Below, one piece after another: positions 1-64,000 of a stretch of DNA of 64,000 bases. The DNA lies in assembly GCA_000320545.1 (NCBI GenBank), contig ADNK01000630.1, positions 2,460-66,459 of the forward strand, written 5' to 3'. Made by a program: the position numbers and the translations under genes. Positions within the stretch are counted from its first letter, which is position 1. Each line of letters starts with the position of its first letter. The stretch is from Bigelowiella natans CCMP2755. Taxonomy: Eukaryota; Protista; Cercozoa. Under the pieces are notes generated by a model, which saw nothing but the letters and a program-made list of their open reading frames with translations, was not told the origin of the DNA and searched no databases.

Positions 1-106
1 CACTTACTTCGAAGAACAATAACAATGTAAACACAATATAATTTGTTTGGTGCAGCCTCCCCCATCTTCGTCCTCCTCATCCTCCGCTGGTGGTGGTCTT
101 GATAGT

Positions 107-142
<36 letters not shown>

Positions 143-276
143 GTCATTGATGAGGAACAGGAACACGATGATGCTTTAACTAGTCGAAGAACTTGATCTA
201 CTACTCCTACTACTGTATGTTCTATTTCTACTGGTACGTCAACCCAAAATTCCTGTCGCAATTTGAAATTCCCCAT
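1..276 (-). CDS. 5' part of a spliced gene of unknown function running off the left edge
   Basis: ATG at 276 (MGNFKLRQEFWVD...), divergent from the next gene; GTAAGT donor at the window edge; contains a (CAT)n tract. No family recognised. Confidence 0.35.
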
Positions 277-409
277 CGTTGTCGTCGATTATGTACGTGT
301 TAGTCCGACTTAAAATTATTATCATCATTATTCCAGGAGAGAGGGAGTAGGCTCACCATCCCCTCCCTCCCCCTCTCTCTGCTTCCCATCAACTTCATTG
401 CTACCATTC

Positions 410-1862
410 ATGACGGATGAAAAGCCTAGTTCATCCTCTTCCTCTTTTCCACCCCCCCCCCCCTCCTCCTCCTCTTCATCATCATCGCACATTCGTTATC
501 GGTTGGAGCGGTTATGGGATGCGGCTCAACATTATGTAATGCTCTGCCCTCCCCTCTCAAGGTCGTCTAATGGACAATATGGACATTTAGACATGAGATC
601 AGGTCATTCTATTGTGTACCCCAACGTTGTTTTAGGTGCTACCTTCGACAAATGAGGATATTGGCAAGAAATTCTGGACAAGGCAAGTTTGCTTTTGTAT
701 TTTCATGACGAAGAGAGAGGCGAATTAATTGCTGTCGGAGTAATTGTGGTGTGTTTACAGTCCTTCACCCAACAATAAACTCCCAGTTCTGCACACAATG
801 TAGTTCGCTATTCGTCCCAGGGTACATTTAAGTATTAATCCTCATATTGCAGTGAGTTGTACATCGTGCTGTAAATTGACTACAATGTTTTGATTTTTTC
901 CTGGCACATTTGCCAAAAACTTATAACAAAGGGTGAATTGCAAGGTGAAGGTTCTCGCTCTTAAGCGCGGCCATTGCATGCTCAAGTCTGTTGCAAAGAC
1001 ATCCCCAAAGCCACATCTAATGGTCGTTGCTGTGCAGTAACTTCTATCCAGAAGCTTTATGATCGATGCTTGCCTTAATTCTACCTCCCAGGAATACAGT
1101 TGCAGCGTCTGTAAAACAACATCTACGAAGAGGGCTCTCACCCTAGCGGACCATTTTAAGTAGAAAATCATGAATTTTTAACGACAACAATATTTGATAT
1201 GAGTGAATCTTTCTTAAAGCCGAAAGGAGACTGTGACCAATCGTAGAGCCAAGGAGAAAGAAACAATTAGGAAAAAAAAAAACAAGTAATTTGATTTTCT
1301 TCAAATTAGTGGCAATCTTTGTTGATAAAATATTTTGTGTACGATCTTCTGTATCTATCCATCTGTCTATCTATCTACGTGTGGATGTTGGTGGGTGGTA
1401 GGTTGAAGTCCCTATCAAAGGCAGATAAGAATAATCGTGATCGAAAGGTTCACTTTCGTTGCTGTTGTTATTTAGAACTCATTGTGAATGAAATGGATGA
1501 TCCTAGAAGTGTTATTTTGATCTCTAGTTCTCATTCGCTGCAGCTAAATCAATGAAATCAGATAAACAGGTTACGTGGTAGAAACAGACATCTGATAAAA
1601 CAAATAATGTACGTGTGTTTTATTGTTAGGGAGTTGCAAACCCTGCATTGGTGGAAGCGAAGCAAAAACTTGCAAGTTGTTTGTTTCCTTAAGAAGATAC
1701 GTAGTTAATAATTCTTGACTTATGACATATCCATCAGGGAAAAGAAGACGCAAAAAAGGATCTTCGTTGCAAGATCGGGTCGCTGCTGCATTTGGAAAGA
1801 AAAAAGAGGAAGATAGTGGAGGGAGCGACCTTTATCACCTTCTGAATATGTTCAATAATTAA
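410..1862 (+). CDS. Rpr2/Rpp21/SNM1-family RNase P/MRP subunit-like zinc-binding protein (multi-exon)
   Basis: Hand-joined exons: RYRLERLWDAAQHY-VLPSTNEDIGKKFW (cf. RPP21 RLNFLYQAAHCVL), SCTSCCKL (CxxC), VNCKVKVLALKR, EYSCSVCKT (second CxxC), then a basic tail ending ...DLYHLLNMFNN* near 1862. Some junction phases are unresolved. Confidence 0.55.
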
Positions 1863-1990
1863 TACATGTACATTTTAGTTTTACATCAGGCTCATGTTAG
1901 AAAATTTATGATGCTGTGTTGAATCCTGAGCATACCATCCGTGCGAAATCGAGCCTACTTTGGTACACAAGTTCTACTATGCTTCAGGAA

Positions 1991-2317
1991 ATCAGCTATG
2001 ATGCACGCACCCATTATGCCGTCGCGGGCTAAGTACCTTAAGTTCACGTGGCAATGTGCACGCTTGTACGTGATTGCAATTTTGAGCTAGGTTTCGATGA
2101 TAAGGCATCATTATTGGGGACGCAACTTTGCGTTTCAAGCGCGGAAACTCAAATTGCGCCTCCCGCTGGCACAGGAATTTGGACAGAATTGGTGCACGAG
2201 GCGTCCTGAACAGACGCGATGTCCATGTTGTCACGCATGTGCATGTGTGCATGTGCACATGTGCATGATCAGCTGTGATGCACGCACCCATTACACCGTC
2301 GCGGGCTGAGTACCTCA
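1991..2317 (+). repeat. 50-bp imperfect direct repeat (1991-2040 and 2268-2317)
   Basis: atcagctAtgatgcacgcacccattaTGccgtcgcgggctAagtacctTa versus atcagctGtgatgcacgcacccattaCAccgtcgcgggctGagtacctCa; 45 of 50 positions identical. Confidence 0.95.
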
Positions 2318-3080
2318 TCATGGAAATCCTCCAAAATCCTCTGTCTTCAATGTGCGAGATGGCGGATGGATTTCTTTCTGTTCAAGACTTGAGTTTCTCA
2401 AGATGTTTCTGGTGTGTTTTTCCCTTGAGTTCTTGGGTAGTTCGAGGCACTGCATTTCGCACACTGCACGAAGCAAAAACATTGACCTTCATCGTGCTGT
2501 GCACGGGCAACAAGCTTCTTCCGTGCATCAGCTGTGCATCGCAATGTTGTTCGTCCCATCGTGCAATTGCAGCACCCGCCAAAGCTGTGCACTCAATCGT
2601 GTCAGGTCGTGCACGATCCCACGTGTGCATTGTGCAACTTCAATGATTTCTTTCTCTTCCGCTTTGAATCGAACGTGCGGTTGTCCAGATTGATCGCAAG
2701 TTCTTCTCCTGCGAAGAACTCAGCTGTGTGTCGTGGCTTCATCACCTGCCCTAGTGCCGAATCTGTGCACGAATTCGTGCATGTTCATCAGGTGTGCGTC
2801 TTCGTGGGCCTGCTTCAAAAAGCTGGAATGGAATCAAGAACGATGGCAGCCGGGACTGGCCAGCTGGGGAAGAACAAGGCCGTGTGTGATCAGTGCGCAT
2901 GCTGTGATGCTGTGTTGAAATTTGCATGTGTGCGCACGTGCATGTGCACATGCATGCACATGTCTAGATGTGCATGCTATAATGCACACGATCGAAATGG
3001 GAAGCGCTGCTGCTTTTTTCACTGCACACATGGCGCTGCGATGTGTAGCAAAAACTTCAAAGCCCAAGCTTGTCAAGGCT
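2120..3080. other. TpA-depleted, TG/CA-rich intergenic tract
   Basis: Hand count for 2441-2960 finds a single TA, and it lies in CTAG; TGCA/CATG/CACA are abundant and CpG is retained. Confidence 0.9.
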
Positions 3081-3511
3081 AGCTAGAAGGGATGTTTTTC
3101 AAGCTACGACGCACATAGCGCTCCGATCCTTTCATGCCATGTGCTATTTTTATTGTCCATCCTATAATCCAGTCCGCGATGATCGCGCCACAAATTAATA
3201 GGGGGCAGCATGTCATGCCATGCTACGTGCGCAAGAAAGCTGTTTTTGCAAAAACACACGGAGAGAGCAACTTTTGTAATATGGCCACTCTGACGAATAG
3301 CTACATCGGAACATCGGAGCACCACGATCACTAAAGGTCGTACTTGTAGCATAGTAGTAGTGATAGTATGATGGTGGTAACTATGATGGGGACTGATGAA
3401 ATGCATTTAATTCTCTATGTCGAAGAATGATTGTTGTCTTCGAGTCGATTAGAATCAGCAAATGGTTCGCAATTTGTGACAGTACATACAATACGAATCC
3501 TGTTGGGAATT

Positions 3512-4582
3512 TCAAGTTGAAGTAGTGCTGCATGAGATTTCATTTGTAAAATTAATTGGTAGTTGGTGCTTCATTTGGTTTTGATTTTGGCAGCCTAATG
3601 TTTGCCTTTCCTTATTGCTAGTTTAAAGAAATAACGCCATGATGCACGAATATTTAAACATTGGAGTTGTTAGGGTTTCTATAGTCCTCGATGTCCATTT
3701 TTAGCCTGTGATCCTGAATCCTTGATATTAGCTTTGCCTGCAATTGTCACTGGGTTACCATTAAGAAATAGCTATGCTTGAAAGCGGTACCTTATTTCCT
3801 GATGATGCAAGTCCGAATTTTTGCAAATATCCGCGAAGGTGGAGTATGTTCCTTTCTTTTAGTCGTCCGAATTCAATGTGATCCACACTTGTGTAGTCCA
3901 CAAACTGAAGGGGAAAATGTTCCATAATAAGGTTCATGTATCTGAAGAACAAATCTTTTTTATAACACACATACATTGACTTCGTTTTGCTTTCCTTCAT
4001 TCATAAAGGCGACGAATCCCTTGAGCCCTTTCGCTGAAAATGTTCCAATTTGGAATTGATCAGCAATGCCAACAAAATCTTTGGTAGAAGCTTACCGTTG
4101 ACAGGTCTTGAGAAAACTTTCCTTCTTTTCCTTTTTCTTTTGGAAGTCTGGGTTTCTTCGTTCTCCTTGTTGCTTCTAATAATTATCAATGTAAAAATTT
4201 TAACACATCCATTTAACATTTCGGAGTTATCACGTACCGCTTCATTCTCCTCGAATGCCGTATGTCCTCAGTCTTTTTTTGTCCCAAAAGCCTCACTAAG
4301 AAATCGTCGTCGTTGAAGCTGACTTCCTTATATTTTTCTGAAACCAGGATTATCATTTTTATCATGAACAAATCGCGAGCATGATATTTACCACAACCTG
4401 CAGAATCAACGCTGCTGCTCACGTACACTGGGGTCTCCAGCTAAAAAGAAATTGAAAATTGTCAGCTCAACTCCAAAAGTCAATTCGGCATTGTGTCTTA
4501 CTTCCCATGGGCGCGGTTTAATCTCGGTGAGGACTCCACGGGCAGGGAGATCGCAGAGGAAGCTTCTTTCTTCTGTTGCCAT
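3512..4582 (-). CDS. DDA1 (DET1/DDB1-associated)-like N-terminal domain plus C-terminal SAP domain protein
   Basis: Exons MATEERSFLCDLPARGVL...WE / LETPVYVSSSVDSA / EKYKEVSFNDDDFLVRLLGQKK match the DDA1 pattern (FLxxLP..VY..L+R.L). SAP motif LKERNILHLRGYLQKFGLASSGNK-AKLISRIQDH. GT-AG introns. Confidence 0.65.
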
Positions 4583-5162
4583 TGGAGCTCTCGGTTTCTG
4601 AAGTGGGATAGGGTGGAATTGGAGGGAAGCAGTTTGCTAATAATGTGCGAATTAATCATGATGTTTTCCGAAGAATTCGACCAGCAGTCGCTTATTTAAA
4701 TTTGAACGCATTTCTCTTATGTTTTAATTGTTCATAACAAGTTATGTGAAAAATCCTTGGAGACCAAAAATTCTCCATCATTTCACCAAACATGACTGTT
4801 CACATGCACCAACAACAAACAACAATAACAACAACAACGACAACAACAACAACGACAATAACGACAACTCCAAAGCAGACTCCATGCGAATCTACTAGTC
4901 TAGGTGTAACCAACATAGCTGGGAAGTCAAGGGCGCGAAAAGAATAGCTAACTAACTAACTAACTAGGGCTGCGGTCAGTCGTCATCATTATCATCATCG
5001 TTATCATCATTATCATCAATTATCATCATCATAACACATTTAAAAAATATTGACAGTATTCGTCTAGACCGATCTAGCGTCACGATGTTCCTGTCATAAA
5101 AGGGAGGGGAGACGCTAATTGGCGGTCGGGGTTTCGTTTTGAACAGCGAAGGATGATCAAAA

Positions 5163-5202
5163 ATGCGCTCAGGAAGCGCCGCAAGCCTAGAGCAGGTAAA
5201 TG

Positions 5203-5241
<39 letters not shown>

Positions 5242-6295
5242 CCATTTACCTATGTATATAAGAGATTAACAGACACCTTGCGTTCAATAGGCGATTCGAT
5301 TTCTGATCGTAAAAAGTCCACTCGCGCTAGCAAGGACCCTTTTGCTTTCTTCGGGATAGTTGGATTGGCTGCAGCTCTTTTTGTCATATCATTCATGGTA
5401 TGACTATTATCGCACTCAATTAACTTTTGGACGAGATTAGGCAACAAATGATGTTTTGCACCAGTCGTTTTGGCATGCAGTAACTCAACTTGTTTATCAC
5501 TTATGTTGTTTTAGGGGTACAGAGTTGTAGCGAAACCCAAAGACACCTTCTTGGATCCAAGGTAGTGTTGAGATTTGTTTATGCATTTCTAGCAGCTGAA
5601 TAGTATCGTAATATTGCTGCTACTGTGCTTCGCCTATAGGTGGCGTTTCTGGCAGCTACAAACTGATAAGTCAGGAACAGCATCCTGTATGCAAATAACG
5701 AAGAAGATAGATTTTTGTCAAGCAAGAGATGTGGGGGGAGGCGTAACTTGTCAACAGGATGATCATCATGCTGGATTTATGATGTGTGAGATCCAACAAC
5801 CTACGCTGAAGAAACTGCCTTCAGCTGTTGATGCTACGGTATGGCTTTGTTGTTGTTTAAATGAGTTAATCTACATGGCGACTCGAAAAAGAAAATCAAC
5901 CTAACACACCCGCATTCATATATTATTCTAAAAATTAAAGTGTGCTTAGCGTGTGCTTAACTGACTTGTACTGCATAATACTTAGGGCATGCTTTTGGGA
6001 GGGGCAGTAGAAACATCATCTTGTAAACGAAACTCAGTTCCGCTTGGCAAAAACGTGAAAGCAATGTGCCCACGAAAGGCGATTCAAGCCGCTTTAAAGT
6101 CAGCAACAGCAAGAACTAAGCTGCTTCCCGCTAAATGCAAATCATCCCTTCCAGAAGGTGGACAACAAGGGGACAACGACGTTGGGATTTTAATTGTTAT
6201 GGATCCAACATCTAGCAGGACAATGATGATGTTGCGAAGTGCAGTTGAGAGTCATCGTGGTAAAAAGAAGGGAGGAAGAGGAGACGATAAATCAA

Positions 6296-6326
<31 letters not shown>

Positions 6327-8076
6327 GGGACTCTTGCTTCGATCTAGTCAAGCTTTTTTGGAAGACATATTCATTGTGCTCTCAGCTAGGGAAAAATCAT
6401 CCTTATCATCATCATCATCATCATCATCATCATCTGCTACACCACCTCTCCCTGCATTCACGGTTGCAATAGTAGGCGCCGGGAAGGCACAGGAGACTAT
6501 GATTAGCATGTGGAACAAGATCGGGAAAAGGATTCCTGGCTTCAAAGCTGCTGTTTCAGAGTCTGGTCTCCTTAACAGCTCCCCAGATGGAAGAGCTACC
6601 AGCAATAGTGCCTCCTCCTCCTCCTCCTCCTCCTCCTCCTCCTCCTCCTCCTCTACGAGTATAAGAAGCGATGAAGAAGTTGGTATATGGTGCTGGCAGT
6701 CGATAATATATTTGCCAATGACTCCTCGTGTCTCTCCTCTTGTGAAGATGCAAGACCAAGACACTGCAGCACATTGCATCAATACCGATCCCGTCATGAT
6801 GTTAATGTCTAATAGCTTAGCGACAACAATAACAACAACACCAATGATGGCGAAGAACTCCCCGTTATCTTCTGGAGGAGGAAGTACTGATGATTATCTC
6901 AAGTATGAATCTGCGGATGCATATGCTGGGAATGATTATGGGCGTCCAATGGGGATAAGGAGAGGAGGAGGAGGGGACAGTAACAACGCCTTGGAAAAAT
7001 GCAAAAGGTGGTGCTCTGACTCTCAGTTGTGCACGGGATTTAGCCTCTTCCAAGGCATCTGCTACTTCCGCAACCAGAAGGACTTGGTAGTAGTAATATT
7101 AACCATGAACGCCTCCAGCCGTACTACTCTTAATAGTAGTAGTAGTAGTAGTATAAATTTAGTATTCATGATTAGTTAACTAAGAACCTCTCTTCTTATT
7201 ATTATTCTTCTGTTGTTGTTGTTGTTGTGTTCCGTATCAAGGAATCCAAGAAGGAGTTTACAGCGGGCGCTGATTTATATATATTAACACATAGAGCTGC
7301 TGGTTCTTCTTCTTCTTCTCCGTCATTATTGCATGTTGCTGACAAATTCTTGGGACAAAAGGATATTGAAGGAGCACTCGGTGGTCAAAGTCAATATTAT
7401 AACCTGCAAATCCTATCAGTTGATGATGATGAAGAGGAATACGTTCACGCACTCTCTTCCTCCTCCTCCTCCTCCTCATTAACTACATCGATCGAGCAGT
7501 TTGCTGACACCTTATTGGAAAAAGGGGACATTGTCACAATAAGCGGGAAATCTGGACTTCTGTTTCCATCTCTCCCCTTGCTGCTTAAGCCTTGCTCAAT
7601 CCTCATAGTTTTAACACCACCCAACGATCGAGGTGAATATCAAGATATAGCGATGATACCCCTCACAAGGTAAAGAAGAAGGAGAAGAAGAAGAAAGAAG
7701 AAGAGAAGAAGGAGGACAGCGGAAGAAATTATATGAATAATATTATTTGCTGATAATCTGATTATACGAAGACAAAAAGGAATATATTTCTGCACTCACA
7801 AATTCACCACCACACTGTTGTTCTCCTCCTTCTCCTCCTCTCCCCCCCCCTCCTCCTCCTCCTCCTCCTCCTCCTCACACAGACAGTTGAGGCCTGACGT
7901 GACTATTCTCACTGCAAGCTGCTGCTCTCCAAAGACCATGATCCCAGCTCTTAAAGATGCTAAGAACATATATCGTGGACGTAACGATCATCATCGTTGT
8001 GGTGTAGGAGGAGGAGGAGGAGGAGGAGGAGGAGGAGGAAGTGATGGTGGAGGCGGATTCCCCCGCACTACTACTG

Positions 8077-8107
<31 letters not shown>

Positions 8108-8372
8108 CCCCGTCATCGTCGCAAACGAAGGGATCGATTCTTCTCCTTCCAGAGGAGGAGGAGGAAGAGAAAGTACAAATATGATGATGACGCGGGGAAT
8201 AGAGCATCCAGAGAGTATGGGTAGCATAACTGCAGGGGTAGCAGGAGACATCGTCAAATTCGTTGGCACCACTACTACTACAAGAGGTGAGTCACTGACT
8301 TTGTGAATAATAATACGCAGTATGTATGTATGTATGTATGTATGCATGCAGCAGGTAGTACCAAAACACACA

Positions 8373-8436
<64 letters not shown>

Positions 8437-9080
8437 AGGCACGCAACAGCATATGTCAGATCCAAGATGTTGTCATCATCAATGTTGACGTAGTAGTAGT
8501 TGTAGTAGTAGTAGTAGTAGGTAGAGGAGGTGATCATACTGAAATTAACAAACTACTCTATCATCAGCAGATGGCCAGCAGCACAGATTAGGCGTGATCG
8601 TTCCTTTTCGTGACTCCTCAAACAACCCCACTTCACAAGGAGCTGACCGAACCAAAAATCTTAACGAATTTGTCCCCTTCATGAGCACCTTCCTTTCGAA
8701 AGCGGTGCGTTATTGTGTTTTTGCTCTCTCATCATCACCGCCATCATCATCATAATGGTGGAAAGTGTTGTTCCTAATATCTTTTGTTTTATAATCGTGA
8801 TTGTTGTTGTTGTTGTTGTTATATTCAGGGTGTTTCATTCGAGATAATTGTGGCCGAGCAGACACAAGGACGAATTTTCAACAAGGGGGCTATGTTTAAT
8901 GCGGGATATATTCTTGCTCATGATCGTGTGGACTATATCGTATTGCATGACGTCGATCAAGTTCCTGAAAATCCAAAGAATAACTACGCGTAATAGCAGC
9001 ACTAGTAGTAGCAGTTAGTAGTAATCATTAATGATACTACTAGTAGGACGAAGAACTAACTGCTGTAGTACATAAACACA

Positions 9081-9114
<34 letters not shown>

Positions 9115-9327
9115 CAATGAGCCCGACGATGATGATAAATAGGTATCCGATGCGTCCAACGCATCTTTGTGCAGCATCTTCTCAGTGGAATTATAGGCCC
9201 TCTTACGGACAGATGGTGGGAGGGGCCATCATCATGCAAAACAAACAGTTAATGGCTGCCATTATCTCTCCCATCCACCATCTGTGTATTATTCATATTC
9301 TTAATGATAAAATTATTGTACTACTCT

Positions 9328-9375
<48 letters not shown>

Positions 9376-10179
9376 ATATCGTCAAATGTTCATGCGTGCA
9401 TACATTTGTGTGCTAGTAGTGACGTAGTAGTAGTATTAGGAGGGAGAGGAGGAGGAGAATAATCGAATAGTAGCATTGATTGTCTTTGACCCTAATAAGC
9501 CTCCCCATGTTACTACTACTACCACTCTACAGCTACGAGAAAGTCAACGGATTTAGCAATTATTACTGGGGATGGGGCCAAGAAGACGATGACTTTTACT
9601 TTCGGCTCTCTAATAGCGGTTTCATGCAGGGCGGAGATAGGCTTTCACCCGCTATCGGAAGGTGCTATTCCTGATAATCATGTTAACAGCACGTTACTAC
9701 CGTTAGCTGCTGCTTTAAATGAGAAAAAAAATATGGTCTTGAAGAAGAAGAAGAAGAAGAAGCTGACTTACTGGAAGCCATCCAGCATTTGCTGCTAATC
9801 ATTTTTTTGCCACATGCATGTGTACAACTTACAGAGTGGTGCTTTTCTCACCTAGCAGTGTATTTGTCTTGTGAGAGAAACTCAAAAGATTATGGATATG
9901 TGGTGTTTCATGTTGCATACTCATGGTAGATACCGAGCTCTTTCGCACAAAAGGGTCAAGGATTTAGATGTTACACCGATGTTTAAGCGGCAAAGGAAGC
10001 ATCTAGATGCAACGATCCATGGGCGCAAAATACCCGAAGAGGGCTTGCGAAGTCTTGAGTTTAAGTTAGTCGGTGAACCTATATATGATGCTCCGAAAGG
10101 GTGCGTGAGGTACCTCATCGATCTTCAATTACCGTGGATGCCAAGAACTCTGGATGAAAAACCGCCACCTGGCTATTGA
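5163..10179 (+). CDS. Type II membrane glycosyltransferase: degenerate GT61-like region and PAN/apple-like module followed by a C-terminal GT7 (beta-1,4-galactosyltransferase, B4GALT7-like) domain
   Basis: N-terminal TM FAFFGIVGLAAALFVISFM. GT7 motifs in exons 8570-10179: LGVIVPFRD, FNKGAMFNAG, LHDVDQVP, VGGA, YEKVNGFSNYYWGWGQEDDDFYFRL, YRALSH. Cys module EKCKRWCSDSQLCTGFSLFQGICYFR. Could be two genes. Confidence 0.8.
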
Positions 10180-11002
10180 TTATTCTATCGTGTCGTCGTT
10201 GTCACGTAGTGGCTAATGCTTTGTGGAATAATAATGCTGCCCACTTATCATATCCATACATACAGGATTACTAGAGATCTTCAACATCGATGTGACATGC
10301 GACAGCAATGTCGTGCTACGCTTATCATGTTGCGTGTCTTCTATCTGTCATGCGTCGCAAAGCAGTTATAAATGGCCGCGACTATAAGCCACAAATGCAA
10401 CCATGTGGATGCGTGTAGCTATAGTCGCACTTCATCGATGGTCTGTCCAATATGTAAATATATGCAAGGTACAATGGCTGCCGTTCTAGCTAGTGTGGTG
10501 CGTCACACAGTGTGCATCTATGGCACACATCGCAATCGCCTAGCACGTGTAATTGTTTTATGGATGTACGTATATTGTGTGGTGCCGCATGTGTACGTCT
10601 TATCATGCATCCATTGCAATGGTCATGGCACAGCTAGACAGCTAGACAGTAGCACATTATGATAGACATGTAATGCTGTGTCTATTATCATTGCATGGAA
10701 TGGACGTGGCCGTATAACGCTTCTGTATATATATAAGCAGTACGATAATATATAGCAGAACCGAGCGCACCGCGCTAGACCGGATTCGCATGGCGTATTA
10801 TGTTCATAAAAGCAGTGCACTGTGCATCGATATTGGGGTTTGCACGCTACTGAGCTAGCTAGCTAGTGAGCTACATAAATGACAATGGAGACATGATTAT
10901 TTATTAAACCTACTTCCGGTGATTCGTTGAACATACAGCAGCATATGCGTACACTTCAGACTGTACATGACATATTACAAATAATGATTTGTTTGTCAAC
11001 GT

Positions 11003-12167
11003 CTACGTCAAAGGATTTTCATCATTCAATGTGATTGCCGAAACCTGTAGCCCTCCTCGTGTCAAACAACTGTAAGTGCTTGATAAGACACTACAGTAAT
11101 CATCTTCGTGAACCCCCCTGCAACTGCTCGATCTTTTTATCTTTCAGCCGGAGAAGCTGCTCGAGCTTCTGAACTTTCATTTGTAGAATCTACATGAATG
11201 TGCCAAATATTAATGGAGTGCTCAATATATTACGTATGTGGTTAAATGTATACCGCTACGGTCTCTCGCAAGTCTTCGATTGTGTTATCCTTTTCATCTA
11301 AAAGACTCTGTGCATTTGGGAAAACTTGAGCCCTGCTACCAGCTCCTCCTTGCATTGCCATTCTAGGTTGTGTAGATGCTGCTATTCGAGCTCCACTATT
11401 AAACAAAAGATAGATTAGCATGAATATTACGATCTGAAACCGATATGCTGTGACTTACGAAGTTCCCTTTTGCTCTCTAACAGATTTCTTTGGCCTTGAA
11501 ACTTCTATATACGTAACAAAATCAAGATGTGTGTCACACAATACTATAATCATTTAACTACTTTGTTCAGTTGATCTTTTCTTCGCCTCAATCTGTAGAT
11601 GTGAATATACAACAAATTATGTCATATTGTCCTTCTTGACCGAATCGTCGCGAAATAGTACACACAACTACCTTTGCCTTCAACCCTTGCAAACACCTCT
11701 CTATTGCACCCTTTTGACATGTAACAATTTTCCGGATTTCGTCCGACGGAATTTCAAATTTGAATAGTTTCCGAAGCACTTTTCCTGAATATTAGATAGA
11801 ATTATACCTACTCGCAGTTGCAGGCTAAGAATGCAAAATGATGTCCCATTACTGTTTAAGGTATTCCAATTCACGGTCTTTTTGCTCATAGCATTCGTAG
11901 ATATGTAGTTGTGCAAATCCACTTTGGCAGGGAAGAAATGATGAACTACTTCTGATAGTAGAACTGTATGATGAATAAAAACAATTGTCATGAATAAGGT
12001 GATGCTGTTGTTATCTGAAATTAAAGTAATAGATACTAATTCAATCAACCTGCATCACTGAAATCCCTTGCAATATTCTTTTTTGGTCGAGACAATGGGA
12101 TCTCATCAATCCAGCAGTAGACATCCTGAAAATCGCCACCACTCATTTGATGATCCTCTGAATGCAT
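11003..12167 (-). CDS. SPEF1: Sperm flagellar protein 1 / CLAMP (calponin-homology domain plus C-terminal coiled coil)
   Basis: VYCWIDEIPLSRPKKNIARDFSDA, EVVHHFFPAKVDLHNY, KTVNWNTLN-RKVLRKL, and C-terminal EKDNTIEDLRETVAILQMKVQKLEQLLRLKDKKIEQL. Confidence 0.92.
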
Positions 12168-12715
12168 AAGCAAAGGGGGAATTAGTAACCGGTGTGGAGA
12201 AAATACTGAGAAGGCTGACGTTGCACGGCGCTTCGAGGGATTGAAATCGAAACAATTCTAAGGGTATCGCTAAAGCCTCCCAACCTCATATATCTTCTTC
12301 TCTCTTCCTCTTCTCCTCTCTCCTACCACCTCTTCCTTGTTATGTATTACGACTATCGTACAGAGCAGTTTCGAGTTGTTATTAGAGCAACAACAACGGT
12401 CCCTAATTTGAGTCTTAAAAAGTAGTGGCTCGAGAGAGTTTTTACAAAGTCAGAATACATAAATGTATGCTATTTCTTGAGTGAGACTCCAAATATTTGC
12501 ACTTTCTTGCGAGTGCTCCAGATTCAAGGATGCGACAATGAATTTGAGATAAGGTTCATGTCGCAGGTGCTAAAACCCCCTGCTTCGACTATCACCAAAA
12601 GGAAATATTTGAAAATTTAAACAGCAAGTATGTTTCCTCCCCCCCTTGCTAGACCAATCCATAATGCATTTCATTTGGGGTACATTTAACCGATCACATG
12701 AATCGTTGCAACTAG

Positions 12716-13433
12716 ATGGCCCAAATTTCGAGCAGACTGGTTTGTGGAATCCTCCTCGCGACGATTATGTCCGCTGTGAGCGGTGAAGTTGTGGTAACTG
12801 ATTAGTTATTCAAAGTACGTCTAGCTACGTTAGTCAAATTTAATCATGGTGTTTTACCATCCCTAATGGAGAAGTAATGTAGTCATATCTCTGTTTCAGA
12901 AAGGAACTGTCAACTCTGGCGAAGGATTTGCGTATATTGGCAAATTTTGTTTTGATTACACAAGTATGTTAAACGCCTACTAGTATGATTGTTGCGCTCT
13001 CCTGCCTCTTTGTCTGTTTTGAACCATCTCCCTTGATTATTTACCCACACTGCACCGCCTTTATCAATTTAGAGCCAAAAGCTGAGTCTCCCGTGCATGA
13101 CGGGAGTCAAATGATATTTGATTTGAAGCTTGAGCAACAAGCACATCCATCATCATCATCATCATCATCTGATGCGAAGGATGATGATGGCCTTCGAGTT
13201 TACCTTTATGATGGTAATAATAACCCAATTGCTGTTGTGCTTTGTTGAATGGAATCATTATTCTAATTATACATATTGTATATATATACATATCACATGG
13301 ATTCTGCTACCTCCCCTTGTTTTCTCAGACGAAGTAATGAGCTGGCCTTCAATCTATCAGAAAGGGAAATCCTGTGAGGAAAAGGTGAGAAGAAGAAGAA
13401 TCAAGGGGTGATAGAAGAATGTAATACGTGAAA

Positions 13434-13504
<71 letters not shown>

Positions 13505-13969
13505 GATGATGGCTGCAGCATGCTGTGCGATAAGCACAACGATATTGATTGGCACATTAGCGAATACATTTAATATTGACATTGAAATATTACGTCGTCT
13601 TTTTCTCCTTTTTGTTCTTCCCCTTGTTCTTCTTCTTTATTACTTTTGATGCTAAGATTACGGCTGCCAAGAATTCTGCGAGCAGGAAGTATGCTGTTCA
13701 ATTCGACAAGGAAGGTAAAACAAGCCTAGAAGCAGTAGCAATAGCTGTGATAGTTGTGATGGTGATGATGATGATGATGATGATGATAATGATGTTGACA
13801 ATTGTTGGCTGCTTGTGTAAAAATAAATAAATATTGTAACACCAGATACCACAGCCTTTTACTCCTTAATACGTAACTCACTCATATTTTCTTCTTCTTC
13901 TTCTTCTTCTTAGGCAAGTGGGAGATGTCTCGTATCCATGTCCATGAGCATTTGAGGCCTAGATTCTGG

Positions 13970-14004
<35 letters not shown>

Positions 14005-14265
14005 AGTAGGTGTAGTAGTAGTAAGCAACAATTAATAAGTCCACACACTGTTGTCGCAAACATACAATCTCCTTTTGCTTTCATTCGTATAGCACCATCA
14101 TCCATAAACACTATGTTGTTCTTTTGTACGTCTCATCAACCCCTGCTGCTTCTCTCCTCCCTCTTCCTGTATTGTTCTACACTAGGTATGTTGTAGTTGC
14201 AAATTGTAAGGGACTTACAGCAGATATCAAATACGAGGCATCCTTCATCAATCAGGTCTCAGTGA

Positions 14266-14303
<38 letters not shown>

Positions 14304-14373
14304 ATAGCTGCTTACTACTACTACATGTAGTCCAATTAAATGCTCTATGTATGCGTATGCGTATGCACATAGA

Positions 14374-14405
<32 letters not shown>

Positions 14406-14703
14406 AAAGTATTTGGTGTCGTCGTGTATATATATACTACTTCTACTATCAAAGGGAGGACTTTGGAGAAAACAGTTTGGTGTGAATGAACAAGGACTTA
14501 ATCTGCTAGCAACGTCCTTCTTCCTAACTTACTTGGTAAACCAATCTATCTCTTTTGTATAGAAGTAATGTGATTACAATGTATCTAATTTGCAATGGTA
14601 GTTTATATCCACTTGACCTCTTCTTCTCCTAATATCACCATTGCCTATCGTTATGAGACTTCTTTCTCCTCCTCTTCTGCGGTGACGATGGTTTTACGTG
14701 TGC

Positions 14704-14742
<39 letters not shown>

Positions 14743-14935
14743 GGTGTTGTTGTTATCTAGATTCTAATCGGTATCCATATGAGAAACATCGCTGAGTATA
14801 TCCGCAAAGACATTCACCATCCGGTAAAATTAGAAGCAGGGAGAGAGAGAGAGAACGAAAATATCACGACGTGTTTTAAAAATCCCCTTCTTCATTTTCT
14901 GTGGTACTACTCTGACCAGCGTGTGCTCACCATCG

Positions 14936-14971
<36 letters not shown>

Positions 14972-16401
14972 CCATCTCACAGGACCTAATATCATCATTA
15001 TCTTCGCGTGTATTTGTTGCAATGCTGCTTACTGGTGTAATCACTGTTACTTGATTATATTAGCTTATTGAGCTTTTAACCATTTCTCTCCTCTCCCAGG
15101 TAGTACACTGGTTTGTGTTAGATCTTACATGGTGCTGTCTTTCAATAAATATATGTGTGGTGGTTCCCTTCCCGTCTCCTCCTCCTCCTCCTCCTTCTCC
15201 TCCTCCTCCTCCCTTCTAAAAGATTATATTTCTATATCTGCAATAATAAGCGTTTTCATTGTCTCCCTCTCCCTCTCTCTCTATTACCTTCAGGGGATGA
15301 GCTTCATGCTCAGTTCTTTGCATTATGTTCTTTTCACGTTTGATGGAGAAGGAGTGCAAATTGCCAACTCTCTTTCAGAATGTATTATTATTATTATTAT
15401 TAGTAGTAGTAGTAGTAGTAGCAGCATCACCTGTAACAACGAATTAGAGGAGGATGGTGCAGCGACAACAACAACACCTACTGAAGATGATGATGATAAA
15501 GAAGAAGAAGAAAAAGAATAAGACGCAAAAGAAGAAGAATCATCAACGTAGTCGGAAAAGTAAAGTAGGGAGGAGGGAGAGTGTTAATATATATGCCATT
15601 TACCTTGCATACAGCAGCAACAACAACAATGCCAGATGATTGATAGATGCTACTATGTAGTGTTAGCAATTGTGTCTCGGATGGCTCTCATAGTTCTCCT
15701 CATTCTAATAGCTCAAGGTGCTGCTACTGCTGCTGCTGATGCTGATGATGATGATGCGTGTGGTGTTACTAGTTACTATCACTAGTGAATAAGTGAAAGA
15801 TGTCACCTTCAATATGATGATGACGAGTATCATTTGTGAGTGCAAGTGCTGATAATTCGCTGTTGACTGTGCTTTTGGGTGTGAATTCATCATCATCATC
15901 ATCATCATCACCATCACCATCACCATCACCATCATCATCATCATCACCATCACCATCACCATCATCATCATCATCATCACCATCACCATCATTATCACAT
16001 GATTGTCACCAGGATGGGGAACAGTCAAACTGGGTATTTCGTACCGAGAAGCAATCTTTGTAATCACATCAACATAGTAGTAGTAGTAGTAGTAGTAGTA
16101 GCAGCAGCAGTTGCATTAGTAGCACCATTAACATGTCTAGTAGCATTAAAAAAGATGACAGTAAAAGGAAGAAGAAGTAGAAGTAGATGTTCGTGGTAAA
16201 TGATACCTCATCACTGGTGTTACTTTGTTTTGCAATGAGAGAAATCGACGTAGTTCCATGGAGATCTACTAATGTCCAATACGTGATATCAACAACGACA
16301 ACAACAATGATAGCAATAACAATACTGCTTACTCAGGGGCTGCTAGGAGGGTTTCTGTGCAGCTACCTAATGCTACTGCTATGGGATATAAGATACAGGT
16401 G

Positions 16402-16434
<33 letters not shown>

Positions 16435-18087
16435 GGGTGACTATCATCCAATCATCTCTTGCGAGGAGGAGGAGTATCAGAATGAGGAGAAACAAAAAAA
16501 TAGTAATAAACGTAGGCCATCTAATTCTTTTGCCTTCATTCTTCTTTTAGAACCAAGATATATTTATATGTATATCTCTATTATGAAGAACAATTAAAGC
16601 AGCCACAGCAATAACACACACTGTAATGACTGGAGAACGATGATGATCCTACATAAGAATAAAGATTAATAATGAAACGAGTAATCAATGATGAGAGGAG
16701 ACAAGAACGTGATGCCTTGATCTATTATCATACATTAGGGATCCAGCTTCCACATTATATCTATATGAAAGCATACCTGGGTAATAATTAATAAAAACAA
16801 TAATATTATTAATAATAATTACGACAATAATAGCGGAAACACAACGATATAGATCAGCGACAACAACATAATGCTGGATGATACCCGACGTAGAAGATAT
16901 ATGCATTAGAAGAAATAATAGTAATGATAAGTACGAAATAATAGCCAGTAAAAAAGAAAGGAAATCATAAATATAGTAATAGCCTTTTGGTAAGAAGCTT
17001 ATCGTCGTCGTTTATCATCACAGTTGCATTATTTTTCCACCAGGGCTTTGATACTGACTCTTGATATTGGTGCTACAATATGGTTCGTCGTCTCGATGTA
17101 TAGCACCCTGAAGGTAGTAATGAAATGTATTATGGATTATCTATGTTCCCTAATAGTGAAAGTGGGTGCGTGGTGAGGATAAGTGCAATTATCGATGATT
17201 CTTGCGTGATGTATAGCTGCTTTCGATTATATGGTGTAAAAGAAGAAGAAGAAGAAGAAGGGTATAGCTGGTGGAAATTGACACATCATCACAGATTTTG
17301 TTACCTACCATTTGACTTATTTATCACTTTTCTCTCTCCGGCCACCATTTTCAATATCTGTTTCCTACTACCACTACTACTATTACTACTACTACCACTA
17401 CTATATCCATTGGTTAGCTGCAGAATATCAGGGCCAACAAGAAGTCCTTCCTCAAAAGCATTGGTTGGAAGAAAGTTGCATTTTACACAGTAGAAGTAGA
17501 AGTAGTAGTCTGAGAACATTAATGATAGACTATTTGTGGAATATCTTCGTCTTCTTAGTCCTCTCCTACACGAATCATCATAAATACACTTCCGTCTCCA
17601 CAACCATATTTAGCCCTTCGACTTTCAGTGGTGCTGCATTTGCTGCTGATTCTAGACTCCTTGTCCTCTTTCCCCGCCTCTCCTTACTATTCCGTTGCAA
17701 TGATTTGTTGTCAGGTTTCGTTTACATTTGGTATATGGTGAGTATGCCAGTCATCGTAGCTGCTGCGTGCTTCCTTCTCAAGCCCTGGGTAGTAGTTGTA
17801 ATTATAGCAGTCGTACTAATCTTTGTGAATCACATCCTGATGTTGATGCTCATATTCATCTTTAGCCATCACTCATTGTGCTACTGCTGCTAATCAATGG
17901 CTTGCTGTTTGACTCAATATTTTCTTTTTGACCGTTGATTCATTGTTGTCTTCTCCTCAAGATCCGAGAAAAAACTGTTGGTTCTCTCAATTCCATCGTT
18001 ACTTGGTATTTGTTATCATTTTTGCCCGATGATAATGTCTGCTGATGACTCTTGATGTTAGCGCAGTGGCCATATTATTGAGCTAAA

Positions 18088-18121
<34 letters not shown>

Positions 18122-18469
18122 GTGCTGATGCTTGGAGTTCTTTATTATGTGAATTCTACACAAAAACAAACACTTTTGTTTCGTAATTGATAGTTTCGCA
18201 CATTTGGGGCTTTTATTCCTCTTCTGGCCTTCACGTGTACAGAGCTACTTCGAGATAAAGGTTATTGCATATTATGACTGATGCTCAGAACAAAAAATAG
18301 GTCCCTTCCCCCACTATATTCGATAACTACACTACTGTTGTTGTGACAAATAATTTATCTATGCTAAAATACTATCACACTCTCTCAGGGTTCTGAGTTT
18401 GTTAAGGGGCCAGACAAAATATCAGCATGTAATGATTCTGAGCATGAGGAAGAAGAATCTCTACTTTAA
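12716..18469 (+). CDS. TMEM145/GPR180-like (GOLD-like ectodomain plus 7TM) membrane protein
   Basis: Signal peptide MAQISSRLVCGILLATIMSAVSG, FAYIGKFCFD, WPSIY..SCEEK, RPRFWYVVVANC, KQFGVNEQG, LHYVLFTFDGEG; ends ...EHEEEESLL*. Many microsatellite-filled introns. Confidence 0.8.
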
Positions 18470-18589
18470 TTGGCGCTATCTAGCTATAAAAGATTGCAGT
18501 GCTTTACATGTCATGTACCGAAGTATCATGTAGCTTGCAAGTTTATGGAGAATTAAGAACTTATGTAGATTGATCATCCACATGTGAAT

Positions 18590-18960
18590 GACGGTGTTTT
18601 AAAGCGTGACCACAAATGATGCAATGTGCATGATCAATGGAGTCAAATTGTCAGCTAATCTCGAGATCTGGAACAACATCAGCAAGTGACCACATGTAGA
18701 CATTCATGTCAAGCTAGCTAGCTAGCTAGCTAGCTAGACACATGCTAGCATGTCTGAGTGCATGGCATGTGATCACTGTTTTCCATGTGGCTGCGTGGCA
18801 GATGGTTTGATGCAGGAGACTTTGCATTGTGCTATCTAGCTATGCACGCGCTCGCACAGGTTGAATTGTGCAAATTGTGCACATCCACAATGTCCATGTC
18901 GCACATGTGTACGCATGCTTGAATGCTAGCATGTGTGCAGGCGCATAACAGTCGTTGTCC
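18590..18960. other. TpA-poor, CTAG-rich intergenic tract including an (AGCT)n run
   Basis: Most residual TA lies in CTAG (e.g. the agctagct run at about 18712-18737); TGCA/CATG are abundant. Lies between convergent gene ends. Confidence 0.75.
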
Positions 18961-19129
18961 ATGACAATATGTGCACTGTCCAAAGTGTACGTCTTGCTTG
19001 TACATTGCTATGCAAACATGGTCGTTGCCTTAACGAATTACGGGGCTAGGATGCACAATGTCTCTTAATCTGTTACATAATACGGTCGCGGTGGAATGTA
19101 TATCTGAGAAGCAGGTCTGAGTTCTTCAT

Positions 19130-22100
19130 TCAGCGCGCGAGCACGATTGCATCTGAATGCAAGGGTTTCTCAGACATGTAGTAAATCGGTGTAAAGTATT
19201 GAGTGTTCTGACCTGTGTGACACCTCAACCTTTCCTCTTTCCCATGTAACCTCACCCTTTCCCCAAAGTAAGAGGAAGCTACGACCGTTGCTCGTCTAAT
19301 TAGACAACAATGTATGATTCTGCTGGTAACTTTATTAGCAAATATCAAACATCGGACATTCGAATTGCTAGGAGCCACTATATGGGCAAGAATCTCAAGG
19401 GGAACAAGCATCTACAGAAGAAACATAACTTTCTAGGTTATGTGTTAACTTTACCGCTCTTGCACTATCGTCAACGTTTCCAGCGATGATACGCGCATCC
19501 TCAAAAGGCTATTAAAAAAAGCTCATGAGTAATTGAAAATGAATTTCAGAAATGTTGTCTGGTATACAGTTATTGACTGTGATCCTCCTTTAAGTTCCTA
19601 AGTGAAATATGAAATACTTGTTCAATGGGGCATATACCATCTTTCTTCATAATTTTTAGCTCCTCCTAATGAGAAACAAATTGCCATTTCCGGGTATATA
19701 CAGACATTTACTTGAATCTTTGGGTGAATTATGTTCCAGAGAGCTTTTCCTTGGAAATCATCTTACATACGAAGAATCATTCAATTATTTCCTTAGTGAA
19801 CACATTTACCCGTGGTAAACACAAGACATTCACCTTGTAATAATATAGACAACGCTGATTCATATCTTCTTCCAATAGAAACAGCGTCCTGAGTATTGTA
19901 CATGATATCTAAGTATACTGTACTTTCTGCAACGGAAGAAAATACCGATATAAATTTCTTTCGTACAGGCTCTGGGCAATCTTCCTGAGTAGAGTATTTT
20001 CAACTTAATGGTGATATGCTACATAGCTCAATATATTGTAAAACACCTTCAAATTATTCATTCTGGATGCCTAATGGGATTGGAGAACACACTTAACAAA
20101 CTATCAATAAATAAAAGAAACTATCTACCAGATATTGAAGGGCATTTTCCGCGGCTTCAACAGGACAAGTCTCGCTGGTGCAGGAAAAATAATGTCACAA
20201 TGAGTCAAATACTTCGTGTTATGACAACAATTTTAGGTAAAACACTTACCTATACAGTACTGCCTTTGTACAATGCCACCCGACCTATTTTCCCCACCAA
20301 ATATTATCATTCAACACAGAATATAACATATAAGTTATACTACTTGCTCAAACGGGGAGCGATAATATGAAAGATCTTTGGACCCGCCTCTTCTCCTACA
20401 TAAAGTATCAATCGGAATAAAAAAGGAGACTAGAAATGAATATATTACCTCGGGGACTGCAACGGATTCGAATCGTTTTCTCCAGGAACAGGGATTTCTG
20501 TAACCTAAAATGAGGTCACTTGAAACATTACGTAAATCGAAAGGTATTTACAGAAATACCTTATCTCCTGGTGAATACTCCATTTCAAGTAATACTTTTT
20601 CGTAATACCTTCGAGTTCGATTAAAATGTTAAAATGTGTATTATCAATAATGAGTCAAAGAAGAAATACGCATCATGGACATGAATATAAACTCTTTCAA
20701 GGAGTTCTTATCATACGCTGCGATGTTTAGATGTATTGAAGCTCTTAGTTCGAGTGACATTGTCCTCAGACACGCCTCCTACCAAAGATAAGTCAGCAAT
20801 AACTATTCGTGAGGTAAAAACCATTAATTTTGATGAAACCTGCAACATTGGAGATGTAAACTGTAGCATGGAATATACACCTGTAGTCTCACAGATTATA
20901 CCTGTAATAATCGATATAATAAGGGTTTGAAATCTGTAAAATATGGTCAATATACCCTTTTTCTCCAAGCTTAATAGAGCTGATCCAAATCTATATGCCC
21001 CTCCTCCTTCCACTTCAAAAATGTGGAAAAGAGCTTCCCGGTCAAACTGGACTCCCAAAACACTCGCAAGCTGTTTAAAATATAGAGGCAGATTTCAACA
21101 AACCTAAATTATTTTGAATCAAATCAATTAATTACAACAAGTGAACCTTAGAAACTAGCAGCTCGGAAGCTGGTAAATGATCTAGCCGCATCGTCAAGAG
21201 GGATCTTGAATTTAAAGGTAGTATTTGAACTTTATTTTCAAAATAGGCGAGCAAAATGCTGCCACCTTATGCTCGTTGGTAGTTTAAGATTACGCAAGAT
21301 GACCTTAAAGAATTGAATACATTCATATGTATTATATATATTATTTTTCAATTTATTTAATGGGATTACCCCTTTAGCTAGTATACATGTACCAAGTCGT
21401 CCAGTTGTAGAGGATGACTTTTTGGTATGGGGAAAATTACAGTTATTTTAGAAACAAGCGTTCATGTATTATGAATTTTGATACAACCGATGTCTCTTTG
21501 TATTCCAACATGCCACGGTCTGATAGAGTTCTCACAACTTCTACACAGACGAATGGATTGCCTTTGGAGTATCTATATGATTGAAAATTAATGCCTAAGC
21601 TTTGCATTGTATAAGTTTACTGAGTGAATTTGCTCTACTTGTTCACGAATTCCACGATAGAAGGATCGATGTTCACACATCTGAGTTAAGGTATGCATTG
21701 CACTGAATGTGTACATATACACATATGTATGTGTCTGTATAAATTAATAATTATATACACATTTATATATTACATTGAATATACTTTATTTCTAAAACTA
21801 TGTACTATTCCGCACTCAAAGGTTTCTTCTACTTTCCTATTGAGAAAAATCCCTACCTTAAACGTTGACACAATAAAGCATCCACATATTTCTTCTCTTC
21901 CAGCCCACCCAGGGACATCTAAAATAGGACAACATTCCAGAAAATTGTGCAGAAGTTTATTTTATGTTGACATTGATGCTCTTACATGGATTCCTCCTCT
22001 TCTGACAAATTGCTCAATATCCGGTTGTATTTGTATTAGAAGGGATGAGGTAGTCACAGTTGTTCCACCAGAACCGGAACGATTGCCGCGAACAGGGGCA

Positions 22101-23452
22101 GCAAGACTTTTGACGCTTGAAAGGTCCGTAGACATTAGACTTGCAACCTTTGGTGCTGTGCGCGAGTTTAAAGACGGCGAAAGATTTTCGGGCTCCAACG
22201 GAGCAGATAATGGAGCATCATCTTCACTGTAAATAATGCATATCTTTTTCGGATGGTCTATGAGGACACTGTATTCTAAAAGAACACTGTATCGTACCTT
22301 TCTCTCGATGTAATTACTGTTATTGTTCCATCAATTTGACTCTATATATGATGAAACTATGAATTACTGTAGCTCTTATGTTCTATCCAACCGTCCAAAC
22401 CCGTATCTCCATAAGTAGGCGCCATGAAGCTAGATCAAACCTGTATTATTTTCCCTTTATACCCTTGCGATGTAAAGTGCACCCTTGCGATGTAAAGTGT
22501 TTTCATATCGTGCCATGATACCATTGAATGTCCTCAAGAATCCATACGCAACCTTCAGAACACTTGAACTAAGAGAACAATTTGTCAGCTATTTGAGTTG
22601 AGCATTCTCATGTAGAACCTTCAAAATCCTTGCAAGTAGTGTCTCAATGGTTACTGGTTCAGAATCCCACTGGAGTACATACCCATCAATTATCTGAATT
22701 TTTATTGAAAGTAGATTCGATTACATTTTCTTCATATAGCGACTTCGTTGAGGAGGTTCCAGAAGTCGGATAAGTATTCGCAGAATTTCTACTCTTTACA
22801 ACCGGTGATGTTTTCCTTGTACTTAATGTATATTAACTTACATCGAACTCACTATGTCAAAACGATTTACTTACATTTTACCCCCCTTGGTTGAATTGCT
22901 ATCTCTTTCTAGTCTGAACAATGAGCACTCTGTTATACTGCCTCGACATGACGGATTCAAAAACGCAACAATCACTCAAAATATCAGACTTCTCAGGAAC
23001 ATCCTCCCCAAAGAATCTCTGCAACTTTCTCCTATTTTGATTGAATGAAGTTGTTGAATTTAAACAAACTTAAAACGACAAATAGGACCTGGACTTATTA
23101 GAAGTAGCTGGATCTCTGCCAAAGAAATATTCCAAATTCCTGGAGAACAAGCAATTCCTCGTCAACATATTCTAGAGTGACATATTTTGCGTACAAATAT
23201 TTTATCTTACTTTCCATGACTGTGATAAACTGGAAACTCGACTCCAAAGATTCTGATTTAATTTAGTAATATAACTCTGACTTAGAGAGATTCATGATAC
23301 TACCCATTGAGTTTGTGTAATTGCTGTATCATTTCCTGAATAAGGTAGATGGATTCAGATTCCTAAATCGAATCCATGAGGGAAACTTACCAGATTGATG
23401 CTGGCATCGAAACAGTCTGAAATCAACTGACAGTCCACAAATTTAGATACAC

Positions 23453-23500
<48 letters not shown>

Positions 23501-26500
23501 GTGTATATATTGTCAATTAGACGTTTTATAAACCTGCATATGCGTGTCCATATCTGGAGCAGCATCGAGTTCGAGCATATTGGAAATAAGGATCTAAAAT
23601 CGAAATAACAATGAGTCTATATCCAGCATTGATAACTATCAAATGGAAACCTTTACAGCATGGTATGGCTCCGAAGCATATGCAGCATCACCCGCAACGT
23701 AGTATGTATCTTAATTCGATTTATATCATTAAATCTTTACACTCGAATGCTTTCGAACAACACATACCAAAGTTAACTCGTGCAAGTCCATAGAACTTGG
23801 ACACCAATGCTGATTTTCCCACCCCAGGTGCCCCAGATATCCAGAATCCAAACCTCCCAACCTTAAATAAATCATTAATATCGTATACTTGTTTCTCCGT
23901 AAGTTGAAAGTATCCCAATTAAATAACCTCTTCTTCATTTATACACGACTTTGCATCGTCTACTTTAGACGGCTTGAAGCGTCGATCAACTCGAGATCCT
24001 TATATATTTCACTTCTTTATATTCAGTTAAATTTCTAGAGACCAGACAGACCTGGTTGCATAGAAACTGATTGTGATTTTCTGAAGTACTCTCGTCGCTT
24101 CATCTATTTGGTAGGTCAAAGAGCACTGTGATACAAGAAGTTTCTTTAGCATTCTATTCTGGAATACCCTTGCATTGATTGACCCAATTCCCATGGATGT
24201 CCTAGTCTAGGAAATAGAATCACGTTAGATGATTTGACATGAATATGAATATTGTTTTTATAACCCTTGATTTGAATCTTGACGAAGGTTTTTGAGGTCC
24301 TTGTAGGGAATTTTTCTTGAGAAATTCTTTCAATTTGAAAACCTACCAATTAGCGCTTATAAATAATATGCATCCACAGGGTTTGGAAATTTATCTGGTA
24401 CGGCAATGCTAAACTCCTTAAGCTCTTTTTGTCTGATGATAATTGTAAATTCTATTGCAAAATTCTGATGGAGACTCAATGATTGTTCGGCACCTTCCTA
24501 AAAGCTGTTTATGAGTACTGAGAGCCGAGGCTCGGCTCAATCCTTCTGGATGGTAAACCTAAGTAACAACTTTATCAGCTGCCTCTGCGAAAGAAAGGAG
24601 ATTAATCTACCTGGATTAACTTATTTTTCCCTTTTACTTTCAGTTCTTTTACCTATAGAGAAGGTGTAAGTGTCATTAGCATATGAATTAATCTTATCAC
24701 GGAATACCCATCTGAATTGAATCGTTGTCTTTGCTAAAGCATGAGTATTTTCTTCAACCCATATTGAATTTGCAGGAACCTGTAAAACTGATCTTAATAT
24801 ATCAAGTAAATACTATTTAATTACACGAAACTTTGTTTGAGAGACGAGCTGCTGTATTGACGGTATCCCCAACCTTAAAAAGGTGTAAGTGTAAGAGCGA
24901 AGCTTAGCATTAAGGAAAGGTGATTTTTATTTAATTGATTCATACCACAGCATGTTCATGCCGAACATGGCTTCCTGGATACAACTAGGTTCAGACCAAT
25001 AGAGAAACCAGGATGGTAAGAGTGCATGAGAACCTACACTCCCCACATAAACATCGCCAGTCGCTATCCCAATTCCATGTTGAATATCTACCGAATAGAA
25101 AAACTTGAGACCTTTACACTTAAATCTTTCAAAATGATTACGTATGCCATTTAGCATATCTTTCACTTCCATCGCAGTTTTGACCGCACGCACTGCATTG
25201 TTCTCCTAAGATTATTTTGAAGCGAAATGTCACATCTGATTAAAATTTCAAATTTATATTCCAATAACAAGAAGCTTACCCAGGTAAATGGAGGTACTCC
25301 AAATACTACTATCAGAACTGTTCCTTTATCATCCACGCAAAATTGTCTAAGATACCCTTGGTTTTGTTGTATGATTTGTTGCATCTTTCTTAAGGCATTA
25401 TCCACTCTCCTGATAGAAAATAATTGGCTAAGAGCTGACTGAAAATCATAATATTGTTGAACAAGCTCGCAATACCGAATGACAATAAGATCATTGCAAC
25501 CGCTGTAGTTCAGTGCCAGCCCCTACATTCGTATATACAATTTTTAAGTTATATTATAAAGCGTCCAAATATGCCCAACCTTAAGATTTATAAATATTGC
25601 AGTAGAACGCCTCAATTCAGCGAGCCATTTATCTCCTATTCCGCTGCGCAACTACAAGAATAAATATAATTTCGTATAAAATATGGATAAAATAATATAA
25701 AAAAGTCACACCTTTTCTCTTACGGGTATGGGTACATAAGGTTCAATGCGAGCAGCCACTATTGGACTTAAAATCTACGTGAAAATTGTAGATGTGTTGA
25801 TTTTGAATCCAATTTAAGCGAAATAAAATGATGTGTGAGTCTATCTATTAGCAAATTACCAAGGCCTGGTTCGGAATAACCTGGAATGAACTTCAATGTC
25901 AGTTTGTTGTATCTAATATAAACGACTACAATTGACACATGAGGAATTGCACCTTGACGGAATGTATGATGTTCAGCACTTTGATATTCAGAATATTTTG
26001 ATCTGGAAAAACGATTAACCGCTTTTGATATTTTATACTCTTCGAATCTTTTTCAAAATGGATTTAACCATGCTTTTTTAGAGGTAAGGAAACAGGAACT
26101 CCTTGACAATGTATCTGAACTCGAGACCATACCTTTTGATTTACTGATTATTTTACATATTTTATTTAAGTATTAAATTATATACCTCAGGTGATACAAC
26201 GGCGTCGCCTGTTTTACTAGCGTCAACCTATTTGTAGATGTTATCAATGGCTTTGAACCATATCATTGTTTTTGTCTAATAATTGAGACCGCAGTCTGTA
26301 ATTGCCGGAACGCATCTCCAGCGACAAGGAATTCCCACTGTAGATTGCAAGGGGAACGGGAGTTGTCACAGATAGTTGGATGAAAAGCAAATCGAATCAT
26401 ATGTGACCTGGTTATCATTTCCTCCCAAATGCAGAGCATATACATCTGAGAATCCCTGCAATTAAAATGGTCTTACATCGTTATTTTTATATATTGCTGT

Positions 26501-28990
26501 ATCTTTGCTCCTTTTCTCATTTATAATAAAAATATATTACAACTGCTGTGTGTAGGGTCAAAGTCACATTTCCAACAATATAGGGAGGTTGCTTCGAAAG
26601 CTCCATCGCCGCCTTAATACAGTAAAAAATTACACTGCATAGGCAGAATAAGCTAATTTGGGTACCTGGATTGTCCGAAGCATTGTAATTTCTGCATTTT
26701 CGAACACCTGTTGTTTATTTTAAGGGCTTTCAATGAAAATATGAAGGAAAAAGAAATATCAAATGTACCTTCTCTTTGTTATCCTTATTCAAGTATGTCA
26801 TCTTTTCATATGGATTATCCTTTTAGAATTTACATAATTCAGTCACTACGCCATCAAAAGCATAACTTTGTTTTATTCCAATACCTCCTTAAAAATCACT
26901 ATTAAAGCATCTCCAGCGAACTTGACACAATCTCCACCGTGCTTACACATAAATTATAGGATATTTTATCTTGTAAACTGAATGCACTAGCAAATATATG
27001 CCATTATATTCTAAATAATAATTTGAAATACTCTGTCTATGATATTCAGAAGCTTCGTGAAGTACTGATTGAGATGCCTTGTAACCTTTTCTGCGCCGCT
27101 GAGGAAATCAATGCATCTTCAATTGAAACAGTTGATATAAATTTATGGTTGCCTTTCCCCCATCCTCGCAAAGGATTCGTTCATTCGGGTAAACCCTTTC
27201 ATTAAGGAATCAGTTTTCACTTGGGAAATATGGAATTACGTCTGCTATTCTACCGCTAACATCGGCGATCATCACCCCTGTGTTCTTGAATGTTACAGTC
27301 TCCCCTCCTGGAAAGAATTAGTGCTACAAAATGCAGAAGGACTGTCATATAGACTAATTGGTTACCTATTTCTGGAGGAGTAGTTATTCGTTGATATCTT
27401 TCCAGAACGAATCTACTCAAAATTAAAATTATATTTGTTTACAATCTTAGCATTTAAACTAATATCGACCACCTTGCAACGTAGCTCGACATCTGCGACA
27501 CCAGAGATGTGTCCCTGTATACAGTTCGAACTCAACGTCTTTGCGAACTCAAATCCTTTTATGTTGTAAGGTGTGTTTTGTAGACCCTAACAAACTCTTT
27601 CTCTTCTCTTTTCTGGTTCTTGGGGTCAGAAGACTTGGTATTCCTCCTGCTAGTTTCTTTCCTCTCTTTATTTTAAACTCTGCAGGTCTCTCTTTAGCCC
27701 AATATTCGTTTTCTTCTACAATTTCATCATTCGTTTCAGGAAGAGCCATAGATAAATTATCACTTTCTTCATCTCCACCTGTTGAACATGAACGACTGTT
27801 AGAAGTTGTCACACCGAATACGCATCGTACCTGCTAAATCAAAAACCCTGACACTTTCTAGTCGTGAGAGACGTCGCTTGATTGTCAAATACCGCGTTGG
27901 CGTAAGGGAGCCTAAAATAGGAAAAATGCTGTGAAGGAGTACGAGAGTTGTTTTGCATCAATGTTCAATTCAATGAGAGATGGGAGATGAGAGATTAGAG
28001 ACTTTGATAGTGCTATGTGATAATCGCCAAAGCGAAGTAAGAATGACTGAATGACTGAATGACATTATTTTATAACACATTAACACCTAACGGCAGCTGT
28101 TTCTTAAGTGATGCGATGTCGCGAGAGCTTTGGTTGCGAATCATGTTTGGGGGTGGAGTATGCAATCCGCCTGTGGCGATTTTGATTCTCGGATATTTTC
28201 TATAGGAATTTCCATTCCGCTGTACTGCCGATGAGGGGACACCAGGGACACCAGGGACTAACGTCTTCTGGTCCTCACCATTTTTTGTTTTTTCATCAAA
28301 CTTTTCTTCCAACTTAAGATGACTTTCTTCGTTTGTCTCGAATGAGATTTTATTGTTATTATCACCATCATTCTTCTTCTCATGGGTGACATCCATCATT
28401 GATCGTTTGCGGTCAGCTGCAGGTACAAATGTACAGAACAGAGCAACTCCCAACCTTGGTGGAGGGCCTTTTCCCCCTACGACAACGTATGTAATCAGAA
28501 TACATGCATAAATACGAGTACGGATCCATTCTCGAACAAATCCACCAGTTCATTTTCCTCAGGATTACTCTTTATTTTTATACAGCGACAAGACCGATCA
28601 CTTGTCTCAGTGCAATGCGTCGTAAAGAACCACATGGATATTGAAAGCTGAACTTCGTATGTTCACAAGAATTTTATTTCTTTCCAGGAGAGCACATTTG
28701 CAAGTGACCGCAATATCTTCAGAAATAGTGGAAGAAATAATATAATAAAAATACAAGAATACTAGTCCGATTTCAGTTGTCGTCATCAGGTTTCGAATCG
28801 CATTTGCTTGGAAAGAAAGTACACCTAAATGAATCTCTTCGAGTTTCGTTGAAACCAACAATGACCTGTAATGTTGGTATGCGTCATAGTATATTTTAGT
28901 ATTTTCTTCGTATTTGACCCAGATGGTTGATCTGAGCACTCCAACCTCGTAAGATCCGGTGGAGACCCATCCTCTGCAGATCCACACATG
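19130..28990 (-). CDS. ADCY10-type soluble adenylyl cyclase (two class III catalytic domains plus STAND/AAA P-loop region), many short introns
   Basis: KHGGDCVKFAGDAL (C1), EFLVAGDAFRQL, YLRQFCVDDKGTVLIVVFGVPPF and HGIGIATGDVYVGSVGS (C2), Walker A ISGAPGVGKSALVSKF, SKGNPFVC, LASVLGVQFD. The start position is uncertain (about 28.4-29.0 kb). Confidence 0.88.
22461..22500 (+). repeat. 20-bp tandem duplication
   Basis: acccttgcgatgtaaagtg(c/t) occurs twice in tandem, apparently within an intron. Confidence 0.9.
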
Positions 28991-29292
28991 TAAGGAAGGA
29001 ATCTGCACACTTGTATTGGAAAGACTTCCCCACTTTCAAACATGATTCAAATTGCTGGCTGATAACGTTGCCTTATCCATATAACAGATCAAAATGCAAG
29101 CGAGTTTTAACTCATTTTCGGATGGGGAAGAAAGTGAGACTCAGGCGACTTAACTTTCCTTCATCAATTCTTAATGCAACACACAGTTTTGACAAGACAG
29201 TTCGCTTTGAGAAAATTTAATTATGCCTGGTGTTGCATTATTACCTTTGTAGTAGTTCCTTCTTCTAGGTTGCTTTATGGTAGTAAATCGGT

Positions 29293-30289
29293 ATGGAATC
29301 GGAAACGAAAGGCCGCCGCCAACAGGCGTAGAATTTTGGTATTAAGCTAGAATAATAGTACGAGGGAATTCCAGGCGTAGAATTTTGGTATTAAGCTAGA
29401 ATAATAGTACGAGGGAATTCCACCACCAGTAGTCGTAGTGTAATACCTGTCCAACTATAATACATCCATATCTCTCTGCCTTGCTATGCAGCTGCGGGAA
29501 TCAAAAAAAGTTTCCATGGCGTCATTGAAGGCAGGAGGAACTGCTGAAGAGGAAGAGGAGGGTGATGATGACAACCTTGAAGTAATCGGTTTTTGTAATT
29601 GCGAAGAATATAATCTTGCTGGTCTTCAAATGTATCTAAAAGCTAAGGTATTGTTATTAGAAAGTTGCTGCAAACAAGGCTGTGTTGTTATTGTTATTAG
29701 AAAGTTGCTGCAAACAAGGCTGTGTTGTTATTGTTATTAGAAAGTTGCTACAAACAAGGCTGTGTTGTTATTGTTATTAGAAAGTTGCTACAAACAAGGC
29801 TGTGTTGTTATTGTTATTAGAAAGTTGCTACAAACAAGGCTGTGTTGTTGGCTGTGTTGTTGCCACAATAAGCTACCAAACACACTAAGATGATAGCTCA
29901 GAGAGCATCACCACTAACAACATTCAAGATTATGACGAGAAAATTTTGAGATAGAAGGATGATACTGCAATTTAGTTGTTGTATTTCTCATTGCTAGCAG
30001 CCATATTTTTATGGCTACTAAAGATTGATGGTGTTTTTTCGGCTTCGTACGTTTCAAGGCTTACATTGAAAATGGTATTGGAGGAGGAAAAGAGGGTAGT
30101 ACTGCTGTAGAAATGGTGGGTATTATGAATACGGGGACGAGTTCACAGCACATCGTACAAAGAAGCGGCAATACGATAAGTAGTGCTCCTAATCTAACGG
30201 AGCTTGTCGAAGAAGAGCTTGCCCCCCTCATCAACGACAAAAAAGAACAGTACGAAAAACTATCACGCGACGATGCTAATGCTACTAGC

Positions 30290-30321
<32 letters not shown>

Positions 30322-31349
30322 ATGATAATGATGACGACGATAATGATAATCGGGGAAATGACAAGCAGAGAGAGAATCACATTTTTTTTGGGGAAACGTA
30401 GAAAGTAAGTAAGCACAACGAAAGGGTGGGGTAGGGGAGGGATATACCCCGTCATAACATACTCATGACTATTACCTACGAATCAGTCACATAATCTTGA
30501 TTATTAACCTCGATTCAGTCAAGAAAATCTTGATTATTTACTACGACTCAGGCTTGCTTCCGCTACTACAAGTACAAGGAAATATCATACATTTGATATG
30601 AGTTCCCCTCCCAATGAAATTGATGATGAACACACTGCTGAAAAGATCAAGAACTTGAGACTTCGTCGTCGTGGTATGTTAGTAGACAGAAGGGGTGCTT
30701 GAAAGGTGTGGAGGACAGGAAAGTAGAATGTACTTCTCCAGCTTTCTATTTCGTAGATCATTTGTAAAAACTTGGTGCTGCTGTTACTACTTATTACTTT
30801 CAAGGCGTGAGCTTGGCCGATGGTCCTCGCTTTGTGAAGCTATATCCAGATTGCTTGCATCTACGAGTAGCTGCTACAGGAAGGAATGACTACAATGAAG
30901 GGGGAGGTGAAAGGAAGAGACTCAACAAGACGATGACGATGACGAAGAACAACAAACAGGGCGGTGCAGTAGAAGCAGGAAGAGGAAGTGGTGCAACAGG
31001 ACAAGGAAGGAGCAGGGATGTAGATACTACTGCTGCGCAAAACGAAGAAAAGGAAGATGCAAAAAAAGAACAAAAACGGAAAAATGGCGTTGGTGAAAAA
31101 GATGCAGCAGACGTATTCGTCGTATCTTGGGGTGTGGTCGTGATGTGGTAATGAAGGAAGAAGGAAAAGTTAGCAATATTTTTCATCATCTTCTCCTCTA
31201 CTCTATCGATGGCGTAAATGATTTTGATGATAATGATGATATGTTGATGGGTATTCGTATACTCTGCTGCATCGATACTTCCTCTCGAATATAAGTTTCC
31301 TCAAATCTTGTGGTGACAGCCCTCCATTCTATTAATGAATGAATATTAC

Positions 31350-31385
<36 letters not shown>

Positions 31386-32873
31386 AATATATTAGATCGT
31401 GATCTCGATATAGTAGCTGATGTGCCAAACCTTGCCACTCTGTCTCCCCCTCCCTCCCTCCGCCCCCCCCTCTCACATTCACCAAATACACACTTAATAA
31501 CATTTGTGCAGGAACACCAACGAAAAAGCCACCCAAACAGTGCGGCGGATGGTACGGCAGTTTCAAGTTGGACGGATAAAGGGCGCTGAGGATATTGAAA
31601 CTGAGGATATGGACTACGTATTCGGGGGGAGGCGTTCTGTGAAGGGCGACCTCATTACATTGTCGTTAGAGAAAGAGGGAGAGGTAGAAAGTGTGAGACA
31701 CACTTATTACTTGCAACTTTGCTCCTGCTGCCTATACAGCTGCTATTGCTGCCATGGTTTAATAAATAAATACCTAAGTTTGGTATAGCTGCCGTCCATC
31801 CATCCACCAGTAAGCTTCTTATTATTATTATTCTTCTTCTTCTTCTTCTTCTTCTATTTCTTCTTCTTCTATACCCATAGCAGTAGCAACTACATAGTGT
31901 TGTAGATGTATCACCTAATAATACATACATACATACATACATACATACATACATACCACATATCCGAAGGATGCAGTACATGAAAAGCTTGCAGCTACAT
32001 TGGCCTTAGCACAAAGTCTAAAGCTTAGCGTTCTCGAAACGCGATTACAAAAGCAATTTGAAGAAGTGAAGCACCTGCCGAGGGAGGTAGTTTAGTAGAA
32101 GCAGTAGTAGTAGTAGTTGCTGTTGTGGTGATACATAGGAAAGATGGAAAAGAGGCTCATCCATGATTCATTGCCCATTGTTGTCTATAAAATATGGTGA
32201 TGATGACGATGACCCCCCTCCACTTCCCTAAAGCTTGCTAAGCACGGACAAATAGCGTCGTTATCGAGGAAAGGAGTCCAGAAACTGCTAGGCCGCCTAT
32301 TCATTACCCATACAGGTAATGTTAATGGACTCATCATATAAAAGCAGATCGATATCATAGAAAAGAATTGTCATTGGAATTTATTATTTTTCTTTTCTTG
32401 ACTGTTAACATGGCCTGTACAATCAACAAGCTTGTATCTCACATCTTATTACACGATAACACCTACTACTACTACTACTACTACTACTACTCCGTAGATT
32501 TGACATTGACCTCTGATCTTCTCGACACGCCCGAATTCTTTTGGGAGGAAGATGCAAATCTCCCCTTCTATAAGACGGTATTAGTTGTGATATTGTTTAC
32601 ATATCTAGTGACGAATGTATCATCTTCATGCTGAAAGTACTTCTTGGTTATAATTAGATGTTTTCGTATTTGGAGATACCAAAAAGAACCTCAACTTTCA
32701 ATAAACGGAAGGATGTTTTGCACGAGCTTTATGAGGTGATCCGAGACTCGAAGGAATCCCAGTATTCTGACCGTCTGGAATGGATCATTATTTGGTTGAT
32801 TCTTGTGGAAGTGATCCTTGAATTGGTGCAAATTCTTGTTGGATACTATCACTACTTTCATTATGATGACTAA
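29293..32873 (+). CDS. RMD1/RMND1 (DUF155, YagE-like) family protein
   Basis: GFCNCEEYNL, DVFVVSWGVVVMW, EKLAATLALAQSLKLSVLE, LPRE-LAKHGQI, LLDTPEFFWEE, YLEIPKRTSTFNKR, RLEWIIIWLILVEV. Confidence 0.9.
29323..29420 (+). repeat. Perfect 49-bp tandem duplication spanning the predicted first exon/intron junction
   Basis: caggcgtagaattttggtattaagctagaataatagtacgagggaattc at 29323-29371 and 29372-29420. Confidence 0.95.
29649..29848 (+). repeat. Intronic minisatellite, 5 x 40 bp
   Basis: Unit tattgttattagaaagttgct(g/a)caaacaaggctgtgttgt; copies 1-2 have G and copies 3-5 have A. Confidence 0.95.
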
Positions 32874-32949
32874 CCGGTGATTAACATTTATGGTCGATGT
32901 TCCCAGAGACAACTAGACAAGTTGAGAATATCCAGATGCATCAGTCTCG

Positions 32950-33760
32950 AAATTCTGACATTCTAGCATTGCATTTTGCAATGTGAACTACACATCTAGA
33001 CATGCTAGCATGTGAAAAAGAAATTCTACCCATGCTAGCATGGCATGCTACTACTAGCTAGCTAGATGTGTCAACAGCTGTGCTGTGCATCACTAGATCA
33101 CTAGCGCTGAGCGCACTGCTAGCACACAGCCTCTTATCAACGCTAGCATGATTATCATGTAACAATCTAGCAATCCACACAACAAACGCAACAACGTGTG
33201 CAGACTGTGCTAGCACGTTTACCAGCACACAGCACATCATCGTTGTCCGCATCAAATCTGCCATGCTAGCATGGGACAAATGTAAGCGCAACAGATCTAG
33301 ATGGATCGACATGCGTCGCAGCGCTCTCTTCTAGCTAGCTAGTCTCTGCTGACTGTAGTGTCTTAGTGGACTCGCAATTTCTTGTGAACATGATCGGCTG
33401 CGCATGGATACTACTGCACTCCTCTAGTCTAGTAGTCTCATCTAGACGAGATCAACAAGTCCATGGTTTCATCCCTTTTGCAACTTGCACGGTGTGTAGA
33501 TAGCACAAGTCTAGATGTGCCTAATGTACATTTGTGTCCATCAAAGCTAGGCTCGTGAGTACCTGCTAAATTGCAGGTGCTGTTGGTGTCGATGATGATG
33601 CTGGATGGAGAGCCTCTGATGATGCATGCGCGGGGCGTGTGGCGACTCGGACGGAGGGGGTTAGCCTTGCTGCTGCAGGTATCTAAGTGATGCTACTGTA
33701 GGTTAAACCTGGACATGTCTACCTTGCTAGCTAGATATGATCGCTTGATCGCATGGATTT
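32950..33760. other. CTAG-rich, otherwise TpA-poor intergenic tract
   Basis: Dense gctagc/tctaga/actagc words with TGCA/CATG, between the convergent RMD1-like and bestrophin genes. Confidence 0.75.
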
Positions 33761-33819
33761 CAGTTTTGTACGATGAAAAATCACTCCGTATCTGTCTCAT
33801 TTTGACTACCTAAAGTGAA

Positions 33820-36800
33820 TTAAAAACTGCCGCGGCGGCCAAGGCCACTAAACCCACTCATCTTTAAAGTATCCTCTCTTTCTTTCAAATCTTTGGTCTC
33901 ATATCCACCGATTTTACTAACGCTGGAAGCTTTCGAGTGCTTCACTTCATAAAATCCGTTCTTGCTAACACTAGATTTATTCGTTTTGCTACCACTCCCA
34001 CCGTCTGCAACATCCTGGCCTAGTGTACGCCTGCATTTACTTCCACTTCCCATATCCTGATCATTACGTCTTAACCTACTTCCACTTCCCGTATCTTGAT
34101 CATTGCGTCTTAACCTACTTCCACTTCCTCCATCCTGATTGAGATAAGTATTATCAACAGTGCATAAAAAATGACTAAATGTATTCATTGGAACCTGTAA
34201 TTTTGTTTCAGTTCCAAGTTTTGGCTTGCCATACGGGTGTATTTTTTGAATAGTATCATCAACCAAAGCCACTGCAGATCGAACCTACCGGACAACACTA
34301 CTATTAGTTCGTTTCGTGAATGAAAGAAATACTGAAATGCTGAATGAACGAAATTTTGTTTTGTATTTTAGCTATTAATTTCTACGTACATAGAGATGCA
34401 ACGGGAAATCCACAGCTGTATAACCTAATAATGTGGAAGTCAACGAAATATTCAGTGTATTTGCGTACTACTACAATTTTTCACACCGAATGGAGTTGAC
34501 AACGAAGAATGAACCTGACCATAAATCATAGTATGAGCATGACTGTAATATTCACGTTATTGTACAACACCAGCTGTTACCACTCTATCAGATGATATTT
34601 ACCTCCAATATGCCTTCGACAATGATGCTCAAACCGACAATTATAATGTAACCCAGAATAATAGATTCTACCGAATCTTCATCAATTCCATATCTCAAAA
34701 ATTCGCTTATCCAGATGCTTGCTAATACCAACTGGATCAAGAATATTGGTTACAAACTCAAATACAATAATAGCAAAATTCACACCTCAATTTTTGAAAT
34801 GATGGCCACTAAGTGTGTGTAAATATAGGGAACCTGAACATTTTAGTTTGGATATTTACAAATTTACAAAATCTCCAATAATAAGGTAAATGTAACTCGC
34901 ATTGGTAATTTACCGGAGTTTCGATAAGAGCAAACATATTTTCAATATTTGACTGCTGCGATGAAATAGATTTCTCAAGGCCCTAAAATAATTGGAAAAT
35001 TCAACGAATATGCAGCTACGAATAGGCCCGCTTCTATTTTCCACCTGAATGCAAAGAGCTGTAGATTCTGGGTGTACAAAGCGATCCGCATGTCGTCTTT
35101 ATAGAATAAGTTAGGTTCTTGTAAAAGTTGAAATCCTTCTTTCATAAACGAAAAATACCTCGCAAAGAGCCATAAATCGCTCCGAATCCATGAATATGCA
35201 AGATAATAACATCCTGCTACAGTTTTCAATTTTTTCCGCTCTTTTAGAGTGAGCAATCCCTTCAGAAATCAAGAAATATATATTCAAATCAAAATATCAA
35301 ATTTGTTACAGTAAAAAGTATTTTACCTGATACGTGAGTAGCTTTAGATCACGCTCTCCCCTTATAGCCTGCGTGAACATTATGAAAGCAGCAATTTGCA
35401 AACGAATAGCCTGGAAACATGATACAAAAGTCAGTTGACTAGTATGGAGATAGAACTTTAAATCTAGAAATAAAGGCTTCAAATACCTTTTCTCTGAAAT
35501 CGATTGAGGTTTCATCGGAAGCCGGAACATATGCTAATAGCATCTAAATTGGAGATTACAATAGTTTGCGTTTAGTGGATAGATACGATTGAGAACTAAT
35601 AGAACCTGGATAAAGTCCCTGATATTACTTGTCAGATTCTGAAAATTGGCCTATCGATATATAACTTCATCTTTAGTTCATACAATATTCTATGTGATCA
35701 CGACTACCAACATCAAGATGAAGTAAACGGTGTGATTTACCCGAGTCTCCCACCAACGAGATAATGAAATGTGCAAAAGGAGTCCAAGAAAGGCTGCTGT
35801 TAGAAGTGTCAACACGACAATAGGGCCATCTACCACAAAAAAAGACGATAAGATTTCGTTTGATTCCTATCGTTAATTAGCTCTGACCTCCGATCGGCCT
35901 AGCACACATCGAGCAACCTTCTTGAGAACCACTAACTTCACACTTTGAAGTGCAGAGGCGGGAGGCATAAAGTGTGGAAAGAGCCAAAAGTATCTACATC
36001 ACAAGATATCAGAGTTTACTTCGCTTTTAAATTTTAAAACAAATGAGCCACCAAGATTTGTCCCCATAGCTTACTGGATCTACAAGAACAAATACCGAGG
36101 GGGGTTACTTAGGTAAAATGTATTTATCATGATGCTTGTTAAGAAATGCCTTAACACAGTTCCATTGGCAGCTTTGAACCATCCATGTGAGAATAGATGC
36201 CGGGGAGCATACCTTACATCATATGCACACTAGGTGCCACTACTAAAGCCAATAAAACAATGAATGTACCAATAGACATGGCCGTTATCAGAGACGACCT
36301 AAATTATGAATTAGACTATCGTGAAACTCAACACTTGTTACTATTTGCTACGGACCTTATCAGGACCGGGCGATGCCCCTGATACCGGGTGCATCTTGTG
36401 TATATTGATATCCTACACAAAATGATTTTATCACTTTCACATTTCACATGACAATATAATCAATCACCTTTCCAATGCGCATAAGTCGTAATAGACGAAG
36501 TAAACGAAAGGCATGGAAACGGGGATTGCCTGGTATACGTTGAACATGTCAGTGAACCCTTGATTTGCGTTTGCTACAATTTTATATATACTCATTGTGA
36601 AAGCAACAATGTCCCCTGCGATGCTGAAACAATCTAGATACACCATCGGCCTCTACCGTACGATGAGATTTTAATGGAGAACACACGTTCAACAGAGGTC
36701 CTTAGTGTACTACCAGAAATAGCCTCCAACGATAGATTGCAACCCTTAGCATGAATTCAGCCTGTCGGCAAAATTCCAATGTTATCAATGCAATACTTCT

Positions 36801-38676
36801 AATTTGAGGAGGCCATAACCAAAAAGATGAAGAATATCACAAAATTTATAAGCTCCATGGTACCCCTAAAAAGATTTAAATGCTATGGTGTTATAGGTTG
36901 TTTCTCAAAATTGGTGCTAGATTAAAGTACCCATTTCTTTCGGTGAATATTTGAAAACATAGAAAGCCAATAGATGCTGCAACTAGGATAGCACTCATCT
37001 GAAGTATTAATATCTTACTTATAAATCTTAAAATCTATTCAGAATGAATTTCACTGTGTTCGGTAGCTTTCCATCAATCCATAGCACAAGTTTTTCCTCC
37101 AGTTTCAGATCGGCCAAATAATCCTGTTCGAAATTTCGAGATTACGGGGTTTCTAGATGGTTTACATGTTAACTGGGGTAGGTTACCGCATTCCTACTTT
37201 TTCTTTGTATTTTATTGTGCCTTTCTTCTTCCTCTCGGTTGAAATTCTGATTATTATTTAATTTAATATGATTTTTTGGGTAAGTATTGACATGTACCTT
37301 CAGAAACTGTCTAGTTTCAAACGTAAGCCTTGGACCCGTATAATATTGAAAACGTTTGCTGCTGGCACTTTGAGGACTCTCTTTCATTCTTCTAAATTAA
37401 TCATTTGAAGAAATAAAGAAACAACCCTCATGAATGTGTTGCTCATGCACACAGTAATTGGGGGAAAACATTGACCTGCGTTTTTCTGAATTATAAGCTT
37501 CGCTTAATTTATATGAATTCTGAGAAGATAAAGATGTGCAGTAACTAATCGCTTCTCATGACAATTTTGTAGCAGTAAAGTCTCTGCTTACCCTATTTGA
37601 CTTTTTTGAAAAAGTTGAAGTTTCATACTGCGGATGTTCCACTAATATATATTAGAGAGATTCCTAAATTCATAGCTGCTGTATCAGTTTTTACAAAGTG
37701 AGTTCATACCTCTAGAATCTGGATCTTCTATCCTCTCATCACGGTAATCGTATTGAGGATCAACGGAGACTGGAGGCGGACGCCTAAGGTCAACAGATTC
37801 TGTGTGATGCTCGGGTCTGATCCTCCTCAGTCTTTCCTTTCGTGCATTTGCTTGCATTCTAGAGGAGGACTTTCTGCGTCGCATAGGTTCTGACATAGAC
37901 TGAAGGTAGACTTTGCTTGTCTCTGTATCCTGTGTAAATTGTATTGTTTAGTCACGTACTTGCTCTCTTAGTTAAGGTAAGAATCACCGATTTCAAGGCC
38001 CTCGTTATCCTGTGTGAGCCAGTTGCAGCAACGCAGGGTTTCCGTTTCCGCTCCCATCGATTGTTTTCGTAGTCCTGTAACTGTTAATTGAGAATGAGTT
38101 AAGTTACCCTCGTGACAATTCATTTCATTTCGGATTACTAGTATTCCTTCTTGATATCGATTTACGTTGGATAATTTTGATTCTTTATCCTTCATAATAT
38201 ACGCTATGGATGGATCAGACTCATCTTCGTGGAGGAGTCGTGCAGCTGAGGAGACTAGATTTTGGTTCTAAGCAGAAAATATTATGACAAATCCATTTCA
38301 CAAAACAAGTGAAGCGTAGTATCACCTTAATTTTTGGGTTTGAGTCCAAACCACTGTGAGAACTAAATTGCTGTGATCTTGTTGCCATTGACGACATTGA
38401 AGACTGAGAATGTATCTTCCGATGCCCATAATTTGTTGGCTCAGTGGTCAAGTACAAAGAATCTTGAAATAAGTTACAGAAATTTATTGTCCATGAATAG
38501 ATAATTACATTGTGCTTACCTTGAGGGTATGCGATCTTGGGTTTGAACTTTGGCATCGATGGTGGGTCATCGTCATTGCGGTTGGAAGGTGATATGTCCT
38601 CGGAGCTGCCCTGCACTTTTCTATTTGGATTTGAACGATGATGTTTCGCCATATAGGCGTCGTGTACAGTGTGCAT
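33820..38676 (-). CDS. Voltage-sensor domain (S1-S4) fused to a bestrophin-family channel
   Basis: Phase-consistent exons 37123-37055, 36998-36931 (S1), 36865-36820 plus 36761-36714 (S2 ...FFIFLAEFMLRVAIY), 36652-36592 (S3 VYLDCFSI), 36529-36468 (S4 FRLLRLLRLMRIGK) and 36412-36356 (linker). Bestrophin motifs follow: GTVL, FLGLLLHISLSRWWETR (35829-35741), GLLTLKE, PVPYIYTHLV, EGILEVHSSLSTPFGYTAVDFP. Start codon uncertain. Confidence 0.88.
34040..34140 (-). repeat. 36-bp coding tandem repeat (GSGSRLRRNDQD) in the bestrophin C-terminal tail
   Basis: Visible in ORF 33820..34272: GSGSRLRRNDQDT GSGSRLRRNDQDM GSGSK. Confidence 0.85.
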
Positions 38677-39772
38677 CGTGCCCAAATAGATACAAGTTTA
38701 CTTCAACTAGATATTGGGGAAAACACAGAATTAGAAAGACATTTATCAGAATAACACAGCGACCTTCTCTTTGTGGCCGTGCTCACACGAAATTATACCT
38801 TTTTATTGTTGTGGTACTCAAAGATTTGTTAAAGATAACGTAGGATCATACTAAATAAAGAGATCCTAATAACATGGCATCCTGTATCAACAATCAAACC
38901 AACAGAAATATTTAAATTTTTCTGTACGCACGCATTGTTACTTGAGCACTTGCTTGGGAAGGAAACTAAGGCCTGCGGCAACACAATGAAACTTCTGCAT
39001 AAATTTAAGTGCATTCCTTCACTTTGACATCACATTTTATTTGTCGTTGTATTTGATTTGGGAGCGGTCCACACTCTTTGCAAGAAATACAGGGGGAAAC
39101 GGTTCCTTCAGGACGTTTGTTCCACAAAAATGCACAAAATAGTCGCTACCACAGTACCAATTCAACCCTCTGCACAGAACCAATTCATCGATTCACTTGT
39201 TCATTTTTGACATTTTCAACATTCATGAATGCATGAATGCAAGACTTCCATGTTCGTTGATGGCCTCTGAACGAAGCAAAAAAGGACTGCAACGGGTTTC
39301 GATAAAAATTCGGCTGAAACCTGGTTGCGCACTACTGTCGTTGTCCGTTTGTTGTGCTTGCAAACACAAAACAGCAGGATTTGTTCAACAGGATTCGTTG
39401 TTCGGCAAAAAACATCAACTACGCCGAGGCCATTGAGCACGTTCCGAGATAGATAAATGTCGCACATATGAAATACAAGCTAAAAGGACAAGCAGTATGA
39501 TATAGGTGGATGTCGCACATGTGAAATGCAATCTAGGATTGCCTTTATGTGCATCATCGAAGCGCATCAAGTTTTTTCTTTTAGACCACTCCCTGGCGCA
39601 GAAAGTTCGAAGTGATCCGACAAGAGAAAATGACTATTCCTAAACTTGTTCAAGCGTTCCGAGGGGGAAATCTTCAATTGTGAGCAAAAAAGAGAGAAGA
39701 GTTCTCCATTGTTTCTTTCTTTCTGCACTTGGCATAGTTATACACAACTAGCACGACGCTGTAACAACGACG

Positions 39773-39989
39773 ATGGGGAATGAGTTCAGTCGAGAGGAAC
39801 TACAACTGGTGGGTGGTCCACCCGATGCCATCACAACGATCAACATATAAATATCATGATTGTGATGTTTTTTAGGAACTTATTCAGTTGACATGGAAGC
39901 TAGCGTTTGATAGGGACTTCCACTCGGTTTGAAATCTATTTGTGTTCACATCTGAAGTCGTCGTAAACGCAGGGAGAGAGAAAGAGGGA

Positions 39990-40027
<38 letters not shown>

Positions 40028-41336
40028 CCTGTAACCATATATTCATTGTATTCATGTTGAAGCATTTTTCCTCAGATGCTCAACCCTCCCCAAACAATAT
40101 ATTCGAATGAAGTTAATTCGAATATCAAAGCTATACCAAGCGTCTCAACGTACGAACACGTGTCTCTTACGATGATATTATGGTGTTTCATTTCAATCAT
40201 AACAGGCCTCTTTTTTAAACATTATCTCAGTCTTGATGACACAGCCGAAGCTACATCTCGGATTGACGATAATACGAAGGGTTGGCGTCCATGTGATGAA
40301 AATAAGAGCGAGAATCAGCGGCATGCTGCACGTTTCCAGTCATTCGATATCGAATTTGTCGGAAACTATTTTAAAGAGTGCCCCGATTTAAGGTTCGAAA
40401 ATCCATTACCTGACCGACAAGGGAAAACAAATGCTCTCTTATTCTTGTAAATTCTTGTAAAAATATGATGATGAATACGATGATTGATACATTTCAGAAA
40501 TCGCTTTGCGAAGGAAATTTTAATAGTAGCTAAAATGATTACTGGATTTATAAAAGGAATTATTTTCAACAAGGTGTGTATTGTTAGTTATATTATCAAC
40601 CCTGATCGTAATATATTCCAGTCGAAAGTAGACGCCATGATTTCCAGATTCGTAAAGTCGCACGCTCGCTATGCGTTAGAGAAGAAACATTTCGAGGGGT
40701 AAGACAAAACGTTGAACAATCTCGGTGCGTCTTACTACAGCAGTAATCTCAGGTTTACAAAGGCAATCGTCACAACAGTACAATTTTTTTGGGCAATTTT
40801 GGGCATGTATTTAGTGTTTGTGCCATAGGTAGTTTCAAGGATAGGAAGATTTGGATCACCAAAGATACAAGAATTATGGACCAAAGTATGAGTAGCCCCA
40901 AAGTACGCTATATTTTCATTGTGAAATTTTAGACACATCTCAGGTGTCTACCGTACTGAGAAGGCGAATGTGGAAGGTAAAATTTGTAGTTGAAAATCCT
41001 TACTTTTCATTGGGCGATACAATGCTCAAACACGTTCGATTTTTACACTGCCTAATTTTTATTTTATTTTAGGCTTACAGTCATAACATGAGGAGAAATA
41101 GTAGTCAGAGCACTATAAAAAGTGGTAGTAAAAGTAGTAGTGGAGGTAGTGGAGGTAGTCAGAAAGTAGGCATGAGAGGTAATTCCAGTCCAAGATCGCC
41201 GACAGGATGGATTACACCCCCGAAACTACAAAAGCACTCATCAAAGAGTAATGCCAAACAAAGAACGATTAAATGCCTTGTTCATAATCTGTGCATCTGT
41301 TTCAATAGATACCGGATATACAAGCAGTTCATGTGA
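39773..41336 (+). CDS. Single-domain 3/3 globin with N-terminal MGxxxS motif, A-B insertion and Ser/Gly-rich tail
   Basis: MGNEFSREELQL-ELIQLTWK (A-helix Trp), FVGNYFKECPDLR (B/C, conserved Pro), RFAKEILIVAKMI (E), SRFVKSHARYALEKKHFEGFTKAI (proximal F8 His and G helix), IQELWTKV (H-helix Trp). Confidence 0.8.
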
Positions 41337-41339
41337 TGA

Positions 41340-42600
41340 AGATGATCGCAAAAACATTGACCGACTTCAAGTTCCGAGGAACGACGATGAAAAAAACATG
41401 TCAAAGGCGACATGAAATGGCATTGTGTGCTAGAAGTAAGAGGGCACAGTCTATGAAATGGAATCAAGTTTGCTTTCAGCATGAATGAGGGAAAGACACC
41501 AAGAAGCACATCAGCCAGAATGACCTTTTTCCATTGTTAGATTGCACAAGCTTGCTTGCTTGCGGAAAACAACAAGTGAGGGTGAGACGACTGCGTCATT
41601 CGCCATCTCTACCCTCGCCAATGGCCCATTGATCCTAGCCAAAATTACTTGATTGCAACAATTCATTGTGGCATGCGCAATACTGCTGCGTGAAGTTCCA
41701 TGTTCGATTTTCGATGCCCACATGACTGTGGAAGCAGCACACGCTGCGTGCACAGTGTGTGGTGCATGCTAGCATGCATCGCTCACGTCCATTGTTGACA
41801 TTCCCATGCAAAATTCAAAAACTTGCACACAAGCTTTGTGCATCATGATTTTTGTTTGCACCATGTGGATTTGTATCAATGCTTTGCTCAACATTCAACA
41901 CACCTAGACACCAGCACGTGCGGGGCTTCCGCATGCAAACGTCTGTTTCCGCCATGTGATCTGTGTTCACCTTTGCGCAGCGCACTTTTTGCATCACAAT
42001 GCGAATTTCAATGTTTCAACCTAGCAACGCACAGCGCCAGCAGTGGTTGTGGCTTGCAACAAACACAATCCCAGCTGTTGTTTTTCATTCTCTGGCTGGC
42101 AACTCCAGAACTGTGACGTCACTTGCGTTTGTTTGTGCACCGTGTGCACGTTGAAGCTCTGAAGCTTCCTGCAACTGTGGCTGTGCTGCAGCTGCAGCTG
42201 CGCCGCGCACGGCACAGATCTCACCGTGGAAGACCTCACCCACTCATCACACGTGCACGCAACAAGTGTGTGAACGAGTGAATGTGAACATGAACGAAGT
42301 GATTCAGTTGGAGCTGTGTGTGCAAAGAGCGGTTGGAAAAATCATGGACACGCTGCCTCATCCTTGGCATCGCCAATCTATTAGAACACGGAGAAAAAAA
42401 TAGGGTTTGTTTCACATTCGCCGGCATCGGCCACGCTCAGACAACCTTGGGAGGGCACAGATGTGCATGGTTCGATGTGCACACATCGACGCTTTTGGCA
42501 CACCATTCCCGCCTGCAAGCAGCATTAACAGCGACAATTCGGATTCATTGTCGCTACAACAAAATCCTCTTCAGTTTTCCCCAAAAACAGCCAACATATA
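41340..42600. other. TpA-depleted intergenic tract
   Basis: Hand count for 41701-42360 finds 4 TA in 660 bp, 3 of them in CTAG. Confidence 0.92.
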
Positions 42601-42649
42601 TCAGTGAAGTCATCTGTTAGAGCACCTGCCAAGCTCATTGGCCCTTTCA

Positions 42650-43859
42650 ATGGCGCCCCCCTCACCCTCCTCATCTTCCTCATCATCCTCTTTATCTGAC
42701 CTCAATGAACTTAGCAACATCTACCAACTTGTCCACATCGATCACAAAGACACCCTTGATGAGGGATTGTTGGCGACAATTGTGGAGGGAGGCGTCTTAA
42801 CTATGAAGTACTACTGTCCAGTGTGGATACAGTCTTTTTCATCTTCTTAGGCTCATTCTAAGCTGCAGATGTTCTCAGGGTTACCAATGTGCAGGATACA
42901 TGGGGGGGACAATTCGGCATTCCGGAGCTCAGGAAGCATGTGCGGTCAACAGTACATACCACTAGCACATCTCACACGTGCTTTCCTCATTAGATCGAAG
43001 GCGCAGGTTTGAAGAATATTCCTGTAAAAGAGATGATTCATAGAATTTTGCGATCGTTGAGCAAACCTGGTGGATTAGAGCTCCATGTTGACAAAGCATC
43101 AGTCCCTCAAGGCAGTGATAGAAGAGCCACGCTATTCGTCAACTACAATGTTGATGGTATTCCGCTCCAAGGAAGGTTGCACAAATTAATGGATATATCT
43201 GTGAGAGTTCGTTTATATTTGCCACTACTGCAGATTTAAACTGGTACGAATGAAGCTGGCGGATGAATCAGGCACAGAGAGCCAAGCAAAGGCTGTCATG
43301 GATATCATACGAGACCTTGTCAGCACACTCAATAATGGTAGGTGACCACTCCCAACAAATTCGTGCAAAAAAAGTAGATGGTAAGACTGGTTGATTACAT
43401 CTGGTCCATTGAAGGCGTTTCAGCATCTAACAAACTGGGATCGACGAGTTCATACGAACAGAAGATAACAACGCTAGAGGTTACGATGACAAACCATTTC
43501 CCGTGAGGATGCCTTAAGAACATGCATACATTATTCTTAGGAGAAGCTCAAATCATTACAAAATGAATTAGATGCGGAGCGCGCCCTCCGTACACAGTGC
43601 ATGCTGGAATCATCATCCTCCACGGGTTCTTACTATTCCCCGCTCTAGAATGGCATGCAATGACCTCTATTATTTAATCAATCAGGGGCACCTTTGAAGG
43701 AAAAAAAGGCTCGCAAACCGAAGCTCCAGAATCGAAACATTGTGAATCCATTGATTCGAAGGTCTTAAAAAACGATTCAATTTTTATTTAAATTTAATCT
43801 AATGGTTTCTGTTCGATAGGAGAAAACGACAAAAGGTCCAGGTAGGACGGAGACGGTGA
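42650..43859 (+). CDS. Small head-domain plus coiled-coil protein, possibly PAXX/XRCC4-superfamily
   Basis: Spliced exons give a mixed beta/alpha N-terminal region, a coiled coil (YEQKITTLE-EKLKSLQNELDAER) and a basic C-terminal RNIVNPLIRRRKRQK resembling the PAXX SLINPGFKSKK motif. Confidence 0.45.
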
Positions 43860-44571
43860 GATAAGACAGCTAGCTGGCACAGAGTTGTAAGACAGGGATA
43901 CTCGGATGTGCTTCGTGTCAATTTGGTGTTCGTTGTACATATGTTGTGGCAAGTTGCAAAGAAGATATCTATGCCATGTCGTAGTCATAGCCCGGAAGAC
44001 GCCTCCAATGTGATCGACCGGCACAACAACATACATGTCGCAGCATGCACCTGGTAGCCTGGCCTGCTCGGTCATAGTACATGCATAGAATACTGATGTA
44101 GTCCATCGGTGACAATGAGCACGAATACTTGCATGTCTGCCGCCGAATTTCAGGAGGCATGCGTGCAACATACATGTCAGTCATGGTTCAAACTTGCACG
44201 TAGAAGCCAATGAAAGTGGCTGCGTAAATTGTAGCGCCGCTGTGTACTAGTTTATGCTGTAGCTTGTTATTCCGAAATTGCTTTGTGGACGCGATTCCGC
44301 TCGCTGGCAGTCAGCTCGGTAAATCTAGACCTAAAGACTTAGGTAATGCGGTCGTCTGTCACATGTGATGTAGCGTAGACGCAAGCATGAATGCATCTAG
44401 ACGCTGCTACAATAGTACTTTTGCGATGTACGCTGATATGAAACTTAAATCGCGACAACAATACGCAATGCGAGTCTCGTTTTCATTGCTATCTAGCTAT
44501 GCGGCGATCGCGGACCATATGGCAACAATTCGACCTCCTTCGTGTACATGCACTTCATTCCAATCCTGTCA

Positions 44572-44767
44572 TCACTCCGTAATTACATGAAAGAAAACAG
44601 TGACAGATGATGACCAACTCATTCGATATTTTTGGCTTCCAATTAGTTTTATTCTGCTCCCATTTAGTCTTTTCGACAAAGTTAAAATCTGAGGATGAAG
44701 CAATTCAGACTTTAAGCATGGACACTATGACACGACCGCGCGCGCGCGCGCGCACACACACACACAC

Positions 44768-44807
<40 letters not shown>

Positions 44808-45426
44808 ATATTAAAGCTCGCACGCATAAAATAAGGACCAAATAAATAATAATTGTGTGTTTATTAATATTCACATTTGTGTACACGCAGCTCGCACGCG
44901 TGTGTGTATATGTTTGCGTAAGCGTGAGGGTTGGACTTATATGCATAGTATATGTCAAGGAAGCATATGTTATTGCTTTATACTATGTAATGAAACAGTG
45001 AAAGGGACTTACTGCTACTCAATTAACAAATTTCGATAACGTTTCAATCACCTGCGCTCCTTTTTTAAGGTCTTCCACGCATTTATGTGCTATCCGAGAG
45101 AGGATATCTTCACTGAAAGCAGTAGAGGCTACAAAAATAACCTGTTAAACGAAAATATACTCACTATATAACGGAAAGTCAACTATCTTCAACGTATCGA
45201 GCGCGCCTAGAAATTCAACAATAAATTTTGCAAACATATTCTTGATAATATGAGTATAACCATATTTCCATAAAAAGTATTCCTAGAAAGGAGGAGTTGT
45301 CGTTTATAACGAGGGAGAACGTACGAATTAAAGCAGAAATTAATACTATGTTACATCTGCCAAGTTCCAGGATAACGACGAAGATGATGCCACTGTTGCA
45401 GTTGTCTTTGTTGTTGTTGTTGTTGT

Positions 45427-45458
<32 letters not shown>

Positions 45459-46762
45459 GTGTCGATGGTGATGACAACGACTTGGTACTGAACATGTCCT
45501 CATTTACGAATTTTACAGACTTCATTCTTTCCAAGAATAAAGAACTCTCCTGTGATGATGAGGAAGAGGATGATGATGAAAATGACGATATTCTCTGTGC
45601 CAGCTCTCGCAGACGTTCCTCTGAAAGATAAATTGATTTTTTGATTGTTATAATTTGAAGGTATCCTCTCCAATAATTCCATTTTTGTTTCACCTGCAAC
45701 ATTATGAAGAGACTTGACGATCTCAACACCCGTGCATCTAATAGGGTTAGTAGTAAACTGTTGTCATCACCAGAAGCATGGCAACAAGCGTCTACCATCC
45801 TTATATCCTTACCATCACCACCACCATCGTCATCATCGTCATCATCATTATCATCGTGACTCTCCACCGGTACCTTTGGAACCCAATGGCTATCGATGCT
45901 ATCAGAACGGCTTTACCAGTGCCGCTGCCTAGATACAAAAAAAGTTAAATTAATTGTTAATGTTGAGAAATGACAACTACATTTGTTCCTAGGCAGCAAA
46001 CAACTACATTGGTCGTCGTACCCACCAAGATCACAGAAATGCTTTGCATGTGGGTTCAGAGACTTCACACGCATGAGAATGTGGGCAAAAGACCAAAAGG
46101 TAACCTAGATGCATCATATTCTTATTATTTAACGCAAATTTGATTCCAGTCCTCTGTTTTTTAAGGAAGCCGCATGTAATTGATAACATACTCCTAGTAC
46201 TAATTACTAGGTTGATGAAAATCCTTGTCGGCACCATCACATACCTCGCCATATGTGAGCATTCTTGTTGATATACTGCGACCTTTGTAATAGTATCAGT
46301 TATTATGTGGCACAGTATAAATCAGACATAAATCTAACACCGGAATTACTATTATTATTATTACTACTACTACTACTACTACTACTTCATGGAAGCGCTT
46401 TTTTGTTGTACCTTCAGCTTCGAATATTTTTGCCTCCCTCTGTGAAAGCTTCCGTGCATCGCTTGGAGTCGTCTTCACAAAAATAGAAGATAGAAGCTTG
46501 TATGCTTCTTGGCTACAGAATAGCAATCGATGTTTAACAGTCAATGGGAAATAATTGCTACTAAATATTAATATGGAATACGTGACTCACAATGCCATAC
46601 ATTCAATCAACTACATTGGCTTTGTGCTAAGCTTTATCCTCATATCTTCGTCCAATATACCAGTGCAATCCAAGCACACCATTGACCTTCATCAAAATTT
46701 TATATGGTATGATAACATCTTGTTCCGTGTATGTCCATATGCATGTATGGAGGGTGGGAGAG

Positions 46763-46815
<53 letters not shown>

Positions 46816-47160
46816 AAAAGAATATTTCGAGGCCTAAAAATGTATTGACCATGATGATCATTTATTCTGAAAATTTCAGACTGCATTGATGGTGCTGCTA
46901 CTAAAATACCTTGGATGATTGCAGCCGACAATATGATGCAAATCCACAGTTGTAGTTGTAGTGGTACTGCTACTGCTACTGCTGCTGCTTTGACAGCAGT
47001 ATCCGGGATTTATACTGCGTTTCTTCGTTTCATAGAGAGAGGTAGATTGAACTTGGTGTTTTTTGTCAAGTTCTCTCTCCTGATGAACTGTCGCCGGAAA
47101 AGTAGATTCTCGACTGGAAAATAACCCACTGCAAGAACACGTTTTTCATCACAATACACA

Positions 47161-47222
<62 letters not shown>

Positions 47223-47375
47223 GAGAGAGAGAGAGAGAACGAGACACAAGTTTCTTGAGAACGCAGGGGAACTTTCACGGAAATGAGATTTCATTGACCT
47301 TGTTTTATTTTTAACATTGTCTTTTGCCTTCTGCGCATAGTATTTCGCCTTTGCTTTTGCACGATAATCCTCCAT
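44572..47375 (-). CDS. DOT1-like class I SAM-dependent methyltransferase
   Basis: MLTYGE-VTFWSF, HFCDLG-SGTGKAVLIAS, CTGVEIVKSLHNVA, VIFVASTAFSEDIL...LKKGA, ILTLSKRL...MSWSSSVTVFFH. Confidence 0.82.
44738..44802 (+). repeat. Compound (CG)n(CA)n(GA)n intronic microsatellite
   Basis: cgcgcg...cacaca...gagaga read directly; similar (CA)n(GA)n compounds occur at about 8367-8431 and 47156-47240. Confidence 0.9.
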
Positions 47376-47920
47376 GAAAGAAGGGGGAATGTTTCTTCTT
47401 CTTCTTCTTCTTCAAATTTTGCTTCTGCTTCTCCCTCTCTTCCCCTTACTCTTCCTCCTCAAATTTGCATGTTCCCCATGGTAGCTGGCACAAGGTCAGG
47501 CGACGGTCATCGATTAAAGGCGGATCAGAGTACTGGTATACGAGTACGATGCGCACTAATTTTATGTTAAATTAAAGGCGATCAAGATACTGCGACTTGG
47601 GATAGATAATCCTAGTTATTTTATATTTGTGAGCGAAGGATGTCATGTTGACGCATGAGGTAAATCATAGGCCATTTTCCTAAAAAATATAGTGTTGTCG
47701 TTGCATCAGGGAGTTGACCGGGTTTCTCATTCCCTCCCCTCTCTCACGGCTCAACCATCAGGGGGAAGAGGTCAACTTAAAAAATAATACATTTGGCGTT
47801 AGAAAACACACAAAGATAAAACAGTGAATCTGTAGGTTGTGGTACTAGCCTGTTTGGTTGAGTTAAGCGCTCATCATTATCATCATCATCATATCATCAT
47901 GTGCATTGTTACACAGATCA

Positions 47921-48642
47921 ATGGCATCCAGCAGTTCGTCTACTCATGCACCACCTCTCCCTTCCTCCCAGAGCGACTCAAAAATAGATCCAAGCTCCAG
48001 CATAAGTCCACCCTCCTTTCCAAATAAAGGTTCCTCCGCGTTTCCCCCAATGCTTCGCTCTCCCCAGCAATCTTCTGCTCCGCCTTCAGGACTACAGCTT
48101 CCAGCTTTGGTGCGCTCAAGCAGCTCGGGGCGACCACATTTCAGGTAGTAGTTCTTTGGCAACAATAATTATTTGAGAGAGTATAACTTTCACGTCTTGA
48201 GTGTGAAATATATTATGCCATGCAAATATCATGCACATCAAAGCCAAAAATACCATGCGTGGTTGTAACAGCAATTATGATGCTTGTTGTCTTAATATTC
48301 ACACGTGCGTAACTTAGTGGCGGAGACTGGAGGATCAATGTTGCAATAGAGGAAAGAACAGCCGTAAGAGAGAAGATTACTGCTGCATACAAGAAGAATT
48401 GCCCGTCCTATGAAGACTTACTCCAGCTTTGCGTCGCAGTGGATGAGGAGCTCATCTTTTCTGGATGCAACAGCCGAATGGAATACTTCAAAAATGCTGT
48501 CCAATGGAACAATCGACTGCTTGTCAAGTCTAAACAATTAAATGGTAAAGTAAAGCTTGGAGGATCATCCAATGGGAGTTCGTCTGCCAAGCGACCCCTT
48601 TCATCGACATCCACCGCTCAATTGCAGAAACGAGCAAAGTAA
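47921..48642 (+). CDS. Small two-exon protein with a Ser/Pro-rich N-terminus and a KIX-like domain
   Basis: GDWRINVAIEERTAVREKITAAY...LCVAVDEELIFSGCNSRMEYF matches the KIX pattern DWR....R..++.KI....E..++..A.S+.EY; basic C-terminus. Confidence 0.65.
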
Positions 48643-48919
48643 CACTGATTGTAAAGTGGGAGGATTGAGGAATTACACGCTTCATCAATTGATTCATTGC
48701 GTAAATGATATGGACTCAACAAATTCCATATACGTAATTTGGAATTTATCTACTTTTTTCAAAGTCTCCGTTACCAGTAGCAACTTCAATTATTAAACAT
48801 TAAAATTGTTTTAACATGGAAGCAGCAGCGTCAACAAGCCCATAAAATTTTTTCTACTATAGAATTATTGTTTTCGGCTACCACGACTATTACTACTACT
48901 GCAAAGGTAGTCAGCTTTG

Positions 48920-49660
48920 CACATTTTCCAATTAATGATGCCTAGATGCACTGCATGTAGCACAAACATTGTGGGCATGCATGACCCGTACATGAGCTCA
49001 TTTCTAGAAAACAAAGCCCCCAATCCGCATAGTGTCAGAATTTATGAAATCATGCATTCATCATGTTCTAGTCTAGTAGTGTTCAACACCGCACATGCGT
49101 GTGCATCTCTGCATGTAGCAGCGCTCGCCATTATTGTTGACTATTTGAGTAGTGCGTAGTGTGCATCTCGAGCATTACCTTTCGCATGTATTAATAGACT
49201 AGCTAGTAGTGCTAAAGTGTAGCGCAGGCATCGAAAATCTAGCAATTGATTGCAACTTGCTAGCTTGGAATGAAGTCGTGCACGCTCATTATCACTATAG
49301 ATTATGCAATGGCCCACTTCAGTCTAGCAGTGGAGGTGATTTGTGACCGGCTCGCACGGTTTACGATTTTGCCCACATTAGAAATGCACATCAATAATCC
49401 TAAAAATCAAACTATTGTATCAGCGCGATTGGGCGCTACATGCACTCTAGCACTCACGCTGCGTTGTTCGTCAAAGTGTGGCTCATGCATGGCTTTATTT
49501 GCATGAAACTTGCAGTTTCGATCTTGTGACACATGCACAAAACTTGCGTCAGAATGGCCATTCTAGCATTGCAAAATTGGTCAATTCGCCATCCGTGATG
49601 ATTTAAATTCTAGACAAACATGCACAAAACCAAACAAATCTAGAACTTTGCAACTGAGGT
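48920..49660. other. Partly TpA-depleted, CTAG-rich intergenic tract
   Basis: Frequent ctag, tgca and catg between convergent gene ends; a weaker signal than the 2.1-3.1 kb and 41.3-42.6 kb tracts. Confidence 0.6.
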
Positions 49661-49686
49661 TTACTTAATCTCGGAGGCCGTCGTCA

Positions 49687-50815
49687 CTATTGTTCCTCTC
49701 TTTTGTTGTCATCATCAAGGTATGAGAGCTTCTTCCATAGTTTTATCTGATTCTCGACATCGACCTTCTTATTATACCTGTAGGTTAGGAGATTATAATA
49801 CCAAATCAATGCGAGTTCAATCAGTGAAATTACGCCGCACAGACGCATGATCATCGTCATGATCGGCATACCATCACACCTACTACTTTCTCGCCCGCAT
49901 AGCAGACAAGAAAACACCAATGATAATGTATAAATGTATACCAGAAGTACATGGATAACATCTCCACGAATACCATATCATATGTTTTTATACACTGTTG
50001 AATAGATAGTTGTTAGTCGTTGTCGTTGTCGTCGTCGTTGTCGTCGAGAACGTCAATAAAATTATGTTCACTACAATTTTAAAGGAAAAACTGTGTTGAA
50101 TGATTATTTCGTACTGGTCTGCCCAGTCATATGCCGTCATTCCCTCGAAGTCTCTCAATTCAGTGGATGCGCCATACTTGATCAACAACATCACAACCTG
50201 AAAAAAGAACAGTCAATCAACCATCATTAAGTAATAAGTGACATTAGACAATAATGAAAGCACGTATGCGTAGGATTATTATCAAAATCCTTCGTTCCCT
50301 CCTCCTGTTCACTTTCTAGATTGGTCAAGATGTTGTAGCATAAACCAGAAGTATACATGGTTACCAACAACTACAACAACAATGTGCCCCCCCCCACATT
50401 TTATTGTAGTTATTGTGTTGTTGTCATACTAATGACCAACTAAGAATGATCGTCGTTGGATGGGTCAGCACAGCTGCTGCTCCTAGCACACATGTGGTAG
50501 AATTATTTGCCAACAACAACAACAACAACAACCTCTGCATGTCCACCCTTAGCTGCCTCCATTAGCGGTGTCCTTCCATTCCAATAGTCTTGATGATCCA
50601 CACAGGGATTGTTCTCAAGCAGCACCTTAACCACCTACCAATGTACCATATAGTGGTAATCATGGAATAAGAACATAACATGTTCCAACTTCACTCAACA
50701 AATTCTCAATACTGCGACGCTCATCATTAATATCATCATCGCCATAATTCATATGCCACTACTTCCACCATTTTCTTCTACTTTTGTCCATATTCATAAA
50801 ATCTGCAATCATCCC

Positions 50816-50865
<50 letters not shown>

Positions 50866-52158
50866 GCTACTCTTCTTCTTCCTCCTTCTCCTCCTTCTCA
50901 AAGCCACTTGTACGTAGTACCTCAATATGGCCTCTTGCAGCAGCTTCTTGCAACCCTGTACGCCCTTTGCCACGGCCAGGTTCAATCTAAGAAGAGGGGG
51001 CGAGGAGGAGGAGGAGGAGGGATTACAACGATAAACAATGCGTAGCAGTAAGTAGTCGTAGTAGTGGCAGCAGTAGCAGCAGCAGTTGAAGAAGCGGCAT
51101 CACCATCATCATCATCATCATCATCATCACCATCATCATCTGTAGCTACTACTACTACTACTACTACTACTACTGCTGCGTATTACTACTACCTCATCAT
51201 CTAGCTGCTCGATATCGATTCCATAGTTAATCGCAGCCCTAGGTAGGTAGGTAGGTAGGTAGGTAGGTAGGTAGGTAGTAGGTGTGCGATGATGATAGCG
51301 TTTATCAGCAGTGAAGACCACATGAAATGCTTAGTACGTGTGTGATGATAACATTCATCCAGTTGTCAAGACTACATGCAATCCTTTTCAACATATCATA
51401 TGCTATTTCCCCCTTTGCACTACCACCACCCTCCCCCCTCCTTGTTGTTCTCAGTTTTTGTTAATCATTGTTCTACTACCGGACGAATGCAACGTCTCCC
51501 ATCCTACAGGACGTCATCCACCCTTTCCAATACTCTAATCCTACATCCTTGCTTGAGTCCCAAACCGACACAACTACAGCTTTGCGGCCCCGATTTCTTT
51601 TTGTGAGAAGGAAGTGTTGTTGTTGCTGCTGCTGGTGGTGGCGCGGACGATGATGGTAATGGCATGCGGAGGTGTGGGCCAAGGGCGAGTAGGAGTGTAG
51701 TAGTATCCTGGGAGAACATATATCACCTTTATGCTCATTGGGAAATCAATTTAATGGAGACTGTGTTTGTTACAGCCTGGATTATCCTTATCATCATCAC
51801 CACCATCAACACCACGTGTATGATATTTCTTCATAGTTGACAAGAAGATGGCAACACACCTTTGCGGTAGCTCTTGTGTCGTGGGAGAACCTCTGTGGCG
51901 AAGAAGACGATCATCTGTATCATGGAAGCTTCTACTACCGCTATAGCTGTGTTGTCTATATCTGGTTCTAGAGAGAGAATGGAGACTCGGCAGGTGGACA
52001 ATCCGTTTGCCGTGTGCCTTGGGTGGAAATTAGAGAAAGAGGAGGTGAGAGGAAGAAACAACAACAAAATAAAATGAATAAGCAAAACTTTTGCTCGAGT
52101 TACCACATGAAATAGTTATTTTGAGTGTAAGGAGAATACGCACCTTGATGTATGGCAT
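49687..52158 (-). CDS. Ankyrin-repeat protein with a long N-terminal leader (possible targeting sequence)
   Basis: GRTGLQEAAARGHIE-VVKVLLE, GRTPLMEAAKGGHAE-VVMLLIKYGA, EGMTAYDWA; ends ...DDDNKREEQ*. The 5' end is uncertain. Confidence 0.8.
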
Positions 52159-52949
52159 TAGGATTAGAGATGCGAGGAAGTAGAAGACACGCCTCATATC
52201 TATACTCCCAATTTACAACAACTAGGCTGAAAATTCCGAGCTTTTTTCAAGCAAGCCGAGCAGTATTCATTGTCTCGCTCCTTACGCTGGATTTAGTTTG
52301 TGCTGGAATTGGTTTGTGCGTTCGATTGTATCAGGTCAAGTTGGTTTTGTCACATGCAATGCAATTTCCCCAATCATGTAATCAACCAATTACTCAACAT
52401 TTTAACACAGTACGTATTCCGTATTTAGCGCATTCTCATATCATCAAAATGCGCACTGTTTTCTTAGAAGCATTAATAATAGTAATAGGCTTGGAGTAGG
52501 CAAGTTCGTTGTTGCACGCACAGCAGGAATCTCTCCTCCCCTCTCTGTCTCTCTCGTTCCGAACAGATGTTACCCACGAACTGTACGAACCAGCTTATGA
52601 GCTCTCTCTCGGCTATTCGTTTGTCGGATAAAGCTGGAAAAGTACGTATCTTACCTTGTCGCAGGCGTAAATTGCATTACATTCTAATCTTCAAGGGCAC
52701 AAACGACTGGAAGATATCCTGGTGTTTGAACATTAGATGCATGTGGAAATCGTCCTGCGACATGGACCAAAGGATGTCTTTCCCTCCCATAGGGGTGGGG
52801 TAATAAACGACGCTCTGCTTCCTCGGCGGGAGGAGAAGAGGTAACACATTCCATGATGCAGGATTGAAGGAGCCGAGGAAGCAATCAGTCCGTCATTCAC
52901 ATTTCCAATCTCCACATTTCCCCACAGCATCCCTCCTAACTTCGTGCCT

Positions 52950-54626
52950 ATGATGAAGTATGCCGAGGTTGATACGCAGGATGGAACTGGCTTGGAATTG
53001 AAGCGGATTGATGTTGAAATCGGGGGTGGTGATCTCACTGCTAACGAGGAGCTCCAAGTAGAACAAGACACAGCTGCAGGCAAAATATCATGGTTTTCCC
53101 CCTTTCTTTTCAAGGGATACAGGCTTCTCTGGACAACGAATGTAGCTGAATTCACGGGTAGGACATTATCAGAGATATCCATTCTTGTTTGGCTCTACGA
53201 GGCGACAGGTGATGCCCTTGCTCTTGGATGGCTGGGTATTATCACTCTGTGTGTACAGGTACCCTCAATCCCTATCGGAGGGGTACTAGCTGATGAAGTT
53301 GACCGACGAGTCCTCATATCAACGATGCAAGCTGCAGCCTGTGCCACATCAACGATTCTCGGTGCTCTATGCTACTTTGGTGACCTAAGGATTCCTATGG
53401 CATACTTGGCAGTGGGGGTGCTGCAACTGACATCACAGCTCGAGAACTCTGCGCGGGGAGCTCTAACAGCCTCGGTAGTAAGCGATGACGTATTGCCAAG
53501 GGCTGTCTCTACAAATGTAGTGACCGATAGTTTGGGAGAGGTACTAGCGCCTATTCTTTTCTTTGCTGTAGCTGGAACGACAGATCATGCATCAGAGCAT
53601 TCTCTCGCAATTGCCTTCTTCATCGCCTCACTTTCATATGCTATCGCTGCGGTTATGCCATTGATGATACAACTAGATGTTGAAGCAAGAGCATCAAATC
53701 CAGGTTTAAACTTGGCAGGGGATGGTGGTGGCGAAGACGGGAATAGTAGCGAATCCAACGGCGAAGGAAATGAAAAGTTAGGCGAGGATAATGAAGCTGT
53801 ATCAAATCTTGATGAGAAGAAAACCGAGAACGACTCCTCTGACATTCAAAATAAGGGCGAGAATGGAAATTCGTCGGATGATAATGTCGATAACAATAAT
53901 AGCAACTCCTCTCTCATGACGGTGTTAGCTAGGCGGTATTCTTCCCTGATAGAGGGATTCCGGTACATCATGGGGCATCCATTGCTGCCAGGACTTTATG
54001 CACTGGATTGGGGTATGACGTTGGTATCATTCTACCGGGAATTGTTCCCCTTATTCGTTGCTGAACTATTCACTGAGGGACGCGAGTCGCTTGGACTCTC
54101 AGAGCGGGGCGCTGTTGCCCTTCTCACAAGCATCAACTTTCTTGGAGGTGTGGTAGGAGGATTGATAACCTTCAAGGCCCAGGACTGTGACGATCACTAT
54201 GGGCGCCAGGTAGTGATAGCGACACTTGCTTATGCTGCTGGATGTGTTCTTTTCGGCGCTACTCGTTACTTCTTGGTTGGGGCTCTAGCAGTGTTTTGGT
54301 GTGGGGCATGTGACGCGGTGGGAGCGACAATGCGCAACATCGTCGTTATGCTCACAACACCTGACTCAATGCGAGGAAGAGCACGATCGGGTCACTCTCT
54401 CGCTGCGAACGTGGCAAATTCATTAGGGCAGCTTTATGTCGCCGCGATGTCAACTGTTATCGGCCCAGGATTCACAATGATCCTTGGTGGTGTATTGACA
54501 GTGGTTGCAGTTTTTTGCTCAGTGGCTAGGATTCCGGAGTTACTAGCTCATCATGGAAAGAGTAGCAATAGTAATAACGAGAGACACGAAGACGATGAAT
54601 TAATTGCTGATGTCAGCGATGAATAA
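52950..54626 (+). CDS. Intronless major facilitator superfamily transporter (MFS_3/DHA3, EntS-like)
   Basis: Uninterrupted ORF of about 558 aa with about 12 hydrophobic segments, motif A GGVLADEVDRR, C-terminal TPDSMRGR and an acidic/Asn-rich central loop. Confidence 0.92.
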   Translation: MMKYAEVDTQDGTGLELKRIDVEIGGGDLTANEELQVEQDTAAGKISWFSPFLFKGYRLLWTTNVAEFTGRTLSEISILVWLYEATGDALALGWLGIITLCVQVPSIPIGGVLADEVDRRVLISTMQAAACATSTILGALCYFGDLRIPMAYLAVGVLQLTSQLENSARGALTASVVSDDVLPRAVSTNVVTDSLGEVLAPILFFAVAGTTDHASEHSLAIAFFIASLSYAIAAVMPLMIQLDVEARASNPGLNLAGDGGGEDGNSSESNGEGNEKLGEDNEAVSNLDEKKTENDSSDIQNKGENGNSSDDNVDNNNSNSSLMTVLARRYSSLIEGFRYIMGHPLLPGLYALDWGMTLVSFYRELFPLFVAELFTEGRESLGLSERGAVALLTSINFLGGVVGGLITFKAQDCDDHYGRQVVIATLAYAAGCVLFGATRYFLVGALAVFWCGACDAVGATMRNIVVMLTTPDSMRGRARSGHSLAANVANSLGQLYVAAMSTVIGPGFTMILGGVLTVVAVFCSVARIPELLAHHGKSSNSNNERHEDDELIADVSDE

Positions 54627-55277
54627 ACTCAATATGGATATGGCCTAGCTTGCCACATTATCCACCTCGTAGTGTACTTACGCGTCTACTAATTAAGAAA
54701 GGACAACACATATGTAGCATGCGAATTTCGTGACGCATTAATTAATACACGCTCTGTGCGATCTCACCCCTTAACTACTATGCTATGGGAGCATATATAG
54801 TACTTGTTACGAAGCTATACACTCTATCTCGATCTTAATAAAAGCATGCGAGCCATTTGCATTGCATTTATGCGTATGACAATATGCATATAACAATTGT
54901 TATATATAAAGTATAGAGCAGATATACAAGTGAAACGTGGTAACCTTATGTGACAATGATACTCTTATAGTTTCCATACTTTTATTTGCAATACCTCGCT
55001 GCAGGCATGCACGTACGTACGCTTGAATTCAACAGTTTGTTGGGCATGCGATGTATAGGTGTTAGATTCCTATTCGTCGTCTATTAGGGAACATTACTCG
55101 TAGTGCAACATCGACCATATCACATTTGTTGTCGCCCAGGTACGCATGTAGATCACGTAAATGGGGAAATTTATCATCGCATCACGGATAAGCGACGTGT
55201 AACATGCAGATCCAATCTCCCTTTCCTGTACATGCATTGTTATGTTTCCTAGACTTGTTGAATGGCATGCACGATAC

Positions 55278-58200
55278 TCAGGCATCTTGAGAGAATAGAT
55301 GCGACAATAAGTTTCTTGTGCTGACTTTAGCACGTGATTGTAATCGAGGTGTTGGTATGAGAACGCTGTCATCGCTGTCGCTATCCTCGTCTTTTGAAAT
55401 ACTTTGACCCAAGCTCAACCTCAACTTTGGGCCGAGAGATGAAAATGCATCATCTGAAATATTTTTGGACGTCTTGCCCACTTTGTCACCATTATTTGGA
55501 TCAAGGTTTTTGTTCTGCTTTGTGTCCGTAGCGATGCTCTTGCGGCTCGTGAAATTGCCATTCTTATCTTTTAGGCAATTTCGTGCCTGGTTCGACACCA
55601 GGTTTGGGACGAGAGATGTGCACGATTCTTCGGAAGTAGTATTTTTGGACTTGTCGCCCGCTTTCTCCTCCACACGCAACACCGTGCGCAGACACTTTTC
55701 ATCCGTAGCAGTGCGCCCTTCTACAGAGCTTTTGGAATGGAAATGATTTTCTTCATTCGAGGTGAGGAACTCTATTGTAACGACATCAGATGTCATATGC
55801 ACGAGCCGTAAAATCTCAGTAAAAGCTTTAAGCTCAAAAACTGGTTCGTCGTCTATTTTCAGGACTTTCCACCCCAACCTAATTCCGCATTCCTGCCCCT
55901 TTGGAGTCACCGAGTCAACCACACAGTTTTCATCGACAGAACATGTAGGCTCATCGCACGGAAGAGAAACTTTGATTCTGTTCGTGGCATGTTCCATCAC
56001 AGTCTCGCACTGCTGATCAGGAGCACAGCACCCGCAAAAGCAGCAGGCACAGAACGGGAAAACGATAACGAATTCTAGTAATGAGAGAGCAAAGATCCTG
56101 ACGAGGATGTCCTCAGGAATGCAGATGAGAAGCGCAAGCGCCGACTTCGTGGATGTGGCTCCTAATCGATACGAAAGGATAGCAAGGAGGAAGCAACACC
56201 CGAGAATTATCGTCCCAGAGATCCAGATGGCGACGTAATCAGTTGCAATCCAATCATAATGCTTGGGCGTCGTCGTTACAACTTGAGCATCAGAACGGTT
56301 GCTACCAACACTGAGCCTACGATGAGACTCCTTGCTGCTATCGGCTTCGCAATTACTGTAATGAATCGGATGACTCGGCACAGATTTCTTCCTATCGGCA
56401 TCGCATTTACTGGAATGAATCGCGTGGCTCGACATAGATTTCATGTGCAGTGAGAGGCTTCTTCTCCGTGGAACGCGTGCAGAGACGCCATCCATCCACG
56501 CTTCTTGTCGTCCTTTTTGAGAGTAGTCATCATCCTCATCACCTCTTCCACTTTTATCATCAACCTGGCTCGATCTTCGCAGTAGTGCGACGGTACTGCC
56601 AACGAAGGACCCGATTTGTGCTCCGATCGCAGCAGCTGCTGCAGACATTTTATGACTCTGCTTCTCATCGTCATCGTCATCTTGTTCACTGTCTTCCTGG
56701 CCCGCTTCCCCTCCCCCGGTATTCTCGCCTATTATGCCAAGTAAAACATCATTTTCATAAGCACCTTCATCAGTCATTATTGTTGTCACTGTTGTAGTTT
56801 TTGCTGATCAAGATTTAGCATGTGTTTTTCTCTCCCTTCATTCCCCCACCTCTCTCGTTCTTTATGTGTCGTGTATTTGCATGAGTACTGATTTGTGCTG
56901 ATTTGTACATCGAAAGTGTAGCTAGCATATACTACGAGTAGACGACGCAGCGGATACTACCTGCTGCTGCTTCCTTGCTCATATTTGTCACATCCCACTC
57001 CACATCGTCAGCAATGATAAGTAGACAAGGGAGGAAGGCAATCAAACCGGAGCTTTTGAACTCGGTTCGGAACTCTGGTGGCAGTTGCCGTGCAAAGAGG
57101 TGCGCAAGAGCGAAAGGTACAGGGAAGGCTAACATCACGCTCATCAGCGAGGCCGCGACCATTCCAGATAGGTAAAAGATCTGCTGCTCAGTACCGATCA
57201 GGAGCAGGCAAACAGTGGCGGTGTTGAATAGTAGGGTTGACAGAACGATTACACGCTTTTGCGAGTTCATGTAGTCTCCGGGGTGCCTGCAAAATACAGC
57301 TATCCACGGATGGCGGCGGCGCATCATCCACGTTGTTCCAAACAAGAAGTTGGGGAAAGACCTCTCGTTGTTCGCGTGTATCTTTCTCACTGAGTTGAAA
57401 GAACGCCAAAACTGCTTTTCATTTCTATGCTCAAGGCTATCGTCGCCTCTGTTCTTGCGGTCATAGCACCGAGCTATTGGAAGGGAAACCAACGTCACGA
57501 AGAGGAAGATTAGGTTGAGCGCCATCACCGCGTTGGTCGAGGGATCAAATGACTTGGTGTTGGTGGTGTCATCCTCTGACACAGAATTGACCTCGACATC
57601 AACATTGTCTCCCCCTTCTGTATTTGTACTACTCGAAAACGCGGTGAGATGAGAAGTGTTACACCACGCCTGACGACGCCCGTTGTTGCTGCTACAAAGC
57701 GAAGCAACCAACCCATTGTCACTCTCCCATCTCTCATGCTGCGGCGACCAATACAGGCATCTACAAGATGCGACCCCATCGTTGCTAACGTTGCTACGAG
57801 GGGGGGAACCGGGGGGGACGGAGAATCGGATGGGAGACGACAGATTTTGCACTATTACGCCGACTAAAGTTTTTGCTTGTTTTACCTAATAATAAGGGAA
57901 TGATGTATCACTGAGTGGTAAGGTTTAGAGCTTAATTCTACCGGAAATAACACGAATATCTTCTTTTCGCTGCTTAGACAACTCATGGCACTACCTTGAT
58001 AATGGTTAATCCCCCAGAAGAAGTCATGTTGGTAGAGCTGCTGCTGTTCCTGTTGGAGGCAGGATAAATAGAGCTACCAGCAACTACAACAGAACTAATC
58101 TGTAGATAATCTTCAGACTTGATTTCAATGCTACTGCTGCCACCTTGTGGTAGTGGTGGCACGTATACCTCGAAAGAATCGAATGCACTTCCTGCTGATA

Positions 58201-61200
58201 TCTGCAGTTTTGTTGAAGAAGATTCCTCAACAGTTTGGCCGACTAAATTGAAGGAAATTGACGATTCCGACTGCGAGGTAGTAGCACCTTTTTGGTACGT
58301 ACAGATAGTGAATGCTCGTTAGGACAATCTTCTCTCTCATGTCTTTACATTTCTTAATCAGCAAAAATCAATTGAGGCAACAAAACGGCAGAACTGAGCC
58401 AAAGATGCTTGAAAATCATAACAAGTAATCATACATATTAAACAGGTCAATAGATGTAATGCGGGCTGTTACCATCGCCGCTGCTGCTGATTCCTCTTTC
58501 AACCGACAACAACGTGGTTCTTTCTCCTGGTAGTGATCCAGAAACTAGCAGTGACGACAGGTTAGACAACACCTCCACGACTTTCGCCGCATCTGAGCTG
58601 CTTAGCTTAGATTTTGTCTGGTGTAGAGCATTGGTGGTACTACTGCTACTACTACTACTACTACTACTATCGTTAGCAGTTGAAGCTGCTGCTGCTGATA
58701 CCAAGTTTGCCATTGCCCTAGCGGCAGCTGTCACCGTGTTCGTTCTTTCTTCCCTGTCATGGGGACCATCACGACTGCTACTGCTGCTATTAGTGAGCAT
58801 GATCGTTTTCGAAGTCGTGGACTTCGTGATGTTGACGAGCAGGTCTATTGCTAAGCGCTCCGCTCTCTTGCTAATCTCTCCTGATTGGCTGAAATCGGTG
58901 GCATCTTGGATCAGTGTCGCTTGTGCTTCGTCGCGAATAGAGGGACTGTTTTGATTCCAGTCATCTGCAAGCAACTGAAGCAAATCTCCACGCACAGCTG
59001 CGTTGGCTGTGACGTTGTTCGAAGAGGACGCAGATGGCAAGGAGGCATCACTTTTAAGGTAGCGGGAGAGGCCTACGAATTGGACTTTGAAACTCTCTAC
59101 ATTTCCCGCTTTCAAAAGGTCCTCTAGTTGTGTCTTGGTGTCTGACACTTGAAGAGATTGAGGGGCTGTGACGTTCACACTGAAGGTGCTGATGGCCGTC
59201 GCATCGAGGTTGTCAGCGATGGTTGCCCGTATTGAAAGACCAGTGCTGGGAGGAATAGGCGCAACGAGAGTCGTGTCAAAGAAGCTGAGTTGACGGAACT
59301 CGCACAAAGTGATGATAGTCGGAGAGCTTGAAGTAGAATAGGAAGAAGAGTTAGAAGACGATGACGATCCTGACTTTGTTTCTGCTGTTTCTATGATTTG
59401 GAATCGGTAGCGGAGGGGAATGTCAGCATCATTCCAACCTGAGCAGGACAGCCGAAACACGGTACTCAAGGCCTCACCCTTCTCTGGGAAAGACGCACAA
59501 GACCCAAGAGCGGGGGATTCATTCGTAACGACAGTCAAGCTGGCATTCCCATATGTACCAGTTGCAGTGGCTAAACAACTGAGCGTGAACGTATACGTAG
59601 TTGCAGGTTTCAGAGCGTTCGCTGCTAGAACAAGAAACGAGTTGGTTAACGACGATGATTTCACAACCTGCGAATTTGAGAGATTTAGATTGCTGCTGCT
59701 GCAGCTCCACTGAAATTCGTAGCGAGCATTGAGAGCAGGCTGAGACTCGAAAGAATTTGTAGAGGAGTTGGATGCAAACCCCTCAAAGACCAACCGTCCT
59801 GTCGGATTGACACGATTCAGGTTTGAGGCAGCAGCGGTGTCCAGATAAGAAGTATAAATGCTAGATTCAGAGGTATGCATCTTGATGAAAACGTTAGGCA
59901 CAGCAGCAGCCGTAGTGATCAATATCTGCTGTGCAACTGCAGAAAACTGGGATCCGATGCGAGAAACATTAGCAGCAACGACGTAAGTATTTGCGGTTGT
60001 TAGAAGCGACGTTGGGATGATTAACGTTTGTGAAGAAGATGAAGACGATGACCGTTCCATGACACTCTGACCGTTATATGCATTTGTTACATTCCAATCC
60101 ACCTGGATTGAATCTGAGCTGCTCTTGCCCGACACTGCTACTGAGATTGTTATGTTTGTGAGTGAGCCGTGGAGCGAGAGCAATCTCTTCGTTCCCCCCA
60201 CAATGGCTGCCGAGAGATCGTCTCTAGCGCTAGTAACGTTCAAGGTCACGAATGACCTTCCCAAAATGACGCCTGTGCTTGTTGCAATTGATGCGTTTAG
60301 TCTAAAGGCATACTGCTGCTCGGGGACCATCACGTTCGGCATGATTCGCAGCAATGTTGATTGCGTGTCTGGTACTAGTGACGCCGTTTGGATAGGGGGG
60401 GGGGAGATCTGCGTCCATCTGCCTGCAGTGATGAAACCACTTCCAGCACTTGTTGTCGTTTCTTCCGAGCAGGAGGGCACTACCTGCGCTGGGAAATAGA
60501 GGCCGCGAGAGGCAAACACCTTGATTTGTGTAGGTCCTGGCAACACAATATTTGGAAGCACAGAGGATGTCGCCTCGAAGCTGTGTACTGCGTATGATGA
60601 ATTCCCTAGCCAATTCTTCACATTCACTTGGAAACTATAAACGGCCCCCGCGGAGAAATTGCTCGTCTGACTAGCGTCGAGGGTTAACGTGCTGGCAGAG
60701 CAGCTTTCAGCTTTTGCCTGTAGTTTTTCTTCAAGTGCCATCCCACCAGCATTCCCAGGTGTTGGTTTCGCACCGAGATATGTCCAATTGTACTGCATCG
60801 CCTTACCCGCGAAACCTTCCGCTATTGCAACCAGCTCTACAACGGGAGAAGAAGCGGAAGATGGAGACGATGGCGACGACGATGACTGCGATTCAGAACA
60901 AGTAAGAACAAAGCAAAAACACGTTTATTGTTTATGAGTTGAATATTGGAATCAATATAGTAGCTACGGATCTTCTCAGGTGGCAAGGACTTGCCCTCAA
61001 ACCTTTAGTGTTGGTGAAATACCGATGGAATGTTCTCCGCATCAAAATATAATTCCCTCATAGAGCAACACCTCTGTTTGATCGAACTCGCTTCCTCCCC
61101 CCTTTTCCTCCCAACAACAATTGACTTACATTGGAGCATTGGCCGACTTCGGCAGGGCCTTTAATCTGAACAGAGACTGATGGAAGAACTTGAGGCAGCT

Positions 61201-62026
61201 GGAGATACAACGCCGTCGTAGGGAAAGTGCCTTTAGATGAGCGACTACTCACAAGATCGCTCTCTAATGCAACAGCTTCCTCTTTTAATATAATTTCAGT
61301 ACCCTCCTCAGCGTTAAAACCAAGCCCGAGGAAGATTTGTAGCATCTTCGATGTTGACCAGACACAACTATAGTCCTTACCTAGTAGTGTGGATAGGTCT
61401 TCCTCGGCCATGTCGAGCATGGATTTACCTTTATTAGACAACGTATGATTATCAATAGTGGGAATGTTGTGACTGCAAGTATTGCCTGTCTACAACATGA
61501 TTCGTCAAAACAACACTCCTCCCGATTTTAATCGTGCACTTTCGATTGACTATTTTTTTCCGGCTGTTTCCAGTACGGATAGCATTGCAGTGCACCAAGA
61601 ACCCATACACATCAACAGTTTGCATACAACGACAAACATGTACGACTAACAGCGTTCTACGATATCACTACAGGAAAGGTCATCCGGTGCATTTGTAGCA
61701 GCATCGAAGCGTATCTCGACTTTAGAAACCAACGAATCAAACTGCGCGGACAGAGCAACAGGCACCGTTCCGACTGTCAAGGGCGCCGAAGATGGACCTG
61801 AGGTGAGGAGCACATTCAGCATCAGTAAGACGGATCAATTTGAAGACAGATCAATTTGATAGGTGGGATGATGCCATTCCACCTATTATAACACTGAAAG
61901 TTGTTGTAGTCACTCCTCGCTTAAAAACAGAGGAATCAGCCTCAAGAAGGGGAGACAGGTTCCATTGGAAGTGATGGTGATGGTGATGGTAGTATGTTCA
62001 CTAAAACAAGCTTAGTCGCCACCACC

Positions 62027-62074
<48 letters not shown>

Positions 62075-62547
62075 GAGAGAGAGTAAGAGTGAGAGTGAGA
62101 GGGGGGGGGTGAAGGCAAGGTAAGAGCCCCTCCCCGTATGGAGGACCAGACAGAGAAGATCATTAGCGGCATCATCAATGAATTAAATGAATGAATGATG
62201 ACCTGCGGTAGAAGGTGTTGCCGTTGGTGAGATAGAAGGACAGGTGGTTAATGGGCAGGTTGATGAGGGAGCTATCGTTTGCGGTGCTTGAGAGGGTGTA
62301 GCAGAGGGCATGCCGGTCGGTGAAGAGGAAGAAGGGGAAGAGGAGGTAGGCGATTGAGTTATTGGTGAAGAGGAGGTAGGAGAACGAGAGGGTGCACTCG
62401 TAGGCGAAGAAGAAGGTGAAGTCGAAGGTGCTGGTGGAGGATTTGGAACCAGTTGTGGTGAGTCAGGAAATTCAACAATCCCCCTCAGATATTGCTCCTA
62501 TGTATGTTGAATCAGTATAAAATAACCAGACATTAGTGTTTGTCTGC

Positions 62548-62578
<31 letters not shown>

Positions 62579-63394
62579 CTTCTTCCATGGATTAGCTATT
62601 CTTCATGAGGGAGTGCAATAATACCGTCTGTGCTAGAATTATGTGGCTAGAGTTAGATGGAAAATGCATGATTCCGTAAACTCCTTGTATCCTAAAAAGA
62701 CAACAACATCAGCACAAACGGTACAAATCTTCTGTGCGAGAAAGCCCTTTTGTTTTGATACAAAAACGTGTGTTTTGTGGATTGAATGTGCGAGTGTTGT
62801 GAGGATGTTCACATCACCGTGCGGAGGATCCAGGTCCATCTGCATCCCCCTGATATGCATTTAGAGATGTGAGAAAGAGTTATCGTTCGTAGTATAGTAG
62901 CATATTTCAAAGATTCTTTTTCTAAAAGTTGGCTACTTCTTGCCTCGGAGCAGTGTTTTATGTATTAAATTTAACGCCGCTGAAAAGCGAACAAATTTGT
63001 CTTTGAGCGAAGCGTATCGTGAACCGAAAACAGCAGTATATTTGTTGTCTTCCTTAGTTTAGAGGTGATATTTTACGTGTAGAGGCTGTTATTTCTGTGC
63101 GTGTTGTTACCGGGGTTCCGTCTCCAGCTATTGTATCTACCGTTGAAGTAGATAAATCCAATCTTCGAATTTTACAGAACGGCGACTATTGCAAAAAGCA
63201 CCACCTCCAATCTCAGGTCAATGAGGGTCAAATGTTCCAGTTTGATGCTCAGACTGGCAAGCACAAACCTCCATGACCGCGAATACACATATAAAAAAGC
63301 CATAGTTTCCAACAATTTTTAATACTTCAAAAGAAATCCACGAAAGGCTATTGATAAATGCCAACTTAAGCCATATCGTGTCCAATTCACAGTT

Positions 63395-63433
<39 letters not shown>

Positions 63434-63792
63434 ATATATATACATATATACATATGTGTGTGTGTGTGCAAAATTCATTAAATTCGGTCTGTGTTATTCT
63501 TTATCTATGTCGCATCATCGACGACCACTTGAGAGATGTAGAGCATCCCCGTTTGTCTGAGTGCATAATTTCGTAACATAGAAGATATTTATATCAGATA
63601 TTTATATCAGATATAATGAAATGTCTTTTATTGTAAATACGATAAACTTTTTTTCTTATTACTCGGAGAGTGAGATATAACGGGGTAGACCGAGCTTGGC
63701 TGAGCTTGCAGGCCTACAGCAGCGAAAAGGAGGACGTACATGAAGAGAAGGGAGATTATAGTAGTAATGCTTTGATACTCAAAACGTATCAT
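55278..63792 (-). CDS. Polycystin-1/REJ-like receptor: signal peptide, S/T/P stalk, REJ module, GPS motif, multi-TM region, PDZ-like domain
   Basis: Hydrophobic leader near 63.7 kb; SPT-rich stalk at 62.2-62.5 kb; REJ-type repeats (FQWSC, LKPATTYTFTL, GEALSTVFRLSCSGWNDADIPLRYRF); GPS CLYW..RWES..CNTSHLTAF; TM block with HPW..KR; PDZ-like VVDSVTPKGQECGIRLGWKVLKIDDEPV. Confidence 0.82.
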
Positions 63793-63838
63793 TCTCTGAG
63801 ATGTGAGACGGTATGGGGGTATGTGTGTGTATGAGTGT

Positions 63839-63891
<53 letters not shown>

Positions 63892-64000
63892 GGGGGAAGG
63901 GGGGGGTATAGATATAATAATCAACTTACATTGAAATTGATGCCTCGGATTCTGTGCAAGGGACTTACACAACACACACATTATGTACACACACACACAC

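What the first reader, a model, noticed from the sequence alone, without database searches (positions are those of the whole stretch)
33820..38676. Voltage-sensor domain fused in frame to a bestrophin channel: candidate voltage-gated bestrophin
Seen in sequence: seven consecutive GT-AG exons join in phase. They give S1 MSAILVAASIGFLCFQIF, S2 ELINFVIFFIFLAEFMLRVAIY, S3 RPMVYLDCFSIAGD and S4 RFHAFRLLRLLRLMRIGK (exon 36529-36468, a frame the ORF track does not show). A linker of about 30 aa then leads into a complete bestrophin (GTVL, RWWETR, GLLTLKE, PYIYTHLV, TPFG..DFP). Established knowledge: S2 FxxE, S3 Asp and (Rxx)4K are the charge-transfer and gating-charge hallmarks of VSDs. Bestrophins are pentameric anion channels, and rhodopsin-bestrophin fusions (bestrhodopsins) show that a sensor can gate them from the N-terminus. 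Topology fits, since S4 and the bestrophin N-terminus are both cytoplasmic. Inference: a pentameric channel carrying five voltage sensors, an architecture I do not know to have been described. Caveat: one junction needs a GC-AG intron (donor at 36149).
Basis: partly seen in the sequence, partly recalled or inferred. Interest (0 to 1): 0.93.

Follow-up and report, generated by a model that had tools for sequence, protein, structure and literature searches.

The report
Voltage sensor fused to bestrophin channel
A transcribed 33-exon gene of the alga Bigelowiella natans joins a complete four-helix voltage-sensor domain to a bestrophin-type anion-channel domain in one 920-residue protein. I found no description of this pairing, and if it works as it looks it would be a new way to make a voltage-gated anion channel.

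Summary
Window 38676-33820 (minus strand) is one 33-exon gene with a 920-aa open frame.

- **Transcript support:** a single 3401-nt transcript contig spans the whole gene.
- **Organism and annotation:** the organism is Bigelowiella natans. The public JGI model (Bigna1 86588) misreads the S3-S4-linker exons, so it hides the fusion.
- **Voltage sensor:** an MMETSP transcript protein identical to this gene across S1-S4 matches Pfam Ion_trans above its cut-off, over the S1-S4 positions only.
- **Bestrophin:** the downstream part matches the bestrophin families above their cut-offs.
- **Conservation:** an orthologue from Amorphochlora amoebiformis, 44% identical, has the same architecture. It keeps the S2 Phe/Glu/Arg, the S3 Asp, the S4 pattern of four Arg and a Lys at every third residue, and a conserved junction motif.
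- **Selection:** dN/dS against a closer relative is 0.11.
- **Novelty:** no further members and no paper describing the fusion were found.

That voltage gates an anion pore is inference; nothing functional was tested. The scan noted this same stretch twice in overlapping windows, not on other DNA. The joined spliced protein was never sent to a search tool.

The parts
33820..38676 (-). Whole coding region: 33 exons, 920-aa ORF (ATG 38676, stop 33822-33820)
   Evidence: Model. A single 3401-nt transcript contig spans 38784-33700. Protein-level agreement with P0002, P0004 and P0001.
37055..38676 (-). Exons 1-10: hydrophilic N-terminal region, aa 1-351. No signal peptide or TM segment. Mostly disordered, with two helices just before S1.
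   Evidence: Translation; hydropathy. AF2 pLDDT is below 50 for residues 1-260, with helices at 301-325 and 328-351. Only 22% identical to the Amorphochlora orthologue.
36931..36998 (-). S1 exon (aa 352-374)
   Evidence: Hydropathy peak at 351-369. Lies inside the Pfam Ion_trans match of P0004, residues 351-445.
36714..36865 (-). Two S2 exons (36865-36820 and 36761-36714) with N381, F388, E391 and R395
   Evidence: F388 is invariant and E391 nearly so in alignment A2 with 15 B. natans channel VSDs.
36592..36652 (-). S3 exon with D412
   Evidence: D412 is at least 90% conserved in A2.
36468..36529 (-). S4 exon: R434, R437, R440, R443 and K446 at every third residue
   Evidence: The same frame is read in transcripts P0004 and P0001. 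R437 and R440 are invariant in A2.
36270..36412 (-). Two linker exons (36412-36356 and 36298-36270), aa 447-475: a variable Pro/Gly-rich stretch followed by a conserved junction motif (KVV-S/A/T-DNGHV-Y/I-WY)
   Evidence: invariant columns in A1. Junction 36269-36213 is seen in three runs.
36080..36149 (-). GC-AG intron inside the start of the bestrophin part
   Evidence: Joint 36079>36150 with ends CT..GC on the + strand, seen in X1, X3 and X10.
34390..36212 (-). Fourteen bestrophin exons, aa about 476-786 (motifs GTVL, RWWETR, GLLTLKE, PYIYTHLV, TPFG..DFP)
   Evidence: Pfam PF01062 scores 27.9 bits on P0002, which is B. natans' own sequence from about aa 570 on. On P0001, PF25539 scores 49.7 and PF01062 scores 32.0 bits. 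All junctions from 36149 down to 34135 are listed, except intron 36051-35994, which rests on the 779-nt length match, the frame and P0001.
33820..34284 (-). Last two exons: C-terminal tail, aa 787-920, with GSGSRLRRNDQD-type repeats
   Evidence: 30% identity to Amorphochlora.

Best explanation
The gene encodes one membrane protein of Bigelowiella natans. It has a disordered cytosolic N-terminus (about 350 aa), then a canonical S1-S4 voltage-sensor domain, then a linker of about 30 residues, then a bestrophin-type channel domain and a repetitive tail.

Shown here:
- The fusion is transcribed as one in-frame mRNA.
- Both domains pass their family profiles.
- The architecture and all gating-charge and counter-charge residues are conserved in another chlorarachniophyte genus under purifying selection.

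Inferred:
- Like all solved bestrophins, the channel domain assembles as a pentamer around one central anion (Cl-/HCO3-) pore, so five sensors sit at the periphery.
- S4 ends on the cytosolic side, where the bestrophin N-terminus begins, so the topology fits.
- Voltage-driven S4 movement is passed to the pore gate, giving a voltage-gated or voltage-modulated anion conductance.
- The first 18 or so residues of the linker are variable and Pro/Gly-rich, so coupling is more likely through helix-helix contacts in the membrane and the conserved junction motif than through a rigid lever.
- The acidic Ca2+-clasp run that follows PFG in animal bestrophins (recalled, not aligned here) is replaced by YTAVD, which fits a gating input other than Ca2+.
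For: - **One transcript:** a 3401-nt contig covers all exons. The GC-AG and S4-side junctions appear in three runs from different studies. The model's exon lengths match that contig to the base.
- **VSD by sequence:** Pfam Ion_trans scores 28.5 bits (cut-off 25) on P0004 residues 351-445, matching profile positions 6-109 of 241. P0004 is identical to this gene there. The orthologue P0003 scores 40.4 bits.
- **VSD against solved structures:** a 3-sequence profile hits only the VSDs of solved Nav and bacterial sodium channels (NavMs, NavAb) among the 60 best rows shown, with E about 1e-5.
- **VSD by fold:** the AF2 model has pLDDT 70-91 over residues 300-450. It aligns to solved VSDs at Z 11.4, rmsd 2.2-2.4 A over about 100 residues.
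- **Conserved key residues:** F388, E391, D412, R437 and R440 align with B. natans' own channels.
- **Bestrophin:** profile matches lie above the cut-offs.
- **Orthologue:** P0003 (Amorphochlora, by way of P0005) has the same architecture. Its VSD is 43% identical and its channel core 51%, against 22-30% in the flanks.
- **Selection:** dN/dS is 0.107 at dS 0.53 against L007.
Against: - There are no functional data of any kind.
- The bestrophin domain is divergent: 23-50 Pfam bits, and the only PDB sequence match is bestrhodopsin 7PL9 at E 0.4. Its pore-neck positions read L/A/L rather than the I/F/F of human BEST1, by my own alignment on RWW from memory.
- The first part of the linker is poorly conserved (31% overall), which weakens a simple mechanical coupling.
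- The structural match is no better than what helical bundles often reach. A designed four-helix protein scores Z 10.8 in the same list.
- Only three organisms are known to carry the fusion. No pentamer model could be made.
- Bestrophin-like VCCN1 is already voltage-dependent without any VSD (title of reference 8 in PMC10962995).
Confidence: 0.6

Rival explanations
1. The fusion protein is real, but the S1-S4 domain does not gate the pore. It serves as an assembly, trafficking or lipid-interaction module, or only fine-tunes a channel that is gated in some other way.
For: The flexible first half of the linker is poorly conserved. TMEM266 shows that functional S1-S4 domains can exist without a known gated effector (title and abstract of PMC6392501, listed). 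Bestrophin-like channels can be voltage-dependent on their own (VCCN1, cited in PMC10962995).
Against: A module with no sensing role would not need four Arg plus a Lys in register, the S2 Phe-x-x-Glu-x-x-x-Arg and the S3 Asp. All of these are kept at 44% overall identity.
Confidence: 0.22
2. The voltage sensor has an output of its own: an Hv1-like proton path or omega current, or control of the long cytosolic N-terminus. The bestrophin domain mainly provides a pentameric scaffold.
For: Hv1 shows that a VSD alone can conduct (abstract of PMC13095418). The N-terminal 350 residues precede the VSD directly, and two helices before S1 are predicted with confidence.
Against: S1 has no acidic residue in either orthologue. 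An S1 Asp is the Hv1 selectivity determinant (my own knowledge). The N-terminus is disordered and only 22% conserved, with no Pfam domain.
Confidence: 0.08
3. The in-frame fusion is not the main product. Intron-retaining transcripts dominate, so the cell mostly makes a truncated VSD-only protein or degrades the mRNA.
For: P0004 is a 'complete' 485-aa ORF that ends inside retained intron 36269-36213. A low-depth 116-nt contig retains intron 36051-35994. L007 starts in the intron before the S3 exon.
Against: The spliced forms have the higher contig depths: 110-1026 against 15-98 for the retained piece. The downstream bestrophin part is under strong purifying selection in frame with S3-S4 (dN/dS 0.08-0.15).
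Confidence: 0.07
4. The fusion is an assembly or annotation artefact that joins two neighbouring genes.
For: None found. The public model differs from mine in the junction region.
Against: The joins appear in three runs and in one contig. Independent transcripts from two other organisms carry the same join (L006, L007). The S4 exon and the first bestrophin exon lie under 260 nt apart (36468 to 36212), with two small coding exons between them and no stop.
Confidence: 0.02

Closest known systems
Bestrhodopsins (rhodopsin-bestrophin fusions of marine algae; Rozenberg et al. 2022, as summarised in PMC10962995; structure 7PL9)
   Same: A membrane-embedded sensor domain is fused to the N-terminus of a bestrophin domain in a unicellular marine alga. 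The sensor ends on the cytosolic side. The bestrophin part of 7PL9 is the only solved chain that P0001 matches by sequence, weakly (E 0.4).
   Different: The sensor here is a 4-helix voltage sensor of the Ion_trans type, not one or two 7-helix rhodopsins. No rhodopsin family was hit. The lineage is chlorarachniophytes, not the chlorophytes, haptophytes and dinoflagellates listed for bestrhodopsins.
Voltage-gated cation channels (Nav, Cav, Kv, bacterial NavAb and NavMs; Pfam Ion_trans)
   Same: The S1-S4 domain is homologous by profile and matches by fold. It has the same S2 Phe/Glu, S3 Asp and S4 Arg ladder.
   Different: The Ion_trans match stops at profile position 109-113 of 241, so there are no S5-P-S6 pore helices. 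The attached pore domain is an unrelated family that forms pentamers, not tetramers, and conducts anions.
VSDs coupled to non-pore effectors: voltage-sensing phosphatases, the sperm Na+/H+ exchanger SLC9C1, Hv1 and TMEM266 (review PMC13095418; PMC6392501)
   Same: A VSD is used outside the classical tetrameric channel. SLC9C1 VSDs are among the best structural matches (Z 10.8).
   Different: The effector here is an ion channel of another superfamily. The 2024 review lists no such case and never mentions bestrophin.
Stand-alone algal and plant bestrophin-like channels (Chlamydomonas BST1-3, Arabidopsis VCCN1, Amorphochlora PPAP30)
   Same: They share the Bestrophin/Bestrophin_2 domain and presumably Cl-/HCO3- permeation.
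   Different: Those proteins have plastid presequences and no VSD. This protein has a hydrophilic N-terminus without a signal peptide. The two other bestrophin loci of B. natans show no S4-like motif within about 8 kb upstream.

Membership tests
Voltage-sensor domain (S1-S4 of Pfam Ion_trans, PF00520) | Profile match above the curated cut-off, confined to the S1-S4 positions | tested here: met
   P0004 (identical to this gene over aa 352-446) scores 28.5 bits against a cut-off of 25, matching profile positions 6-109 of 241. P0003 scores 40.4 bits over positions 7-113.
Voltage-sensor domain (S1-S4 of Pfam Ion_trans, PF00520) | S4 with basic residues at every third position | tested here: met
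   R434, R437, R440, R443 and K446. The ladder is identical in P0003 and P0001.
Voltage-sensor domain (S1-S4 of Pfam Ion_trans, PF00520) | Charge-transfer centre: S2 Phe and Glu three residues apart, plus an S3 Asp | tested here: met
   F388, E391 (with R395) and D412. F388 is invariant and D412 at least 90% conserved against 15 B. natans channel VSDs.
Voltage-sensor domain (S1-S4 of Pfam Ion_trans, PF00520) | Four-helix VSD fold | tested here: inconclusive
   The AF2 model has pLDDT 70-91 over residues 300-450. Foldseek's top hits are all NavAb/CavAb, but with E about 0.01. VIA gives Z 11.4 and rmsd 2.2-2.4 A over about 100 residues, yet designed helical bundles score similarly.
Voltage-sensor domain (S1-S4 of Pfam Ion_trans, PF00520) | Voltage-driven charge movement (gating current) | not testable with these tools
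   Needs electrophysiology.
Voltage-gated cation channel (full Ion_trans, S1-S6) | S5-P-loop-S6 pore module after S4 | tested here: not met
   The profile match ends at position 109-113 of 241. A bestrophin domain follows instead.
Bestrophin (PF01062 / PF25539) | Profile match above the curated cut-off | tested here: met
   P0002 (B. natans' own sequence for the core): PF01062 scores 27.9 against a cut-off of 24.2. P0001: PF25539 scores 49.7 against 27, and PF01062 scores 32.0. P0003: PF25539 scores 23.9, below the cut-off, with E 3.5e-5.
Bestrophin (PF01062 / PF25539) | Pentameric assembly with a central anion pore | not testable with these tools
   A pentamer exceeds the size limit of the complex predictor. 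AF2 of the full orthologue with 3 sequences gave pLDDT 36.
Animal Ca2+-activated bestrophins (BEST1-4) | Acidic Ca2+-clasp run directly after the PFG motif | tested here: not met
   The sequence reads PFG-YTAVD-FP. The comparison with the human acidic run is from my own knowledge, not from an alignment made here.
Bestrhodopsin | One or two N-terminal microbial rhodopsin domains | tested here: not met
   No rhodopsin family appears in the Pfam scans of P0002-P0004. The N-terminal membrane domain is a 4-helix VSD.
Hv1 proton channel | S1 Asp selectivity filter and no attached effector domain | tested here: not met
   S1 has no acidic residue in either orthologue, and a bestrophin domain follows. 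The Hv1 criterion is from my own knowledge.

The most novel reading that the evidence does not exclude
This is the first natural case of a canonical voltage-sensor domain driving a channel pore from outside the voltage-gated cation-channel superfamily. It would be a pentameric bestrophin anion channel with five peripheral voltage sensors, giving chlorarachniophyte algae a truly voltage-gated Cl-/HCO3- conductance. It would also show that VSDs can couple to a five-fold pore.
Probability: 0.5. Interest if true: 0.92.

Novelty: new variant of a known kind. Interest (0 to 1): 0.82.

Why it matters
A 2024 review of voltage sensors (PMC13095418) covers VSDs that drive tetrameric cation pores, a phosphatase, a Na+/H+ exchanger, or conduct protons themselves. 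It lists no case of an anion channel gated by one.

A VSD joined to a bestrophin would add a new class of effector. It would show how a four-helix sensor can couple to a five-fold pore with no S4-S5 linker or S5-S6 module. It would also parallel the bestrhodopsins, suggesting that the bestrophin N-terminus is a general docking point for membrane sensors.

The protein would be a compact natural template for engineered voltage-controlled anion conductances. It bears as well on how marine algae control membrane potential or bicarbonate flux.

Finally, the finding exposes an annotation blind spot. The public gene model hides the fusion, and six-frame profile scans miss the locus altogether because its exons are only 28-130 nt long.

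Tried and rejected
**Searches that gave nothing**
- Pfam on single exons by reference: no relevant hits, because the exons are 20-43 aa.
- The S4 exon against PDB sequences: nothing.
- Six-frame Pfam Ion_trans and Bestrophin scans of the whole genome do not report this contig at all. That is a limit of exon-wise search, not evidence against the domains.
- Three homologue searches, one representative search, a metagenome scan and a prokaryote genome scan found no members beyond P0001-P0005.
- ESM Atlas: the nearest clusters carry either Ion_trans or bestrophin, never both, and all score below 0.8.
- The identity of the Amorphochlora 'bestrophin-like' PPAP30 could not be checked, because the supplementary table is not held.

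**Computations that failed**
- Brute-force enumeration of splice chains gave thousands to billions of solutions or timed out. I replaced it with manual junctions checked against the contig's length.
- My first manual model was 61 nt too long and out of frame. Two donors were corrected, at 37475 and 36051.
- AF2 of the full orthologue with a 3-sequence alignment gave pLDDT 36 and was not used for fold search.

- The complex predictor was not used. A pentamer exceeds its size limit, and a partial oligomer with such shallow alignments would not have changed my odds.
- The joined 920-aa spliced model was never sent to a search, fold or look-up tool. It was used only inside local scripts, for translation, alignment to fetched proteins, hydropathy and dN/dS. 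Searches used exons by reference, or the database proteins P0001-P0004 and the loci L006 and L007.
Full report
**What is in the sequence**

On the minus strand, window 38676-33820 holds a gene of 33 exons and 32 introns. The introns are 51-105 nt; 31 are GT-AG and one is GC-AG. The open frame is 920 aa.

I laid public RNA-derived contigs and one raw RNA run on 33700-38800 (runs found). About 0.4 of the stretch's sampled words are held by runs from seven studies, as expected for a spliced mRNA. One contig of run X10 is 3401 nt long and covers 38784 to 33700 in spliced form.

Support for the junctions comes from four sources:
- Fifteen junctions are listed explicitly. They include the GC-AG intron 36149-36080 and intron 36269-36213, each seen in three runs.
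- Four upstream junctions follow from the piece coordinates of that contig.
- For the rest I placed the junctions by hand. The test was that the exon sum between 37709 and 35994 had to be exactly 779 nt, with an open frame. My first attempt was 61 nt too long. Moving two donors, to 37475 and 36051, gave 779 nt and a stop-free frame.
- Database proteins then confirmed the model independently (see below).

**Identity of the organism and the public annotation**

A search of 1.8 billion representative proteins with the 43-aa exon 34731-34603 gave one hit, P0001. P0001 is a 527-aa fragment that starts in S3 and runs through S4, the linker and the bestrophin part.

Searching with P0001 found three more proteins:
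- P0002 is the JGI model Bigna1/86588, so the genome is Bigelowiella natans.
- P0004 is an MMETSP transcript ORF.
- P0003 is 736 aa and 44% identical.

Aligned locally to my model:
- P0004 is 99-100% identical over aa 1-475. This confirms every junction from exon 1 through the VSD and linker.
- P0001 confirms the S3/S4, S4/linker and linker/bestrophin joins, including the corrected 28-nt exon 36079-36052.
- P0002 is identical elsewhere but reads the wrong frames from S3 to the first bestrophin helices. The public annotation therefore hides the fusion.

**Family tests**

Single exons are too short for profile searches, so I used the database proteins.

- **VSD by sequence.** P0004, which is B. 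natans' own VSD sequence, matches Pfam Ion_trans at 28.5 bits (cut-off 25). The match covers residues 351-445 and profile positions 6-109 of 241, which is S1-S4 only. P0003 scores 40.4 bits over positions 7-113.
- **Bestrophin by sequence.** P0002 passes PF01062 (27.9 against 24.2). P0001 passes PF25539 (49.7 against 27) and PF01062 (32.0).
- **Solved structures by sequence.** A profile of the three family members hits only voltage-sensor domains in the 60 best rows shown: NavPaS, NavMs, NavAb and Nav1.5, with E about 1e-5.
- **Key residues.** Aligned with 15 VSDs from B. natans' own channel genes, F388, R437 and R440 are invariant and D412 is at least 90% conserved. The S2 pattern is N381 ... 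F388-x-x-E391-x-x-x-R395. S4 carries R434, R437, R440, R443 and K446.
- **Fold.** An AF2 model made with that alignment has pLDDT 70-91 over residues 300-450 and a disordered N-terminus. Foldseek's top hits are all NavAb/CavAb, with E about 0.01. VIA-align gives Z 11.4 and rmsd 2.2-2.4 A over about 100 residues against Nav, Cav, SLC9C1, NALCN and TPC1 sensors. This agrees with the sequence evidence but is not discriminating alone, since designed helical bundles score Z 10-11 in the same list.

**Conservation**

P0003 is not encoded in this genome. It is 100% identical to a EukProt fragment of Amorphochlora amoebiformis (P0005) and lies on an intron-free 2679-nt transcript contig (L006).

| Region | Identity to the B. 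natans protein |
|---|---|
| N-terminus | 22% |
| VSD | 43% |
| Linker | 31% |
| Bestrophin core | 51% |
| C-terminal tail | 30% |

The gating charges, the counter-charges and a junction motif (KVV-S/A/T-DNGHV-Y/I-WY-x-PRHLFS-x-GW) are conserved across the family.

Against the closer relative (L007), dN/dS is 0.107 over 512 codons at dS 0.53. It is 0.15 in the linker and 0.08 in the bestrophin part.

The two other bestrophin loci of B. natans have no S4-like motif in the roughly 8 kb upstream. The same scan finds the window's S4.

**How it most likely works**

Shown: one mRNA, one frame, two domains that pass their family tests, and co-conservation of the two domains.

From family knowledge:
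- Bestrophins, including bestrhodopsins, are pentamers with a central anion pore (PMC10962995).
- A VSD begins and ends on the cytosolic side, as does the bestrophin N-terminus.

Inference: five sensors surround one pore, and S4 movement modulates the gate. The early linker is variable and Pro/Gly-rich, so I favour coupling through membrane helix contacts and the conserved junction motif over a lever-like linker.

The sequence after PFG reads YTAVD, whereas animal bestrophins carry an acidic Ca2+ clasp there (my own knowledge). This fits an input other than Ca2+.

The hydrophilic N-terminus has no signal peptide, which argues against the plastid-type targeting described for chlorarachniophytes in PMC10927497. 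The membrane the protein sits in is unknown.

**Rivals**

The rivals I considered are:
- a VSD that does not gate the pore;
- a VSD with an output of its own;
- dominance of truncated, intron-retaining products (P0004; the low-depth retained piece at 35965-36080);
- an artefact.

The last is effectively excluded by three runs, one spanning contig and two other organisms.

**Novelty**

Searches for bestrophin together with voltage-sensing domain, voltage sensor or VSD, for bestrhodopsin, and for Bigelowiella with bestrophin returned nothing that describes this fusion. The 2024 review 'Voltage sensors' covers channels, Hv1, SLC9C1 and phosphatases and never mentions bestrophin. No database record seen here carries both Pfam families in its precomputed annotation. 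No further members turned up in metagenomes, prokaryote genomes or the ESM Atlas.

I rate it a new variant of known kinds (sensor-fused bestrophins, and VSDs with non-canonical effectors), so far confined to chlorarachniophytes.

The joined spliced protein was used only in local scripts and was never sent to a search tool. Searches used exons by reference or database proteins and loci. The scan's earlier notes show this same stretch read twice in overlapping windows, not on other DNA.

Noticed in passing
window 35880-36660 (minus strand): The public JGI gene model (Bigna1 86588, P0002, 848 aa) reads the wrong frames from the S3 exon to the first bestrophin helices. It also skips part of exon 3. 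Its record therefore carries bestrophin families only, and the voltage sensor is invisible.
   Followed up: yes
window 36213-36269, 35994-36051; L007:1-32: There are intron-retaining transcripts. P0004 (MMETSP, a different strain with 3 amino-acid differences and an indel in the intron) ends 9 codons into retained intron 36269-36213, giving a 485-aa VSD-only ORF. A low-depth 116-nt contig keeps intron 36051-35994. The relative's contig L007 starts in the intron before the S3 exon.
   Followed up: partly
window 33769-33839; G000:C451:76243-76313 (L031): A 71-nt stretch covering the last codons and the start of the 3' UTR is 94% identical to a second locus. The raw RNA run has about 16x depth only here, with A>G at 33779, 33790 and 33819. 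Contigs diverge at 33839 into sequence that is absent from the window. Most of these reads probably come from the other, highly expressed locus.
   Followed up: partly
G000:C3708:156562-162119 and other contigs: The genome holds many Ion_trans loci, some in uninterrupted open frames of up to 1681 aa. This gene, by contrast, is cut into 33 exons of 28-315 nt. Intron density differs greatly between channel genes of the same genome.
   Followed up: no
whole contig G000:C3107: Six-frame Pfam scans with Ion_trans and Bestrophin report nothing on this contig, even at E 10, because the exons are too short. Similar fusions in intron-dense protist genes would be missed by such scans.
   Followed up: yes
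L006:1-235: The Amorphochlora transcript's frame is open upstream of the called GTG start and contains an in-frame Met. The orthologue is therefore longer at its N-terminus than the 736 aa on record.
   Followed up: partly
literature, PMC10927497: A 'bestrophin-like' membrane protein, PPAP30, from the Amorphochlora pyrenoid proteome was localised around the plastid surface. It was chosen among presequence-carrying proteins, so it is probably a different bestrophin. Its sequence could not be compared here.
   Followed up: partly
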